64,000 nucleotides of DNA from Cyanobacteria bacterium auto_48_18 (lineage in GTDB: Bacteria; Cyanobacteriota; Vampirovibrionia; Obscuribacterales; Obscuribacteraceae). Of this stretch, positions 1 through 64,000 are shown piece after piece; within the stretch, counting starts at the first letter, position 1, and each line of letters starts with the position of its first letter. The stretch covers positions 96,001 through 160,000 of the forward strand of contig JAVHQC010000011.1 in the NCBI GenBank assembly GCA_036170915.1, given 5' to 3'. A program made the translations under genes and the position numbers. Under the pieces are notes generated by a model. The model worked only from the letters and a program-made list of their open reading frames with translations, was not told where the DNA came from and did no database searches.

Positions 1-86
1 AAAAGGTCATCGTCCATCATTGCCTCGTTTTGGTTGGCCAAACTGGTGGCTGTCTAGAGTAACCCGCCTTTTAGGCCACATGTTTC

Positions 87-1235
87 CTACTCATCAAGGT
101 CCAAATCAATTTCGCATTGTCTATTAGATTGACTAGACAGATTTATAACCAGCATCGGTTTGCCTATAGAGGTCGGCAGTAATTGATCGGCTGGAATTGC
201 TCGTACGGCAGTACCTATAGCAGTAAAGTTAACAAGCAGCCCGCTGCCAAAAGTAGAACCCTCCTGTTTCACTTTTTCAATTTCGGAAGATACTTCAACG
301 CCAACTGCGCCATGGCCGCCACTTGCTTTCACTTCCTTTTTTAGCTTGTTTGTGGCTTGATGCCTGCTGTGATAAAGTCCACTGCTAAATCTCTCCAGTT
401 CCTGATTTTGCAGGCTGGCAAAAATTCCAGTTTGGGCTTTCTGGGTTTGAGCGTCACCAGCGATATAGTAAGAACAGTTTCCTGCAACCAGGGCTGTAGG
501 CCAATACCCTGCCTGGTAAAGCTGCCAGAATTCAGCGCCGGAAAGATGACTGAGAAATGGTGTTTTGCGCGTGGAATCGCCCAGGTGATGAGCATTCCCT
601 ACGGTCATACCCATACCGGCAATGTGACCAATTGGGCCAGATCGCGGTTTTTTCTTAAAGAATGCATTGCCACCACCAGCAGGGCCAGGCGAGATATCCA
701 CTTCTGCAAAGATAGGTTTTCCGGGTACATTTATGGCGGTACCTGTTGCGGTGAATTCGGTTATACCTTTGCCCCAGTTCATTCTGCGGCTCAAGATTTT
801 TACATCAATAACACCTTCAGCACCTAATGTTTCAGCCTCGCGCGTTAGCCTATTTAATGCAAGAATGCGCGCGGTATTGTAAGTGACGGTAAGCGGGTTG
901 ATTTCACAAGAATTGGTGCCATAGCTGCTGCTGTACTTCTCAAAATCTATATTGACGAATGCGCTGCCCATCACCTGAGTGATCACTTCATAGCCGGCTT
1001 GCCTTGATAAAAGAAAAGCGCCCGCGCCCATTGTAGTGCTGAAAAACTTTCCCTTAGTTTCTGCGATAGACTCTAAACGCTTAGTTGCCGCTGGCGTGAT
1101 GCCACCGCTTATAAGCTGTTCGATACCGTTAGTCTGCTCCCGCTGGCGTTCTCTCTCGTTCTCGTCTTTTCTAAAAAATCCAAATGGCAAGTTTGGCACC
1201 CTCGCGACTGCCACTATTTTACCTCGAACCTTCAA
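87..1235 (-). CDS. Tandem YbjQ/UPF0145 (heavy-metal-binding-like) domain protein
   Basis: Two copies of the YbjQ signature (ALNRLTREAETLGAEGVIDVKI..FTATGTAI; ATNKLKKEVKASGGHGAVGV..FTAIGTAV). True start may be a few codons inside. Confidence 0.75.
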   Translation of the reverse strand: MKVRGKIVAVARVPNLPFGFFRKDENERERQREQTNGIEQLISGGITPAATKRLESIAETKGKFFSTTMGAGAFLLSRQAGYEVITQVMGSAFVNIDFEKYSSSYGTNSCEINPLTVTYNTARILALNRLTREAETLGAEGVIDVKILSRRMNWGKGITEFTATGTAINVPGKPIFAEVDISPGPAGGGNAFFKKKPRSGPIGHIAGMGMTVGNAHHLGDSTRKTPFLSHLSGAEFWQLYQAGYWPTALVAGNCSYYIAGDAQTQKAQTGIFASLQNQELERFSSGLYHSRHQATNKLKKEVKASGGHGAVGVEVSSEIEKVKQEGSTFGSGLLVNFTAIGTAVRAIPADQLLPTSIGKPMLVINLSSQSNRQCEIDLDLDE

Positions 1236-1340
1236 AGGCTTTAGAACGCTAGCGTTGTCAAGAAAAGCTGATTGGAGACAATATTCAACTAATGCGACAA
1301 TTGCAGCCCAAATCTTAGTTCACCTGCTAGATTGGAGCCC

Positions 1341-2924
1341 ATGCAAGGAAGAAATCTTAAACCGCTAGCACCTCTGACTTCGCCGCCCAAAGTCGATGAT
1401 CTGCAAAGACTATTGAAGGCCGCCCAGACAGGCACGCCTGTCAATCAGACCATTGCCATTCCCGATCGCACAAAATATGTGCTCAAGGTGCAGATGACCA
1501 AGGCTGCCAGCGGCTTGGGCCGCTCGAAGGCGGCTGACGCTGCTCCCATTTGGACGCTAATTGATGGCGTCCAAACGCTTTGGGAGTACAGCACCACTGA
1601 TGTGGAATTGATTTTTAATCTGGTGGAAGAATCGCTTTACGTTAAACCAGCAGCGCCAGCTACAGATTTTGCCGCAGCTTCTCCAGCTGCCGTCGAGCAA
1701 GTGATCTATGGGGCCAGCCCAGTGAGAGCCGACAGTTTTGAAGCGCAATCACCGCAGCCGGCTATGCACGAAGCCCCAGTTGCTGCGTCAGTCGCTCCGC
1801 AAGCAACCAGTCAGACCATTCAACTCTCTGGCAATCTCAGTGAGTTAGGTGCCTGCGAACTAATTCAAACAATCAGCGTTGCCAAAATGACAGGTCGCCT
1901 TGATATCACCAGCGGCTTGCAGTCGGTTGAAATTTATTTTGAAGATGGGGCTCCGCGTCGAGCATCTTATAGAAGCGACTCTATGACCGCGGCGCCAAAA
2001 AATCTAACCGACGAAGAAGTGATTGTCGAAGCGATGACTTGGTTCAATGGATTTTTCCATTTTAATGCTTCCATGAAATCTTCCGAGCGTTCCGCCATGA
2101 AACGTTTGGACTTGCTTTTGATGGAAGGAGCCGCGCTCAGAGACTACATTGTTAGTATTGAGGGTGCAGGATTGACCGACGATTCTGTGCCGGTAAAATA
2201 CGGCTCTCCATCTGAAGCTGAATTTGAAAAAGCTTTGCAAAATAGTGCGCCTGTTGATATGCAAAGTCAAAAAGCAATTTACATTGCCTTTGATGGCAAA
2301 GCTACTCTGGCTGAAGTCGTTACTCAGAGCGGATTACCAAAATCGGCATGGCTACCAATCGTTTTCAATCTTTCCAAATCAAAACTTATTGGTCTTTCTG
2401 TTAAAGCGAAAAAAGAAGAGAGTGCTGCTGAAATCATACAAGCCCCAGGTGCGAAAGAAGCAGTGCGGGAGGCATTTCAGCAAATGCTCCGTTCTGATAC
2501 GGGTCTTATGAGTTATCAGCTTTTTATGCATTTTTTGGAAGTTGAATATCACCGCGCCCTCAAACTCAGATTGCCTTTCAGTTTGATTATCATTGCTGTG
2601 CACAAAGAAGAAGCCGCTATCAGAGAAGAGTTGTCGTCAGATGACTTGAAGTTGGTGGCAGAAAAAATTCGTTTGCAACTAGAGCCCTTTGACTATGTGG
2701 CTCACTACCAGACTTATAATTTGGCAATTTTATTGCCGCATCGCCCATCTTCTTCTGCTAAAGAATGCGTGGCGAAAATTATCAATGATTTCAATACTGA
2801 GTTAGCGCAGACTGGTAATGCCGTGCGCTTTGTCTGGTCTGTTGGTGCTGGCTGCATTCCCGAAGACGGTATCAAACTCGATGCGCTCTTAGCGAAAGTT
2901 GAAAAAGAACGCGTGCCGGTTTAA
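1341..2924 (+). CDS. DUF4388 (PatA-N-like) domain plus degenerate GGDEF-fold protein
   Basis: LSGNLSELGACELIQTI..KMTGRLDI (DUF4388); C-terminal FLEVEYHRALKLRLPFSLIII..D.VAHY..LAILLP..SVGAG.PEDG resembles GGDEF but lacks the GG(D/E)EF motif. ATG 1341 chosen; the ORF track starts at 1332. Confidence 0.7.
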   Translation: MQGRNLKPLAPLTSPPKVDDLQRLLKAAQTGTPVNQTIAIPDRTKYVLKVQMTKAASGLGRSKAADAAPIWTLIDGVQTLWEYSTTDVELIFNLVEESLYVKPAAPATDFAAASPAAVEQVIYGASPVRADSFEAQSPQPAMHEAPVAASVAPQATSQTIQLSGNLSELGACELIQTISVAKMTGRLDITSGLQSVEIYFEDGAPRRASYRSDSMTAAPKNLTDEEVIVEAMTWFNGFFHFNASMKSSERSAMKRLDLLLMEGAALRDYIVSIEGAGLTDDSVPVKYGSPSEAEFEKALQNSAPVDMQSQKAIYIAFDGKATLAEVVTQSGLPKSAWLPIVFNLSKSKLIGLSVKAKKEESAAEIIQAPGAKEAVREAFQQMLRSDTGLMSYQLFMHFLEVEYHRALKLRLPFSLIIIAVHKEEAAIREELSSDDLKLVAEKIRLQLEPFDYVAHYQTYNLAILLPHRPSSSAKECVAKIINDFNTELAQTGNAVRFVWSVGAGCIPEDGIKLDALLAKVEKERVPV

Positions 2925-3137
2925 GACTTCAAAGCTCTAACTTTTGAAACGATAGACATTTTCTCTCATTTGCAATTTTCCTATTTTGTGGTACAAATGT
3001 TGTAGAGGTCTCGGGCCTTTTTCTTTTCAGGTATAAAATCGTGAACTTCAATACAGAGCGAAAATCAAGCGAGAAACGGTCCTAGTCACCGTTTACACGT
3101 TTGCGTCGTTTTGCTCTGTTGAAAAAGGTTTTCGATC

Positions 3138-3266
3138 ATGTCAGCTCTATTTATTCGTTCAACCAAAATAAATCCGCAGTCAATCATTCAGATTATGGCT
3201 CTGTTTCGGCTTGTGGTCACTGAGCGATGTAGCAAACGCGTGCTCAGGCCTGTGCTGCTAGTTTAA
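3138..3266 (+). CDS. Putative 42-aa leader peptide upstream of tRNA cluster
   Basis: ATG..TAA ORF (MSALFIRSTKINPQSIIQIMALFRLVVTERCSKRVLRPVLLV) with AAAGG about 9 nt upstream; below the ORF-track cutoff; no homology recognised. Confidence 0.3.
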   Translation: MSALFIRSTKINPQSIIQIMALFRLVVTERCSKRVLRPVLLV

Positions 3267-3417
3267 GGCTTTAGCATTTGTCCTGAGCGGAAGTAGTTAA
3301 AACAGTCGTAGATCTGTTTTGAGAGAAACTCGAGGTTTTTCTGTAAGCATGATTTGCACCGCCTGTGGTTCCCCTCCCTCCTATCTGTTCTTTCAGATCT
3401 CATCTCCAATGTAACAA

Positions 3418-3491
3418 GCCCTGGTAGCTCAGCGGATAGAGCAGCACGTTACGAACGTGCGTTGTCGGGAGTTCAAATCTCTCCCAGGGTG
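3418..3491 (+). tRNA. tRNA-Arg (ACG)
   Basis: Acceptor GCCCTGG/CCAGGGT, D arm TAGCTCAGCGGATAGAGC, anticodon stem GCACG/CGTGC with loop TT-ACG-AA, T loop TTCAAAT; CCA not encoded. Confidence 0.93.
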
Positions 3492-3494
3492 TAT

Positions 3495-3567
3495 CTCCCA
3501 GTAACTCAGCGGTCAGAGTGAACGCCTTTTAAGCGTGGGGCCGCAGGTTCAAATCCTGCCTGGGAGA
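3495..3567 (+). tRNA. tRNA-Lys (TTT)
   Basis: Acceptor CTCCCAG/CTGGGAG, anticodon loop CT-TTT-AA, T arm GCAGG-TTCAAAT-CCTGC; CCA not encoded. Confidence 0.93.
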
Positions 3568-3571
3568 ATTT

Positions 3572-3643
3572 GGCGCTATCTTCTAGTGGTTAGGAAGCCG
3601 GTTTTTCACACCGGAGACACGGGTTCAATTCCCGTTAGCGCTA
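3572..3643 (+). tRNA. tRNA-Glu (TTC)
   Basis: Acceptor GGCGCTA/TAGCGCT, anticodon stem CCGGT/ACCGG with loop TT-TTC-AC, T arm ACGGG-TTCAATT-CCCGT; CCA not encoded. Confidence 0.93.
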
Positions 3644-3688
3644 GTTTTTTAAAATCTTCTGCCGATAGAATTTGCCTGTAGAAAAGGT

Positions 3689-3713
3689 GGAACTTTTAAC
3701 CATGGCAATTGTC
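3689..3713 (+). promoter_or_regulatory. ECF-sigma-type promoter (GGAAC-N17-GTC)
   Basis: GGAACTTTTAACCATGGCAATTGTC 35 nt before ATG 3749; same spacing recurs at four other upstream regions. Confidence 0.55.
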
Positions 3714-3748
3714 ACTGAACTATCGAAAGCTAGCAGCAGAGGTTCAAT

Positions 3749-4027
3749 ATGTTCGACAAATTTCTAGAGTCACAAGCGAAGCGATTTGTGTCCGACAGCA
3801 GAACAAAGTTTGACGATTTTCTGACCAATAATGACGTCGACAATAATGGTGAGAAAGATAGACAGCAGTTGCTAGCAGATTTTGATCAATTTACTGACGG
3901 TGTACAAGATTGCATCAAGTCGGGAGCTAGCATGGCTAAATTGTTGGCTGCGTATTACAACAAATTTGGTCCGAAACCAGAAGCTGCGTTGGTAGGCACG
4001 GAAGCCAGTAAACAATTGACCCCTTAG
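3749..4027 (+). CDS. Small hypothetical protein
   Basis: 92-aa ORF with GAGG RBS; DVDNNGEKD resembles an EF-hand-like loop. Confidence 0.7.
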   Translation: MFDKFLESQAKRFVSDSRTKFDDFLTNNDVDNNGEKDRQQLLADFDQFTDGVQDCIKSGASMAKLLAAYYNKFGPKPEAALVGTEASKQLTP

Positions 4028-4053
4028 GGGCTACAGGCACTGTACAATCATGA

Positions 4054-6213
4054 TTGCCGAGCGACTTTTGGCAATGGCTGAACTTATGTGGTTGTGAAGT
4101 GTCTGCACCTGACAGTTTTGAAAACGGTTCTGTTATCGGTGGCACGTACAAAGTGCTTGATTTTATTGGCGAAGGCGGCATGGGCCTCGTATATAAAGTC
4201 GAACATTTACTCATGCATAGAATACTGGCTCTCAAGGTCCTCAAAACCGAACAGTTGTCTGAAGCTGCCTGGTTGAGATTCCGCAAAGAGGCACAGGCTA
4301 TTGCCCGCCTTGATCATCCCAATATTGTCAAAATTTACGACATGAACAAGACCGACGATGGTCGACCCTTTTACACCATGGATCTGTTGGAGGGAGACTC
4401 TCTTGCCGATTACCTGCAGCAGAACCATCATCTCTCCTGGTCGAATGCATTGCCTATTTTTCGCCAGGTTTGCAATGGGCTGGCTTATGCCCACGACCGC
4501 GGCATTATTCATCGCGATATCAAACCAGGCAACATTATGCTTTCCCTTGGCATTGATGCGCCAATTAATACGGCATCTGTAAAAATTGTCGATTTCGGCA
4601 TTGCTAAACTGGTCGATGATGACGGTCGGACTATTCAGGCTCTAACAGCCGCTGGAGAGGTTTTTGGTAGTCCGCTCTATATGAGTCCAGAACAGTGTCT
4701 CGCTGGCAGACTGGATGGCCGCAGTGACATGTATTCAGTCGGGGTGTCACTCTTCCAAGCTTTGACCGGCAGACCACCATTGCTTGGTCGCACCGCTGTT
4801 GAAACCACAATAATGCATCAAACCACCGAGCCTCCTGCATTAAATGCGGTGGCACCAGATCTTTATTTTCCACCCAGACTTGAAACTATCGTCGCCAGAA
4901 TGTTGGCTAAAGATCCATCAGATCGATTTCAGTCGCTTGCCGACGTGGCTGCCTTGCTTGTGCCGTCTATCGACAGTGACCAGAGTGAGAGTTTGGCGAC
5001 GCACGATAGTAAACATATGGGCTCGAAAAATGTACCTTTGTTCGTTACTGCGCAAGATAGCGGGTTAGAGAACGAATTTGATCAGACCAGCGAAAACAAT
5101 ATTGATAGTGAAGTAAGTGGTTCAAAAATTCCGCTGATTCTCACTGCCTTCGCCGTGATCATTCTGGTAGGGGTTTTAGCAACTTTCTATTTTGTTGGTA
5201 ATAATTCGCCCTCTAAAATAATTCACTTACCATCTGCAATTAGCAAACCTGCTGAGCCGGTCATACCAAGCGCTTATGTTCCTGGGTTGCTGGCGAGGAA
5301 ATACGGTTATGGGTCAGAACCTAAAGTAAGCGCATCTGATGTTAAAGAAGTTAATGCCTTTCTCAGGTCTAATATAAAGCAATTTTCTCGCTTAAAAAAA
5401 GTAGGAAATGACACCATTAAAGAGTTTCACTTTCCCAGTAAATTTTCGCTAGGCAATCTTTTTTTTGACGAAGATAAGGCAAACTCCCGTCAACAAGCCC
5501 TCGATGTAATTCGAGTATCGGAAAAGACAAAATTAGTGTTGGAGGGAAATTACGTTGTTGGTGCTTACCCAGAGCTTCTAAAGTATTTTGGTCCCGACGA
5601 GCTCTATTCTCTGAGAATTGAGAGGCTACCTCAACGCAATGCAAAACTGCTGCCTATGGTAGGTCGCTTAACAGGGTTAACAGTACTGGAACTGCCTCAA
5701 GTCCACGTCAGCAATAACGACCTGAGCATAATCGCCAGCCTGCCGAATCTTCAAAAACTCAATATTGCTCAAAGCGATGTCACTGGTGCTGCACTGGCTA
5801 ATTGTAGCGTTCTGGCTCGACTGCGCTCACTTAATATTGAGAAAATCGATCAGGTAGCGCCGGTTTTAGCACGTGTTAATCCGAAGATTGAAGAGCTTGA
5901 TCTGAGCCATACCAAATTAAGTACAAACGACCTAAATACCATTGCTCGTCTGCAGAATTTGCACTCGTTAGTTTTGAGCGGAACGTCCATTCGTAATAGT
6001 GATTTGAGTCTGCTGTTGCCTCTGAAAAACAAACTGACTCTGCTAGACATCAATGAATGCCCGAATCTAACAATAGGTTGTGTGGAGACATTAAAGCAGT
6101 TTAGAAGCATGCGGGAATTGACACTGCCAACAGCGCTTAAGACAAGCGGGGTTAAATCGGTTCTCGAGCAGGCTTTGCCAGGAATGAACAAATTGTTGAT
6201 ACATATGTATTAG
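4054..6213 (+). CDS. Hanks-type Ser/Thr kinase - TM - LRR protein
   Basis: GEGGMG, ALKVL, HRDIKPGN, DFG, GSPLYMSPEQ; hydrophobic TM (IPLILTAFAVIILVGVLATFYFV); C-terminal LxxLxL repeats. Start uncertain, probably a GTG near 4099. Confidence 0.93.
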   Translation: MPSDFWQWLNLCGCEVSAPDSFENGSVIGGTYKVLDFIGEGGMGLVYKVEHLLMHRILALKVLKTEQLSEAAWLRFRKEAQAIARLDHPNIVKIYDMNKTDDGRPFYTMDLLEGDSLADYLQQNHHLSWSNALPIFRQVCNGLAYAHDRGIIHRDIKPGNIMLSLGIDAPINTASVKIVDFGIAKLVDDDGRTIQALTAAGEVFGSPLYMSPEQCLAGRLDGRSDMYSVGVSLFQALTGRPPLLGRTAVETTIMHQTTEPPALNAVAPDLYFPPRLETIVARMLAKDPSDRFQSLADVAALLVPSIDSDQSESLATHDSKHMGSKNVPLFVTAQDSGLENEFDQTSENNIDSEVSGSKIPLILTAFAVIILVGVLATFYFVGNNSPSKIIHLPSAISKPAEPVIPSAYVPGLLARKYGYGSEPKVSASDVKEVNAFLRSNIKQFSRLKKVGNDTIKEFHFPSKFSLGNLFFDEDKANSRQQALDVIRVSEKTKLVLEGNYVVGAYPELLKYFGPDELYSLRIERLPQRNAKLLPMVGRLTGLTVLELPQVHVSNNDLSIIASLPNLQKLNIAQSDVTGAALANCSVLARLRSLNIEKIDQVAPVLARVNPKIEELDLSHTKLSTNDLNTIARLQNLHSLVLSGTSIRNSDLSLLLPLKNKLTLLDINECPNLTIGCVETLKQFRSMRELTLPTALKTSGVKSVLEQALPGMNKLLIHMY

Positions 6214-6274
6214 AAGCACTGACCACGCCGGAACTTCTTCTGCAACTTCGAACATTCAGCTTTAGCTGCGCCAC

Positions 6275-7489
6275 TTACTGTTCTGTAGAACTGCTTTCTT
6301 TATCGTCAACTAGTTCAGTTTCAGATTCCGATTCTTCGTCAGCATGTGCTTTCTCTTCAGCTTCGCCTTCAGCGGCGGCTATGTTTCGCTGTTTGATAGC
6401 ATTGGCAACAGCACCAGGCATATCAAAAACAGCGACGCTGGCCAATCCTTCCGAAAATGGGTGAAGCTGGCCAAATTGACACTTGATCACAATTTTTCCT
6501 GTGCTGTCGGCGAAACCCCAGAGACCATTGTCAATTATCGGCGTCAGTCCTTCTGCAGAAAAACTTGATAGAGGCTTGTCTCCGAAACGGAGTGCCTGTT
6601 CAGGCGGCAAAATGCGGGAGAGATAGTTATAGGCTGGTTGCAGGCGATACGCACCCCTTCTGTCAATCAATCCATATTTGCCATTCACGCTTACAACCGC
6701 CACGCCGTTGTGAAAATCGCCGGCGCTGTCAAATTTTGCCGGAATAACCATGCGCGTGAAGCCGTCAATATAGCCCCACTTTCCATCTTTAGAAACTGCC
6801 GCTAAACTTTCCGAAAAATTTGAAGCATCGCTAAATTGCGGCTCCAAAAGCAAGGTTCCATTGCTGTTGACAAAACCATATTTTGAATCTTTTTTTGTGC
6901 GGAACAAATACTCAGAAGGTTCACTGATTTCATCAAGATTCTGACAAATGAACTTACCATCCTTTCTGATTAGGCCTTGCTTTAAGCCCACTTCTACCCG
7001 AGCTACTCCGTTCTTAAAAGCTGTGGCTGTTTTCCAGTTGCTTGGTGCAATTGCCTGACGCCCTTCTTTATCAATGTAGCTCCAGGCTACTCCTTCTCTC
7101 ACTGGTGCCAGCCCTTCCGAGTAATCGAGCACGCTGCTATATTTTGGTGGCACTACGATCTTGCCGGCTCTATTAATAAAACCCCAGCGCTTGTTCACGC
7201 GCACAGCACACATGCCTTCATGAAAGCTTGAGGTCTGCTCATACTGTGGAGCAATAACCTGCTTGCCGGTTTTGTCAATGAAGCCATAATGTGCTCCGTA
7301 CGATTTTTGAACTGCGATCACTGCACCATTATCTGTTTCGTTAACGCCGACAGAGCGAAAAATAGTGTCGCTGCAGAGGGCAATCGTTGCGGCTACAGTG
7401 GGCTCTTGCAACACCAATGAAGGAACAATCAGGGCTGCGCACGAAGCAGTTAAAATACCGGCCAGAACTAATGATCTTTTCTTATTCAT
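6275..7489 (-). CDS. Secreted WG-repeat (WG_beta_rep/KWG) protein
   Basis: Repeated (W/Y)GFID..G..VI.P.(Y/F)....F.EG.A.V units; N-terminal signal; acidic tail. Confidence 0.9.
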   Translation of the reverse strand: MNKKRSLVLAGILTASCAALIVPSLVLQEPTVAATIALCSDTIFRSVGVNETDNGAVIAVQKSYGAHYGFIDKTGKQVIAPQYEQTSSFHEGMCAVRVNKRWGFINRAGKIVVPPKYSSVLDYSEGLAPVREGVAWSYIDKEGRQAIAPSNWKTATAFKNGVARVEVGLKQGLIRKDGKFICQNLDEISEPSEYLFRTKKDSKYGFVNSNGTLLLEPQFSDASNFSESLAAVSKDGKWGYIDGFTRMVIPAKFDSAGDFHNGVAVVSVNGKYGLIDRRGAYRLQPAYNYLSRILPPEQALRFGDKPLSSFSAEGLTPIIDNGLWGFADSTGKIVIKCQFGQLHPFSEGLASVAVFDMPGAVANAIKQRNIAAAEGEAEEKAHADEESESETELVDDKESSSTEQ

Positions 7490-7491
7490 AT

Positions 7492-8751
7492 TTAGCCTTT
7501 GTTTTCCCAGATAGGCGTTGGACTATCAGCAGCGATACCATAGGTGGTGCTTTGTGGCGGTAAGTCTCGAATGACAAAACGCTGACAAACTCTGTCCATT
7601 AAAGTTTGACCGTTTTTTAAAGAAAGGCAAAGAATCATGCCGTAGCCCAGATAGAAGAGCAGATAACCAAGGGAGAACAGGATGGGCCCAAAGTCAGGTA
7701 GAGCCATAACGATTAGCGAAATTATTGCTAAAATCGGATACAGACTGCAGTAAGCAAGCCCTTGCTTCATTTGTTTAGCAAGCGCCTGAACAAATGAAAT
7801 TTTGCCTCCGTCCTCGGCAATCACCTTAATTCCAGCCACCAGCTTTCCAGGGGTGGCCTGTAAGCGACTGCATTCGAATGCGGCGAAGGTGCTTATTGTC
7901 AAAACAGTGGTTAGCAGAAAGACGACTAGATATAAGCTGATTATAGTGAAAACATCAGCGATCACTGCGTAATGGGCTAAGCCATGCGCCATGGCCACCA
8001 TGCAAAAGCCTAGAGTAAATTGAACAATAGCGAAATAGAGAAATGAATCAAGTATTGAAGCCACCGCCCGCCTGCCAATTCCTGCGCATGCCGGTTTTTC
8101 TATCTTGGCGATTTCGGGCACTAGATTTGGTGCACCAGCCTGTTCTATTTTTGCAATATTGACCTTCGTATCCACGTAGGCCCCAGCGATGCGATCATGA
8201 ATCATCTGGCGACGATTGCCGGCCACCAGATAAATAAAGGGCATAATACTAACAATCAGCGTCAATCCTTTGGCAAAATTACGTTCCTTCGCGGCCTTAA
8301 ATGATAATCTGCCTCCATCGCGTGCAGTTACTTTAAGCCGCATAATTTCTTTGCCAGGAGTAGCTTGTTTCGCCGAACTTTCGTAAATTGCATGATAGAG
8401 ATGATTCAAAAGCAGTGGGGTCACTGTTCCTAAACCGTTTGCGGTGATGATTGTAGACATGCCTCCCACCAATGCACCGAGCACCAGCAGGCCGCCGCAG
8501 GCTAAGGCGACATCAACAAAGCCGATGACAAAGGCAGAAACGCAGGGAACCCAGGCCCCATAATTGGCAAGATTGTTGCTGGCAGCGAGAAGAGCGTACA
8601 CGGTGGCGGCAGATAGAGTTCCGACAATAAATGCATCTATCAAACCGGCAACGCTTCTCTTAAATGGTAGCGTTAACTCTGGAGGAGCCTCTCTGCTACC
8701 AGATGTGGTGCCTCGACTTATTTCTATTGTATTTGGGTCACTTAAGGTCAT
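7492..8751 (-). CDS. Membrane protein with two RDD domains
   Basis: Two RDD signatures (KR..A.LID..QATPGK.IM.LKV..HDRIAG; RR..ASILD..QATPGK..GIKV..MDR). Confidence 0.85.
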   Translation of the reverse strand: MTLSDPNTIEISRGTTSGSREAPPELTLPFKRSVAGLIDAFIVGTLSAATVYALLAASNNLANYGAWVPCVSAFVIGFVDVALACGGLLVLGALVGGMSTIITANGLGTVTPLLLNHLYHAIYESSAKQATPGKEIMRLKVTARDGGRLSFKAAKERNFAKGLTLIVSIMPFIYLVAGNRRQMIHDRIAGAYVDTKVNIAKIEQAGAPNLVPEIAKIEKPACAGIGRRAVASILDSFLYFAIVQFTLGFCMVAMAHGLAHYAVIADVFTIISLYLVVFLLTTVLTISTFAAFECSRLQATPGKLVAGIKVIAEDGGKISFVQALAKQMKQGLAYCSLYPILAIISLIVMALPDFGPILFSLGYLLFYLGYGMILCLSLKNGQTLMDRVCQRFVIRDLPPQSTTYGIAADSPTPIWENKG

Positions 8752-8886
8752 GAAATATTTGTAGGCTCGTAAAAGTTCAACGTTTACCTATCTTATCAAC
8801 TCCCTTGACAACGCACCTTGGCTTCATTCCGATTTAAGAATTGGCGAACAGACCTATAATGACAGAGCATTTCTCCAGGAGACTAT

Positions 8887-11256
8887 ATGGCCGCTGAGAC
8901 CTCTAAAAGTCTTGTCGTCAGGCAGGTGCGTAAAAGAAAGATAAAAACACTGGTCGCTTCAATTTTGTTGGCCTCGCATATAGCTGTTTCGGTGCAGCCG
9001 GCGTCGTCTCAAGACGCTTTGACAAATAGCGTTTCGGCAAATAGCCCGTCGGCATATAATGCAGAAAAAAACGATTTTGTCGCCAGGCTCATGGCGCAAA
9101 TGACCCTTGACGAGAAGATCGGCCAACTTAATCTTTTATCTGTGGGGGCAGATGTCACAGGCCCGATTCTTTCTCAGGGTGTAGAAGAGAAGATTTCTCG
9201 CGGTCAGGTGGGTGGTGTTTTTAATATTTTTGGCCCGGCGTCTGTACGCAGGTTGCAACAGATGGTGCTAGCCAAATCTCGCCTCAAAATTCCATTGATT
9301 TTTGGCTATGACGTTATTCACGGGCACCGCACAATTTTTCCCGTGCCGCTAGGCCTTGCCTGCAGTTGGAATTTAGACTTAATCGAGCAAACTGCTGCTG
9401 CCGCTGCTGCTGAAGCCACAGCTGACGGCCTCAACTGGACTTTCTCGCCTATGGTTGATATTACCCGCGATCCGCGCTGGGGCAGAGTTTGCGAAGGGGC
9501 AGGAGAAGACCCTTATCTGGGTAGTCGCGTGGCAGAGGCCATGGTGCGCGGATATCAGGGAGAACCTGTGGCTAATGCTTTAAGGCCCGATAAAATGCTC
9601 GCATGCGTCAAGCACTTTGCTCTTTATGGAGCTGCCGAGGCCGGCCGCGATTACAACACAGTTGATATGAGTCGTCTGCGCATGTACAACGAATATTTGC
9701 CGCCTTACAGGGCAGCCGTCGAGGCCGGAGTGGCGTCAGTTATGACTTCATTTAATGAGATTGACGGCGTGCCCGCCACAGGCAACAGGTGGTTGATTAC
9801 CGATTTATTGCGCAAACAGTGGAATTTTAAGGGTTTTGTCGCCACTGATTACACCGCCATTACTGAAATGGTGGCCCATGGCGTGGGCGACGAAAAGAAG
9901 GCCGCTCAACTAGCATTAAATGCGGGCGTCGACATGGACATGGTCGGCGAACTTTTCACCAAGTATGGTGCGTCGCTGGTGAGTGACGGAAGCGTGCCGG
10001 TTTCACAAATTGACGCTGCCTGCCGCAGGGTGCTGGAGGCAAAATATCAACTTGGTCTGTTTGCCAACCCTTATCGCTATGTGGGTCAAAGTCGGCAAAA
10101 AGAGGTCATGGATGCCGAGAAGCTTGCTTTGAGTAAATCCGCTGCCATAAAAAGTATGGTGCTCTTAAAGAACGACCGTAACATTTTGCCTTTGAATAGC
10201 GGCCAGAAAATTGCCCTGATCGGACCGCTGGTTAAAGATCAACGCAATTTAATTGGCAGTTGGAGTGCTGCAGGTCAGGGCAAAGAAGCCATGAGCCTCT
10301 GGCAAGGTTGTGCCGCTAAGGGCAGCAACTTTATTTATGCCAAGGGCTGCAATCTGGTTGACGACCCTGACTTAATTGAGCGACTGAACCGCGATGGGGG
10401 AGAGCTTGTGCTCGATGCCAAACCACCTGCGGCTCTAATTGCTGAAGCCGTCGAGGCGGCGAAGCAAGCTGATGTGGTGGTGGCTGCACTGGGCGAACCA
10501 TTTTGTATGAGTGGTGAAGCTGCCAGTCGAAGCAACATTGGGCTGCTCGATAATCAAATTAATCTTCTCAAGGCCCTGAAGCAGACAGACAAACCGATCA
10601 TATTGGTTTTGATGAATGGCCGACCCTTAGACCTTAGCTGGGCAGACCAGAACTTAGACGCTATTCTGGAGACCTGGTATGGAGGCACCATGGCTGGTGC
10701 TGCCATTGCCGACGTACTGTTTGGCGAGAGCCCCAGTGGCAAGCTAGCTGTGAGTTTTCCGCGCAATGCCGGCCAGATTCCAATTTACTATGCTGCTAAA
10801 AATACCGGCCGTCCGTATGTGGAAAAAGAAAAGTTCCACTCGCAATATCTGGATGTGCCTAATTCGCCTCTTTATCCCTTTGGTTATGGCCTCAGTTATG
10901 GTAATTTCAAATATGGCAATATTGCTTTGAGCTCAGACACACTTTCACCAGGTAACACCATTGCCATTACTACCTCAGTCACCAATAGCGGTGCGCGGCC
11001 GGCAGTAGAAACGGTGCAGCTTTACATACGCGATATGGAAGGCAGTGTTACTCGACCGGTCAAAGAATTGAAAGGATTTCAACAAATCAACCTGGCCCCT
11101 GGTGAAATGAAGACTGTAACTTTTAACCTGTCCGAGGCCGACTTGCGGTTTTACAATAGCGATTTAGAGCTAATTTCTGAGAGTGGTGACTTTAAAGCTT
11201 TTGTGGGCAGCAACAGTCGCGATTGTGCCGAATGCCGGTTTAAACTTGTGAAATAG
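8887..11256 (+). CDS. bglX: GH3 beta-glucosidase (BglX-like)
   Basis: MTLDEKIGQL, DVIHG, RDPRWGR, KHFA, ATDY nucleophile, PFGYGLSY, C-terminal Fn3-like ELKGF; signal peptide. Confidence 0.93.
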   Translation: MAAETSKSLVVRQVRKRKIKTLVASILLASHIAVSVQPASSQDALTNSVSANSPSAYNAEKNDFVARLMAQMTLDEKIGQLNLLSVGADVTGPILSQGVEEKISRGQVGGVFNIFGPASVRRLQQMVLAKSRLKIPLIFGYDVIHGHRTIFPVPLGLACSWNLDLIEQTAAAAAAEATADGLNWTFSPMVDITRDPRWGRVCEGAGEDPYLGSRVAEAMVRGYQGEPVANALRPDKMLACVKHFALYGAAEAGRDYNTVDMSRLRMYNEYLPPYRAAVEAGVASVMTSFNEIDGVPATGNRWLITDLLRKQWNFKGFVATDYTAITEMVAHGVGDEKKAAQLALNAGVDMDMVGELFTKYGASLVSDGSVPVSQIDAACRRVLEAKYQLGLFANPYRYVGQSRQKEVMDAEKLALSKSAAIKSMVLLKNDRNILPLNSGQKIALIGPLVKDQRNLIGSWSAAGQGKEAMSLWQGCAAKGSNFIYAKGCNLVDDPDLIERLNRDGGELVLDAKPPAALIAEAVEAAKQADVVVAALGEPFCMSGEAASRSNIGLLDNQINLLKALKQTDKPIILVLMNGRPLDLSWADQNLDAILETWYGGTMAGAAIADVLFGESPSGKLAVSFPRNAGQIPIYYAAKNTGRPYVEKEKFHSQYLDVPNSPLYPFGYGLSYGNFKYGNIALSSDTLSPGNTIAITTSVTNSGARPAVETVQLYIRDMEGSVTRPVKELKGFQQINLAPGEMKTVTFNLSEADLRFYNSDLELISESGDFKAFVGSNSRDCAECRFKLVK

Positions 11257-11289
11257 TCGACGAAAGATCCAGGTGAGTAAGACAAGCTT

Positions 11290-13509
11290 ATGACCGGTTC
11301 AGTTTGTAAAACTTGCGGCAAATCATTACTGGCTGAACATGCCGGTTCTTTCACGGCTTACATGTTTCAGCATAACTATTGCCAGTGCAATAAAGTAACT
11401 TTCTATAGTAAACGCAAACCGACAGCTTCGGCCGATTCAACTGAAGTTTGCAAACGGTGCCGTAAGGCGATTCCAAAAGACAGCAGGGGCGGTTCGTTTA
11501 CCGCTTTTCTCTTTGACAATCTGCGCTGCCAGTGCGCGATTCCGGCACGACCTAAAGCTAGAGAAAAGAATAAGCGTAGCGATACTGCCTATCGTACCGC
11601 GCAGCGCAAGCAATTTACACATTCTTCACAGACTGTCCCTTCGGGAGTGGTGCCAAAAGAAGAGTTTAAGGCTGGTGATATTGTTGGCGGAACTTTCAAA
11701 ATTAAGTCAGTTATAGGCAGAGGTGGCATGGGCGTTGTCTATGCCGCTGAGCAGCTTGCTTTGCAACGCTCATTTGCGCTGAAAGTTTTATCTCCGCAAT
11801 TGATCAACGAACAGACCTGGAAGCGTTTTCAGGCAGAAGCTAAAATGCTGGCCAGTCTGCATCACACCACTCTAGTGAAAGTGTACGACCTTGGTATTCA
11901 TAATCAAGCTGTGCCTTTTTATTCCATGGATTTGCTGGCAGGCCGCACGCTGGAGAGAATTCTGGCAGATGAAGGCCCGCTGGAATTGACTGAGGCCATA
12001 GATATCTTTCTACAAGTGTTAGATGGTTTGGCTTACGCGCATCGCAACGATATCGTTCATCGCGATCTTAAACCGGCAAATATTATGGTTTCATTCGCCG
12101 CCCAGGAGCCCACAGTAAAAATTCTCGATTTTGGCATTTCAAAATTGTTGAGAGATAGTGAACAAAATCTGACCGTAGCAGGAGAAATATTTGGTAGTCC
12201 ATATTATATGAGCCCCGAACAATGCATGGGAGACTCTGTAGACGCAAGGTCAGACATTTATTCGGTGGGCTGTGCACTTTTTGAAACCTTAACAGCGTGC
12301 ATACCCTTTGAGGGAAATTCAGTAGAGATGGTGGTTATGCATGAGCAAGAACTGCCGCCACTTATGGGTGATGTCTGCGACCTAGATTTTCCTTCATCAA
12401 TTGAGTATGTTGTGGCTAAGTGCCTTGAAAAAAGGCCTGAGGATCGTTATCAGTCGGCGAAAGAGATGGCCATTGATTTGAGCCGTATCAAATCTGAATC
12501 TTCTGCAGAGAGCGATTATTTTCTCAATAAATTGCCACGCTCAGTCACTATCCAGGCTGCGCCCCCGCCGGTAGACACCCTGCCGGCCGGGCAATGGGTG
12601 AAACCTCTACTTCTGGCTTCAGCGGCGATTATGGTGCTGGCATCCGCTGCTTTAATGGCTTTCAATTTTTGGTCTCAGAAACAGTCTGAACCTGTGACCG
12701 CAGCATCTGAAGAAGCCGAACCAATTTATTTTTCCAGCATTGAAGGTCCCAGGGTGGTCTTTAGTTTCCCTGACAAACCAGCAATCGGAAGAATCAATAA
12801 CAGATACACTTCATCAAATGGCAAGCTCGCTCAAGGTAAGGTTTATTACGCTCCCGCAGATCAGGTGCATTTTTTCACCAATGATTATTTGATTCATCAT
12901 CCTGAGTTGGTCAGGTCATTTCGCCCAAATGATTTATACGCCTTTGTGGTGGGCGAACAATCTATTGAAGAAAGAATACGCATAAATGGCATTATGCCTT
13001 ATGTTGCCAGACTCACCGGCTTACGTGTGTTTTCGGCCGACAACAATCGTTTCAGTGATGATTTGATGGGTTATCTCAATAGTTTGCCAAACTTGACTCA
13101 GCTCAATTTGATCAATTCGGAAGTTACCGCTGCTGGTATCAAGAATTATCATAACTGGAAAAATTTAAATGGTATCAATTTTGCCTACAACAGAGATTTA
13201 ACTGCAATGCTGGCTGCGGTAGAAGCTAGTGAAAACCTGACCTTCCTCAATATCGAAGCTCCGGAGCAAAGTTTGTCTGATGCCGACGTCAAACTGCTTT
13301 TGACTTGTAAAAACCTTGGTCATTTAAACATCATGGCTTCAGATGCCACCGATTCAATGTTACTGCAATTGGCGACCATGCCTAATCTAAAGTATGTCAA
13401 TGTTTCCGGCTGCAAAGTTTCGTCGGCGGCGGTTAAACAGGCAAAAGCTCTAAATAGTAATCTGCAAATCGTAACGTCTCAATCATTCAACAATGAGATG
13501 AAGAATTGA
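11290..13509 (+). CDS. Ser/Thr kinase - TM - LRR protein with N-terminal duplicated Cys motif
   Basis: GRGGMG, HRDLKPAN, DFG, GSPYYMSPEQ; TM LLLASAAIMVLASAALMAF; LRRs; N-terminal CxxC..GSFTA..CQC twice. Confidence 0.93.
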   Translation: MTGSVCKTCGKSLLAEHAGSFTAYMFQHNYCQCNKVTFYSKRKPTASADSTEVCKRCRKAIPKDSRGGSFTAFLFDNLRCQCAIPARPKAREKNKRSDTAYRTAQRKQFTHSSQTVPSGVVPKEEFKAGDIVGGTFKIKSVIGRGGMGVVYAAEQLALQRSFALKVLSPQLINEQTWKRFQAEAKMLASLHHTTLVKVYDLGIHNQAVPFYSMDLLAGRTLERILADEGPLELTEAIDIFLQVLDGLAYAHRNDIVHRDLKPANIMVSFAAQEPTVKILDFGISKLLRDSEQNLTVAGEIFGSPYYMSPEQCMGDSVDARSDIYSVGCALFETLTACIPFEGNSVEMVVMHEQELPPLMGDVCDLDFPSSIEYVVAKCLEKRPEDRYQSAKEMAIDLSRIKSESSAESDYFLNKLPRSVTIQAAPPPVDTLPAGQWVKPLLLASAAIMVLASAALMAFNFWSQKQSEPVTAASEEAEPIYFSSIEGPRVVFSFPDKPAIGRINNRYTSSNGKLAQGKVYYAPADQVHFFTNDYLIHHPELVRSFRPNDLYAFVVGEQSIEERIRINGIMPYVARLTGLRVFSADNNRFSDDLMGYLNSLPNLTQLNLINSEVTAAGIKNYHNWKNLNGINFAYNRDLTAMLAAVEASENLTFLNIEAPEQSLSDADVKLLLTCKNLGHLNIMASDATDSMLLQLATMPNLKYVNVSGCKVSSAAVKQAKALNSNLQIVTSQSFNNEMKN

Positions 13510-14461
13510 GTAATTCTTTTTCCTTTTCCAATGATAGCCCTGCTTTTCTTTCTACAGGCTGCAGCCGCTCTGTGTCCCATTTTAATGTATCGGCGATTGT
13601 CTCTGCTAGTGGCCTAATCTGAAGCCCATGCGCAAATGCTTTACTGCAATCAAACTGCATAAAGCCTGCCCAGTCTTGAGAAGACAGTGGTATCCACAGA
13701 GGCAATTCAGACCATGGTGTTATCTGTAGTGCCAGAAGTTTTTCGTCGCTCTGCCACACCAATTTACAGTCACTTTTAATTGTTTGCAAACACATTTGTA
13801 AAAATGCAGCCATAGTCAAAGGGGCTTCGGGACCAGTAGCATTGAAACAACCGCATGTATTGCTTTCCACCAGTTTGATTATCCATGTGGCGAGGTCGCG
13901 CACATCGATAAACTGAATTGTTCGCTCAGGTTTGCCTGGGCACAATATAGTTCCGCCCTGAGCGATACGCCAGGGCCAATAAGTGAAGCGATCACTGGGG
14001 TCAAACGGTCCGACAATCAGTCCAGGTCTAATAATCAGGCTGCTGCTGATATTGTCACTGACTATCTTTTCACAGTCAGCTTTAAAGGTGCCGTAGTCGC
14101 CTTCACCATTGTTTGTGTACTTGACCGCATTGGCTTCGGTAAGCGATAAGCGACTGAAATCACCGTACGCTGAAATTGATGAGATCAATACATAGTTTTG
14201 CACCTGGTCTTTGAGCGCTTTTACCGATTTCTCTACCACTTCTGGTTGGTAGCCGCAGGTGTCGATTACGGCGTCAAAATTTTTGCCGGCGAGAACTTCC
14301 AGGCTTCCTTCTCGATCGGCAATTAGTTTTTCTACCGATTGCTGTTCTGCTAAATTTTCACGGCCACGGTTTAAGGTGGTGACAAGGTGACCGGCAGCAA
14401 GAGCAGCGGCCACCAGATGCCGACCGAGAAATACCGTTCCGCCTATAATTAGCAGTCGCAC
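13487..14461 (-). CDS. NAD-dependent epimerase/dehydratase (extended SDR)
   Basis: IGGTVFLG Rossmann motif, YGTFK, IRPGLIVGP, QFIDVRDLA. Confidence 0.9.
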   Translation of the reverse strand: MRLLIIGGTVFLGRHLVAAALAAGHLVTTLNRGRENLAEQQSVEKLIADREGSLEVLAGKNFDAVIDTCGYQPEVVEKSVKALKDQVQNYVLISSISAYGDFSRLSLTEANAVKYTNNGEGDYGTFKADCEKIVSDNISSSLIIRPGLIVGPFDPSDRFTYWPWRIAQGGTILCPGKPERTIQFIDVRDLATWIIKLVESNTCGCFNATGPEAPLTMAAFLQMCLQTIKSDCKLVWQSDEKLLALQITPWSELPLWIPLSSQDWAGFMQFDCSKAFAHGLQIRPLAETIADTLKWDTERLQPVERKAGLSLEKEKELLNSSSHC

Positions 14462-14527
14462 TTATTTTCGCCTTGCGTTGTCAACGGTAGATAATAGCAA
14501 CAATTCGCACACTAGTAGAGCCTGATT

Positions 14528-14890
14528 ATGAAAGAGTCAATTCAAATTACCGTTTACGAAAAACCGACCTGCTCCAAATGCAGAGAAATGAGCAAGCTTT
14601 TAAAAGACAAAGGGCTCGATTTTCACAGGGTCAATTATTATATCGAGCCATTAGACGCGGCAAAAATTTCTGACTTACTACTCAAGATGCAATTGCCTGC
14701 CAGGGCCATTTTGCGCAGCAGTGAAGCAGTCTACAAAGAGTTGGGTTTAGCACGGGCTGAACTTTCAGATCAAGAGTTGATTGCTCTCATGGTTAAGCAT
14801 CCTGATTTGATGCAAAGGCCAATAGTCGAGAAAGGCAAACGAGCGGTACTTGGTCGGCCAACTGAGAATGTCATCGCTCTTCTTGAATAA
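14528..14890 (+). CDS. ArsC/Spx-family (arsenate reductase-like) protein
   Basis: YEKPTCSKCR N-terminus; HPDLMQRPIV..GRP. Confidence 0.88.
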   Translation: MKESIQITVYEKPTCSKCREMSKLLKDKGLDFHRVNYYIEPLDAAKISDLLLKMQLPARAILRSSEAVYKELGLARAELSDQELIALMVKHPDLMQRPIVEKGKRAVLGRPTENVIALLE

Positions 14891-14898
14891 AGGAATAT

Positions 14899-14923
14899 GG
14901 AACTTTCGCCTCACGGTGCCGTC
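14899..14923 (+). promoter_or_regulatory. ECF-sigma-type promoter (GGAAC-N17-GTC)
   Basis: GGAACTTTCGCCTCACGGTGCCGTC upstream of the AGGAG RBS and ATG 14952. Confidence 0.55.
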
Positions 14924-14951
14924 GCGCTAAAGCACTAGTTAGGAGATTGCC

Positions 14952-15395
14952 ATGTCAGGATTGAAACGAGCATTTACTGTGGCCCTGATGGCCTGCGCCA
15001 TTTGTGGCAGCGTTGCAGCCGGTGATGCCAAGAATTATCGTCAAATTGAATCAGATATTCGCTCTGCCGCTTACAGTGGCTCAAGCAAAAAGAAGGCTGC
15101 TCCTAATCGGGTGGCGAAAACCACCGCGAGTTATCAAACTGGCAATATCGACCGCACCCAGCCAGGAAATGCCGCGAAATATCAAACCGGAAATATCAAT
15201 CGCACCACAACCGGCCATCCAGCTAAATATCAAACTGGCAATATAGACCGCACTAAAGCTGGCCATCCAGCTCAGTATCAAACCGGCAATATTGATCGCA
15301 CAACCACGGGCAATCCGGCTAATCTGCAAACCACTGTCCGCAGTAAAACCAGCAACTATCAAACTGGCAATATCGATCGCACCCACACTAAGTAA
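14952..15395 (+). CDS. Secreted protein with five YQTGNI(D/N)RT repeats
   Basis: AGGAG RBS, signal peptide, repeats starting at 15132, 15180, 15228, 15276 and 15357. Confidence 0.85.
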   Translation: MSGLKRAFTVALMACAICGSVAAGDAKNYRQIESDIRSAAYSGSSKKKAAPNRVAKTTASYQTGNIDRTQPGNAAKYQTGNINRTTTGHPAKYQTGNIDRTKAGHPAQYQTGNIDRTTTGNPANLQTTVRSKTSNYQTGNIDRTHTK

Positions 15396-15740
15396 TTAGC
15401 GTGGTGATGGTGGCGTGGTAGGCGGCATCTCGTTTACCATGCGCGGGGCCTTAACGTATTGAATCGGTTGACCCTCTGGATTTATGCCTATATTGGGCTT
15501 CCGTGAATTAACTCTCTGATAGTTTTGAAGCACAGCGCCGCGCTCCATCTGGGGCGTGGTTGCGGTGGTGGGATCTATGGTTTTATCCGCTACAAAATCA
15601 CTAATAATCAAAGCTATAGCAAATACAGCTGCGGCCACCAGTACTTTGATAATCCAGCTGGCGCTGTTGTCGGGCTCGCGCACTCGTGCCGCCTCTAAGG
15701 CCTTTAGTTCGCTTGCGATTTCCTGATCTGACATAATCAC
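15396..15740 (-). CDS. Single-pass membrane hypothetical protein
   Basis: One TM (WIIKVLVAAAVFAIALII); GAGG RBS near start. Confidence 0.7.
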   Translation of the reverse strand: MIMSDQEIASELKALEAARVREPDNSASWIIKVLVAAAVFAIALIISDFVADKTIDPTTATTPQMERGAVLQNYQRVNSRKPNIGINPEGQPIQYVKAPRMVNEMPPTTPPSPR

Positions 15741-15760
15741 CTCTCTGCTAGATTAATTCT

Positions 15761-15785
15761 GACGCGGCCTTGCGTGTTTAGTTCC
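15761..15785 (-). promoter_or_regulatory. ECF-sigma-type promoter (GGAAC-N17-GTC)
   Basis: Minus strand GGAACTAAACACGCAAGGCCGCGTC, 20 nt upstream of the 15740 start. Confidence 0.5.
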
Positions 15786-15806
15786 TGTTGATATGTGGGC
15801 AATTGA

Positions 15807-16400
15807 GTGAATATTACCTATTCTCCAGAGCTAAATCGAGCTATTACGTACGCCCAGGAGGAAGCCAGAGATCTGGGGCACCACTGCGTTTCATCGGCTC
15901 ATTTGCTATTAGGATTGTGTCGCACAGACAGTATTGCCGGCAATTTTTTGCGAGCCCTTGGTGTGACTTTACCTTTTGCCCTGCCTGTTGTAGAAAGGCT
16001 GTGCGGCCGCGGCGAGCCGCTGCCAAAAGACTTGATACTGCCATTAGATCAGAGAGCACACGAAGATTTAGCACTGGCGCAAAGTGAGAGCAATCGATTC
16101 AAAAGTGTTTTGTGCCATCCTGAACATTTGTTGCTGGCTCTGTTTAGAGACCCTGAGAGCATCAGTGCTGCTGGAATTTTACCGGCTCTGGGTGTATCGC
16201 TTAGTTATGCCGAGGCCGAATTTGCCATCTGGCCTGAAAATAATCATGACCTTTCGGGCTACAAACAACAGCTGCAAGCTATGATCAAGACCTGGCAAAT
16301 GCGAGCAGAAATGGCAAAGCATCAGGGCTTTGCCCACCTGGAGGCACAAGCACTGCAACATGCTGACAAATACAAAAAACTCTTATCAAATCTTGAATAG
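15807..16400 (+). CDS. Clp N-terminal repeat domain protein with PspA-like tail
   Basis: AQEEARDLGH..SAHLLLGL and LAQSES..PEHLLLAL (two Clp_N repeats); no AAA+ module. Confidence 0.8.
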   Translation: MNITYSPELNRAITYAQEEARDLGHHCVSSAHLLLGLCRTDSIAGNFLRALGVTLPFALPVVERLCGRGEPLPKDLILPLDQRAHEDLALAQSESNRFKSVLCHPEHLLLALFRDPESISAAGILPALGVSLSYAEAEFAIWPENNHDLSGYKQQLQAMIKTWQMRAEMAKHQGFAHLEAQALQHADKYKKLLSNLE

Positions 16401-16427
16401 ACTTAAGACCAAAATTTTGAAAGCTTA

Positions 16428-18533
16428 TCAAGGCTCGACAAAGTTCTGAATCTGCTCACCTTTTGAAATTTGCAACTCTTTCATCTTTTTGAATTTTTTC
16501 AAGACCGGATTGTTTTTATCAATGCCACATTTGTCGGCATAGAGATATTGTAAATGCGGCAACCGTGCCAACATTGCCAGATCAGTGGGGCTAATTTTAT
16601 TGCCTGAAATCTGCAACATGGTGAGCCCAGAAATTTTGGCTATTGTCTTGAAATCGCTGTGCGTTAAATTGGAATTCTTCAAACCCAAGTTTGTTAACTC
16701 TCTACATTCACGCAGCTTTGCCAGCATCGCCGACGGTGCTACTGCGCCAGTCCAGTGAAATCGCTTTAAGTGTTTCCAGCAAGTAGCTTTAGCGAGTGTG
16801 TTGCCTGTTAAGGAAATGCCAAAAGCATCAAAATCTGCCAAATTTTGTAATTTATTCAACGAATCGATAGACCGCTCAGTTAGGCCATCATCAGAGATAA
16901 GTTCAAGAGATCTAATGAGCGGAATCTGAGTGACAGCGGCCAGCATTTTGTCGTTAGACTGAGAACTAAATAAGCGCACAGTGTAGATGTCACCTGGTTG
17001 AAAGCGTTTTACAAAATTGGGAAATTCTGCAGCAATCGGATTGGGCGCAAATTCAAGTAACTCGTTGTATTTATAGCGAATAAAGCCGCGCGCTTCCTGC
17101 CTGGTGTTTGGCTTATGTCGTTGAGCAATGATACCTATCACTGTATCTTTAGGAAAATAGAAGCAGCGATATTTCTGATCGCCAATGACGCCCACGGTTG
17201 AATATTTGTCGAGTTGGTTCTGTGAACCGATGGGCCTTTGCACTACGGCAGCGTCGCCAAAAATTGGTATAGGCGTATATGTTGATTGCAGACCTTCAAC
17301 TGCTGGAGCTGTTTTGTTGTGACGCGGTTTTATAAGATCAAGAAAAACTGCTGAGGCCGTCACAGTAAGCGTGAGCAACGCCACTAAAAACAACACAGGT
17401 AGCCAGGTGCTTAAGTCGCCTTGAGTTTGATTTGGTGCTTCCCTCGGAGGAATTGTAGCGCCCGAATATTGCAGCGGATCCTTTCCTTCTTTAATGCGTG
17501 TCAAGTCTAGAGCCAGTTCTTTGCACGACTGATATCGTTCTGCCGGATTTTTGTGCAAACATTTGCCCACAACATATTCAATCGATTTGGCGAATTCGCG
17601 GCCGCTTACCGTACTCATAGTTGGTGCATCTTTCTCTTGATGCAGCAGCGCTGTGTCAAAAGCCGTTGGCCCCGCAAACGGTACGTAACCAGTTAAAATT
17701 TCAAAGAGAGTACAACCGAGTGAATAAATGTCGCTTCTGGTGTCGGCGGGTTCTCCGGCACATTGTTCTGGGCTCATATACGACGGGCTGCCGAAAATGT
17801 CACCAGCTAAAGTCAAATTTTGATGGTGGGCTGATCCTTCAAATTTTGAAATGCCAAAATCGAGAATCTTAACTACTTGGGCACCGTCCCTGGTGCAGAG
17901 CATGATATTGGCAGGTTTTAAATCGCGGTGAATTACTTTATTGCGGTGAGCATACGCCAGCCCGTCCAGAACTTCCAGAAAAGGATCAATTACCGTTTCG
18001 AGCTTGATCGGTCCCTGGCTGACCAGCATCTCTTCTAAGGTTCGACCCTGCAAATAATCCATGGAGTAAAAAGGGAATTTCTGTTCGTGCACGCAGAGAT
18101 CGTAGACTTTAACGAACGTAGGATGAGTCAGGGCTGCTAAAATCTTGGCTTCGGTTTTAAAACGCAGCCAGCTTTTTTCTGTCACCTGGTCTGGTGAAAG
18201 CACTTTCAAAGCATATTGATTGTTTAGAGTCGTATGCCTGACAAGATAAACGACACTCATGCCGCCTTCGCCAATGACCGATATAATTCTAAAAGAGCCG
18301 CCGATAATTGTGTCTGCGGGCAGAATCTCGTGAACAGATAGTGGAGAGTCTGAGCGGGTTGCTTTGAGGCTCTGAGTAAAAAGTTTGTGCTGGTTAACTC
18401 TTTCGACGGTGCTTGTATGGTGAGCGTTTACGGTATTACTGTGTTCGCGCTCTAATGGACGCACCCCGGCACAGTCGCACTTCTGTTCTTTGAATAGCAA
18501 GGGTCTAGGCTTGCCACACGATTTACACAGCAT
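16428..18533 (-). CDS. Ser/Thr kinase - TM - LRR protein
   Basis: GEGGMS, HRDLKPAN, DFG, GSPSYMSPEQ; TM WLPVLFLVALLTLTVTASAVFL; LRRs; N-terminal CKSC..CDC. Confidence 0.93.
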   Translation of the reverse strand: MLCKSCGKPRPLLFKEQKCDCAGVRPLEREHSNTVNAHHTSTVERVNQHKLFTQSLKATRSDSPLSVHEILPADTIIGGSFRIISVIGEGGMSVVYLVRHTTLNNQYALKVLSPDQVTEKSWLRFKTEAKILAALTHPTFVKVYDLCVHEQKFPFYSMDYLQGRTLEEMLVSQGPIKLETVIDPFLEVLDGLAYAHRNKVIHRDLKPANIMLCTRDGAQVVKILDFGISKFEGSAHHQNLTLAGDIFGSPSYMSPEQCAGEPADTRSDIYSLGCTLFEILTGYVPFAGPTAFDTALLHQEKDAPTMSTVSGREFAKSIEYVVGKCLHKNPAERYQSCKELALDLTRIKEGKDPLQYSGATIPPREAPNQTQGDLSTWLPVLFLVALLTLTVTASAVFLDLIKPRHNKTAPAVEGLQSTYTPIPIFGDAAVVQRPIGSQNQLDKYSTVGVIGDQKYRCFYFPKDTVIGIIAQRHKPNTRQEARGFIRYKYNELLEFAPNPIAAEFPNFVKRFQPGDIYTVRLFSSQSNDKMLAAVTQIPLIRSLELISDDGLTERSIDSLNKLQNLADFDAFGISLTGNTLAKATCWKHLKRFHWTGAVAPSAMLAKLRECRELTNLGLKNSNLTHSDFKTIAKISGLTMLQISGNKISPTDLAMLARLPHLQYLYADKCGIDKNNPVLKKFKKMKELQISKGEQIQNFVEP

Positions 18534-18633
18534 TCAGATGCATGGCTCCGCCAACTAACAAGCAGTCAGTTTGAGTTTAACACAAGGGCGGCCATCAGTT
18601 GACAGATTGCCATAATTTGCACCATGGGCGGTG

Positions 18634-18915
18634 CTATGAGGCGTGCCGACGTTTCGTTTGAGGCAGTTCTAGTGGAGCGCCAAAGCCGCTGGCAGGCTCT
18701 TGCTCACCATAGGTGAAGCGCGGTACCTGGTCGCTGTCCATTTCACTGACCCAGTGATCAATCAAGTCATCTGCAGTCAAGACTTGCAGGTCTCTTTCTA
18801 CGCACTCTCTGGCGTAACAGCGCAGTCTTTCAAGATCCCAGTTTTTAACGTCATCTACCAGTCTGGCTATGGTTTCCGCTTTATCTAGTTCGCCGTCTTC
18901 ATAATGGCTTTTCAT
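18634..18915 (-). CDS. Small acidic hypothetical protein
   Basis: 93-aa ATG ORF filling an intergenic gap with plausible composition. Confidence 0.6.
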   Translation of the reverse strand: MKSHYEDGELDKAETIARLVDDVKNWDLERLRCYARECVERDLQVLTADDLIDHWVSEMDSDQVPRFTYGEQEPASGFGAPLELPQTKRRHAS

Positions 18916-19114
18916 GGTTTAGCTCTATCTATATGTAACGCATATAAATAGTCGTATGTAATGGGTGGAAAGTTCCCTTTGCAATGGCCAAATTCCGCAC
19001 AGGCAGCTATTCTCAACACCATACATATGTTCTAGCGAGTTCCAAATACTTGTAACCTGGCAGTTCCCAAGACGCCTGTGTGCTAAAGTTTGCCCACTAA
19101 TCACGAGCAACTAT

Positions 19115-20308
19115 TTGAAAGCGCAACTTGCATTTAATATTGATTTAGCGTTGCTCAGCCTGCTGCTACTCGGTTTATACACCCCAGTGTGTGGGCTTGA
19201 ACCTCTGGCAATAACGGAAGAACAAGCCACAGTCAAACCAGCGGAAAAATCGGAGATTAGCGCAAAAATGCATCAATTGCAGACAGCTACTAGAAGCCCT
19301 TTTGGTACCACTAAAGACGGAGAAGCTGTTGAGCAAGTGACTTTGCGCAATGCAGATGCTGACATTGAGGCGCGCATTATCACTTACGGTGCCACCCTGA
19401 CAGCTGTGGAAGTACCTGATAAAGCAGGTAAGAAGGCTAATGTAGTACTTGGTTTTGATAATCTCGGCGACTACGAGTCTAAGTCTCCATACTTCGGCGC
19501 CACCGTAGGCCGTTGCGCTAATCGCATTGCTGATGCCAAATTTGTGCTTGACGGCAAGACTTATGTTTTAGACGCCAATAATGGCCCTAATACGCTGCAC
19601 GGCGGTCTTAAGGGATTTGACAAAAGAGTCTGGAAAATCATTGAACTGACAGACGGCGCAGTGACCTTTGCCCTTGAAAGCAAAGATATGGAAGAAGGGT
19701 TCCCCGGCAATCTTAGTGTCACAGTTAAGTATGCCTTGAATGCAAAGCAAGAACTGAAAATCACTTATGCCGCCGAAACTGACAAAGCAACGCCTGTTAA
19801 TCTCACTAATCATGCCTACTTTAATTTGGCCGGAGCCGGTAACGGCAACATTCTTGATCACCGGCTAATCATGCATTGTGAGCGTTATACACCGGTCAAT
19901 GCTACTTTGATTCCTACAGGTGAAATAGCGCCGGTGGCAGGCACAGCGTTTGATTTTACAGATTGGCACAAAATCGGCGAGCGCATAGAAGCGGCCGGTG
20001 GATACGATCACAACTTTGTCATCAACCGCAAAGCTGATGGGTTGGTCAGTGCAGCGGAGGCTCAAGATTCTGCCAGTGGGCGTTCACTCGAGATTTTGAC
20101 CACCGAGCCAGGTGTGCAGTTTTACAGCGGTAATTTTCTAGATGGCACCATATCTGGTACCGGTGGCATTTACAAGAAACACTTTGGTTTTACTTTTGAG
20201 GCCCAGCACTATCCAGATTCAGTGCACCAACCAGAATTTCCCAGTATTATTTTGAGACCAGGCCAGAAATACAGTCAGGTAACTGTTTACAAATTCTCTG
20301 CTAAATAG
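19115..20308 (+). CDS. galM: Aldose 1-epimerase (galactose mutarotase)
   Basis: YFGATVGR.ANRI, LHGG, NLTNHAYFNL, GYDHNF, FEAQHYPDS. Start uncertain (TTG 19115 with a signal-like segment, or ATG 19268). Confidence 0.93.
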   Translation: MKAQLAFNIDLALLSLLLLGLYTPVCGLEPLAITEEQATVKPAEKSEISAKMHQLQTATRSPFGTTKDGEAVEQVTLRNADADIEARIITYGATLTAVEVPDKAGKKANVVLGFDNLGDYESKSPYFGATVGRCANRIADAKFVLDGKTYVLDANNGPNTLHGGLKGFDKRVWKIIELTDGAVTFALESKDMEEGFPGNLSVTVKYALNAKQELKITYAAETDKATPVNLTNHAYFNLAGAGNGNILDHRLIMHCERYTPVNATLIPTGEIAPVAGTAFDFTDWHKIGERIEAAGGYDHNFVINRKADGLVSAAEAQDSASGRSLEILTTEPGVQFYSGNFLDGTISGTGGIYKKHFGFTFEAQHYPDSVHQPEFPSIILRPGQKYSQVTVYKFSAK

Positions 20309-20404
20309 AAGCAAATTACTTTCTAATTGATTTAGTTTCTAGCGGCACTTTTGCATTCTTAGTGCGTCGATTCGTCAGTGAATCGCCACAACTGAGGATA
20401 TTAA

Positions 20405-20608
20405 ATGAAACTGGTCAGACTCAATTTTATGCAAAGTGCTGAAACCATCATAGAGTACGGTTTTAACCCCTTGCAGATTAGCCATGTCAAGCCTAATCTG
20501 GTCAATGCTAACGAAACTGAGATTAAATTGGTCGATGTAGCTCTAGCACTTAAAGTGCAAGGGTCTTATGCTGAAGTGATGGCTCTGGTTGAAGCTGCTT
20601 TAGCTTAA
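20405..20608 (+). CDS. Small protein, weakly FlbD/SwrD-like
   Basis: GAGGA RBS; pattern MKL.RLN..FN...I..V..T.I.L..V..S..EV resembles the FlbD family as recalled. Confidence 0.5.
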   Translation: MKLVRLNFMQSAETIIEYGFNPLQISHVKPNLVNANETEIKLVDVALALKVQGSYAEVMALVEAALA

Positions 20609-20623
20609 GTTGCGGGTACAGAT

Positions 20624-21154
20624 TTGAAAAAGCACTCCCTACTTGTCTTGTTTTGTGCTTTTGCGATCTTGCAATCGGCAGCTGCCGCTTCAGAGTCTTC
20701 TCAGCAGCGTTTGTACGAGGTTGGTGGCCAGTCGCTTGGTAAAGAGATGTGGAAACCCGGTTATGGTCTTTCGGTAGGCACTCTTGGATGCGCCGCCGCT
20801 GTATGCAATGTTTTAAAGAAAGCCGGAATCACTAAAGTCAGTTCACCGGTAGTAACAGTAATGCGCAGGCAACTGTTGAGCAAAGGTTGCCGAGAATTTA
20901 TTGTGCGCAATGGCGAAGGTAAGGCCTTAAATGATCAAATGCTCCTCAAATATTCCCGACCCGGCGACATTCTCATTGCTACCATTGAGCCACCCAACCG
21001 GTTGAACGGTGGGGGCAATGCGCACTGCGGCATTATGGCTCAAGGCCTGCAAATCTACACCAATGATTGGAATAATGGCATCTGGAGTGAGGTCAATGTG
21101 CACCAGATGTTCGACGCTTATCCTTATGTGCGCTTAGTCAGGTTGCCACAATAA
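20624..21154 (+). CDS. Secreted papain-like (NlpC/P60/CHAP-like) protein
   Basis: Signal peptide; LGCAAAV..VLKKAG, PGDILI, AHCGI give a Cys/His dyad pattern. Confidence 0.6.
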   Translation: MKKHSLLVLFCAFAILQSAAAASESSQQRLYEVGGQSLGKEMWKPGYGLSVGTLGCAAAVCNVLKKAGITKVSSPVVTVMRRQLLSKGCREFIVRNGEGKALNDQMLLKYSRPGDILIATIEPPNRLNGGGNAHCGIMAQGLQIYTNDWNNGIWSEVNVHQMFDAYPYVRLVRLPQ

Positions 21155-22104
21155 TGCCGATGAAAACTCGTTTCGCACTGGCTCTCTTTCTTGCGGTGAT
21201 TATCCTGGTGGCGCCGCTGCCGGTGGTGGCGCGGAAGACGCCTGATTTGATGGGTAAAACAGTAGTGATTACCGGTGCTTCTAGTGGCTTCGGTAAAGGT
21301 GTGGCACGAAGATTGGCAGCTGCTGGTGCTAATGTTGTTCTTGCTGCCAGAAGAGCCGATTTGCTTAATTCACTGGCCACTGAATGTGGTGCTCGTGCTC
21401 TGGCAGTTCCGGCTGATGTTACTAGTGAGGCAGCTGTAGAAAACTTGAGTGCTGTTGCCATAAAGCAATTTGGCGGCATCGATGTTTGGATCAACAATGC
21501 TGGTGTAGGAGCCGTAGGACGCTTCACTGACATACCATTGGCAGACCACAATGAAATCGTTGAGACCAATTTAGTCGGCACCATCAATGGCAGTTATTTT
21601 GCCTTGCGTCATTTTAAGCACAAAGGTCGCGGCACACTTATCAACATTGCATCAATTTCGGGAAAAGCGGCAACTGGATTCTATGCCTCGTACAGTGCCG
21701 CTAAATTTGGTGTATGTGGCCTGGGCAGAGCGCTCAGAGCAGAGCTACACGCTGATGGTGTCAAAGACATTCATATCTGTACGGTGATGCCAATGCCGGC
21801 GAATACACCTTTCTGGAAGCATGCTGCCAATTATACTGGTCATGAACTTAAGCCTTACCCGGTGTGTGCTGCAGAAAAAGTCGTCGATGTAATAGTGGCA
21901 CTGGTAGACAAGCCGCAAGACGAAGTTGCCGTTGGTGACACTACTAAAAAAGCTTTTGCTGCCCTTAAATTTGCGCCCACATTTACAGAAAATAAAATGG
22001 CCGAAATCATTCGCAAGCATCAAATGGAAAGAAGTGCGCTTGCTGCGCCTACATCTGGCTCGTTATTCAAACCCATGGATGCCGGCACTGAAGTTTCAGA
22101 GTGA
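21154..22104 (+). CDS. Short-chain dehydrogenase/reductase with N-terminal hydrophobic segment
   Basis: TGASSGFG, NNAG, YSAAK. Confidence 0.92.
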   Translation: MPMKTRFALALFLAVIILVAPLPVVARKTPDLMGKTVVITGASSGFGKGVARRLAAAGANVVLAARRADLLNSLATECGARALAVPADVTSEAAVENLSAVAIKQFGGIDVWINNAGVGAVGRFTDIPLADHNEIVETNLVGTINGSYFALRHFKHKGRGTLINIASISGKAATGFYASYSAAKFGVCGLGRALRAELHADGVKDIHICTVMPMPANTPFWKHAANYTGHELKPYPVCAAEKVVDVIVALVDKPQDEVAVGDTTKKAFAALKFAPTFTENKMAEIIRKHQMERSALAAPTSGSLFKPMDAGTEVSE

Positions 22105-22115
22105 GGACATAAAGA

Positions 22116-22979
22116 TCAAATTTTGCCGGCTCTGCCGACTAGATTGGTGGCTTTAATTCGCTCGCATATTGCTGCAAAATCGTCAGTTGGCCCTGGCCAG
22201 CGTAGTTCGTCGATAGAATCGAACACAGGTACATCAAGTCTCAATGTAGCCAATTGACGAAAGAGCAAGGCATCATCCCATTGGTCAAAAAGGGTCTTAG
22301 ACAATTTTGCCGCGCCTCTTAGAGACGATGGCCATTTAGTTAGCTCATGGGGAATGTCTTCAAAATGTGGAAACTTTGAAAGCACAGCAGCCGCCCCTTT
22401 GGCACCCCAACCAGGCAAGCCGGGATAACCGTCTGCGGTATCACCCACTAGAGCCAAATAGTCAGGAATTGATTGAGGTGCCACACCAAATTTTTCGATC
22501 ACGCCGGCTTCGTCGCGAATAGTGTCACGTCGCCTGTCCATTTGCACCACGCGGGTGCCCACCACTGACTGACTGAGGTCTTTGTCTGGCGTACAAATTA
22601 TCACTCTATCAACGCTTTTGTTCGCTGCAGCTTTTGCAGCAGCTGCCGCCAGGGCATCGTCAGCTTCAAATTCCACCATGGGCCAGACTAGAACTCCAAG
22701 ACCAGTGAGCGCATCTTCTAAAATTGGAAACTGCGACATCAACTCTGGTGGTACACCAGCACTGGTTTTGTATCCGGCATAGAGGTCGTTGCGAAAAGAC
22801 TCAACTACATGATCAGTAGCAACGCCAATGTGAGTGACGCCTTTTTCGAGCATCGGCAAAAGCGAATTAAGTACTCCGCGCACGGCGCCAATTTCTTCAC
22901 CGGCAGAATTGCTGGCTTCAGGCACGGCAAAATAATGACGGAAAAGTTCGTAAGTGCCGTCAATTAAATAGACTTCCAA
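22116..22979 (-). CDS. Stand-alone 5'-3' exonuclease / flap endonuclease
   Basis: LIDG, FRNDLYAGYK, EADD, DKDL, H3TH LVGDTADGYPGLPGWGAK. Confidence 0.9.
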   Translation of the reverse strand: MEVYLIDGTYELFRHYFAVPEASNSAGEEIGAVRGVLNSLLPMLEKGVTHIGVATDHVVESFRNDLYAGYKTSAGVPPELMSQFPILEDALTGLGVLVWPMVEFEADDALAAAAAKAAANKSVDRVIICTPDKDLSQSVVGTRVVQMDRRRDTIRDEAGVIEKFGVAPQSIPDYLALVGDTADGYPGLPGWGAKGAAAVLSKFPHFEDIPHELTKWPSSLRGAAKLSKTLFDQWDDALLFRQLATLRLDVPVFDSIDELRWPGPTDDFAAICERIKATNLVGRAGKI

Positions 22980-23072
22980 AGTAAATCTCTCAGCGCGGCA
23001 GATCAGAATAGTAAAGTTCAGAATAGTTGTGGCAATAATGGCTGAATCAGTTAGCTAAGCTTAATTAAGCTC

Positions 23073-23528
23073 TTAACGACGCCAGAGCTGCCACCAGTGG
23101 CGTTTTTTCGACTTTTCCGCAGCTGCTTCCATAGTAGATTCGTCTGTTAATTCAACAGGCACGTTAGAAAGTTGCTGAAAATTGACCACAGTGTCGGCCC
23201 GCCTCGAGCTGACATTGTCGGCAGTTATTTCAAGATGATAGCGACCAGGCATGAGCTGAAACCGCGGAGTATGAAATGTAGTCTCATGCCCTTTCACATC
23301 GAAAGCTTTGACCGTCAAGTTGTGAAATGGTTTGTCGGTGGCGATATTGACGTCGCCTACATAATAAGTGCCTGCTGCCCAAACCACACCACTACCGAGC
23401 AAACCGAGCACTGGTATAGAAGTTGCCATCAGCGCCAATGTGTCTTTGGCAGTGGCAATTTTGTTGGCCCTGCTTGGCGTAACTACAGCAGGGGACAGCG
23501 TCTCTGTGGATTGTTTAACAGCGTTCAT
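23073..23528 (-). CDS. Membrane-anchored hypothetical protein
   Basis: One TM, a beta-rich domain and a C-terminal KKRHWWQLWRR tail; GGAG RBS before ATG 23528. Confidence 0.7.
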   Translation of the reverse strand: MNAVKQSTETLSPAVVTPSRANKIATAKDTLALMATSIPVLGLLGSGVVWAAGTYYVGDVNIATDKPFHNLTVKAFDVKGHETTFHTPRFQLMPGRYHLEITADNVSSRRADTVVNFQQLSNVPVELTDESTMEAAAEKSKKRHWWQLWRR

Positions 23529-23695
23529 TTTCCACTCCAAAGTGGACTAGGATGTAAGTAGTTTACTGCTGGCTGGTCGGCTCAGCCTTAGATAAGACTT
23601 ATTCAGCCGTAACACTTATCTAAAAGTTACTAGTTTGCTATCTTTGGTTGAGCGTTTGCAGTGACACCGTGCGTAATACCATAGCTATTTTTGCA

Positions 23696-24379
23696 TTAGT
23701 GATACTGTTGAATTTGTGATGTGAAACCTTCGAGGCTTGATGAAGGACCCCCGTTGTATAGTACGTTGCCTGAGCCGTCTAAGAAAACCACTCTCGGAAT
23801 ACCGGTAACCGAATACTTTGCTGACAGTTCACCATTAGAACTGTTGTCTACATCTACTTTCTCAAAAGATACATCGGAAAATTTAGACTTGGTTGCGTCA
23901 AACACGGGCGCAAATTTTCTACATGGTGCTCACCGCTCCGCCCAGAATTCAATCACTTTCTTCACTTTGCCCATAGCAAGTTTCTGACCACCACCCGACG
24001 CTGCTGGCGCAACTGCCGCTTGCGAGCTACTGCTTGAAGATGAGTTACCTCCTGAACCGGTCAAGCGCGCTGATGAAAGTTGAGCTAAGCCGGTGGCGGC
24101 TTTAGCAGACAGATTGGCATCTCTGCTGTCTACGACCCATTTGTATTCTAGTTTTGCCTGGTCTATGCGACCAAGGGCCTGTTGGCAGAGCGCGACATAA
24201 TAGTGCACCAGAGCATTATTGGGATAACTGACCTTGAAAGCTTGAAACTCACTCAAAGCGAGGGCATATTTGCCGTTGGCATAGTCAGCCATAGCCTGCT
24301 GGAACGACGGCGCTGCCTGCACTACCGAACTTATTGAGATTGTGCAAGCTAATAGCAAACCTACTGGTAAAAATCGCAT
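23696..24379 (-). CDS. Secreted TPR + thioredoxin-fold protein with in-frame UGA (candidate UxxC selenoprotein)
   Basis: ORFs 23930-24397 and 23696-23905 share one frame. Reading through TGA 23932-23930 gives KVIEFWAER-U-APCRKFAPVFD..FEKVDVD..YSVTGIPRVVFLD, a complete thioredoxin domain. Confidence 0.75.
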
Positions 24380-24504
24380 AAAACCTCCGACATCCACAAT
24401 CGCTAGTTTCTTATACCCTCATAGCAGCCTCAGTCGATGCACTGTCTACCTGGTGTGATAGTCTTTTGCACATTAACACTCCGTTGGCTTTACAGGGATT
24501 ATTG

Positions 24505-26574
24505 ATGAAAAGAGCTGCTGCCTTCATTCTCTCACTTGTGTCTTGCGCCAATGTTAGCGCTGTTTCTGCTCTGACTGCAAAGGCGGCCAGCACAGCAAGC
24601 GAGAAAGAGCCAATTATCCCCCGATTTTCAGCCGCATACATGGACAAATCGGTTAAACCTGCTGACGATTTTTATCTTTTTGCCAACGGCAATTGGGTCA
24701 AAAATAACCCGGTACCGGCTGATAAAGCCCGCTGGGGTAGCTTTAGCGAACTGGCTGAACGCAATAACTATTTGATTCACGGCCTGCTTGAGAGTGCCAG
24801 TGCCGATGTTGCCAAAAACCAACCCGGAACCCCTCGAAGACAGGTAGGTGACTTTTTTAAAGCCGGTATGAACACTGCTGTATTGGAAAAACGCCGTTTC
24901 GCACCAATTCAAAAAGATCTTGATCGTATTGCTGCTCTCACATCTTACGACCAGATGTTTCGGTTGCTGGCAGATTTTCACAAAGAAGGCGGCGGCGGTG
25001 TTTTCTATAGCACCGTAGATCCTGACGCCAAAGATAGCGGTATTTACGCCTTTCAATTAATGCAAGGTGGGCTCAGCTTGCCTGATCGTGATTATTATTT
25101 GCAAGACAGTTTTTCAGTTCAGCGCAAAGCTTATATCGAGCATCTAAAAAAAATGTTTGAGTTGGCCGGTGACAGTTCAGAGCAAGCGGCAAAGAATGCT
25201 GACACCGTCTTCAATCTAGAGAAGGAACTGGCCCAAGCCAGTCGCTCAAGAGTCGATTTGCGTGACCCAATTAAAAATTACAACAAAGTCAAAACCGCAG
25301 AACTAATCGAAGTCAATTCAGTTCTTCCCTGGCAAGTTTACCTCGACGAGCGTGGTCTCAAAGATATTCCGTATGCGGTGGTGGGCCAACCTGACTTTTT
25401 TGCTGCTCTTGATAAAACGCTTAAGTCTCATCCATTAGATCAATGGAAGACATATTTGCGCTGGCATTTATTGCATGAGGCGGCACCATATTTACATGAT
25501 GCAGTAGAAACTGAGAACTTTAATTTCTTTGGCAAAACCCTAAGTGGCCAGGAAGTGCAAGAACCGCGCTGGAAGCGTGTTGCCAAAGTCATCGATCGTT
25601 CAGTTGGCGAGGCCTTAGGCCAGCTTTATGTAGAAAAATATTTCACTGCTGCTGCCCGCAAAACCATGGCCGAATTGGTCACTAACTTGCGCGAAGTATT
25701 TACCGACCATTTGCAAAAGCTAGATTGGATGAGCGATGTTACGCGCAAAAAAGCCATGGCCAAATTTGAAAAATTTGTGCAGAAAATTGGTCACCCTGAT
25801 AAGTTTCGCGACTACTCCAAAATCACCATTGAAGCTGACGACTATCTGGGAAATGCCCAGAGAGCAGATGCTTTTGAGGTAGCCAGGCAAGTTGCTCGCA
25901 TTGGCAAACCGGTAGACAAAAGCGAATGGGGTATGACTCCACCCACGGTGAATGCATATTTCAATCCGACCATGAATGAAATTGTATTTCCAGCCGGCAT
26001 TTTGCAGCCGCCATTTTTCGATGTTGATATGGATGATGCCGTAAATTATGGTGGCATTGGTGCCGTCATTGGTCATGAAATTACGCATGGTTATGATGAT
26101 GAGGGCAGGCATTATGATGCTGACGGTAATTTGAATGAGTGGTGGACTGAAGCCGATACGAAAGAATTTGATAGCCGTGCTCAGAAAGTTGTAGACGAAT
26201 ACAACTCATTTGAAGCCTTGCCTGGTTTGCATGTGAATGGCAAGCTGACTTTAGGCGAAAATATCGCCGACCTGGGTGGTGTCAGTATTGGCTACGACGC
26301 TCTGCAAAGAGCAATGAAGAAAGACCCGTCTAAACGCAAGAATATTGATGGCTTTACGCCTGAGCAGCGTTTCTTTCTTTCTTTTGCACAACTCTGGCGC
26401 ATGAATATTCGCGAAGCTGAGCAGCGTCGCTTAATCACTGTAGATCCTCACTCACCAGGCAAATTCCGCTCGGTGGGGCCGCTCATGAACTTCCAAGAAT
26501 TTTATGACGCTTTTGATATTAAGTCGGGTGCCAAAATGTGGCGTGAACCTGAGAAGCGCGCCAAAATCTGGTAG
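24505..26574 (+). CDS. M13 family metallopeptidase (neprilysin/PepO-like)
   Basis: VNAYF, HEITH, GENIAD, DPHSP; signal peptide from ATG 24505. Confidence 0.95.
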   Translation: MKRAAAFILSLVSCANVSAVSALTAKAASTASEKEPIIPRFSAAYMDKSVKPADDFYLFANGNWVKNNPVPADKARWGSFSELAERNNYLIHGLLESASADVAKNQPGTPRRQVGDFFKAGMNTAVLEKRRFAPIQKDLDRIAALTSYDQMFRLLADFHKEGGGGVFYSTVDPDAKDSGIYAFQLMQGGLSLPDRDYYLQDSFSVQRKAYIEHLKKMFELAGDSSEQAAKNADTVFNLEKELAQASRSRVDLRDPIKNYNKVKTAELIEVNSVLPWQVYLDERGLKDIPYAVVGQPDFFAALDKTLKSHPLDQWKTYLRWHLLHEAAPYLHDAVETENFNFFGKTLSGQEVQEPRWKRVAKVIDRSVGEALGQLYVEKYFTAAARKTMAELVTNLREVFTDHLQKLDWMSDVTRKKAMAKFEKFVQKIGHPDKFRDYSKITIEADDYLGNAQRADAFEVARQVARIGKPVDKSEWGMTPPTVNAYFNPTMNEIVFPAGILQPPFFDVDMDDAVNYGGIGAVIGHEITHGYDDEGRHYDADGNLNEWWTEADTKEFDSRAQKVVDEYNSFEALPGLHVNGKLTLGENIADLGGVSIGYDALQRAMKKDPSKRKNIDGFTPEQRFFLSFAQLWRMNIREAEQRRLITVDPHSPGKFRSVGPLMNFQEFYDAFDIKSGAKMWREPEKRAKIW

Positions 26575-26624
26575 GTCATTTGTCAACAGCAATTGAATAT
26601 GGGTGCACAAAAACAGGCTGCAAC

Positions 26625-26653
26625 AAAACAGGGTGACTGTTGAGCCACCCTGT
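26625..26653 (-). terminator. Probable intrinsic terminator for the ferredoxin gene
   Basis: ACAGGGTG/CACCCTGT stem preceded by an A-run on the + strand. Confidence 0.45.
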
Positions 26654-26679
26654 AAAGCATTTCTGGTAAGCGCCGCTTT

Positions 26680-26700
26680 CAGTGGAAACCACTGTTTTTT
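26680..26700 (+). terminator. Probable intrinsic terminator for the M13 gene
   Basis: CAGTGG-AAA-CCACTG followed by T6. Confidence 0.55.
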
Positions 26701-26711
26701 AGGCGTTTTGA

Positions 26712-26936
26712 CTACGGTTTTTGCAGTTCAGGCTGCCAGTCATCAAGAATCGCACCTTCTACAGGGCAAGCTGATAAGCAAGCGCCGCAGTCGATACAGG
26801 TGCTGTCATCGATGTATGGATACTTAGTGCCTTTGGCGTTTGTCTTGCCGTCAGCCCAGTGAATGCATTCGACGGGACATACTGGGACGCAGTCGCCTAC
26901 GCCTTCACAGATATCACTTACGATGGTATAGGACAT
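26712..26936 (-). CDS. Dicluster-type 4Fe-4S ferredoxin
   Basis: CEGVGDCVPVCP and CIDCGACLSACP; AGGAG RBS. Confidence 0.92.
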   Translation of the reverse strand: MSYTIVSDICEGVGDCVPVCPVECIHWADGKTNAKGTKYPYIDDSTCIDCGACLSACPVEGAILDDWQPELQKP

Positions 26937-27596
26937 TATTCGCTCTCCTTGTTGTGGCTATCAGAGATAAGTTTTCGCTGAAGCCTCATACTTTCTCTTC
27001 CCAATTATGACTCATGCTAATACGACTGGTGCCCAAATGTAATTGGTAAAAAAAAGTTTGGACATATAATCGATTTCTCAGTTCTCAAATTTGATTTTCG
27101 CACAAATCGGAGCCAATACAAGCTCCTCGAAGACAGTGACATAGTTGATGTTGAGGCAACTTGAAATTGGATGGCCATTGTTATTGCTAGCCAGTGTCAA
27201 AATTGCTAAGACCGTCAAGAAGCATGGGAATGGTTCTCAATAAGGGTATGGTTTATTACTCTCGAAAGCTCAATCGTGATTATCCGCAAGTTCCGAATGG
27301 CAGTCTGTGCTGTAGTTTGCGGCGATTGCATTCGGTCTACCTTGCGATGACAATTGAATTGCATCGACGGCATCTGCGAATAGCTGCCAATAGTTTCAAA
27401 TTTTTCAGTACTTTGTCATGCACATGATCTTTTAGCTAATAATCACTGTGCAATGAAGACCGCTGCTGTGTGGGCTTATGGGTGAATTTGTCAGAGTCAC
27501 TTTTTTTGTGATCGCGAAAGTTTGCAAAAACTGTCAAAAAAATAAATGCAAATTGTGGTGGAGAAGCAGTCAAAATCTGCGTATTTGATCACAATT

Positions 27597-29111
27597 TTAT
27601 TTTTGACTGACCTTAATATTCACTGCTTGCGTTGCAAACAAAGAACCAATGACAAGGGTGACAATGCTGCCCAGCATGATGCGCCACGGAAATGCTACTT
27701 GCGGCAGGCATGCCACCACCAGAGCACCAGCAACCATGGCCAGGCAGTTGCCGTTGTCATTGCCGCGTTTGGTCAGCAAACCTAAGAGAAAGACTCCCAG
27801 AAGTGAGCCGTATGTATATCCAAAAATGGTTAGTACGATGGGAATGATTCGAGAGTCGGGATGCTCGATGACAAAATAGGCGGTGCCACCGGCCACAACG
27901 ATCATCAAAAATGCAAAGACAAAAGTCAACTTGCGCGCTTCAGTTACGGTTTGCTGTTTCGAAAAATCTCTGGTCGCACTGGTTGCCAGTGCATTGAGAG
28001 CCGCACTGAGCGAGCCCATTGCAGTGGCAAAAATTCCAGCAACGAGCAAACCCCGAAGGCCAACCGGCATTTTTGTAAGAATAAAGTAGGCAAAAATCTC
28101 ACTGTTCTTTTGCGGCAGGCCGGCGTCAGGTTGTTGCAGATAGAAGAGGTGAATCAAAATGCCGATGGTGAGAAAAATAAAGCCGATGGGTAAGTCGGCC
28201 AGGCCTGAAAGCACCAGCGACAGTCTGCTCTTCTTATAATCAGAGGCGGTAAGCATGCGCTGCACCATGTCTTGATCGGTGCCGTGGGTGGCCAGAGTGG
28301 TGAAGGTCGACCCAATGAGCGCCGCCCAGATTGTATATTCTGAGCCCAGTACTGCTTTTATATTTTGCCAGAGTGAGGCATTATCAGTGGTGCCACTGAT
28401 AAAAATTGGCATGTCAGTGTGGCCGTAGAATTGCTGCACTGAGGCGAATCCCTCAGGCATAATGAACACGAGCACTGCTATGGCACCAAGGGCGCCACCG
28501 AGCATTACGGTTGCTTGAATGCAGTCTGTCCAGACCACTGCTTTGATGCCACCACTTGATGTATAAACGGCGGTAATTATGGTAATCACTACAATGGCTG
28601 CAAGATACACCGTTAGTTGCTCACCAGCGCTCAGTTGCGCGCCGCTTATGAGGGCAAAGCCCACGGCTAAAATTATGGCTGAAACATAAAGCCGTGCACC
28701 TGAAGCAAGCACACGAGTAATGAGAAAAACAGCCGACGCCAACAGCCTGGTTTTTCTACCAAAGCGTACTTCGAGATATTCATATATAGAGAATACGTTG
28801 TGATCGAAAAAGGGCTTGATAAAGACGAAAGCAACGATGACGCGCCCAATAACAGTGCCGATTAAAATTTGCAAGTAAGTGTAATTGACAAGTTTAAAGC
28901 CCTCGCCGGGCGTGCCGAGAAATGTGGCAGCGCTGGTCTCTGCTGCAATAATCGAGGCCAGTACAGCAGGCCAGGGCATTGATCGCCCACCCAGGGAAAA
29001 ATCAGAAAGATTGTCTTCTTTGCGGCCAAATTTGAGGCCGACAACAATAATCAGGACAAAATACAAGAATACGATGGCAAGGTCTAAAGCAAAAAATGCA
29101 TCGAGCCTCAT
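27597..29111 (-). CDS. Sodium:solute symporter (SSS family)
   Basis: AETSAATFLG.PG, SIYEYLE.RFG, GGIKAVVWTD, DQDMVQR; many TMs. Confidence 0.92.
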   Translation of the reverse strand: MRLDAFFALDLAIVFLYFVLIIVVGLKFGRKEDNLSDFSLGGRSMPWPAVLASIIAAETSAATFLGTPGEGFKLVNYTYLQILIGTVIGRVIVAFVFIKPFFDHNVFSIYEYLEVRFGRKTRLLASAVFLITRVLASGARLYVSAIILAVGFALISGAQLSAGEQLTVYLAAIVVITIITAVYTSSGGIKAVVWTDCIQATVMLGGALGAIAVLVFIMPEGFASVQQFYGHTDMPIFISGTTDNASLWQNIKAVLGSEYTIWAALIGSTFTTLATHGTDQDMVQRMLTASDYKKSRLSLVLSGLADLPIGFIFLTIGILIHLFYLQQPDAGLPQKNSEIFAYFILTKMPVGLRGLLVAGIFATAMGSLSAALNALATSATRDFSKQQTVTEARKLTFVFAFLMIVVAGGTAYFVIEHPDSRIIPIVLTIFGYTYGSLLGVFLLGLLTKRGNDNGNCLAMVAGALVVACLPQVAFPWRIMLGSIVTLVIGSLFATQAVNIKVSQK

Positions 29112-29123
29112 GGTCACTTCTAC

Positions 29124-30836
29124 TTATTTGGCTTTGACAAACTCTTTAAATTGTTCAACCGGCAGGGTATTTAGAACATCGGCTTTTGTAATGCCGGCAC
29201 GACGAGCTAAGTGTATGCCAAATTTTAAATTTTGCAACTCAGATATGGCATGGGCGTCAGTGGAAATGACAAATTTCAGCCCACGCTCTTTGGCCAGCTT
29301 CGACCAGCGAGGCTCTAAGTCGAGGCGATGAGGGTCTCCATTGATTTCAATAGCCAGTCGTGCGTGAGCTATTGCATCGAGCAATTTTTCTACATCTACA
29401 GGAACGGGATCGCGCCTCAACACCAGTCGCCCTAGTGGGTGGCCCCAGACTTTGAAATGCTTGTCTTTCAAACCTCGCAAAAGTCGCTTTGTCATTTGCT
29501 CTTCGTTTTGCTTATATCGAGAATGGATGCTGGCCACGATAATGTCAAATTTGTCTAAAATATGATCAGGATAATCAAGTTTCCCGTCGGCGAGGATATC
29601 GCATTCGGTGCCTTTGAGAATGCGAATTTTTACCAGATCTTGTACGCGATCAATTTCTTCCCACTGTTCCTTTAAGCGCTCTATGTCAAGCCCGCCGGCG
29701 TAGTGAGCGGTGGGCGAATGGTCGGTCAATGTGATGTATTTCATTCCCATTTTCTCAGCCGCCCGGGCCATTTGTTCAATAGAATGTCTGCCATCTGAAA
29801 AAGTACTGTGGCAGTGGGTCATGCCTTGAATGTGGCCAATTTCAATCAGGTCGGAGAATGCCCCGCTTTTAGCAAGGGCAATTTCGTCTTCACCTTCCCT
29901 TAGTTCGGGCGGAATCAGAGGCAATTTTAAAGCGCGGTAAAAATCAGCTTCTGATTTAACTTCAATTGTCTGGCTGTTTTTTTTGAAAATACCGGCACCC
30001 AGTGTCAAATTTTGTTTTTCGGCAATTTTTTGCAATTGTTGATAATGCTCTTTTGAACCGGTGTGTTCAATCAGGCCCAGCGCCAGATTGTCTGTTAAGT
30101 GCATCTCAGCGGTAACACCCAGCGACAGATTGACGCGCATATAGGCATCATCTTTTGCATCAACTTTAGTCACCTGAGGAAATTTTTTAAAGGCATCAAA
30201 AGCAGCTTTGTGACTTGAATTGGTACTTTCAACCACCAGACAAATAGTATCTGTGGTTTCGTGCCATCTTCGCGCTTCTCCTGCCATAACAATGCGTTCA
30301 GATTTCAGTGCTGCTTTCATAAAACTGACTAGTTCTTCGGCTGCCGCCAGCACATCGACTAAGAGTGTTTGCTTGTCAGCGGTTTTGCTAGCATCAATAG
30401 CTTTTAAAAGTGCTTTTTCTGTACGCAAACCAAAGCCTTTAATTTCGCGCACCCTGCCTTCATGGCAAGCCTGTTCGAGTTGGTCTAAGGTTTTGATACC
30501 AAGCTCGTTATGCAAAATTTCGATGCGTTTTAAAGTGAGACCTTCTACTCGCGAAAGTTCGAGCACACCTTGTGGCAATTGTTCGCGCAAAGCTGACAAC
30601 AGCTTGGTCTCGCCGGTATTGTAGAGTTCAATTATATAGGCTGCCAGTGAAGCGCCGATGCCGGGCAACTCTGTTAGCCTCTCTTCTTCAATTAAAAGCC
30701 TGATGTCTAGTTGCGCACTCTCTAAAGCTCGGGCACCAGATAAGTATGCACGCGCTTTGAATGCATTTTCACCTTTGAGACTCAGCAGCGTGCCGGTTTC
30801 TCTCAATGCATTGGCTATGGCAAATTTGTCGTGCAT
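29124..30836 (-). CDS. polX: PolX - PHP fusion with non-canonical polymerase site
   Basis: ENAFKARAY, HhH LPGIG, IPPELRE; PHP motifs HCHS.FSDG, TDHS, ECD, GHP, TDAH. ATG 30836 preferred as start. Confidence 0.9.
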   Translation of the reverse strand: MHDKFAIANALRETGTLLSLKGENAFKARAYLSGARALESAQLDIRLLIEEERLTELPGIGASLAAYIIELYNTGETKLLSALREQLPQGVLELSRVEGLTLKRIEILHNELGIKTLDQLEQACHEGRVREIKGFGLRTEKALLKAIDASKTADKQTLLVDVLAAAEELVSFMKAALKSERIVMAGEARRWHETTDTICLVVESTNSSHKAAFDAFKKFPQVTKVDAKDDAYMRVNLSLGVTAEMHLTDNLALGLIEHTGSKEHYQQLQKIAEKQNLTLGAGIFKKNSQTIEVKSEADFYRALKLPLIPPELREGEDEIALAKSGAFSDLIEIGHIQGMTHCHSTFSDGRHSIEQMARAAEKMGMKYITLTDHSPTAHYAGGLDIERLKEQWEEIDRVQDLVKIRILKGTECDILADGKLDYPDHILDKFDIIVASIHSRYKQNEEQMTKRLLRGLKDKHFKVWGHPLGRLVLRRDPVPVDVEKLLDAIAHARLAIEINGDPHRLDLEPRWSKLAKERGLKFVISTDAHAISELQNLKFGIHLARRAGITKADVLNTLPVEQFKEFVKAK

Positions 30837-30953
30837 AGTTTCCACTGAAAGCCTACATATAGATATATCGTCAAAATATAAAGGCAAGACCGGCGATTGG
30901 TCCGGAAGTTCCTCAATTTTGCCCAAGGGCTCCATTTAGGGCATAATTTAGTG

Positions 30954-31580
30954 ATGACCGTAACCCAAATCGCTATTGCTCAACATGTGGCCACATTGCA
31001 GGGCTGTGATCTATGCCCTTTGATGGTAGGGCCGGTGGTTACAGGCAGACCCGTGGTCAGCCAGGTCTATATGATCGGGCAGGCGCCAGGCCCTCATGAA
31101 GGGGCAGCGGCCAAGCCTTTTGCCTGGACCGCCGGAAAAACCCTCTTTCGCTGGTTTAGCACCATTGGTTTAAACGAAGAGCAGTTTCGCTCACTTGTAT
31201 ATATGGCGGCAGTCTGCCGCTGTTTTCCCGGCAAAGCTTTAAACGGCACTGATCGTGTGCCTAATGGGCAGGAAGTGGCTAATTGTTCGCGCTGGATGGC
31301 TGACGAAATGTCGATTTTGAAACCATCGTTGGTTATACCCGTAGGAAAGCTCGCTATTGAACAGTGTCTTGGTAAAGGTCAGCTTATCGACTATATTGGC
31401 CGCCAGTTTGAAAAAGAACTTTTCGGTGTCCATTGTGATGTGATACCACTACCTCATCCGTCTGGTGCCTCTACCTGGTTTAAGAAGGAACCAGGTATCA
31501 CTTTGCTCGCTCAAGGCCTCAGTCAAATTGCTGCCCATGTGGCCTGGCAAGAGCTTCTACGTGGAGCAGATAACTTGTGA
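30954..31580 (+). CDS. Uracil-DNA glycosylase superfamily protein
   Basis: C..C, GQAPG, CRCFPG, LPHPSG. Confidence 0.88.
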   Translation: MTVTQIAIAQHVATLQGCDLCPLMVGPVVTGRPVVSQVYMIGQAPGPHEGAAAKPFAWTAGKTLFRWFSTIGLNEEQFRSLVYMAAVCRCFPGKALNGTDRVPNGQEVANCSRWMADEMSILKPSLVIPVGKLAIEQCLGKGQLIDYIGRQFEKELFGVHCDVIPLPHPSGASTWFKKEPGITLLAQGLSQIAAHVAWQELLRGADNL

Positions 31581-32539
31581 AATTTTTTGCCACCACACTT
31601 GTCGTTCTTTCATTGATTTTTTCGCCTGCATTTGCCGCAGAGAAAATGGTCAAGCGCACCATTGTTTTTCCGCAAGCTTTTTCTCTGGGACGACTTTATC
31701 AGTTTAAAGATCCGCAACCGGGTCATGTTACTCCCGCCCGGGTCGTAGTAGAAGGACGTGGTCAGGTAATTGGACCAGCTCGAGGCAAGGTGACATTTTT
31801 AGCTACACCTGGCAGTCTAATTTACTTATCAGCCTCTTATGAGCTCATGACCAAGCCTGAGGTGCTGCGCCAGTTAGAGCCAAATGGAATCGATGGTTTG
31901 ACCTTCGGCAGCTCAGGCATTGTGGAAGAACTCGATAAAGTATATGCACCGATTTCGCATCTTACCGGCTTGCAAGTTATTGATTTGAATGCTTCCGAAG
32001 CTACTGATGAGCAGGTCAAGCTGTTTAAGCCTTTAGTCAATCTGGCTGTCGTATACCTCTCTATGTGTCGTCTCAGTGGCGATTGTTTTAAAGATTTGCC
32101 CATGCCAAAGATTCGCCGCCTGGAATTGAGCGGCAACAAGCTGAGTCCAAAAGCTTTTGTTTATATATCTCGTTATCGAACACTAGACACATTAGGCGTG
32201 GGCAATTGCCAGGTTACCGATGCCGCTCTCGTTGAGATAGCTAAGCTAAAGCAATTGGTGTCTCTGGCTGTACCACGGTCAAAAATTACGCCACGAGGTC
32301 TGGCCCTAATTGGCAAATTACCACGGCTGACAACATTGAATCTGGAAGGCACAAAGCTTTCTGCTCGTGACCTGCAATTAGCCTTAAAGGGTTTGCATCT
32401 ACAATCGCTGATATTGCCTTCAGCTAAGATTACGCCCCAAGAATTGAAAGCGTTGCAGGGAAGCTTTCCCGCCGCAAACTTGGTAGTTCCTCAACAAGTT
32501 GACCGCGAACATATAGAGCTCTTTGCCCCTCTGCACTAG
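31577..32539 (+). CDS. Secreted LRR protein homologous to the kinase ectodomains
   Basis: Signal peptide (PAFA), IVFPQAFSLGRL cap, about seven LRRs. Confidence 0.85.
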   Translation: MKFFATTLVVLSLIFSPAFAAEKMVKRTIVFPQAFSLGRLYQFKDPQPGHVTPARVVVEGRGQVIGPARGKVTFLATPGSLIYLSASYELMTKPEVLRQLEPNGIDGLTFGSSGIVEELDKVYAPISHLTGLQVIDLNASEATDEQVKLFKPLVNLAVVYLSMCRLSGDCFKDLPMPKIRRLELSGNKLSPKAFVYISRYRTLDTLGVGNCQVTDAALVEIAKLKQLVSLAVPRSKITPRGLALIGKLPRLTTLNLEGTKLSARDLQLALKGLHLQSLILPSAKITPQELKALQGSFPAANLVVPQQVDREHIELFAPLH

Positions 32540-32548
32540 TTTTTGGTT

Positions 32549-32581
32549 TGTCCATTTCATGTCTACTTGGGCCTGCATAAT
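32549..32581 (+). promoter_or_regulatory. 11-bp-period direct-repeat box TGTCYA-N5-TGTCYA plus -10
   Basis: TGTCCAtttcaTGTCTA, then 10 nt, then CATAAT; recurs at 36395 and 37147. Confidence 0.55.
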
Positions 32582-32638
32582 GCTTGCATCGGTTCCACAG
32601 ACCGGCTTACCAATCCCCAAGTTTAGAGGAAATCCACC

Positions 32639-33172
32639 ATGCCAAATCCAAATCCATTTAAGGGCCATGAATCTGGTGCCGAGAAAAGTGCTGAAAAAAT
32701 TCAGGCCCAGCCGGTTGATGCCAAAGTACTCTCAACTAACGATGACATGAAAAATTGGTCTGATGTTGTGAAAAGTGGCAGTGCGTCAAAGTCTGGTCAA
32801 CTGTGTTTGCCCGATTTCAAAATTGAAAAAGACAGCAAAGAAGATTCTAAAAGTAAAGACGGCAAAAACAAAGACCCTAAAGAGAAAGATTCGAAAGACC
32901 AAGACGCCAAAGATAAAGACAACGACAACGACAACAAAAAAGATAAAGATAAAGTCAACGACAAAGATAAAGACGGCAAGAGATTGATCGAAATAGGTAA
33001 AAATGGCGCAAGCGTAGGTGCCGGAGTTGTGCTCGAAAAGCTAGACACAGAGCCTAAAGTAGGCCGTGATGGCGGAGCAAAGCGCGGACAAAGTGGCTCC
33101 AGTGACCCAAAAGTAGATTTAAGTGTTCAGTTGGACAAACGCATTATCGGCGTGCCCACGCTTAGATACTAA
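32639..33172 (+). CDS. Lys/Asp-rich low-complexity hypothetical protein
   Basis: GAGGA RBS; long KD tract; LPDFKI motif at residues 57-62. Confidence 0.75.
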   Translation: MPNPNPFKGHESGAEKSAEKIQAQPVDAKVLSTNDDMKNWSDVVKSGSASKSGQLCLPDFKIEKDSKEDSKSKDGKNKDPKEKDSKDQDAKDKDNDNDNKKDKDKVNDKDKDGKRLIEIGKNGASVGAGVVLEKLDTEPKVGRDGGAKRGQSGSSDPKVDLSVQLDKRIIGVPTLRY

Positions 33173-33223
33173 AATCGAATGCGATAAACAATTTTCTTGA
33201 CCCCACAGGCGGAGCTCACAACC

Positions 33224-33676
33224 ATGCCAACATTCAATGATTTTCAATCGAGAGATACTGCAGTTGGTCGAAACCAAGACCAGCCGCAACGAGACGGAGG
33301 AGCACAAACGCAGTTTACCAACATGTCTTATGCCGAGCAGCAAGATAGTTGGCAGAAAATGCAGAAAAAAACTACAGCAGATTCATTACCAAATGTAGAT
33401 GTAGTTTTCGAACCAAGCGAAAAGTTGAGAGATCCACATGCATTGCATCGTGATAGACGCGACACAATGCCCAACCAGCGCGAGCAACATGATCGCGATA
33501 GACGCGATACAGCTCCCAACCAGCGCGAGCAATTTGAGCGCAAATTGCCGCCAATCAATCCAAACAAGCTTGATAAACCTGACCAGCAGGAAAAAGATGA
33601 TGACTGTAAAACCCAAACCAGCCCTCGTCGCAGAGACGGGCACAGGCATGCGCCGGTAAGGTTCGTTGGTGAATAA
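33224..33676 (+). CDS. Hydrophilic hypothetical protein with duplicated RDRRDT.PNQREQ
   Basis: GGAG RBS before ATG 33224; 15-aa tandem duplication; LPNVDV motif. Confidence 0.7.
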   Translation: MPTFNDFQSRDTAVGRNQDQPQRDGGAQTQFTNMSYAEQQDSWQKMQKKTTADSLPNVDVVFEPSEKLRDPHALHRDRRDTMPNQREQHDRDRRDTAPNQREQFERKLPPINPNKLDKPDQQEKDDDCKTQTSPRRRDGHRHAPVRFVGE

Positions 33677-33728
33677 GAGGCAGATTTCGCACTGGTTAAA
33701 AGTTAGCGCTAAGTATCGGTTTACGTAA

Positions 33729-35510
33729 TCAATCTGCCGTGGGCAAAGTGAGCCAGACAACTGCACCCCAGCCTGGCTCATTGCCGATTCCGATTTGGCC
33801 TTTGTGAGCAATGACGATAGCCTTACAAATAGCCAGGCCTAGACCAGTACCAATTTTCTCAGTACTGACGCTGACGTTGCCCTGCTTGAATTTCTCGAAA
33901 ATTATTTCTTGTTTTTCCGGTGGAATACCAGGGCCTTGATCCATAACCTTAATTAGCACCATATCTCTTTGCTTTTCTGCCACAACTTTGACAGTGCCTT
34001 TATCGGGCGAATATTTGATAGCATTATCCAGTAGGTTTTGAAAAACATCTGTGAGCCTCTGACCGTCACAATTTAAAACAAGATCGCAATTTTCCATCTT
34101 GAACGATAATGCTTTTTCTTCAGCCTTACTTTGCAAAAGTGCGCTGGCGTTACGCAGTAGAGTCGGCAGTGGCACTTCAGCAATATTGAGTTCAACTACT
34201 CCTGATTCCATTTTGTCAATCTCTAAAAATGAGCTGATTAGCTTGACCAATCGTTCGATGGTGGCTTTACTCTGTGCAGCACGGTGCGCACCCCTTTCAT
34301 TTAAAACGCCGTAACTGTTTTTAGAAAACAAATCTAAAGTTAGTTGCAGTGACGCCAGCGGGGCTCTGAGATCATGAGTGGCCATGGCCGTAAGCTCGCG
34401 TTTTAGACGGTTGGTTTTGTTCATCTCTGTAACGTCATGCGCTACGCAAAAGTATGACTTTTCTTCCTTATCAAAGACCGCTGACCACATGATTTCGCGC
34501 AACTCACCATTTGATGTTCTTATCGTCAACTGAAATGGTTTGCTACCTCCATCTTTTTCAGCGATGTCCTTGAATATGGTGCGAACATGCTGCGCGCTTT
34601 CCACGCAGATGGATGCCAGCGGTTTATCTAAAAGGTCTTCTGGTGCGTATCCTAAAAGTCGCGTCACTGCTTTATTGACTGAGCTGAAACCGAAATATGT
34701 ATCGATTGAACAAATAATTTCTGACGCGTTATCGGTGACTGCTTTCTCACGCCTGCGCAAATCAGCCAGGCGGCCAGCCATTTCATGAAAAATGCCGTCT
34801 AATTGAGCAATTTCATCGGTGCCTGCTAAAGGCGGTGCGATGGGTTTGTCGGCAGCCAGGTCCAGGGCATTTTTGCTAATCAACTTAAGACGATTGGCAA
34901 TGCCTCGATTAAAGATCACAACCATCAAGATAGAAATCAGAATACTAACAACCACGGCGCCGGTGGACAACCGTTGTAGAACCAATCTGATTCTCTGTTG
35001 TTCCGCTCTTTGCTCCTGGGCTTTCTGGTCTTGAATGGCAATTACTCGATCACCTTCTTCATTGCATTTGACCACTTTCGATTGCAGTCTCGCCAGACCC
35101 TGAATGAAGCTTATCTGGTCGCCCTTGCGAGCACCTTCTTCCGCGCTTTCAATGCCGGCAATGACTGACTCCACTCTTTCGTTAAAGGGCTTCAAGGAGG
35201 CGTCATCAAGGTAGCCACGCGACATCCAGACTCGTCTGTCTTGTTTTAGCTTGGCCATGGTTTTGTGCAAATTTTCTATCTGGCTCATGTCTCGATTGGC
35301 CACTGCCAGACCAAGTGCCGTAGCGGCATCAGGAAACATTTTGGTTTGCAGGTTAACGAATTGCAAAACCCCTCTTGTTTGATCTTCCAACTGATAAGCC
35401 TTGTCAAGTTCGGCCATGCTCATGTTGGAGGCGATTAAAAAGAGAACCTCAAAAATTAAAGGAACAAGAACAAGGAGGAAGGCTTTGTGAGATAGATTGA
35501 GGCTGCGCAA
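33729..35510 (-). CDS. Sensor histidine kinase (2 TM, HAMP, PAS, HisKA, HATPase)
   Basis: THDLRAPL H-box, NLLDNAIKYS, DQGPGI, GTGLGL. Confidence 0.95.
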   Translation of the reverse strand: MRSLNLSHKAFLLVLVPLIFEVLFLIASNMSMAELDKAYQLEDQTRGVLQFVNLQTKMFPDAATALGLAVANRDMSQIENLHKTMAKLKQDRRVWMSRGYLDDASLKPFNERVESVIAGIESAEEGARKGDQISFIQGLARLQSKVVKCNEEGDRVIAIQDQKAQEQRAEQQRIRLVLQRLSTGAVVVSILISILMVVIFNRGIANRLKLISKNALDLAADKPIAPPLAGTDEIAQLDGIFHEMAGRLADLRRREKAVTDNASEIICSIDTYFGFSSVNKAVTRLLGYAPEDLLDKPLASICVESAQHVRTIFKDIAEKDGGSKPFQLTIRTSNGELREIMWSAVFDKEEKSYFCVAHDVTEMNKTNRLKRELTAMATHDLRAPLASLQLTLDLFSKNSYGVLNERGAHRAAQSKATIERLVKLISSFLEIDKMESGVVELNIAEVPLPTLLRNASALLQSKAEEKALSFKMENCDLVLNCDGQRLTDVFQNLLDNAIKYSPDKGTVKVVAEKQRDMVLIKVMDQGPGIPPEKQEIIFEKFKQGNVSVSTEKIGTGLGLAICKAIVIAHKGQIGIGNEPGWGAVVWLTLPTAD

Positions 35511-35561
35511 TTCTTTTATTCAGGCTGCAAAAGTGATTGGCAAATTATACAGCCAGTTTAG

Positions 35562-35629
35562 TTTGTGATTAGGGTGGCTTTTTTTGATACGAGTACGCTT
35601 TTTGTGATAGGACTTCGCTTTTTGTGATA
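35562..35629. repeat. About 20-bp-period direct repeats in the divergent HK/RR promoter
   Basis: GCTTTTT(T/G)TGATA at 35577, 35597 and 35617, plus partial TTTGTGAT at 35562. Confidence 0.7.
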
Positions 35630-35664
35630 AATTGAATCGCCGTCCCAGTGTAGTAAATTGACTA

Positions 35665-36369
35665 ATGGCCAAAATTCTTTTAATTGAAGATGAAGCCGAC
35701 ACAGCCGAAGCTATCACTGATTGTCTTCAATTTGCAAATTATACGGTGGAATGGGTTGACACGGCCCCTGAAGGCTTGCAGAGACTCTTCATCTACGACT
35801 ATGATCTGGTGGTGCTTGACTGGAACATCAAAGCCGAAAGCGGCCTTGAGCTTTGCGCCGATTATCGCAGGCGCGGCGGCATTGTGCCTATTCTTTTTGT
35901 CACTGCCCGTGACGCTGTGCAAGATCGCGTGGCCGGCCTTGACACCGGTGCCGATGACTATTTAACCAAGCCTTTTTCGTTAGATGAACTATTGGCCAGG
36001 GTAGGTGCCATTTTAAGGCGACCGCGGATAGCAAAAATATTTGATATTTTGCAAGTGGGCAATCTTACCTTAGATCGCAAATGTGGCCTGGCTAAAGTCG
36101 GCGACAAAGAGATTGTTTTACACGCCAAAGAACTGGCCTTACTCGACTTTTTCATGCGCAATGAAAATCAGTTTTTCACAGCAGAAGAACTTCTGAATCG
36201 ACTCTGGAGTTCAGAATCAGATTCTACAGAGCAGGCAGTACGCAAATGCGTAGGTCGTCTGCGACAGAAGTTAGATAGCGAACTTGAGCCGGGCTATATC
36301 GTCAATGTCAAAAATCTGGGCTATAAAGTCTCTAAGCCAGATTCCAATTATGTGCCATCCAGCGATTAG
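35665..36369 (+). CDS. OmpR/PhoB-family response regulator
   Basis: ILLIED, VVLDW, GADDYLTKPF, winged helix (RLRQKL..GYK). Confidence 0.95.
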   Translation: MAKILLIEDEADTAEAITDCLQFANYTVEWVDTAPEGLQRLFIYDYDLVVLDWNIKAESGLELCADYRRRGGIVPILFVTARDAVQDRVAGLDTGADDYLTKPFSLDELLARVGAILRRPRIAKIFDILQVGNLTLDRKCGLAKVGDKEIVLHAKELALLDFFMRNENQFFTAEELLNRLWSSESDSTEQAVRKCVGRLRQKLDSELEPGYIVNVKNLGYKVSKPDSNYVPSSD

Positions 36370-36394
36370 GCTTTTCTTTACCAACCAATTTTGA

Positions 36395-36428
36395 TGTCCA
36401 GTTAGTGTCTACCTGGCTAAGTTATGGT
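36395..36428 (+). promoter_or_regulatory. Direct-repeat box TGTCYA-N5-TGTCYA plus -10
   Basis: TGTCCAgttagTGTCTA, then 11 nt, then TATGGT. Confidence 0.55.
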
Positions 36429-36469
36429 GCTCTTGTTGGAGGCCGTACACTTCAAAAAGTGAGCATGAT

Positions 36470-37138
36470 ATGGAAGAGAAAATCTATGAATCGTTGGACA
36501 AACAGCAATTAATCGCTGCTCCTACAGACTTTAGCGAACTGATATCTTCACCGACTTTTTTCAAAGACTTCAATACCCTTACTAGCTCGAATGCCAATAA
36601 TACCGGCTTACCTGATGTCACCATTATTGGTACTAAAGGTGCCGACGGTATCATGCGCGATGCCCAAGGGAATCCGTCATTTATGTCAGATCTTGATATT
36701 ACTGCGCGAATTGACCTTGAATCGACATTAAGCAGCAAGAATTTTGCTGATGCCACCAGTGCTTTTGATGCTTTTCACGATGATGCTCGAGTGATGAAAC
36801 CTTTGTTTGCTGAAGACGAGCTTACTCCCATGGACCTCTATTCGTCTTCAAACTATCTGCTACCTGCCCAGATTAGCCATGGTGTGAGCTTTATCAAGGA
36901 AAATTTTGATCGCCTCGATTTGATGGATGGTGCTGCCGACCACACAATTACTAGAAGTGGCCTTGCCAGTGCTGCTAGCCTTGAACAACAGCGAATTTCG
37001 GAAAAATTCAGCCAACTGCTTGAGATAAATCAAAAAAGACGCCGGGGTACTGGATCTACTTTTGAACCAGAGGCGGTGACTACTTTTGAGTTTGACCACA
37101 TTGATGAAATCATCAAGGCTGACAAAAGCATTCAGTAG
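36470..37138 (+). CDS. Acidic hypothetical protein
   Basis: 222-aa ORF; LPDVTI motif at residues 47-52; EF-hand-like DGAADHTITRSGL. Confidence 0.7.
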   Translation: MEEKIYESLDKQQLIAAPTDFSELISSPTFFKDFNTLTSSNANNTGLPDVTIIGTKGADGIMRDAQGNPSFMSDLDITARIDLESTLSSKNFADATSAFDAFHDDARVMKPLFAEDELTPMDLYSSSNYLLPAQISHGVSFIKENFDRLDLMDGAADHTITRSGLASAASLEQQRISEKFSQLLEINQKRRRGTGSTFEPEAVTTFEFDHIDEIIKADKSIQ

Positions 37139-37146
37139 TTCTTCCC

Positions 37147-37180
37147 TGTCTATTTAATGTCCACATGCCGGTGCTATTGT
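37147..37180 (+). promoter_or_regulatory. Direct-repeat box TGTCYA-N5-TGTCYA plus -10
   Basis: TGTCTAtttaaTGTCCA, then 11 nt, then TATTGT. Confidence 0.55.
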
Positions 37181-37214
37181 CTTGACATCGACCCGCTGAT
37201 TAAGGAGTTTATTC

Positions 37215-38327
37215 ATGGCCACTTCATTTGAACCGACCGGTGATAGTATCGCCGCTAAGTTACAAGATACGACACAGACATATTCGCTATCAGAAGTCAC
37301 TCAAGATTTGATGGATGCACACGCCCACCGTCCAGGGCTGATTGGCGATGATATGAAGAAAGCAACCGAATCATTGCATGAAGCCGGCGTTTTGAAAGAT
37401 TTCGAAATTGTTGGAATAAACGGCAAAGACTTAATAGCTCGCGATACTAACTTTAATACGTCTGTTTTAGTAAATACTGAAGACCCAACAACCATGCGTG
37501 CTCTCTCAAGTGAGTTGACTGAAACACCAATTGGTCAGCATGGAAGGATGGCCAGCCTGGCCCAAGACGGCTCGGGCAATTACACCGTATCTGGTGGCGA
37601 CTCTGCCTGGAAGGTGGCTCGAGATTTACTATCAACCCGTGGCATGGAGTCACCCACAGACAATCAAATCGCCAATTACATCATAGAGCTTGAACATCAT
37701 AATGAGCGCAGTCTCGCACAGCTGCAAGTTGGGGATGTCATCAATGTGCCGCCTATGATCAAAGACGGCGAACAAACAGATTTCGCCCCGGCCCCTACTC
37801 CTGAACCTGTTACTCCAGAGGTCGTTACACCTGAAACTGAGACAACGGATACTGAGACAACAGACACTGTCAGCCCAGACACAGCTACTGAAGTAAGCCC
37901 CGAAGTTGTTACTCCTGAAGTTACTCCTGAAGTGACTACTGAGGTTGTTCCTGACACTGTGGTAGATGCCACTTTCGATAGTCTCGAGAATATGCCGCTT
38001 ACTCAGGGTATGGCCGACGCACAAAAAGCCATTGTCGAATTGACTGAAGACGACTTGGCCGTAGGTTATGAACTGGCCAGGCAAGGCTTCCAGGTACTGG
38101 GTGTCGGCACAAATTGGACAGATAAGACTTCCATATCTAATGCCATGGCTGTGGAAGGCCGCAGCGAGTCGGAAATTAAAGCCCTGGCCACTCTTCTAGA
38201 AAAATATGATGAGATTCGTACTTCTGATGACGGTTATCTCTATCCAGGCGACATCGCTGACTGGCGGCAAGTGCAACTTAAGAAAATAGATGATGCTCTT
38301 GCTGCGGCATCGCCGCCAGTGCAATAA
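37215..38327 (+). CDS. LysM-like domain protein with T/P/E/V-rich linker
   Basis: AAGGAG RBS; YTVSGGDSAWKVA..LQVGDVINVP; (V)TPEV repeats; no signal peptide. Confidence 0.75.
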   Translation: MATSFEPTGDSIAAKLQDTTQTYSLSEVTQDLMDAHAHRPGLIGDDMKKATESLHEAGVLKDFEIVGINGKDLIARDTNFNTSVLVNTEDPTTMRALSSELTETPIGQHGRMASLAQDGSGNYTVSGGDSAWKVARDLLSTRGMESPTDNQIANYIIELEHHNERSLAQLQVGDVINVPPMIKDGEQTDFAPAPTPEPVTPEVVTPETETTDTETTDTVSPDTATEVSPEVVTPEVTPEVTTEVVPDTVVDATFDSLENMPLTQGMADAQKAIVELTEDDLAVGYELARQGFQVLGVGTNWTDKTSISNAMAVEGRSESEIKALATLLEKYDEIRTSDDGYLYPGDIADWRQVQLKKIDDALAAASPPVQ

Positions 38328-38422
38328 AAAGTTTGTCAGTGGGGACAAGCAAAGTGTCTGATTGCCTTATAGGCATTCAGACTTTTTGCTTAGTGGCAAT
38401 AAGTACTTCGCCTCATTCACTT

Positions 38423-38671
38423 CTAAAAGACTTTTTTGAAAAATTTCTTGGTTTCTTTCAGACCTTTTTTGGTGCCACCAACTGTGACATTGACCCCTTT
38501 CTTTACCCCACCAACAGTGACATTAGCACCTTTCTTAACACCGCCTGTGGTTACTCTAACGCCCTTCTTCACTCCACCTGTGGCGTAGCCTTCGGCTTGG
38601 GCCGGCAAGCTAAGAGTTGGCAGTACTGCTAATACTATTAATGCTGCAATTAAAATCACCAATTTATTCAT
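38423..38671 (-). CDS. Small secreted basic protein with 11-aa GGVKKG repeats
   Basis: AAGGA RBS; signal peptide ending AQA; four GG(V/T)KKG units. Confidence 0.75.
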   Translation of the reverse strand: MNKLVILIAALIVLAVLPTLSLPAQAEGYATGGVKKGVRVTTGGVKKGANVTVGGVKKGVNVTVGGTKKGLKETKKFFKKVF

Positions 38672-38688
38672 TGATTGTCTTCCTTAAC

Positions 38689-39369
38689 TTAAAACTCGCT
38701 ATCACCTAGTGGTGCATTTCCACTCTGACCGTACTGCGGCTCCTGATAATTGTTTTGTGAACCATAGTTGGCATCAACGTTTTGCCCTTGCGGCTGGCCA
38801 ATTAAGTTACCGCTGCTGTTACCGTAACTTACAGCTTGTTGCCCATAAGAAGCAACTACGTTTTGTGGAGGAGGTGAAGACGAGTGCGGTAACATGGGGT
38901 TGTAAGGCAGCCTTTCGTTCAATTCTATTTTAATATTGGCCACAACTTTAAGCTGCCCACCAGGAAGGTTGTTGGCAAAAAATGTGTGTTGAGTGCGCCC
39001 GACAAAGTATTTCTCGTCACCATGAGACTCAATCACGCCTTCATAAAGGTCGCCAGAAGTGCGGTATGTGCCGTTAGGGTTCTGGTAGATGACGTTGCCT
39101 CGCATTTGAATGCCGTCGCGTATATCTGCAGGTACGGGGCACCACTGCATCCACTGGGCTTTCATGCCGTTGACAGAAATTTGAATATGTTCCCGGCCAA
39201 AGAGCCACGGCCCTGAATATGATTTGGCGGCAGCGTTAAGGTCGAAGTAGTGTTTGCCCGTACTGGCGTCAGCACGTAAAAGCGTGTCTGTAGAACTGGC
39301 ATAGTGAGCCTCTTGCTGGCGCGGCAGCTCTGTGTAATTGTCGTCTTTGATTTCAGCAGTGAGTTGCAT
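38689..39369 (-). CDS. Hypothetical protein
   Basis: GAGG RBS before ATG 39369; beta-rich core and Q/N/G-rich tail. Confidence 0.65.
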   Translation of the reverse strand: MQLTAEIKDDNYTELPRQQEAHYASSTDTLLRADASTGKHYFDLNAAAKSYSGPWLFGREHIQISVNGMKAQWMQWCPVPADIRDGIQMRGNVIYQNPNGTYRTSGDLYEGVIESHGDEKYFVGRTQHTFFANNLPGGQLKVVANIKIELNERLPYNPMLPHSSSPPPQNVVASYGQQAVSYGNSSGNLIGQPQGQNVDANYGSQNNYQEPQYGQSGNAPLGDSEF

Positions 39370-39379
39370 TGTTTCAGCC

Positions 39380-40630
39380 TCACTGATGAGTTTTGGTTTT
39401 AGCTGTTGCACCGAAAACATGCAGATGTTTGCGCGCCATGGCATCGCTTTCACTGTCTTTTTTCAATTCTTTCAGCACGTCGGAGTAAATGCGCGGCATC
39501 TCATAGAGTTGCTTTCTATCTGCAACAGATAGAGTTTCATATGCAGGCAAAAGATCCTTAAGTAGTTTTTCCGCTTCTGTTTGTCTGGCATGTCGCCTGA
39601 GGAAATGCGCATATTCAATTGTGCATTCAATGGTTTTGATTTTTGCGTCACGATGATTTTGGTTGGCCGCCGACAGTGTGGCTTGATAAAGTTTTTCCGC
39701 CTCGCCGGCTTTGCCGGTTTGATCAAGGCTGCGGGCCAGATTTAACTGATGCACAAAGGTGTCGGGATGATTCTCGCCTTTAAGCTTATTGTGCAAAATC
39801 AGTGCTTTTTTATAGGCATCAATGGCGGCATCATGGGTATTTTCTTCGGCATGGCAGAGACCAAGATAATGGTATGACTTAATTTGCCCTGGAATATCAT
39901 TGAGAGTGGAATAGACAGCCAGAGCCTGTTTGAAGTAATCCACAGCTTCTTTGTTGTAATTATGTTGATAGAACATGGCGCCAAGGTTAAAGAGATCTTG
40001 GGCTGTTTCTTTGTTGTTCTTTCCCAGGGCATTTTGATCGAGGGTGAGAGCTTCGAGGTAGAGCACCTTAGCTTCTTCAATGCGCTTCATTTCAGTATAA
40101 AGATTGGCCAGATTGGTCAAGGTGGTGGCTAGTGATGTCGAATTTTGTGCCTGACGTTTGCTACCAATGGTTTGCTTGTAGAGGCTCTCGGCTTCTGCGT
40201 CTTTGCCCAATTTGTGAGCGATTAAGGCTAAATTGCCACGGGTCTCAAAAACTTTGTCGCTGGCAGGCCCTAGCAACTTTTCTCTTATGGCCAATGCTCT
40301 CGCCAAATCATCATGAGCTTCTGCGTAGCGTTTTTGTTTTATATAAAGGTGCGTCTTAGAGTTGAGAGTCTCAGCCAGGTGAAGCTCGTCTTTTTCTTTT
40401 AGAGCTTGAGCCGCTGCAGCTGCCCAGTGGTTTTCAGCCTCGCTAAAACTACCTTGCAAAAATAGAGATTCGGCTTGAGTTTCTTCTTCTTGCCACTTAG
40501 CTCCTGGCGCTGAGCTGTCTTCAGCCAGTGCCAAGTGAGACGTAACTATGAAACTGCAAAGTAGTAGCGATAAGCATGGCAAAAACTTGTATCTTTTGCC
40601 TGTCTGTCGGGCAACAATAGAATTCAGCAA
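39380..40630 (-). CDS. Secreted TPR protein (kinesin-light-chain-like 42-aa TPRs)
   Basis: LARALAIREKLLG, LATTLTNLANLY, GENHPDT. Confidence 0.88.
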   Translation of the reverse strand: MLNSIVARQTGKRYKFLPCLSLLLCSFIVTSHLALAEDSSAPGAKWQEEETQAESLFLQGSFSEAENHWAAAAAQALKEKDELHLAETLNSKTHLYIKQKRYAEAHDDLARALAIREKLLGPASDKVFETRGNLALIAHKLGKDAEAESLYKQTIGSKRQAQNSTSLATTLTNLANLYTEMKRIEEAKVLYLEALTLDQNALGKNNKETAQDLFNLGAMFYQHNYNKEAVDYFKQALAVYSTLNDIPGQIKSYHYLGLCHAEENTHDAAIDAYKKALILHNKLKGENHPDTFVHQLNLARSLDQTGKAGEAEKLYQATLSAANQNHRDAKIKTIECTIEYAHFLRRHARQTEAEKLLKDLLPAYETLSVADRKQLYEMPRIYSDVLKELKKDSESDAMARKHLHVFGATAKTKTHQ

Positions 40631-40757
40631 CGGGCTGCTCCTGAAGCGGCGGCGGTTCGTCGGATGTTAACAGTAGAGTAGGCCATTGAGGTCTAGCTGG
40701 TCAATTGACAAACTTGGGCATGGTACCATATATAGATATGGTGAGGCGGAAAGGCAA

Positions 40758-41162
40758 TTGTCGGAAAAAGACCAGAGCACTCCAGATTTACTCAGCGAAA
40801 GCAGGCGCTCTGCCGGTTTCCCTTCGCCTGCCGACGACTACCTTGAGTTAAAGCTGGATCTCAACAGCTTGCTAATTAAGCACAGAGAGGCCACGTTTTT
40901 TTTACGAGTTGAAGGTGATTCCATGATTGGTGCTGGCATTCACAGCGGCGATTTGATTATTGTCGATCGTGCTCTTCAGGCTCAGCACAAAAAAGTAGTT
41001 GTTGCTGTTTTAGATGGCGAATTGCTCATCCGTCGGCTGTCGTTGCAAGGCAGCGAAGTAAGTTTATTGGCAGAAAATAGCAATTATCCGGCCATTGTTG
41101 TGTCAGAATCAACCGCCTTTGAGATCTGGGGCACTGTCACAAATGTCATTCACGAGCTTTGA
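40758..41162 (+). CDS. umuD: UmuD-like S24 peptidase-fold protein
   Basis: [34 protein letters not shown]; directly upstream of umuC. Start uncertain. Confidence 0.92.
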
Positions 41163-41176
41163 AAAGGGATGAATAC

Positions 41177-42460
41177 ATGGTTGAAGCCGAAAGATTCGCC
41201 CTGATTGACTGCAACAACTTTTACGTTTCATGTGAAAGACTTTTTAATCCGAAGCTTGAAGGTCGGCCTGTAGTCGTGCTTTCTAACAACGATGGCTGTG
41301 TGGTCTCGCGATCAAGTGAGGCTAAAGAACTGGGAGTAAAGATGGGGGTGCCTCTTTTTAAGATCGCCGATCTGGTGAAGCAAAAAGGCATCGTTACCCT
41401 GTCGTCAAATTATGCGCTATACGGTGACCTTTCTGAACGCATCATGAGCATTTTGAGAAATTTTAGCCCCTCACAAGAAATTTATTCCATTGACGAATGT
41501 TTCCTAGATTTTAGCGGAGTTAGTGATCGCATAGCTCATGGCCGGCAGATTCGTCAGTGTATCAAGCAGCAAGTCGGGGTGCCTGTTTGTGTCGGCATCG
41601 CCGAGACAAAAACCCTGGCTAAGCTAGCCAATGCTACCGCTAAGAAACGCACTGAATGCGGTGGCGTCTTTGATATTTCAGCTTTAAGTCAGACAGAGCG
41701 ACTCGCGCTTTTTGCCGCCACGCCGGTGGGCGACGTATGGGGTATCGGGCGCAAGCTGGTGGAGCGCTTAGAAAATATTGGCATCAAAACGGTAAAAGAC
41801 TTTCACGACAGCGATTTAGAAAAAATGAAAGAGCTTTTTAGTGTTGTTGTCGAACGCACTGTGCGCGAGCTGCGGGGCCAATCGTGTCTTTCAATGACCG
41901 AAATCGCGCCGGTACGAAAACAAATTCTTTCATCGCGTTCGTTTGGCACATATGTTTATGAGCTCAGTGATCTGGAACAAGCGGTAGCCACGTATATGGC
42001 TACGGCAGCCTTAAAACTTCGCACTGACGAGTCTCTGGCTGGTGCCTTGCAAGTATTTATTAAAACCAACCGCTTTGCCGCTCCTGAAGACCTCTATTCG
42101 CAGACTGCCACGGTCACTTTAAAAACTCCTACCGATGATTCCATTCAACTGGTTAAAGCGGCCATTACTGCTCTTCGGCAGATATATAGAAAGGGATACG
42201 CTTATCAGAAAGCCGGTGTCTGCTTACTTGATCTCAGCTCAATCAATGAACGCCAACTGTCACTTTTTCAATCGGAAGCTTCAGTCAGCCGCTCAGAGAA
42301 AATTATGAAACTGATGGATGCTACCAATTCCACCATGGGTCGCGGCACTCTTTATTTAGCCGCAGAAGGACAAAATCACAGCTGGCAAATCAAAAGCAAT
42401 TTTAAGAGCCCAGAATATACAACCAGCTGGAAAGAATTGCCTGTTGCTCATGCCAAATAA
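41177..42460 (+). CDS. umuC: Y-family DNA polymerase V subunit
   Basis: [34 protein letters not shown]-terminal SPEYTT.W.ELP. Confidence 0.95.
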
Positions 42461-42529
42461 CTATATAGAACTGCGCTGAGCTGCTAAAGTACTGGCAAAC
42501 AGGAGACTGGCAAACGGGGGACCACTTCA

Positions 42530-43630
42530 ATGCAGAATCAACAACTTGCGCCCGCCACCAGGCAGTCACCAGTAACCTTAGTTTTAATAGGCGTATTTTT
42601 GCTCGCCAATTGCGTCCTTGCCTACTGGTTTGCGTCGCCTTATCTGGCAGTAGACTCGTTGAGAAAAGCAGCCGAGGCCGGCGACGCCACCAAACTGGCC
42701 AGACTTATGGATGTCCCTTCAGTCAAGAATAGTCTGGCATCGCTGCAAGATTCTGCCATTATAGACATGGCGCTGAGCCCCAAAGGCATTGCTAATCTCT
42801 TCAGTTGCAGCAACCTGGTTTCTGGCAATGAGAACATGGCAGGAGACAAAGCAAATGTAGATGCGGCCACCGGCATGCAAACCATTGGTGTGGCACCAGA
42901 AGTCGAGCCGAATACAATTGATTCGAGTAGTTATGATTCGCTTGATCAATTTGTCTCTCACCATGAGCAAAAGTTTTCCGGACAAGGCGTAACTTTTGTT
43001 TTAAAACGCTCAGGATTATTTTCATGGCAACTGGCGTCGATTCAGTTTCAAGCACCGCAGACAGTGCACACGCCTGTGTTTTTTGTAGGTTACTTGTATG
43101 ATGAAACACCTGAAGGCATCAAAGACGTTCAACTTTATGACAGACTTTTGGCCATTAATAATGCGCCGGTGGTCGACTATCCTACAGCTGTGCAGCAGTT
43201 CAAGTCGTCTGGTAATTCAGCTGAGATTGCTGTTTTGAGAAACGGTGAGGTCAAGACTTTTAGAGTCAGTAAAAATGCTGGGCAAAAATTTGGTTTTGTC
43301 TTAAGTGGTTTTGTCGGTCGGCCGTTACCTGAAGTACTGGCAACACCAGCAGCCCTTGATGTTAATGCCCTGATTGACTTAATGAAGCAGCAAAGCCCAT
43401 CAGCTGCTGCAGCTCTGGTGCAGCAAGGACAAATGATTCTCTTACAGCCGCAAACGCAAATACTACGTGGGCAGGCAAAGAACATTCCCATTGACGCTAA
43501 TAATGGCGTGGCGGTAATGCAAGGCCGATTAGTGGAAGGCCCTGTAGTGGCCGGTGCAGGTGGTGTACCCGGACGCACTTATTGGATGCTGCTTTCCAAC
43601 TTTCCTGAAATTGCGCCGCCAGCTAAATAG
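42530..43630 (+). CDS. DUF2939-like plus PDZ-like membrane protein
   Basis: ASPYLAVDSLRKAAEAGDATKLA..D.PSV (DUF2939-like); DRLLAINNAPV..VLRNGE (PDZ-like). Confidence 0.6.
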   Translation: MQNQQLAPATRQSPVTLVLIGVFLLANCVLAYWFASPYLAVDSLRKAAEAGDATKLARLMDVPSVKNSLASLQDSAIIDMALSPKGIANLFSCSNLVSGNENMAGDKANVDAATGMQTIGVAPEVEPNTIDSSSYDSLDQFVSHHEQKFSGQGVTFVLKRSGLFSWQLASIQFQAPQTVHTPVFFVGYLYDETPEGIKDVQLYDRLLAINNAPVVDYPTAVQQFKSSGNSAEIAVLRNGEVKTFRVSKNAGQKFGFVLSGFVGRPLPEVLATPAALDVNALIDLMKQQSPSAAAALVQQGQMILLQPQTQILRGQAKNIPIDANNGVAVMQGRLVEGPVVAGAGGVPGRTYWMLLSNFPEIAPPAK

Positions 43631-44429
43631 GGCCGTAGGCGCCTGATGCGGTTTGACTGAGCCTTGTGTTTTCGTTCTCTTCTACTTTGTCAGAGGCAAA
43701 AGCGTCGGGCAGTATTTCGGTGACGGTAATTGTCTGAGAAAATTGGTGGGTAGGCTGAGTCGCAATTGCTTCAGGCAATGCAGTGGTTTCATCGGTCGCA
43801 TGTTGAGCGATGACTAATTCACTGGCAATGGCTTCACTTACAACAGCTTCGCTGGAGACTGCTTCACTCGAGACTGCTTGCTTAACAGTTTTAGTTACCG
43901 TTGCAAGTTTTAACTGAGCAATTGTATTTGTGGGAACTTTATTTATTTTAGTAGCCACCATCTGTGGTGCCCATGGGCTCTTTTTACGCATTGTTTGAGC
44001 TAGTTCACTCAGTACTTTTTTGCCTGCATAGCAAACTACGTTGCCAATGCCTGATATAGATAACCTGTCTGCTGCGGCTTTGGAAAGATCAATCACACGT
44101 TGTCCTATATAAGGTCCGCGATCAGTTACTACCACTTCTACTTTTTTGCCGTTTTGCGGATTGAAAACAAGAAGCTTAGTGCCAAAGGGCAATGTCTTGT
44201 GAGCGCAGGTCAGTTTGTTCATATCATAAGTAGTGCCTGAAGCCGTTCTACGACCATGAAAACTTCCGCCATACCAGGAGGCGATGCCACCGAAAAGTTT
44301 TTCGATATCGTTATTAGCGCATGCTTGGGTGGCCAATACAGGATTTGCCAGACTGCAAATAACAATGAAAAGGGCTACCGCTGTGCGCGCAAAAGTGCGG
44401 CAAACTCTGCTGTTTAACATATGAGTCAT
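43623..44429 (-). CDS. rlpA: RlpA-family DPBB lytic transglycosylase
   Basis: ASWYG..FHGRRTASG, AHKTLPFGT, DRGPY..RVIDLS. Confidence 0.92.
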   Translation of the reverse strand: MTHMLNSRVCRTFARTAVALFIVICSLANPVLATQACANNDIEKLFGGIASWYGGSFHGRRTASGTTYDMNKLTCAHKTLPFGTKLLVFNPQNGKKVEVVVTDRGPYIGQRVIDLSKAAADRLSISGIGNVVCYAGKKVLSELAQTMRKKSPWAPQMVATKINKVPTNTIAQLKLATVTKTVKQAVSSEAVSSEAVVSEAIASELVIAQHATDETTALPEAIATQPTHQFSQTITVTEILPDAFASDKVEENENTRLSQTASGAYGPI

Positions 44430-44593
44430 TACTATTCCTTCAAATGTTCGCCACCTCCGGCATCGGATAGACGCGGAAAATACGCTGTTGCGTACTCACG
44501 CACTATTGCAAGATGCAGCCGGTGGCTTGCTCAGGTGCCTGACAGAGCGTCAGGCACAACAGCTGTATAGCTGTTTTTCTGTCGCCTACTTAC

Positions 44594-44618
44594 GACAAAT
44601 AAACATGCGCTGGGTTCC
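44594..44618 (-). promoter_or_regulatory. ECF-sigma-type promoter (GGAAC-N17-GTC)
   Basis: Minus strand GGAACCCAGCGCATGTTTATTTGTC about 165 nt upstream of rlpA. Confidence 0.45.
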
Positions 44619-44644
44619 TGATTGTAAATTAATCGTGCTTAAGG

Positions 44645-45754
44645 CTAAGCGGGGCCCAGAGTCTGAGATTCATACAATTGTTCGAGTATTTCACGCACTT
44701 CATCATTGCTAAGATGCGGATGAATAGGCAATGACACGGTGCTTTTACTCAGTTCGGCCGCTAGTGGGCAAGAGAGCGCTTCCTGGTCGTTTAGTTTGTC
44801 CACTGGAACGATACATTCCACACAAGCTTCTTTTAGATGCAAAATCACTGCGTGCGCTTGCTGTGTTTGTAATATGGCCGCCTGACGAACCGGCGTAACG
44901 TCATCATCAGATGATTCTAAAATGGCGTAGCCAGTGTCTTTATAGGCGTCAAAAATATCTTCACGCCTTGCCAAAAGCTTTGGCAACTTTTCCAACTGCA
45001 CTCGGCCGATCGCCGCTTGAATATCAGTCAATTGGAAATTGAAATTGAAGTTGAGACCATTGTTGTCATGATCACGGTAAAGGCGGGCTTTGTTGATAAG
45101 TTCCAGATCTTTTGAAACCAGCATGCCACCCTGGCCGCCACAGGTGATTATTTCTCCGGCTGCAAAAGAGTAGACAGCCATGTTTGATGCCAGACCTACA
45201 TGCGCACCCTTTACTTTGGCACCAAGTGCCTGAGTGCAATCTTCAATTATGTGTTTGTCTGCCATTGGTTTTAGCACTAGGGGCATACCAAACATGTGGG
45301 CGACAAAGACAATTTCTGCTTTCGCTTTAGCTGCCGCATCGAGGTCTATGTTGGCGGTGCCGGCTTTGATGTCTACTGTAATGGCTTGTGCTTTGGCTAA
45401 AGCAACAGCTTTGCGCAAGCCGGTTGAATAAGCGGGAATTGCCACAGTTTTACCTTCAGCACCAAGCACCATCAGTGCCAGAAATCGTGCCGCTGTTCCA
45501 CTTGAAAGTGCCAGTGCATGCCCTTCCGGCAAACCCAGAAATCGGCAAAAATCATACTCGAACTTACTTACTTCGGCGCCGCTGCCGACAAAACCGCCGT
45601 GAATAACTTTGGCTGCTGCTTGTTCTTCCTGGCGCCCCATTGTCGCTTTGCTGTGGGCAATGACGTATGTAGGTGCCTCAGGGGGCTTAGCCTTGACGAC
45701 TTTGACACCGCTCTTGCTGGGTTTAATTTTTTTCTTTTTGCGCAACGGTTTCAT
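44645..45754 (-). CDS. DegT/DnrJ/EryC1/StrS aminotransferase homolog (PLP lysine replaced)
   Basis: SSGTAA, HMFG.P, IIEDC.QALGA, DIQAAIG, SLPIHP; Lys-rich N-terminus from ATG 45754. Confidence 0.85.
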   Translation of the reverse strand: MKPLRKKKKIKPSKSGVKVVKAKPPEAPTYVIAHSKATMGRQEEQAAAKVIHGGFVGSGAEVSKFEYDFCRFLGLPEGHALALSSGTAARFLALMVLGAEGKTVAIPAYSTGLRKAVALAKAQAITVDIKAGTANIDLDAAAKAKAEIVFVAHMFGMPLVLKPMADKHIIEDCTQALGAKVKGAHVGLASNMAVYSFAAGEIITCGGQGGMLVSKDLELINKARLYRDHDNNGLNFNFNFQLTDIQAAIGRVQLEKLPKLLARREDIFDAYKDTGYAILESSDDDVTPVRQAAILQTQQAHAVILHLKEACVECIVPVDKLNDQEALSCPLAAELSKSTVSLPIHPHLSNDEVREILEQLYESQTLGPA

Positions 45755-45848
45755 GCCGTTGACTATAGCGCATTTGCAATTATTAGAGTAATTGATTCGG
45801 CGATAGGTCAAGTCGGGCTATAAGGGTGACTACCACGACTTTTACTGC

Positions 45849-45912
45849 CTAAGAAATTTTACAACCCATAAGTTGTAGTTTCGTACAACCTACAAGTTGT
45901 AAAAATTCTTAG
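45849..45912. repeat. 64-bp inverted-repeat element containing two TACAAC-N6-GTTGTA palindromes
   Basis: Terminal arms match at 16/17 positions; palindromes at 45860-45877 and 45884-45901. Confidence 0.7.
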
Positions 45913-45929
45913 CCTTTTAATTCGCACGC

Positions 45930-45953
45930 TCCTAACTTCCTAACTTCCTAACT
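45930..45953. repeat. TCCTAACT x3 tandem repeat
   Basis: Three exact 8-mers. Confidence 0.8.
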
Positions 45954-45978
45954 CAGCGCAGCAAATAGCGAAAATTGC

Positions 45979-47130
45979 TCAGTTAACAGCAGCATGCGCC
46001 ATAGTCATAATCTCATCGAGCCTTTTGCTGTGAGTGGGATCACTCAGTCGCGAATTAGTGAGATAGCTAAACGAAACGCCGCTTAACGGATCCGCAAACG
46101 TATAAGATGTGCCCACGCCACCATGTCCAAAAGTAACCGGTGAAGCGGTGCTACCGAGGCCTCTTATGGTAGGCGTAGTGCCGCGCACGTGCACCCCTAG
46201 GCCCCGGTGCATCGGGCTACCGAAAAACTGATCAGGGCGGTCGCCGGTATGGTTTCTGGTGGCATAGCGCACCATATCAGGTGACAGCAAGCGCACACCT
46301 CTAAAGGTGCCATTAGCCAGCAACATTTGATAGAAGAGTGCCAGATCACTAGCGGTGGCATAACCACCTGCACCGGGCATGCCTGATGCGTAAAATTCTG
46401 CTTTGTCGAAATCAATCGAGCGTTGGTGCTCGTCGGCAGCAACACATTCGTAAGCACCAGCCACTCGACTGGTAACTTGCGGAGGAACGCCGACAAAAAA
46501 ATCTTTCAACTGTAAGGCTTGAAGAATTTCGCCATTGATAAAAGTTCGAAAATCGCAGCCTGCGATCACTTCTATTAATAGAGCTTGCACCCAGTGTGAT
46601 GCGTATGAATGATATGAAACCTGCGTTCCTGGCTGATCGTCAAGTTTAAAATCACAGATCGATTCTCTTAAAAGAGCCTTATCACTCCAGGCCGCCTCCG
46701 GTACATTGGCATTGGGAAAACCGCTTTGATGCGTGAGTAGATGATAGACAGTGACGTTTTCTTTGCCGTGACGAGCAAACTCAGGTATATAGAATGCCAC
46801 TGGAGTATGCAAACTCAGGCTGCCGCGCTCCGCTAAAATCCAGAGGGCGCAAGAAGTGACAGGCTTTGTCTGCGAATAGAGCAGCCATAGAGTGTCGCTA
46901 TTGGCTGCTTTAGCTGCCTGACCGTCTTCTGATAGTCTGGCCTGGCCAAAAGTTGCGGCTGTGACGACCTCACCATGACGGGCCAGGGCTACTGCTGCAC
47001 CCGGATATAAACTAGCAGCCACGTCGGCCTCAATGCGAGCATAAAGTCTTTTCACCATCGGGCCGTCGATGGCGAAATCCTTCAGCCTTGATTCATCTAT
47101 AACAATTTTGCTCTCGTCTGTTTTTAGCAT
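45979..47130 (-). CDS. Serine hydrolase, beta-lactamase/class C-like family
   Basis: SxxK (YSQTKP), LLTHQSG, FGHGG.G. Confidence 0.88.
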   Translation of the reverse strand: MLKTDESKIVIDESRLKDFAIDGPMVKRLYARIEADVAASLYPGAAVALARHGEVVTAATFGQARLSEDGQAAKAANSDTLWLLYSQTKPVTSCALWILAERGSLSLHTPVAFYIPEFARHGKENVTVYHLLTHQSGFPNANVPEAAWSDKALLRESICDFKLDDQPGTQVSYHSYASHWVQALLIEVIAGCDFRTFINGEILQALQLKDFFVGVPPQVTSRVAGAYECVAADEHQRSIDFDKAEFYASGMPGAGGYATASDLALFYQMLLANGTFRGVRLLSPDMVRYATRNHTGDRPDQFFGSPMHRGLGVHVRGTTPTIRGLGSTASPVTFGHGGVGTSYTFADPLSGVSFSYLTNSRLSDPTHSKRLDEIMTMAHAAVN

Positions 47131-47162
47131 CGTTTGATTTTATCAGCGTCAAGAAAGACGTG

Positions 47163-47194
47163 TCACGTCTTTTTCACGCCACGGCTGTTAATTT
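47163..47194 (+). promoter_or_regulatory. Direct-repeat box TCACG-N6-TCACG plus -10
   Basis: TCACGTCTTTTTCACG, then 10 nt, then TAATTT; 15/16 identical to 62014-62029. Confidence 0.55.
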
Positions 47195-47230
47195 CATCAA
47201 GCTTAACGGCATTACCAGGATAACAATCAT

Positions 47231-48337
47231 TTGAGCAGACACAGTGCCCCAGAGTCGGTAGAAAGCCGACGCCATCAACCAGATGTTGCAAGCAATGACG
47301 CTTTGCAGCCTTACCGCCTTGATGGTGGCGTCACTCGTCTTAGTACCGGTTTCAATTTGCCGAGAGATGGCAAAATTGAAATACCTAGTCTTTGGCAGCC
47401 AAACAACACCGATTTTAAGCCGGGCAATGAGAGCCCGCGTCTTTCACCTGATGTAAAACCGGCTAGCAGTGAGCACACAGTTAAGCCAAAAGACTCGCTA
47501 TGGAAAATAGCCAAAGACGCGCTGAGTGATGCCGGTGATGGTGCCGCTTCGGCGCCTCAAATAGCACAGAAAGTGCAAGCTATTATTCAAGCCAACAAAG
47601 GTGAGTATCCTAGTCTGGCTCGCTTTCCTAATGAAATTAAGCCTGGTATGAAGTTGCAAATTCCAGGCCAGGAAGCCCCAGGAGAAGAGCGCAGTCAGCG
47701 CGTTCGTCCTGAAAAAGTTGAGCCGGAGAAAACCGCCGGTGAGCGCAGGCGTGATGGTCGTGACAGTCGTGAAGGTCGTAATGGTCGTGATGAGCGTGCT
47801 GCTGACGGTGATCTGTCCACTAAGCGCGGCAAAACTCGCGATGTAAAGCCAGCACAAGATGGTGACGATAAAACTGCGCAGGAAGGCGACGGCGGTCGTT
47901 TGGCCAAGGCTTTGAAAAAATTTGGACAAGATATTGCTGATACAGCCATTGAAGTGGCTCGCAGTCTGGGCACTAAAGGGAACTGTGCCAAAGGGCCACG
48001 CCTGACCTTCGGAGAGTACGGCTTTAAGCTGCCGCCGGCTATTGCTACCCGTCAGGGTCGCATGATTGAGCAGAGCGGCCTCTTTGAGGAAGTGTCACGT
48101 GAAGACGCCCGACCTGGTGATTATGGTGTACGTGATTGGAACAGTCGAGTGGCCAGGCGGCATGGAGTCAATAAAGGTGATTCTTTCATCGTTACTAATG
48201 TCAGTGCTAATGGTTCTTTAAGAGGTGCCAACGATCACACTTTCAACGTTCCTGAAGACGGCGGTCGCTATCGCAACTTGAAGTTCTATCGTCCAACAGT
48301 TGAATTTTTCAAAAAATATGGCCCCGGTAGTTTTTGA
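47231..48337 (+). CDS. LysM-domain protein with C-terminal CHAP/NlpC-like domain
   Basis: HTVKPKDSLWKIA..IKPGMKLQIP (LysM); GNCAKG..RPGDYGV; AGGA RBS with TTG start; no signal peptide. Confidence 0.72.
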   Translation: MSRHSAPESVESRRHQPDVASNDALQPYRLDGGVTRLSTGFNLPRDGKIEIPSLWQPNNTDFKPGNESPRLSPDVKPASSEHTVKPKDSLWKIAKDALSDAGDGAASAPQIAQKVQAIIQANKGEYPSLARFPNEIKPGMKLQIPGQEAPGEERSQRVRPEKVEPEKTAGERRRDGRDSREGRNGRDERAADGDLSTKRGKTRDVKPAQDGDDKTAQEGDGGRLAKALKKFGQDIADTAIEVARSLGTKGNCAKGPRLTFGEYGFKLPPAIATRQGRMIEQSGLFEEVSREDARPGDYGVRDWNSRVARRHGVNKGDSFIVTNVSANGSLRGANDHTFNVPEDGGRYRNLKFYRPTVEFFKKYGPGSF

Positions 48338-48373
48338 TTTTGTACTAAAATAGCTCGGTTGACCGAGGAATTT

Positions 48374-49105
48374 ATGACAAGTTTTAGAAGATTGCTTACC
48401 GTAGTGGTGGCAAGCATGGCACTGTATGTGGTGTCTGCAGGCGCCACTTATGGCAAAACTTATACGGTGGAAAACTTTAACAACCACGGCCCCATGCTTG
48501 AGTCTATGAAAGATGGTCGTCAGCTGATTAGCGATATGGGCAAAGGTGCTGAACGCTTAAATGATTACTCGCTAGTGTTTGAAACCATCACTTTTAAAAA
48601 AGGCCAGACAATCTCCGAGAAGGGCAATTTGTATTTTAAAAAGCCAAAGCTCATGCGCCTTGAAGAAATAGGTGATTACAAAAATGGCTCGGTGGCAGTA
48701 CTGGGCAAAGACGGCAAAGTGCGCGCTCATGCTGGTGGCATGATCAAATTTGTCACCGTAACGATGGATGCTGGTGATAAAGAGCTTAATGCCGCCAACG
48801 GCGATCGCATGGAAGATTCTGATTTCATTTCGCTCAGCAATGTTCTGCGTGATCGTTTAAAGCAAGGGCAACTTTCCCGGGTAAGCGAATCACCAGTGGT
48901 GGCACCTGGTGTCGGACAGCCAACCTATGTGCTTGAAATTTACAGCGCCAATGATGCCAAAAATGTTTTGAAACGCGTTTTTGTCGACCCCAAAACCAGC
49001 TTACCGGTGCGCTGGGACGATTATGATTACAAAACTCCGTGCTCCAGCACCTGGAAAAACGTCAAGCTCAATGTCGGTTTGAGCGATGATCTTTTTAAGA
49101 TGTAG
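48374..49105 (+). CDS. Secreted LolA-fold (lipoprotein-sorting/DUF1571-like) protein
   Basis: Signal peptide; GNLYFKKPKLMRLE; C-terminal WKNVKLNVGLSDDLF. Confidence 0.7.
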   Translation: MTSFRRLLTVVVASMALYVVSAGATYGKTYTVENFNNHGPMLESMKDGRQLISDMGKGAERLNDYSLVFETITFKKGQTISEKGNLYFKKPKLMRLEEIGDYKNGSVAVLGKDGKVRAHAGGMIKFVTVTMDAGDKELNAANGDRMEDSDFISLSNVLRDRLKQGQLSRVSESPVVAPGVGQPTYVLEIYSANDAKNVLKRVFVDPKTSLPVRWDDYDYKTPCSSTWKNVKLNVGLSDDLFKM

Positions 49106-49134
49106 ATTGCCCACATACATGAGCGGCTGAAGTT

Positions 49135-49356
49135 TTATCTGGTGGCGTCAAGCCAGATCACAAGCGCATCTTTAGCCGCGTTCATAAACCAGGCAGTGTC
49201 TGCATCAGTTTCTTCGGCATGCTCGGCTGCCAACATTTTTTGCTCCCAGGTGCGCATAACAGACTCGGCTGTGACGTCTTCAGCCTTTAGTCCGAGCATC
49301 AGGCATGCTCTTCTAATTTCTGGTGGAATTGGATGGCGATTTTTAACATTACTCAT
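49135..49356 (-). CDS. Degenerate J-domain-like protein
   Basis: AC..LGL....T.ESV..W..MNAAKD.L pattern without HPD; GGAG RBS before the internal ATG. Confidence 0.55.
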   Translation of the reverse strand: MSNVKNRHPIPPEIRRACLMLGLKAEDVTAESVMRTWEQKMLAAEHAEETDADTAWFMNAAKDALVIWLDATR

Positions 49357-49401
49357 TTCTTTGTCTCCTGCGGCCAAGCGCAATCTAAGTTGTCACTGCT
49401 A

Positions 49402-49719
49402 CTAGTTCTTGATCAGATCGAGCAATGCCTGCTTAGATACGCTGCCAATTAAACGTTCTTTTTCTTTGCCATTTTCAAACAAAATAATGGTGGGAATTGA
49501 CTGAATTTTGTAGGTTTTTGAAAGCGTAGGATTTTGATCTACATCAACTTTAAAAACAGCTACATCTGGGTGATCTTCAGCGAATGCCTCAATTACTGGC
49601 GCCATTTGATTGCATGGGCCGCACCATGGTGCCCAGAAGTCTACTACCGCTAATTTAGACAATTCGAGCACATCTTGTTTGAATGTTTCTTCTGATTGAT
49701 CTTTTACGAGCTTTAACAT
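49402..49719 (-). CDS. trxA: Thioredoxin
   Basis: VVDFWAPWCGPC, IQSIPT. Confidence 0.95.
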   Translation of the reverse strand: MLKLVKDQSEETFKQDVLELSKLAVVDFWAPWCGPCNQMAPVIEAFAEDHPDVAVFKVDVDQNPTLSKTYKIQSIPTIILFENGKEKERLIGSVSKQALLDLIKN

Positions 49720-49747
49720 GGTTTCCTCTCTTTAATGAATTCTTGAA

Positions 49748-50146
49748 TCAGGCGGCCCAAGATATGCTTTTCAGTCTATTGGCCGTTTTCTTCGCTCTTT
49801 GTGCGACATATGGATTTTCATCGTTGGCTAATTTTTGAATCAAGTCCATGGGTAGACTGGCATTTTCGGCCAGGCCATAACGCACGTCGGCGTCGCTGTC
49901 TGCCACCAGTTCGTCTAAAAATGGTCTTTGAACAATGGGGTTAAACGAGACTCCCAATCGTACGTCGCTGTGTTCGTCGTTGAGCAGTTTCAATAGAATT
50001 TGGATTGGTGTCGATGGATTTTCGGCAATGCGTCTTCTGATCAGCGGGTCATTCGAATTGGCCAATTTCTCCACACAGTTCTCAGAAATGCGCGGATCGC
50101 CGGCAGCAATATATTGATTGTGTAAGGAATAATCTTGGTTAGACAT
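49748..50146 (-). CDS. HEAT/LRV-repeat protein
   Basis: Repeated L..D....VR...A.NP units; AGGAG RBS. Confidence 0.8.
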   Translation of the reverse strand: MSNQDYSLHNQYIAAGDPRISENCVEKLANSNDPLIRRRIAENPSTPIQILLKLLNDEHSDVRLGVSFNPIVQRPFLDELVADSDADVRYGLAENASLPMDLIQKLANDENPYVAQRAKKTANRLKSISWAA

Positions 50147-50256
50147 TTTAGTTTCTCCTGCAAAGGCGTGCCATCGCCTGCCTGCGCTACACGCATGAGC
50201 TGGACGGTTGGCTTTTATTCTTTTTGATAGTGTTCTTAATCGAACCTTATATGACC

Positions 50257-50285
50257 ATATTAGACCGGTCGTCTACGACTGTCAA
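50257..50285 (-). promoter_or_regulatory. Sigma70 promoter with embedded operator TAGACGACCGGTCTA
   Basis: TTGACA-N17-TAATAT; operator 50261-50275. Confidence 0.8.
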
Positions 50286-50296
50286 GGCCCTATTGG

Positions 50297-51238
50297 TTAA
50301 TTCGACTTGCTAGCCTTTAAGCTAGCGCAGGTGCGGCTTATGTCCTCAGCGAGGTTGTCTCTTGTCGGCTGCCAGCCAAGGCTGCGGCTCTTTACTCCCA
50401 ATACTCGAGAATTAGAACCCAGAGCAAAGACCGCGGCGCCATAGCCCAGCTTAGAACTGGCATCTTCAACAGTCCAACGGCCTACAGGGGCATCTATTTT
50501 AAGTGCACTGCGAATGTTCGCGGCTATGGTTTTAAAAGCGGTTTCACCGTTTTCGGCAAAAAGGAACAAGCCGCCGGTGGGGGCAAGCTCAATCACTTTC
50601 AGATAAAGTTCAGTCAAATCGTCTATATGCACCGTTGACCAGATGTTTTCGCCTCGACCGATGCATTTGGCAATGCCACTTTCAATTGCTTCGGCCACAA
50701 GGTTTGGCACTTGTTGACTTTCACTTTTTATGCCGCTGCCCTTGCCGTAGATCAAGCAGGGGCAAATAACTACCGTGCGCACGCCGGTTTGAGCTGTTTG
50801 CAAGATCATTTTATCGATGGCAAAGCGACCCTCTTTTAGTGGGTCTGGGCAGAAATAACTGCCTTTGTCGTAAATGCTCTCATCGAATATTTTTTCCGAT
50901 TTTTCACCATTGGCGCGATCTGAAACGATGCTGGAGCCACTGGTGTGTATAAAGATTTTGTCTGAGCCTTTCAAAGCGGCAAGAATAGTCTCAACTACTT
51001 TCTGATTGTCAGAATCGGCGGCATTGATGACCATGTCAGCCTTGTCAGCACATTCTTTCAATAAATCGGTGTCTTCCAGGTCGCCAACGATGGCTTCAAC
51101 ACCCACCACCTTGAGTTTGTCGACGTTGCTCTCGTGCCTGGTTATACCGCTTACCTGATAACCGGCTTGAGCTAGTCTGGCGGCAACAGAGCCGCCGATA
51201 TAGCCGGCTGCGCCGGTAATGAAAACTTTCTTCTTCAT
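50297..51238 (-). CDS. NAD-dependent epimerase/dehydratase (atypical SDR)
   Basis: ITGAAGYIGG, IHTSGSS, WSTVHIDDL. Confidence 0.9.
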   Translation of the reverse strand: MKKKVFITGAAGYIGGSVAARLAQAGYQVSGITRHESNVDKLKVVGVEAIVGDLEDTDLLKECADKADMVINAADSDNQKVVETILAALKGSDKIFIHTSGSSIVSDRANGEKSEKIFDESIYDKGSYFCPDPLKEGRFAIDKMILQTAQTGVRTVVICPCLIYGKGSGIKSESQQVPNLVAEAIESGIAKCIGRGENIWSTVHIDDLTELYLKVIELAPTGGLFLFAENGETAFKTIAANIRSALKIDAPVGRWTVEDASSKLGYGAAVFALGSNSRVLGVKSRSLGWQPTRDNLAEDISRTCASLKASKSN

Positions 51239-51319
51239 GATCTGATCAGCTCTCAATTAGTTCAGAGGCTGCATTAACGCACCCTGTTAACGCAGCCCTC
51301 TGATTATACGCTAATGCCC

Positions 51320-51483
51320 TTAGCGCAACCCTCCTGAAATTACAAGGCTTTCGCCAGTAATCCAGGACGAGTCTGGTGAAGCGAAAAACACCACAGCTGG
51401 TGCGATGTCTTGCGGCTGGCCAATAGGACCAAGCGGCGTGAGGCACCAGCGACGATGGCAACTTTTCCTGCAAGCTCTTTCAC
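51320..51483 (-). pseudogene. Internally deleted SDR (FabG/glucose-1-dehydrogenase-like) remnant
   Basis: GGAG RBS, then GTG-KELAGKVAIVAGAS joined out of frame to TPLGPIGQPQDIAPAVVFFASPDSSWITGESLVISGGLR-stop. Confidence 0.85.
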
Positions 51484-51509
51484 GACTATCTCCGATCTTT
51501 TGTCTCTAA

Positions 51510-52961
51510 TTAAGGTTGTCTGATTGAAACTTTGGCGCCGTTTTGCAAAGTATCGCTTGGATTTATCACAAGCTTTTCGTTGCCGCTAAGGCCGCTTACC
51601 ACTTCCAGATCTTTGCCTAAATCATCGCCCAGCTGTACTTTCTGGTATGCAATTTTTTCACCGCTTACAGTAATTACCTGCGGACCTTCCGAACGCATCA
51701 CAAGAGCGCTCGAAGGAATCAGATAAATTTTATTGGCCCGAGGCACGGTAAATTTGGCTTCGGCATACATACCTGGTGCCAAAATCATACCAGGGTTAGC
51801 AATGTGAATTTCAGTCTTCAGTGTGCGACTGGTAGCATCAAGTGACACTGCTGTGCGAGCCACTTTACCTGCAAAAGTACGACCCGGAAATTCTCGAATT
51901 GATATCGTTACTGGTTGTCCGACTTTGACAGCAACAGCAGAATATTGAGGCACATCAACAAAAACTTTTAAGGTATCGATGCGCTCTAGTTTAAATAAAG
52001 GCACCTTTGCCGTGTCGCTGCCTGACGATATCAGGCCGCCCTGATCTATATTTCTCTCAGTGATTACACCAGCAAAGGGTGCCACCACATTCTGAAAAGC
52101 TTTTTCCGATCCTGAGCGTCTTGATCTAGCCTGGGCGGCTTGGATATTCGCACTGGCAGCATTGAGTCTGGCCTTTTCCGCAACAATGTGCGCTCTGGCT
52201 GCAGCTACTTCAGCCTGCACTGCTTGTACTTTGTCACGCGCAGCCTGTGTTGCCTCGACGCTGGTGTTGTAGATAGTGGCTTTCTCCTCGGCATCTTGCA
52301 AAGACACAGCACCATCAGCCGCCAGAGATTTCCAACGGTTGGTAGTATTGAAAGCAAATTGTTCGTCATGTAAACGCTGAGCTACTGTAGTTTTTGCCTG
52401 AGCAAGATCTGCCAGCGCTTTTTGATAATTAGCTTGTGACTGTTCGCTATCGGCTTGAACAGTGGCCTTGTCAGCCATACTTGTAAGCACAAGTGCTTTG
52501 GCTTCTTCGGCCGAGTCATTGACTTCGGGAGTTTCAAGTTGAGCCAAAAGCTGACCGGCAGCCACTTTATCACCGATATCAACATAGCGCTGTTTGACAA
52601 AACCATTGGTGCGAGCATATAGCTGTGTGGCCATGACTGCCTCTAAACCACCAGGCAAATTCAATTCTTTAAATGGCTCTGCTGCCGTGAGGCTTACCGT
52701 CGATACCACTGGCAAACTGGCAATGGCTCTGGCTTGCGACGTGTGAAGCTCCTGGCTCTGGATCATGCGAGGGTAAACACCGATTGGAAGCAAAGCAGCC
52801 ATGATTAGAGCTGAGGCTACGATCAAGCGCTTCACGCCCGATTTTTTCTTTTCAGGTATTGGTACATAAATTTCCGAGGCTTCTGTAGCTCTCGCCGCTT
52901 CTGAAACTACAGCCGCCTCATTCGTTTTGGTTGCATTTATTGGCTCAGTTAAGGTGCTCAC
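51510..52961 (-). CDS. RND efflux membrane fusion (periplasmic adaptor) protein
   Basis: LYARTNG..VDIGDKV..GQLLA, coiled coil, APFAGVIT.R, SRTL, PGMY. Confidence 0.93.
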   Translation of the reverse strand: MSTLTEPINATKTNEAAVVSEAARATEASEIYVPIPEKKKSGVKRLIVASALIMAALLPIGVYPRMIQSQELHTSQARAIASLPVVSTVSLTAAEPFKELNLPGGLEAVMATQLYARTNGFVKQRYVDIGDKVAAGQLLAQLETPEVNDSAEEAKALVLTSMADKATVQADSEQSQANYQKALADLAQAKTTVAQRLHDEQFAFNTTNRWKSLAADGAVSLQDAEEKATIYNTSVEATQAARDKVQAVQAEVAAARAHIVAEKARLNAASANIQAAQARSRRSGSEKAFQNVVAPFAGVITERNIDQGGLISSGSDTAKVPLFKLERIDTLKVFVDVPQYSAVAVKVGQPVTISIREFPGRTFAGKVARTAVSLDATSRTLKTEIHIANPGMILAPGMYAEAKFTVPRANKIYLIPSSALVMRSEGPQVITVSGEKIAYQKVQLGDDLGKDLEVVSGLSGNEKLVINPSDTLQNGAKVSIRQP

Positions 52962-53015
52962 TTTAAAATTCCTTTTTGGCCGATTTCGCTGCTCGGCTCA
53001 AACCATCTGTTACCA

Positions 53016-53044
53016 ACATTAGACCGGTCGTCTAGTTTTGTCAA
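53016..53044 (-). promoter_or_regulatory. Sigma70 promoter with the same operator
   Basis: TTGACA-N17-TAATGT; operator 53020-53034. Confidence 0.8.
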
Positions 53045-53094
53045 TGCCTTATTGCTGTTGGTTTCTAACACTTTTAATTAATTCAATTAAACGG

Positions 53095-56000
53095 TTAATT
53101 GGTGGGGCTTTTAGCCTTTCGAGCCAGCTTAAAGACCACGGGCACAAAGAACAATGTGAACAGTGTGGCAAAACTCAGACCGCCAATAACGGCCCGGCCC
53201 AGTGGCGCATTTTGCTCACCGCCCTCACCCAGGCCAAGCGACATTGGTAACATGCCTACAATCATGGCGATAGCAGTCATCATCACCGGCCGCAAGCGCG
53301 TTTTTCCCGCCTCCAGGGCGGCTTCGTGAGAGTTCATGCCCTCAAACCGCTTCTCGTTGGCAAAAGTTACCATAAGGATACTATTGGCCGTGGCCACACC
53401 AATGCTCATAATGGCGCCCATTAGTGAGGGCACATTAAAAGTGGTGCTCGTGAGAAAAAGCATCCAGACGATGCCGGCAACCGCGCCCGGTAAAGCCATA
53501 ATGATAATCAGCGGGTCAGACCAGCTCTGGAAATTCACCACCATGAGCAGATAAACCAAGACAATCGCTCCGACAAAACCCAGGCCCAGTCTAAGAAAAG
53601 CATTGTCCATACTTTCTACCAGCCCGCGCATGATGATTTGATTGCCAGGAAGCATTTTTGATTGATACTGATCCAAAATTTTGTGCACATCTTGGGAGAC
53701 GCCACCTAGATCACGTGATTGTACATTGGCGTAGATATCGTAAACCGGCTGCACATTAAAGTGATTGACCACACCGACACTGGTGGCCCGTTCTATTGAA
53801 GCCACGTTTCCGAGCAACACGGCTTGTTTGGTCATTGAGCTCGATAGCGGTGTTTTAAGAATGGCTTCCACAGAGTTGACTTTGTGCTGAGGTATTTGAA
53901 TAGCAAGAAAGTAAGGAATGCCAAAAACAGGATCGATCCAGTAGTTGGGAGTGACTTGCGTATTGGAGCTCAGTGATACCAGCACATCGTTAGCCACGTT
54001 TACTTGAGTGAGGCCTACTTTGGCTGCAAGAGTACGATCAACGTTGAGCTTAAGTTGCGGTGAATCTACTTCCTGGTGCAAATGCACATCGACAGCCCCG
54101 GCTACTTTAGACACTTTTTCTAGAATCTCTCTAGCTATTTTTAAGTTTTCTTCGCGTTTGTAACCGGCCACGCGAATATCAATTGGCGCAGGCAAACCAA
54201 AATTAAGAATCTGGCTGACAATATCTGCTGGTTGGAAATAGAAAGTCATCAGAGGGAATTTTTCATTTAGCGCCACTCTGACTCTTTTCATATATTCAGG
54301 TGTACTGTGGCTTCTGTGGTGTTTGAGTGAGACTAACACTTCACCATCAGCAGTGCCTATGGTGGCACTGTCGCCAAAGGCAAGGTTGAAATTTTCGGAA
54401 GGCACGCCGATATTGTCAATGAGAAGGGCAATTTCTTCGGGCGGAATGACATTTTTAATTTCGCTCTCAACTGCGCTGAATAATTTTTCTGTTTCTTCAA
54501 TGCGAGTGCCACTCGGAGCTTTGACGTGCAGCCTGAACTGGCCTGCGTCAACAATAGGGAAGAAGTCGCGACCAACAAATGGAAACAAGGCAATTCCGCT
54601 GAGTAAGATAAAGACTGCCAAAGTGATAATAGCCAGTGGTTGATTTAGCGCCCATGCCAATAACACCAAATATGAGTCACGCAGTTTGTCAAAAAGTTGG
54701 TTAAAACGATCGTGAATTTTGGCAAAGATATTTTTGGTTGCATTGCCATTTTTGTGCTGCAAAAGCTCTGCCGCCAGCATATGTTCTACCATCACCGGCA
54801 CCAAAGTACGCGACAGTATGTACGAGGCAAAAACGGCAAAAACTACTGCCAGAGCAAATGGCACAAATAAATAGCGGGCGGGGCCCTCAAGCATTACTAC
54901 AGGAATAAAGACAATACAAATTGCCAGAGTTGCAACAAATGCGGGGGCGGCAATTTGTTCTGCACCGTCTAGAATGGCTTGCCGCAGGGGTTTGCCCATA
55001 GCCAGGTTGCGGTGAATATTTTCTATTTCCACAGTGGCATCGTCGACCAGAATGCCTATGGCCAGGGCCAGGCCGCCTAAGGTCATAATGTTGAGTGAGT
55101 AACCCATAGCGGTAAGCACTGCGATGGAGGTGAGAATAGACAGAGGAATGGAGACCAGTACGATAAAAGTACTGCGCCAGCTGCCCAGAAAGAGCAAAAT
55201 CATGGTGCCTGTTAAACAGGCGGCAATGATGCCTTCTTCAACGACATTTTCTACCGCAGCACGAACAAATATAGATTGATCAAAAAGTGCATCGATTTTC
55301 AGACCTGGAGGCGCGGCAGCTTGAAGATTTGGCACCAGATTTTTGATTTGATTGACTACGTCTAAAGTTGAAACGTTGCCGTTTTTCAAAATTGTCAGCA
55401 GCACAGAACGGGAGCCGTCTGAGCGCACGATGTTTTGCTGGACAGAGTTGCCGTCGCGAATATGAGCGACATCTCGTATATAAATGACTTTGCCGTCAAT
55501 TACTTTTATCGGAATGTCATTGAGCATTTCTAACAACCGCGGCGAGTTATTGAGACCGACGCGATAATCAATGGCTCCGATTTTCGCTTTGCCTGACGGT
55601 AAAACTAAATTTTGCGTGTTTATGGCGTCATTTACGTCTCTAGCTGAAAGACCCTTTGCTTGCAATGCTACGGGATCGATATCGATCATTATTTGTCTAA
55701 CTTTGCCGCCATACGGTGCTGGCAATGTAGTGCCCTGCACCACAGCCAGTGCCTGTCTGACTCTGAAAATACCATAGTCATATAATTGTGCTTCGGACAG
55801 AGTTTTACTGCTCAATGAAAGTTGAATAATTGGTACAGAAGAGGCGGTGTAACGCAGAATGATCGGCGGTTGTACACCAACGGGCATGCGTTTCAAAATT
55901 GCTTGTGAGACCGCTGTGGCCTGTGCCAGAGCTGTTTCTATTTTTGCACCTGGGTGAAAATACAGACGAATCAGACCGACGCCGTCTAGAGTTTGTGACT

Positions 56001-56244
56001 CCATTGATTTAACGTCGTTGACGTTGGCTGAAAGAGCATATTCGCTATAGACAGTGATGCGCTTTTCAAATTCATCTGCCGGTAAACCTGTGTATGTCCA
56101 GATAATACTGATCACTGGAATGTCGATATTTGGAAAAATGTCCACCGCGGTATTCTTTATTGAGACTACGCCCATGATCAAAATCAATACTGCCATCACC
56201 ACAAATGTGTAAGGGCGTTTGAGCGCCAGTTCGACAATCCACAT
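53095..56244 (-). CDS. RND efflux transporter permease (AcrB/CusA family)
   Basis: GILVDDATV.IENI, RLRPVMMT, PLGRAVIGGL; 1049 aa. Confidence 0.96.
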   Translation of the reverse strand: MWIVELALKRPYTFVVMAVLILIMGVVSIKNTAVDIFPNIDIPVISIIWTYTGLPADEFEKRITVYSEYALSANVNDVKSMESQTLDGVGLIRLYFHPGAKIETALAQATAVSQAILKRMPVGVQPPIILRYTASSVPIIQLSLSSKTLSEAQLYDYGIFRVRQALAVVQGTTLPAPYGGKVRQIMIDIDPVALQAKGLSARDVNDAINTQNLVLPSGKAKIGAIDYRVGLNNSPRLLEMLNDIPIKVIDGKVIYIRDVAHIRDGNSVQQNIVRSDGSRSVLLTILKNGNVSTLDVVNQIKNLVPNLQAAAPPGLKIDALFDQSIFVRAAVENVVEEGIIAACLTGTMILLFLGSWRSTFIVLVSIPLSILTSIAVLTAMGYSLNIMTLGGLALAIGILVDDATVEIENIHRNLAMGKPLRQAILDGAEQIAAPAFVATLAICIVFIPVVMLEGPARYLFVPFALAVVFAVFASYILSRTLVPVMVEHMLAAELLQHKNGNATKNIFAKIHDRFNQLFDKLRDSYLVLLAWALNQPLAIITLAVFILLSGIALFPFVGRDFFPIVDAGQFRLHVKAPSGTRIEETEKLFSAVESEIKNVIPPEEIALLIDNIGVPSENFNLAFGDSATIGTADGEVLVSLKHHRSHSTPEYMKRVRVALNEKFPLMTFYFQPADIVSQILNFGLPAPIDIRVAGYKREENLKIAREILEKVSKVAGAVDVHLHQEVDSPQLKLNVDRTLAAKVGLTQVNVANDVLVSLSSNTQVTPNYWIDPVFGIPYFLAIQIPQHKVNSVEAILKTPLSSSMTKQAVLLGNVASIERATSVGVVNHFNVQPVYDIYANVQSRDLGGVSQDVHKILDQYQSKMLPGNQIIMRGLVESMDNAFLRLGLGFVGAIVLVYLLMVVNFQSWSDPLIIIMALPGAVAGIVWMLFLTSTTFNVPSLMGAIMSIGVATANSILMVTFANEKRFEGMNSHEAALEAGKTRLRPVMMTAIAMIVGMLPMSLGLGEGGEQNAPLGRAVIGGLSFATLFTLFFVPVVFKLARKAKSPTN

Positions 56245-56301
56245 TATTTGGCGATTTCCTTTTTATTCAGCAGTCGTATATATTGAACAAACATTGTTGC
56301 C

Positions 56302-56331
56302 ATATTAGACCGGTCGTCTACCTTCTGTCAA
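56302..56331 (-). promoter_or_regulatory. Sigma70 promoter with the same operator
   Basis: TTGACA-N18-TAATAT; operator 56306-56320. Confidence 0.8.
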
Positions 56332-56362
56332 CCCTTATGTTCTTTCAGGTTTACATCTTTCT

Positions 56363-57217
56363 ATGAGCACTATTCTTGTAATCGGCTGCGTTTCGTTCGA
56401 CACTGTGCATCTCGACCACTCAGGCTCGCGTCAGAGTCATAAAACCATTGGAGGTGCTGCGCTGTACACTGCCCTGGCAGCAGTACGTGTGGGTGCCGAA
56501 GTTACACTGTACGCTCCTAAGCCTTCGCCTTTGCCTGAGTCGCTTGCAGCTGTCGATGCGATTTTAAATTGGATTGGACCTCAAATAACGGTTGATGAAA
56601 TGCCTACTTTAGAGATTGTGCACCACGGCAACGATCGCGCCACTTTACTTGGAGCTTCATGGGGCGCTGAAAGTTCACTGACCCCAGACGATTTGAAAAC
56701 TCTTGTCACTGACACTCATTTTGACATTGCTCACGTGGCCGCATTAAGCACCACGACTAAACAACTAAATTTTGTTCGTTCGCTTCAGGGCGTTAAGCTC
56801 AATCAAGTGATTTCAGCAGGCACCTACGCCCGGGCCATCGAGGCGGACGCGCCGGCAGTAATAGAATTAGTAGGTAGTGTTGATGCATTCTTTATGAACA
56901 GTAATGAAGCGAGAATGCTTTATGGTGAAGAAAAAGTTGTGCCGAAAGAATATCAGCTGATCTTTGTCACTGATGGTGCCCGTGGTGCCGATGTTTATTT
57001 ATCTCATGAGCCTGAGCTTGAGCCTCAGCATATTGATGCCGAGCAGGTAGAAGTGGTCGACCCTACTGGTGCAGGCGACTCTTTTTGTGGAGCTACTCTG
57101 GCCGGGCTTACTCTTTATGTTAGCCCTGTGGCCGCTGCTCAGGTGGGCACGCTGGTAGCGTCTAAAAGTATTGAGTACGTGGGGCCGGAAATTTTCTTTA
57201 TTGAAGATGATATGTAA
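56363..57217 (+). CDS. PfkB-family carbohydrate kinase
   Basis: GGAA, N..EA, VTDG.RG, DPTGAGDSF. Confidence 0.9.
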   Translation: MSTILVIGCVSFDTVHLDHSGSRQSHKTIGGAALYTALAAVRVGAEVTLYAPKPSPLPESLAAVDAILNWIGPQITVDEMPTLEIVHHGNDRATLLGASWGAESSLTPDDLKTLVTDTHFDIAHVAALSTTTKQLNFVRSLQGVKLNQVISAGTYARAIEADAPAVIELVGSVDAFFMNSNEARMLYGEEKVVPKEYQLIFVTDGARGADVYLSHEPELEPQHIDAEQVEVVDPTGAGDSFCGATLAGLTLYVSPVAAAQVGTLVASKSIEYVGPEIFFIEDDM

Positions 57218-57260
57218 TTTTGATTAGAACCTTGGCAGTGGGTCGTGAAAACCAGATGCA

Positions 57261-57299
57261 AAAACGCAGAGAAATATTGCACAAATTTCTCTGCGTTTT
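57261..57299. terminator. Bidirectional intrinsic terminator
   Basis: Perfect 15-bp stem AAAACGCAGAGAAAT/ATTTCTCTGCGTTTT between convergent genes. Confidence 0.75.
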
Positions 57300-57342
57300 G
57301 GATCGTCACTAAAGAGAAGGCCACGCAACCCGCTCGAAAGAA

Positions 57343-57954
57343 CTACTTTTTATGTGCTTTCTCATATTTCGCCCGGTCATCGCGCAGCGTTTTCAAAAGG
57401 CCAAGCAAATTTGAGTTTGCCGGAGTATCTGATTTTTGATAGTGAAAATTGGTGAAAACAAAATTGCCGTTGCTGTAAATCAGCTCTGGTGTCACCGCGG
57501 GTTCTTTGGCATTTTTATTTTCCGTATAATCAAACATAGGTACCATGTAGCTGGCACCTTTAGTAACTACAGCTCCGGCAACTAGTTTATTAGCATCGCT
57601 CTGGGTGGCTAGAATCGGGTCAAAATCCAGACCGACAATATCGTCTTTAACTTTGGCCGAAGCCGCAGAATCTTCCTTCAATCGTTTGGCTAATTCGGTG
57701 CTGAATGCGCTGGCCTTGATCGTCCAAATTTGGTCCAGTGAAACCGGTCCCGACTTCCGGTTCATTTGAACCACATACCAGTCATAAAACTTTTGCACAA
57801 AATCGCGGCACGATTTAGTATTGTTCGCTATTGTCGACTTTGCAGAAACTTCAGGGCTTTTTGCTTCTGCGGCACCACCAGCACCGGAAGCATCGGCAGA
57901 AAAAGCAGCGTATGCCACAACTATAAGTGCTACTGCCAGAGTTTTGATTCTCAT
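57343..57954 (-). CDS. Secreted DUF3828/YbjP-like protein
   Basis: Signal peptide; FVQKFYDWY and GLDFDPIL..Q. Confidence 0.65.
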   Translation of the reverse strand: MRIKTLAVALIVVAYAAFSADASGAGGAAEAKSPEVSAKSTIANNTKSCRDFVQKFYDWYVVQMNRKSGPVSLDQIWTIKASAFSTELAKRLKEDSAASAKVKDDIVGLDFDPILATQSDANKLVAGAVVTKGASYMVPMFDYTENKNAKEPAVTPELIYSNGNFVFTNFHYQKSDTPANSNLLGLLKTLRDDRAKYEKAHKK

Positions 57955-57982
57955 TGATTTACTCCGTTATCAGTTTTCAAAA

Positions 57983-59047
57983 TTATTGCATTTCGATGTG
58001 GCCGTTGTATTTAAGCCAGAATAGAAGCCCGCCTGAGACGCAGAACATCAGAGCGAGGCAAAAGTAATAACCAAATGGTGCGTGCACTTCTGGAATGATA
58101 AAATTCATTCCGTAAATGCCGGCGATTAAACTTGGTGGCAAAAAGAGCGTGGCAATCATAGTCAAAATTGTGGTGGTGCGGTTGGTGCGCAGGCTGAGGC
58201 CTGAAACATAGACGTCCATTAAGTTGTAAGACATGGCCCTGTAGGTCTCGAATAGTCGAATCACAGCATTTGTTTCGTCTTGGCGAAAAGCAATGTGCTG
58301 TTTGCCGACTTCTGTCATTAGCGGGTTGTTAGAACGCTGAAGAGCGAGCAAAACAGTCTCCACCGGCCAGACTTGATTTAGATAAATCCAAATGACTTGC
58401 TGGGCGCGATTGATTAGCTCAAGCTCTTGTTTGCCAGGGTTGAGAATAATTTTGTTTTGTATCTCTTCCAGTCTGTTGCCACCAAGTTTGAGCAATTCCA
58501 CATAACTGTTAATGGTGTCTTCAATCAGTGTGGCCGCCAGTCTGTCTACACCAATATTGCTGAAGTGCTCTCCTTTTTCCATTAGTTTGTGGCTGACAAA
58601 GGCAAAGGCACTATCATGGCTGAACTGGCGTGTCACCAGTACTTTATCGGCCATAAAAAAGTTGATTGTTTCGATAGCGTCTACCTGATTGCTGATAGAT
58701 GGCCTGGCTAGTGACCAGAACATTCCATTGTGAAAATCTTCAAAAAATGAATCTGCATGCGGGCTGCGAATCAATTTCATTTGTTCGTCAGTCAGATCAA
58801 GAAAATCGTAAAGGTGCTTCCAGAACTCGTCACCAAGGGTGCCCGATAAGTGCAACCAGATCACGTCTTTATTTTGCCGCTTTTGTTCAAGGTCTGAAAA
58901 ATCAAAAAATCCAGCTTCAACCAGGCCTTCTTGATCGAGACAAAAGAGCTTAATTCGCAGCTCTAAAGAATCGGGCAGGCATGGCACCATGGTTAAAGTG
59001 GTTGGCGAAAATGTCAATCTTCCCCGGTTAAAAGGCAATTCCTTCAT
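57983..59047 (-). CDS. corA: CorA-family Mg/Co transporter
   Basis: LTMIATLFLP..IAGIYGMNF..PE and two C-terminal TMs. Confidence 0.92.
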   Translation of the reverse strand: MKELPFNRGRLTFSPTTLTMVPCLPDSLELRIKLFCLDQEGLVEAGFFDFSDLEQKRQNKDVIWLHLSGTLGDEFWKHLYDFLDLTDEQMKLIRSPHADSFFEDFHNGMFWSLARPSISNQVDAIETINFFMADKVLVTRQFSHDSAFAFVSHKLMEKGEHFSNIGVDRLAATLIEDTINSYVELLKLGGNRLEEIQNKIILNPGKQELELINRAQQVIWIYLNQVWPVETVLLALQRSNNPLMTEVGKQHIAFRQDETNAVIRLFETYRAMSYNLMDVYVSGLSLRTNRTTTILTMIATLFLPPSLIAGIYGMNFIIPEVHAPFGYYFCLALMFCVSGGLLFWLKYNGHIEMQ

Positions 59048-59124
59048 GCGGTCCTCGTTCGACTAACTTACTGGTCTATCATCGCAGCATTTTGCCTTCT
59101 GCCCATCTATTACAGGAGAGAAAT

Positions 59125-59149
59125 GGAACGATTCAGAAATTTTGCCGTC
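59125..59149 (+). promoter_or_regulatory. ECF-sigma-type promoter (GGAAC-N17-GTC)
   Basis: GGAACGATTCAGAAATTTTGCCGTC about 50 nt upstream of ATG 59201. Confidence 0.5.
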
Positions 59150-59200
59150 AATTTGTCTCAAGTAGGCGACAGCGCGAGTATAGAAGGCGGAGTAGCATAG

Positions 59201-60892
59201 ATGGCGACAAAACTAAGCCCTGATAATCTAAAGCGATACAGGGATATTACTTGGCTTCTATTGAAGTATGGCAACTCAGACCTGGTCAAGCATGCCGGTA
59301 ATTTAGACGATGCTCTTGGCATTGATGGAGATGCTGCTGCTCCTGAAACTCCCGCAAAGGCCCACGAGCTGGCCGATGATTTAGAGAAATTGGGTCCGGC
59401 ATTTGTCAAGTTGGGTCAGGTGCTTTCTACACGACCAGATTTTTTGCCGCCGGCATACATCGAAGCGCTTTCGCGTTTGCAAGATAATTGCGAACCAGTT
59501 TCTTTTGCCGAAATAGAGCGCGTAGTAGTAAGTGAGTTGGGTGTGCGCATATCTAAAGCTTTTTCTGAATTCAATCAGGTGCCTGTGGCCGCTGCCTCAC
59601 TGGGGCAAATTCACCATGCTTTAATGCGCGATGGCCGGGCAGTTGCGGTCAAGGTGCAGAGGCCAGGCATTCGTGAAGTTATCATTCAAGATTTGCAAAT
59701 ATTATCTGACGTTGCTGATTTTTATGACCAACATACCGAAGCCGGCAGACGCTATGAATATGGTTTGATGCTCGAAGAATTTCGCAAGTCGATTTTAGAT
59801 GAGCTTGATTATCGTAAAGAAGCTCACAACTTAGAGACGATGAAACATAATTTGCGTGAGTTTGATTTGATAGTGGTGCCTGCTCCTATCAACGATTTCA
59901 GCACGTCGAAAGTTTTGACTATGGATTTTATACAAGGCAAAAAAATCACCAGTATCACACCACTCGAATTGCTCGAAATCGACGGAGCACCTCTCGCCGA
60001 GCAGGCTTTCGAGGCCTATCTCAAGCAGATTTTGGTCGATGGATTCTTCCACGCCGATCCTCATCCTGGCAATGTGCTGTTAACCTCCGACAAAAAAATT
60101 GGCCTTTTAGACCTGGGCATGGTGGCAAGATTGACGCCATCCATGCAAGGAAAATTGTTGCAACTGATTCTCGCCATCAGTGAAGGACGCCCTGATGCAA
60201 CTGCCGATATCGCCTTTGATATCGGTACTCGCAAGCCCAATTTTGATGAGCTGTCTTGTCGTAAACAAATTGCTGACCTGGTGCAAAATCATGTGGGTTC
60301 AAGCATTGGTGAAATGCAAATTGGCCGGGTTGTTTTGAACATCACCCGAGCAGCTGGCGACAGCGGCATTCGCGTACCGGCAGAGTTGACCATGCTCGGC
60401 AAGACACTGCTCAATTTAGATCAAGTGGGCCGCACGTTATATCCCAATTTTGACCCCAATGCCTCTGTCAGGCGCCATGCAGCTAATATAATGCAGCAGC
60501 GAATGCTGAAAGATATTTCGCCTGGTCATATGTTCACCGGCATTTTAGAAGCGAAAGCCTTCGCCGAAAAATTCCCATCACATATCAATAAAATTTTAGA
60601 CCTGGCGTCTAATAACAATTTGTCCGTTAAGGTAATTGATGAGCCTTTACTGGTCGACTCATTCCAAAAAGTCGCCAACCGCATCAGCCTTTCTCTCATA
60701 CTGGCTGCCTTAATTGTGGGAGCGGCGCTGTTAATGCGTGTCTCCACCAAATTTACAATTCTCGGTTATCCCGGATTGGCTATTTTATGCTTTATAGCGG
60801 CAGCGGCCGGCGGCATTGCCATGGCAATTCAAATTCAATTTTACGACCAGCGGCCACAAAAATTTGGCACTGACAAACCTATGCCCAAATAG
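59201..60892 (+). CDS. ABC1/UbiB/AarF-family atypical kinase
   Basis: LGPAFVKLGQ, AAASLGQ, VAVKVQRP, FHADPHPGN, LDLGMV. Confidence 0.93.
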   Translation: MATKLSPDNLKRYRDITWLLLKYGNSDLVKHAGNLDDALGIDGDAAAPETPAKAHELADDLEKLGPAFVKLGQVLSTRPDFLPPAYIEALSRLQDNCEPVSFAEIERVVVSELGVRISKAFSEFNQVPVAAASLGQIHHALMRDGRAVAVKVQRPGIREVIIQDLQILSDVADFYDQHTEAGRRYEYGLMLEEFRKSILDELDYRKEAHNLETMKHNLREFDLIVVPAPINDFSTSKVLTMDFIQGKKITSITPLELLEIDGAPLAEQAFEAYLKQILVDGFFHADPHPGNVLLTSDKKIGLLDLGMVARLTPSMQGKLLQLILAISEGRPDATADIAFDIGTRKPNFDELSCRKQIADLVQNHVGSSIGEMQIGRVVLNITRAAGDSGIRVPAELTMLGKTLLNLDQVGRTLYPNFDPNASVRRHAANIMQQRMLKDISPGHMFTGILEAKAFAEKFPSHINKILDLASNNNLSVKVIDEPLLVDSFQKVANRISLSLILAALIVGAALLMRVSTKFTILGYPGLAILCFIAAAAGGIAMAIQIQFYDQRPQKFGTDKPMPK

Positions 60893-60909
60893 CAAATAGC
60901 TTACGGCCG

Positions 60910-61143
60910 TTAATCGATTATGTATTCAATCCAGTATTCAGAGCGCTCTTTCCAGGCGCAAGGTTCATTGCCGCAGGTGAGCGTGACGCGTGATGCGTTA
61001 GAATCAATTTCGATGATGTTAAAGCCATCACGCACAGCGTCTATGGTTTCAGCGTATTTTTCGAATTTCTGTATTGGTTTTTTGCACTCTGGACATATCA
61101 TTTTTTTGTTGGCGATTGCGTCTTTAATTTTCTGAAGCGACAT
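60910..61143 (-). CDS. Small zinc-ribbon-like protein
   Basis: CPEC..CGNEPC.W; start ATG 61143 or 61161. Confidence 0.65.
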   Translation of the reverse strand: MSLQKIKDAIANKKMICPECKKPIQKFEKYAETIDAVRDGFNIIEIDSNASRVTLTCGNEPCAWKERSEYWIEYIID

Positions 61144-61238
61144 GACATCCCCAATTTTCATACGACTTTGATAGCTTACCGCAAAGAAGTTTTCATTTCG
61201 CCCTTGGCGGCATATTTTCCAGGTAGTAGAATCCGGAC

Positions 61239-61964
61239 ATGGCCGTTAATTCTCAAATTGAATGGACTGATGCCACCTGGAACCCGGTCACCGGTTGTAC
61301 CAAGATCAGCCCAGGTTGTGGGCATTGCTATGCTGAGACATTTGCCGAGCGCTTTCGCAATGTGCCCGGGCATCCTTATCAGCAGGGCTTCGATTTGAAA
61401 CTCTGGCCTGCCAGGCTGTCTTTGCCGCTCACATGGCGCAAACCCAAACGCATTTTCGTCAATTCAATGAGCGACCTTTTTCATAAAGATGTGCCAGAAG
61501 AGTACATTTTCAAAGTATTTGAAGCCATGAAAGCGGCGCACTGGCATCAGTTTCAGGTGCTGACTAAACGACACGAACGACTGGCATTGATGAGCCCGCG
61601 CCTGGAGTGGGCCGACAACATCTGGATGGGTGTGAGCGTTGAGTCTCAAGAATATGTAGAACGCGTTGAATTTTTGCGTAAGACTGGCGCCGCTATCAAA
61701 TTTCTATCAGTCGAGCCGCTATTGGGGCCCATTGAGCAAATTAACTTAAGTGGAATAGATTGGGTGATTGTTGGCGGCGAATCAGGAGGTCATGCCCGGC
61801 CCATGGCTGAGCAGTGGGTGCGCACCATGCGTGAACATTGCCAGAAGAAGGGTGTGGCTTTCTTTTTCAAGCAATGGGGCGGCGTTAATAAAAAGAAGAC
61901 CGGGCGCCTGCTCGACGGCCGTACCTGGGACGCTCTACCCGCCAGAGCCGCTGAGCTGGGGTGA
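61239..61964 (+). CDS. DUF5131 (phage Gp37/Gp68-like) protein
   Basis: IEWTDATWNPVTGC.KISPGC.HCYAE, FVNSMSDLFH, WVIVGGESG, FFKQWG. Confidence 0.92.
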   Translation: MAVNSQIEWTDATWNPVTGCTKISPGCGHCYAETFAERFRNVPGHPYQQGFDLKLWPARLSLPLTWRKPKRIFVNSMSDLFHKDVPEEYIFKVFEAMKAAHWHQFQVLTKRHERLALMSPRLEWADNIWMGVSVESQEYVERVEFLRKTGAAIKFLSVEPLLGPIEQINLSGIDWVIVGGESGGHARPMAEQWVRTMREHCQKKGVAFFFKQWGGVNKKKTGRLLDGRTWDALPARAAELG

Positions 61965-62013
61965 TCAGGCAGGGAAAAATTTCAAAATCTTTGATCGCCC
62001 GCTGGGGTTAGTT

Positions 62014-62045
62014 TCACGTCTTATTCACGTGCCATTGTTTATATT
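62014..62045 (+). promoter_or_regulatory. Direct-repeat box TCACG-N6-TCACG plus -10
   Basis: TCACGTCTTATTCACG, then 10 nt, then TATATT. Confidence 0.55.
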
Positions 62046-62077
62046 AACTTCCTGCAATACAAATGCCGAGGATGATA

Positions 62078-63523
62078 ATGGTAGCCGGTCAGAGTCTCGA
62101 ACAACCTCAATCATCGCCAGAGAAGCGTCTCGACAGCGGTGACAATAAGGCCAATAACACTCTACCTGACGTAGATCGCGTCTCTTTGCTGCGCCAGTTC
62201 ACACCAGCCGATCCTGGCATTCTCAATACCGAATTTCCGAAACTTACTATCAACGGGTGGGAAAAACACTTGCCGGGTGCCGACGCCGGTGATAAACAGG
62301 CCGCCCAGCCAGCTACCCAAACCAAGGAACAGCGAATCGACAGCGCCAAGCAGGCTCTCGAATCTCCTGAGTCTACTGTGAAGCAGAAGATGGAAGCTAT
62401 GACTTCTCTCTATAACGATCTCGATAAGACCAACGGCAAGGTACGCGTTAGTTTGAAAGACAACGGCGTAGAGCGTGATTTTGAAATCAATCGTCAGTCA
62501 GTGGGTAAAAATGTCAACCTGATTCAGCTTCGTACGGCTGAAGCAAATGGCTCTAACCATCCCGTTTTACGTGCGGTAGAGCGCAATGGAGAGTTTGAAC
62601 AACAACGCAACAAGAACGGCAGCAAAGCCGATTATCGTGGTGATTGGTGGTCTGCCAATGCTAAAGAAAGCACTATTGCTAAATTTGGACAGGGTGAGAC
62701 CGCGGCCAAACCCGAAGTAAGACCGGTGGTTAAGGCCGAAACAAAAGTAGAGCCAAAAGTCGAGCCAAAAGTCGAAACAGTTCCAGTTCCGCGCGACAAA
62801 CCGGCCGCTGAAGTTGTTTTGCCTCAAGTTGGGCCAATTCCAGAACAACGTAATTTTGATCCCGCCAGTCAAAATGTCAGGCCTGAGGTTAAGACTGAAG
62901 TCAGACCAGAAGTTAAGCCCGAGGCTAGCCCTGTTCAAACTGAAGTAGAACCGCGCAAGAAGCGCGAAGACATAGTTATTCCATGGAAGAAGGACCGCAC
63001 CGGTGCCGACAAGCCGTCTGGCGATAATACTGTAGAAGCCAGTGACATTAAGTCATTCTATTCGCGTCAAAAAGATTCCTTCAGTTGCGCTGGTATCGCC
63101 GCGGGCATGATGTACGCTAAGGAGCGCCAGGGCAGACCTCTGACTGATTCTGAGAACCAGAGATTTAAGGAACTCACTGGCACTACTCGGCACGGTTATC
63201 GTGGCCCGCTGCAAAAATTGGCCAATGAAATAGCCAGCACCGGTCTCACCACTAAGGCTTATGACTATGGAATGGGCAACGTGGGTGCCAAAGCCATGCA
63301 AGATCTCAATCGTGAATTAGATCAAGGTCGCTCTGCTGTTGCCAAAGTTATTAACCCAAATACAGGCAATCCGCACTATGTCTTCATTGCCGGAAGAAAT
63401 TCTGAAGGCAAATACATCATCGGCGACCCTGATAGAAAAAATACTCAACATTTCAGACCAGTATCGCAACAGTATCTGCAAAGCATCATGCGCCAACGTG
63501 ATGGATTCGTGGTCGGATACTAA
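62078..63523 (+). CDS. Protein with C-terminal C39-like cysteine peptidase domain
   Basis: QKDSFSCAG..PHYVFIAG..IIGDP (Q/C/H/D); V(E/R/K)P(K/E) linker repeats; GAGG RBS before ATG 62078; no signal peptide. Confidence 0.75.
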   Translation: MVAGQSLEQPQSSPEKRLDSGDNKANNTLPDVDRVSLLRQFTPADPGILNTEFPKLTINGWEKHLPGADAGDKQAAQPATQTKEQRIDSAKQALESPESTVKQKMEAMTSLYNDLDKTNGKVRVSLKDNGVERDFEINRQSVGKNVNLIQLRTAEANGSNHPVLRAVERNGEFEQQRNKNGSKADYRGDWWSANAKESTIAKFGQGETAAKPEVRPVVKAETKVEPKVEPKVETVPVPRDKPAAEVVLPQVGPIPEQRNFDPASQNVRPEVKTEVRPEVKPEASPVQTEVEPRKKREDIVIPWKKDRTGADKPSGDNTVEASDIKSFYSRQKDSFSCAGIAAGMMYAKERQGRPLTDSENQRFKELTGTTRHGYRGPLQKLANEIASTGLTTKAYDYGMGNVGAKAMQDLNRELDQGRSAVAKVINPNTGNPHYVFIAGRNSEGKYIIGDPDRKNTQHFRPVSQQYLQSIMRQRDGFVVGY

Positions 63524-63611
63524 GCCGAACTATTTTGCCGAATTATTTTGCCGAATTAGGTCGAACTATTCTGCCAGAATGCTTTGCCAGAAAGTTCTGC
63601 CAGATTAATTT
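63524..63611. repeat. Degenerate 13-bp tandem repeat, seven units
   Basis: gccgaactatttt, gccgaattatttt, gccgaattag, gtcgaactattct, gccagaatgcttt, gccagaaagttct, gccagattaattt. Confidence 0.7.
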
Positions 63612-63708
63612 GCTGCGTAATACCCACACTGTGCTTGAGCTGCCTCTCTTGTCATAGCGTGATTCTAGATCTAAGATCACGCGGAGATATAGTTAAGGGG
63701 AATTGTCA

Positions 63709-64000
63709 GTGACTGAACAGCCCAAACAAGTTTTTCTCGGTGGTGCCTGCGGCCTCACCACATGGCGCAAAGATATCACTATTCCGTTGATGGAAGCGGC
63801 GGGAGTAACTTATCATAATCCGCAAATGCCACTGGGTGCATGGAAAGAAGATGATCAGTTCGATGAAATGCGACGTAAAGACGAGTGTCTGGTGCAATTG
63901 TTTGTCATCAATGGCGATACCAGAGGTGTCGCTTCAGTGGCTGAGGTGGCCTATTTAATCGGCGCTAGAAAACCAGTTGCTATTGTGATGGAAGATATTA
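63709..64000 (+). CDS. Nucleoside 2-deoxyribosyltransferase-like (Raw/OLRN-1-like) protein, truncated by the window edge
   Basis: Hand translation: MTEQPKQVFLGGACGLTTWRKDITIPLMEAAGVTYHNPQ..W..FVINGDTRGVASVAEVAYLIG. No stop before the edge, so it is absent from the ORF track. Start 63703 or 63709. Confidence 0.8.
   Translation, partial: MTEQPKQVFLGGACGLTTWRKDITIPLMEAAGVTYHNPQMPLGAWKEDDQFDEMRRKDECLVQLFVINGDTRGVASVAEVAYLIGARKPVAIVMEDI

Follow-up and report, generated by a model that had tools for sequence, protein, structure and literature searches.

The window, which is the whole stretch of 64,000 nucleotides analyzed here, carries on its minus strand two open reading frames separated by a single TGA codon. 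The locus raises the question of whether this TGA ends a damaged or short gene, or whether it is translated, and if so, as which amino acid. An earlier note on the sequence had proposed that the two frames are one and that the TGA encodes selenocysteine (Sec) in an exported TPR-thioredoxin protein.

One reading frame with an internal TGA

The two frames proved to be one. The frame at 23696-24379 translates into 149 amino acids, then TGA, then 77 amino acids, then TAA, and its single TGA falls at the position of the first CxxC cysteine. The features of the locus are as follows.

23696..24379, minus strand: TPR-thioredoxin gene of 227 amino acids with one in-frame TGA, likely Sec150 (translation)
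24384..24388, minus strand: GGAGG ribosome-binding site, 4 nt ahead of the ATG at 24379 (sequence)
24314..24379, minus strand: predicted signal peptide, residues 1-22 (judged by eye; pLDDT below 50 for residues 1-21)
24065..24304, minus strand: TPR-like helical domain, residues 26-105, five helices (AlphaFold2)
23984..24064, minus strand: flexible linker rich in Ser, Gly and Ala, residues 106-132 (pLDDT below 50; alignment variable there)
23699..23968, minus strand: thioredoxin domain with a U-A-P-C motif, residues 138-227 (PF00085)
23930..23932, minus strand: TGA at the nucleophilic position, codon 150, likely selenocysteine codon (57 TGA among 98 copies)
23921..23923, minus strand: resolving Cys153 (invariant among the copies profiled: 56 of 56 with TGA and 38 of 38 with Cys at the catalytic column)
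23893..23913, minus strand: SECIS-type hairpin within the coding sequence, UUGCG/CGCAA stem (alignment and covariation)
23803-23795, minus strand: cis-Pro loop GIP, within the thioredoxin domain
23698-23696, minus strand: true stop codon TAA (sequence)

The N terminus has a basic start, a hydrophobic stretch and the sequence VQA-AP, and conservation among homologues starts at about the AP. Judged by eye from this N-terminal sequence, the product is predicted to be exported. In the TPR region, the Pfam models TPR_6 and TPR_16 and the model TIGR02795 gave weak matches, all under cut-off. The read-through protein matched PF00085 over residues 138-210 with 54.2 bits (cut-off, 23.5). The TGA in EFWAER-UGA-APC aligned with the first Cys of DFWAPWCGPC in the trxA gene at 49402-49719 and also with the first CxxC Cys of a Cys paralogue on contig C22. 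As the earlier note had read it, the downstream thioredoxin half is intact, with the GIP loop present and its Pro195 invariant in 12 of 12 aligned proteins. An AlphaFold2 model built on a 12-sequence alignment found thioredoxins as its best Foldseek matches in the PDB; its pTM of 0.48 gave the relative arrangement of the domains no firm solution. It is very likely that the product is a Sec protein composed of a signal peptide, TPR helices, a linker and a UxxC thioredoxin domain.

The probable source run is represented by a Logan contig, which is a re-assembly, likely of the same sample, and not raw reads; over 23000-25000 it showed 0 differences from the window at a depth of 12.8. Around the gene, no promoter or terminator signals above chance were found.

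In the databases, the product of the window's gene is deposited as a protein of 149 amino acids (P0173). The expectation that annotation pipelines would miss the read-through was borne out, as 31 of the 172 retrieved proteins end one residue before the UGA site. The named short entries are called TPR or hypothetical proteins, with one predicted protease, while "thioredoxin" and "disulfide isomerase" are the names given to full-length Cys forms.

Conservation of the UGA and of a downstream hairpin

Homologous copies were taken from searches of 61 and 104 genomes. The 98 copies comprise every locus with an alignment over codon 150 and represent the best-scoring matches plus some paralogues rather than the full membership of the family. 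Their catalytic column is TGA in 57, Cys in 38, Ser in 2 and a misaligned Ala in 1, so that the alternation of TGA and Cys at one column, which the earlier note had suggested looking for, was indeed found. The TGA copies come from 52 genomes of 16 genera and extend down to about 32% protein identity. Downstream of the TGA, 73-78 codons are open in 56 of the 57 copies, and the remaining copy ends at a contig end. Compared with its closest relative, the downstream half of the window's gene has a dN of 0.106 and a dS of 0.537 (dN/dS of about 0.2).

The residue before the UGA is Trp in 51 TGA copies, Gly in 3, Thr in 2 and Arg in 1, the last being the window's own copy. The earlier reservation that the preceding codon is CGG rather than TGG thus stands insofar as Arg is unusual, but Gly or Thr also precedes the UGA in five other copies.

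A family profile matched 26 of 30 other genomes of the bacterial family and 0 of 120 genomes from other families of the class. Database proteins with 37-90% identity are assigned to Candidatus Obscuribacter, Obscuribacterales, Melainabacteria and uncultured cyanobacteria. The bacterial family is therefore likely Obscuribacteraceae (Vampirovibrionia), and the TPR-thioredoxin was found in this family only.

A quick IQ-TREE tree of 96 of the 98 copies, unrooted and with weak deep branches, placed two copies of separate interest. One (L120; G098:C153:9847-10461) has Cys at the catalytic column together with a complete SECIS, the sequence of which is the same as in a TGA copy; it is the sister of a TGA copy (SH-aLRT, 99) in a genome with selA and selD, and is likely a recent Sec-to-Cys replacement. 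The other (L096; G033:C42:40702-41295) is a divergent TGA copy of 32% identity that keeps a CCCGTG core in the absence of the usual stem; it groups weakly with Cys paralogues and is possibly a separate gain of Sec. Two TGA genes lie side by side in five genomes, and in genus g54 the TGA gene adjoins Cys paralogues (tandem-copy loci L122, L129, L132, L133 and L161; L109, L112, L113, L119, L136 and L150).

E. coli fdhF provides the prototype of the bacterial SECIS. According to the available part of PMC13188914, the bacterial consensus has a loop of 3-9 nt, a spacing of 16-37 nt and a stem of 4-16 bp, with G in the first two loop positions and GU at loop positions 2-3. In the window, a 5-bp stem, a mismatch or bulge and a C-G pair close a loop (about 23906-23900) whose positions 2-3 are GU; the UGA is 16 nt from the stem and 23 nt from the loop. 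The geometry thus lies within the consensus, with a loop of 7 nt, G second, and six conserved pairs; in the register chosen by RNAalifold, which recovered the same outer five pairs, the loop has 8 nt with G third. As in that consensus, the hairpin lies inside the reading frame, with loop, GU and spacing in range.

The TGA copies have in common a 21-nt element beginning 16 nt after the UGA. All six core pairs are intact in 56 of the 57 TGA copies versus 2 of the 38 Cys copies, and the CCCGTG core is present in 57 of 57 versus 2 of 38. Codon and Cys153 profiles were taken from 56 TGA and 38 Cys copies, with the G033 copy left out. The element's Pro codon is CCC and its Val codon GTG in 56 of 56 TGA copies each, whereas all four Pro codons occur among the Cys copies; it is only in TGA copies that the synonymous sites do not vary. 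In 48 of the 49 distinct TGA sequences (the divergent G033 copy was again left out), two stem pairs change on both sides (UA to CG; GC to CG or UA), giving 16 covarying cells. Shuffled controls gave 2.3, with 0 of 500 reaching 16, and slid registers gave at most 2. Since the covarying cells are confined to a few clades on the tree, they represent a handful of events rather than 16 independent ones. Across 61 genomes the hairpin motif is confined to these genes (reversed control, 0), and a search of this genome for a second copy of the SECIS sequence found none below 4 mismatches.

The upper stem that the earlier note had drawn is conserved and covarying. The lower UAGA/UCUA stem proposed with it can be drawn in the window's copy, but its columns vary among the 48 sequences and the consensus structure is free of it. 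The caution that the SECIS is weak holds for the window's copy, although its hairpin matches the family consensus with 0 mismatches. Alone, the hairpin has a folding energy of -3.9 kcal/mol (z, -0.5), and -6.2 kcal/mol with the lower stem included, neither of which reaches the published consensus threshold of -7.5 kcal/mol; some selenoprotein genes miss this threshold, according to the same part of PMC13188914. The 60-nt region of the window's copy prefers an alternative fold. In a relative, G replaces the mismatched A, and the hairpin of this variant folds at -10.5 kcal/mol. The element differs from the bacterial consensus in that its primary sequence is near-invariant within one family, forcing F-A-P-V-F-[DGE]-A in the protein, and in that most family copies contain a mismatch or bulge, which is of the A type in 40 of the 48 distinct sequences.

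The selenocysteine machinery and alternative explanations

The machinery for Sec that the earlier note had named as a check was found in this genome, with the exception of selA. The genome encodes a tRNA-Sec(UCA) about 95 nt long that scores 75.8 bits against a cut-off of 47, a SelB with its winged-helix domain (333.6 bits) and a selD beside yedF; neither selA nor SepSecS was found in this 86%-complete assembly. In other genomes selA is common, being present in 13 of 14 of the same genus and 83 of 104 of the family, along with selD in 88 of 104 and tRNA-Sec in 30 of 36. In three genomes of the same genus, selA precedes, by about 1 kb, a gene whose first part is rich in repeats. In the present assembly, contig C27 starts inside the repeat region of that gene, and the genes that flank selA on its other side also have no orthologue in this genome. 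The usual locus of selA would thus lie off the start of contig C27 with its neighbors missing as well, as expected of an assembly gap.

Among the 52 genomes with a TGA copy, 47 have selA, and the other five, this genome included, are 70-93% complete. In eight genomes without selA, only Cys copies were seen; four of these are at least 90% complete (G026, G031, G061 and G066). In 13 genomes with selA, there was no TGA copy among the copies examined.

The genetic code of the organism is standard, since the genome encodes RF2 and uses TGA as an ordinary stop, which ends 616 of 2,318 long frames. A genome-wide analysis of UGA reassignment (codes 4 and 25) was negative. The prfB match (G000:C28:22092-23141) has one internal TGA, which we take to be the usual programmed frameshift. 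One contig of the genome carries two nine-gene tRNA arrays (G000:C33:15652-16458 and 164122-165603).

Taken together, the alternation of TGA and Cys, the genes of the Sec machinery and the conserved, covarying SECIS-type hairpin support the earlier proposal, and we conclude with high confidence that the in-frame UGA encodes Sec and that this is a real, unannotated selenoprotein gene with a full-length product of 227 residues. SelB-GTP carrying Sec-tRNA(UCA) would bind the hairpin loop 23 nt past the UGA, and the complex would insert Sec in competition with RF2, the missing selA presumably sitting in an assembly gap. We infer these recoding steps because the bacterial SelB-SECIS pathway is established.

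Alternative explanations were considered. A dead gene, produced by an inherited nonsense mutation or a sequencing error, would need one base change from TGC or TGT. However, the same TGA is common to 52 genomes of 16 genera with the frame intact downstream and a dedicated hairpin, and the re-assembly of the probable source run agrees with the window. For the family, these observations refute the nonsense mutation that the earlier note had allowed for, and we regard a dead gene as extremely improbable. Just as improbable is a changed code or a suppressor tRNA through which the UGA would specify Trp, Gly or Cys. Three database proteins (P0013, P0178 and P0182) have Trp at the site, but they also carry Trp where their relatives end, which points to gene calling under code 4 on short contigs. 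The frequent use of TGA as a stop and the presence of RF2 argue against an altered code, as do the finding that the sole UCA tRNA found is the long-arm tRNA-Sec and the finding that the homologous residue is Cys; the recoding other than Sec that the earlier note had mentioned is thus not supported.

A family of selenoproteins in which the window's own copy is decaying, in a strain that may have lost selA, would account for the Arg seen in 1 of 57 copies, the failure to find selA and the weak hairpin. Yet the hairpin of this copy is at 0 mismatches from the consensus, the downstream dN/dS is about 0.2, and tRNA-Sec, selB and selD are intact. In addition, selA's neighbors are missing along with it, and five other TGA copies also have a residue other than Trp (Gly or Thr) at -1, so that decay seems unlikely. 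Somewhat less unlikely, but still improbable, is that the gene makes two products by design, a 149-residue exported TPR-only protein and a Sec enzyme formed mainly when selenium is available. The UGA comes directly after a complete TPR domain and linker, most hairpins are weak, RF2 is present, and TPR proteins of about this size are also encoded elsewhere in the genome. On the other hand, the short form would end in one orphan beta-strand, and the Cys homologues are single full-length products, which argues for the fusion as the functional unit. A two-product gene could coexist with Sec insertion at this UGA, which we retain as the best explanation.

Possible function and relation to known selenoproteins

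The product likely works as a periplasmic thiol-disulfide oxidoreductase. The signal peptide would direct it to the periplasm, where the TPR domain may bind client envelope proteins. Sec150 would attack a client disulfide or an oxidized Cys, Cys153 would resolve the mixed bond, and the full-length DsbD of the genome would re-reduce the enzyme. We consider export, client binding, Sec150/Cys153 exchange and re-reduction by DsbD, taken jointly, to be somewhat favored. DsbD of this genome has 655 amino acids and three Cys pairs (G000:C20:79746-81713; L179:2747-4714), and its gene is convergent with a peroxiredoxin gene on C20. DsbD is encoded close to a Cys paralogue in G003 but is absent from the G006 region among the genes listed there.

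No conserved operon naming a substrate was found, the neighbors being conserved only within genera, and the role is thus one that we infer. In the window's own genus, the neighbors kept are an M13 peptidase and a Ser/Thr kinase. The genes beside the locus encode a divergent M13 metallopeptidase (24466-26574, plus strand; kept in the genus), a 155-residue protein with no Pfam match (23073-23540, minus strand) and a stand-alone 5'-3' exonuclease (22116-22979, minus strand).

DsbC, DsbG and CcmG/TlpA are periplasmic reductases or isomerases fed by DsbD, and CnoX/YbbN is a cytoplasmic Trx-TPR chaperedoxin with the Trx domain first. By analogy, the protein described here likewise would combine a thioredoxin domain with a helical or dimerization domain that binds clients. 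In contrast to CnoX, the TPR domain leads here, preceded by a predicted signal peptide; the comparison concerns only the way in which these proteins may work. The canonical TrxA is a single cytoplasmic domain with WCGPC, whereas here the domain is fused, has R-U-A-P-C and follows a predicted signal peptide; the score against the TrxA equivalog TIGR01068 was 54.4 (cut-off, 96.8).

Table 1 of PMC13188914 has Sec-thioredoxin (Trx, PF00085, UxxC) among the experimentally verified selenoproteins. The protein here shares with it the thioredoxin fold, Sec as the first residue of UxxC and the existence of Cys homologues elsewhere, but in it a predicted signal peptide, TPR helices and a linker precede the fused domain. 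The protein likewise resembles predicted Trx-fold selenoproteins, which have a UxxC-type or related motif and some of which are fusions: TlpA/redoxin-type proteins, a thiol:disulfide interchange protein (PF13098), DsbG-like (NF041057), Trx7/PDZ (NF041199), SaoT (NF040730) and TsoB (NF045694). None of the NCBIfam selenoprotein models matched over cut-off, the single match being TsoB (31.9 versus 805 bits). The TPR fusion is absent from the table of 119 families in the available text of PMC13188914, in which "TPR" and "tetratricopeptide" have 0 occurrences; that text also describes Sec-to-Cys changes as rare. Remnant SECIS-like structures in some Cys homologues are described in the available part of PMC1794560.

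In the available parts of PMC5029168, PMC13578239, PMC6349859 and PMC12013277, we found nothing on a TPR-thioredoxin selenoprotein family. BSepDB (PMC13326102), as far as its entries are available, has at least 18 from Vampirovibrionia, none of those listed being named Obscuribacter or Melainabacteria; it could hold TPR-thioredoxin genes under "thioredoxin". In literature mostly outside the subscription journals, we found no description of selenoproteins in Melainabacteria, Vampirovibrionia, Obscuribacter or non-photosynthetic cyanobacteria in general, nor of any among tetratricopeptide proteins.

A scan of the genome for CxxU/UxxC motifs found two convincing genes among the best 70 of 280 candidates, and it may have missed other selenoproteins. 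The second gene (G000:C22:456615-457238, minus strand; L095:2113-2739) encodes a TlpA/redoxin-type protein of 208 amino acids with a lipoprotein-like signal and W-U-G-P-C. Its position is TGA in all matches (8 of 101 family genomes), and it has a different hairpin with a GGUC loop, common to the seven copies compared. The TPR-thioredoxin gene itself escaped an ab initio scan that sought TGA read-through from hexamers, and in a crude scan of this genome for genes ending in Gly-UGA-X-stop, none was convincing as an exported TPR gene. A peroxiredoxin TGA in G030 was rejected as a selenoprotein candidate, the TGA being upstream of the conserved part. For molybdopterin oxidoreductase, there was no match in this genome (G000) or G037, and none of the 5 matches in G003, G030 and G036 had an internal stop. 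Of 89 SelD matches in the family, a few of which begin past the site, 88 are free of internal stops; G098 has a second selD copy with a TGA. In this lineage SelD is an enzyme with Cys, and a formate dehydrogenase with Sec was not observed.

In the wider phylum, selA is present in 19 of 401 genomes, across five other families outside the class, and the one genome tested from each of these families lacks photosystem reaction-centre genes. In family f6, 175 genomes yielded no selA; the members listed have small genomes of about 2 Mb.

What is new here is the architecture and the lineage; the recoding mechanism itself is already known, which limits the surprise. The finding adds a selenoprotein architecture absent from the available part of the 2026 inventory of 119 prokaryotic families (PMC13188914). 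It also places a Sec architecture in a phylum that earlier surveys list as having none: the available passages of PMC1794560 and PMC9312934 report Sec as not detected in Cyanobacteria, and those passages do not mention the non-photosynthetic classes. Dozens of entries named "TPR protein" or "hypothetical" would be cut-off halves, a systematic annotation error that is put right here. For tests of what SelB recognizes, the family provides a natural set of SECIS elements that shows covariation and has Cys copies as matched controls. We tentatively suggest, at somewhat less than even confidence, that non-photosynthetic Cyanobacteriota maintain a complete Sec system whose clients are exported envelope proteins, and not formate dehydrogenase or SelD, the TPR-thioredoxin being a main one among them. 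If so, Sec would be an old trait in the phylum, lost in oxygenic phototrophs and in lineages with small genomes, and Sec would have reverted to Cys repeatedly within the family, in one case with the SECIS still in place.
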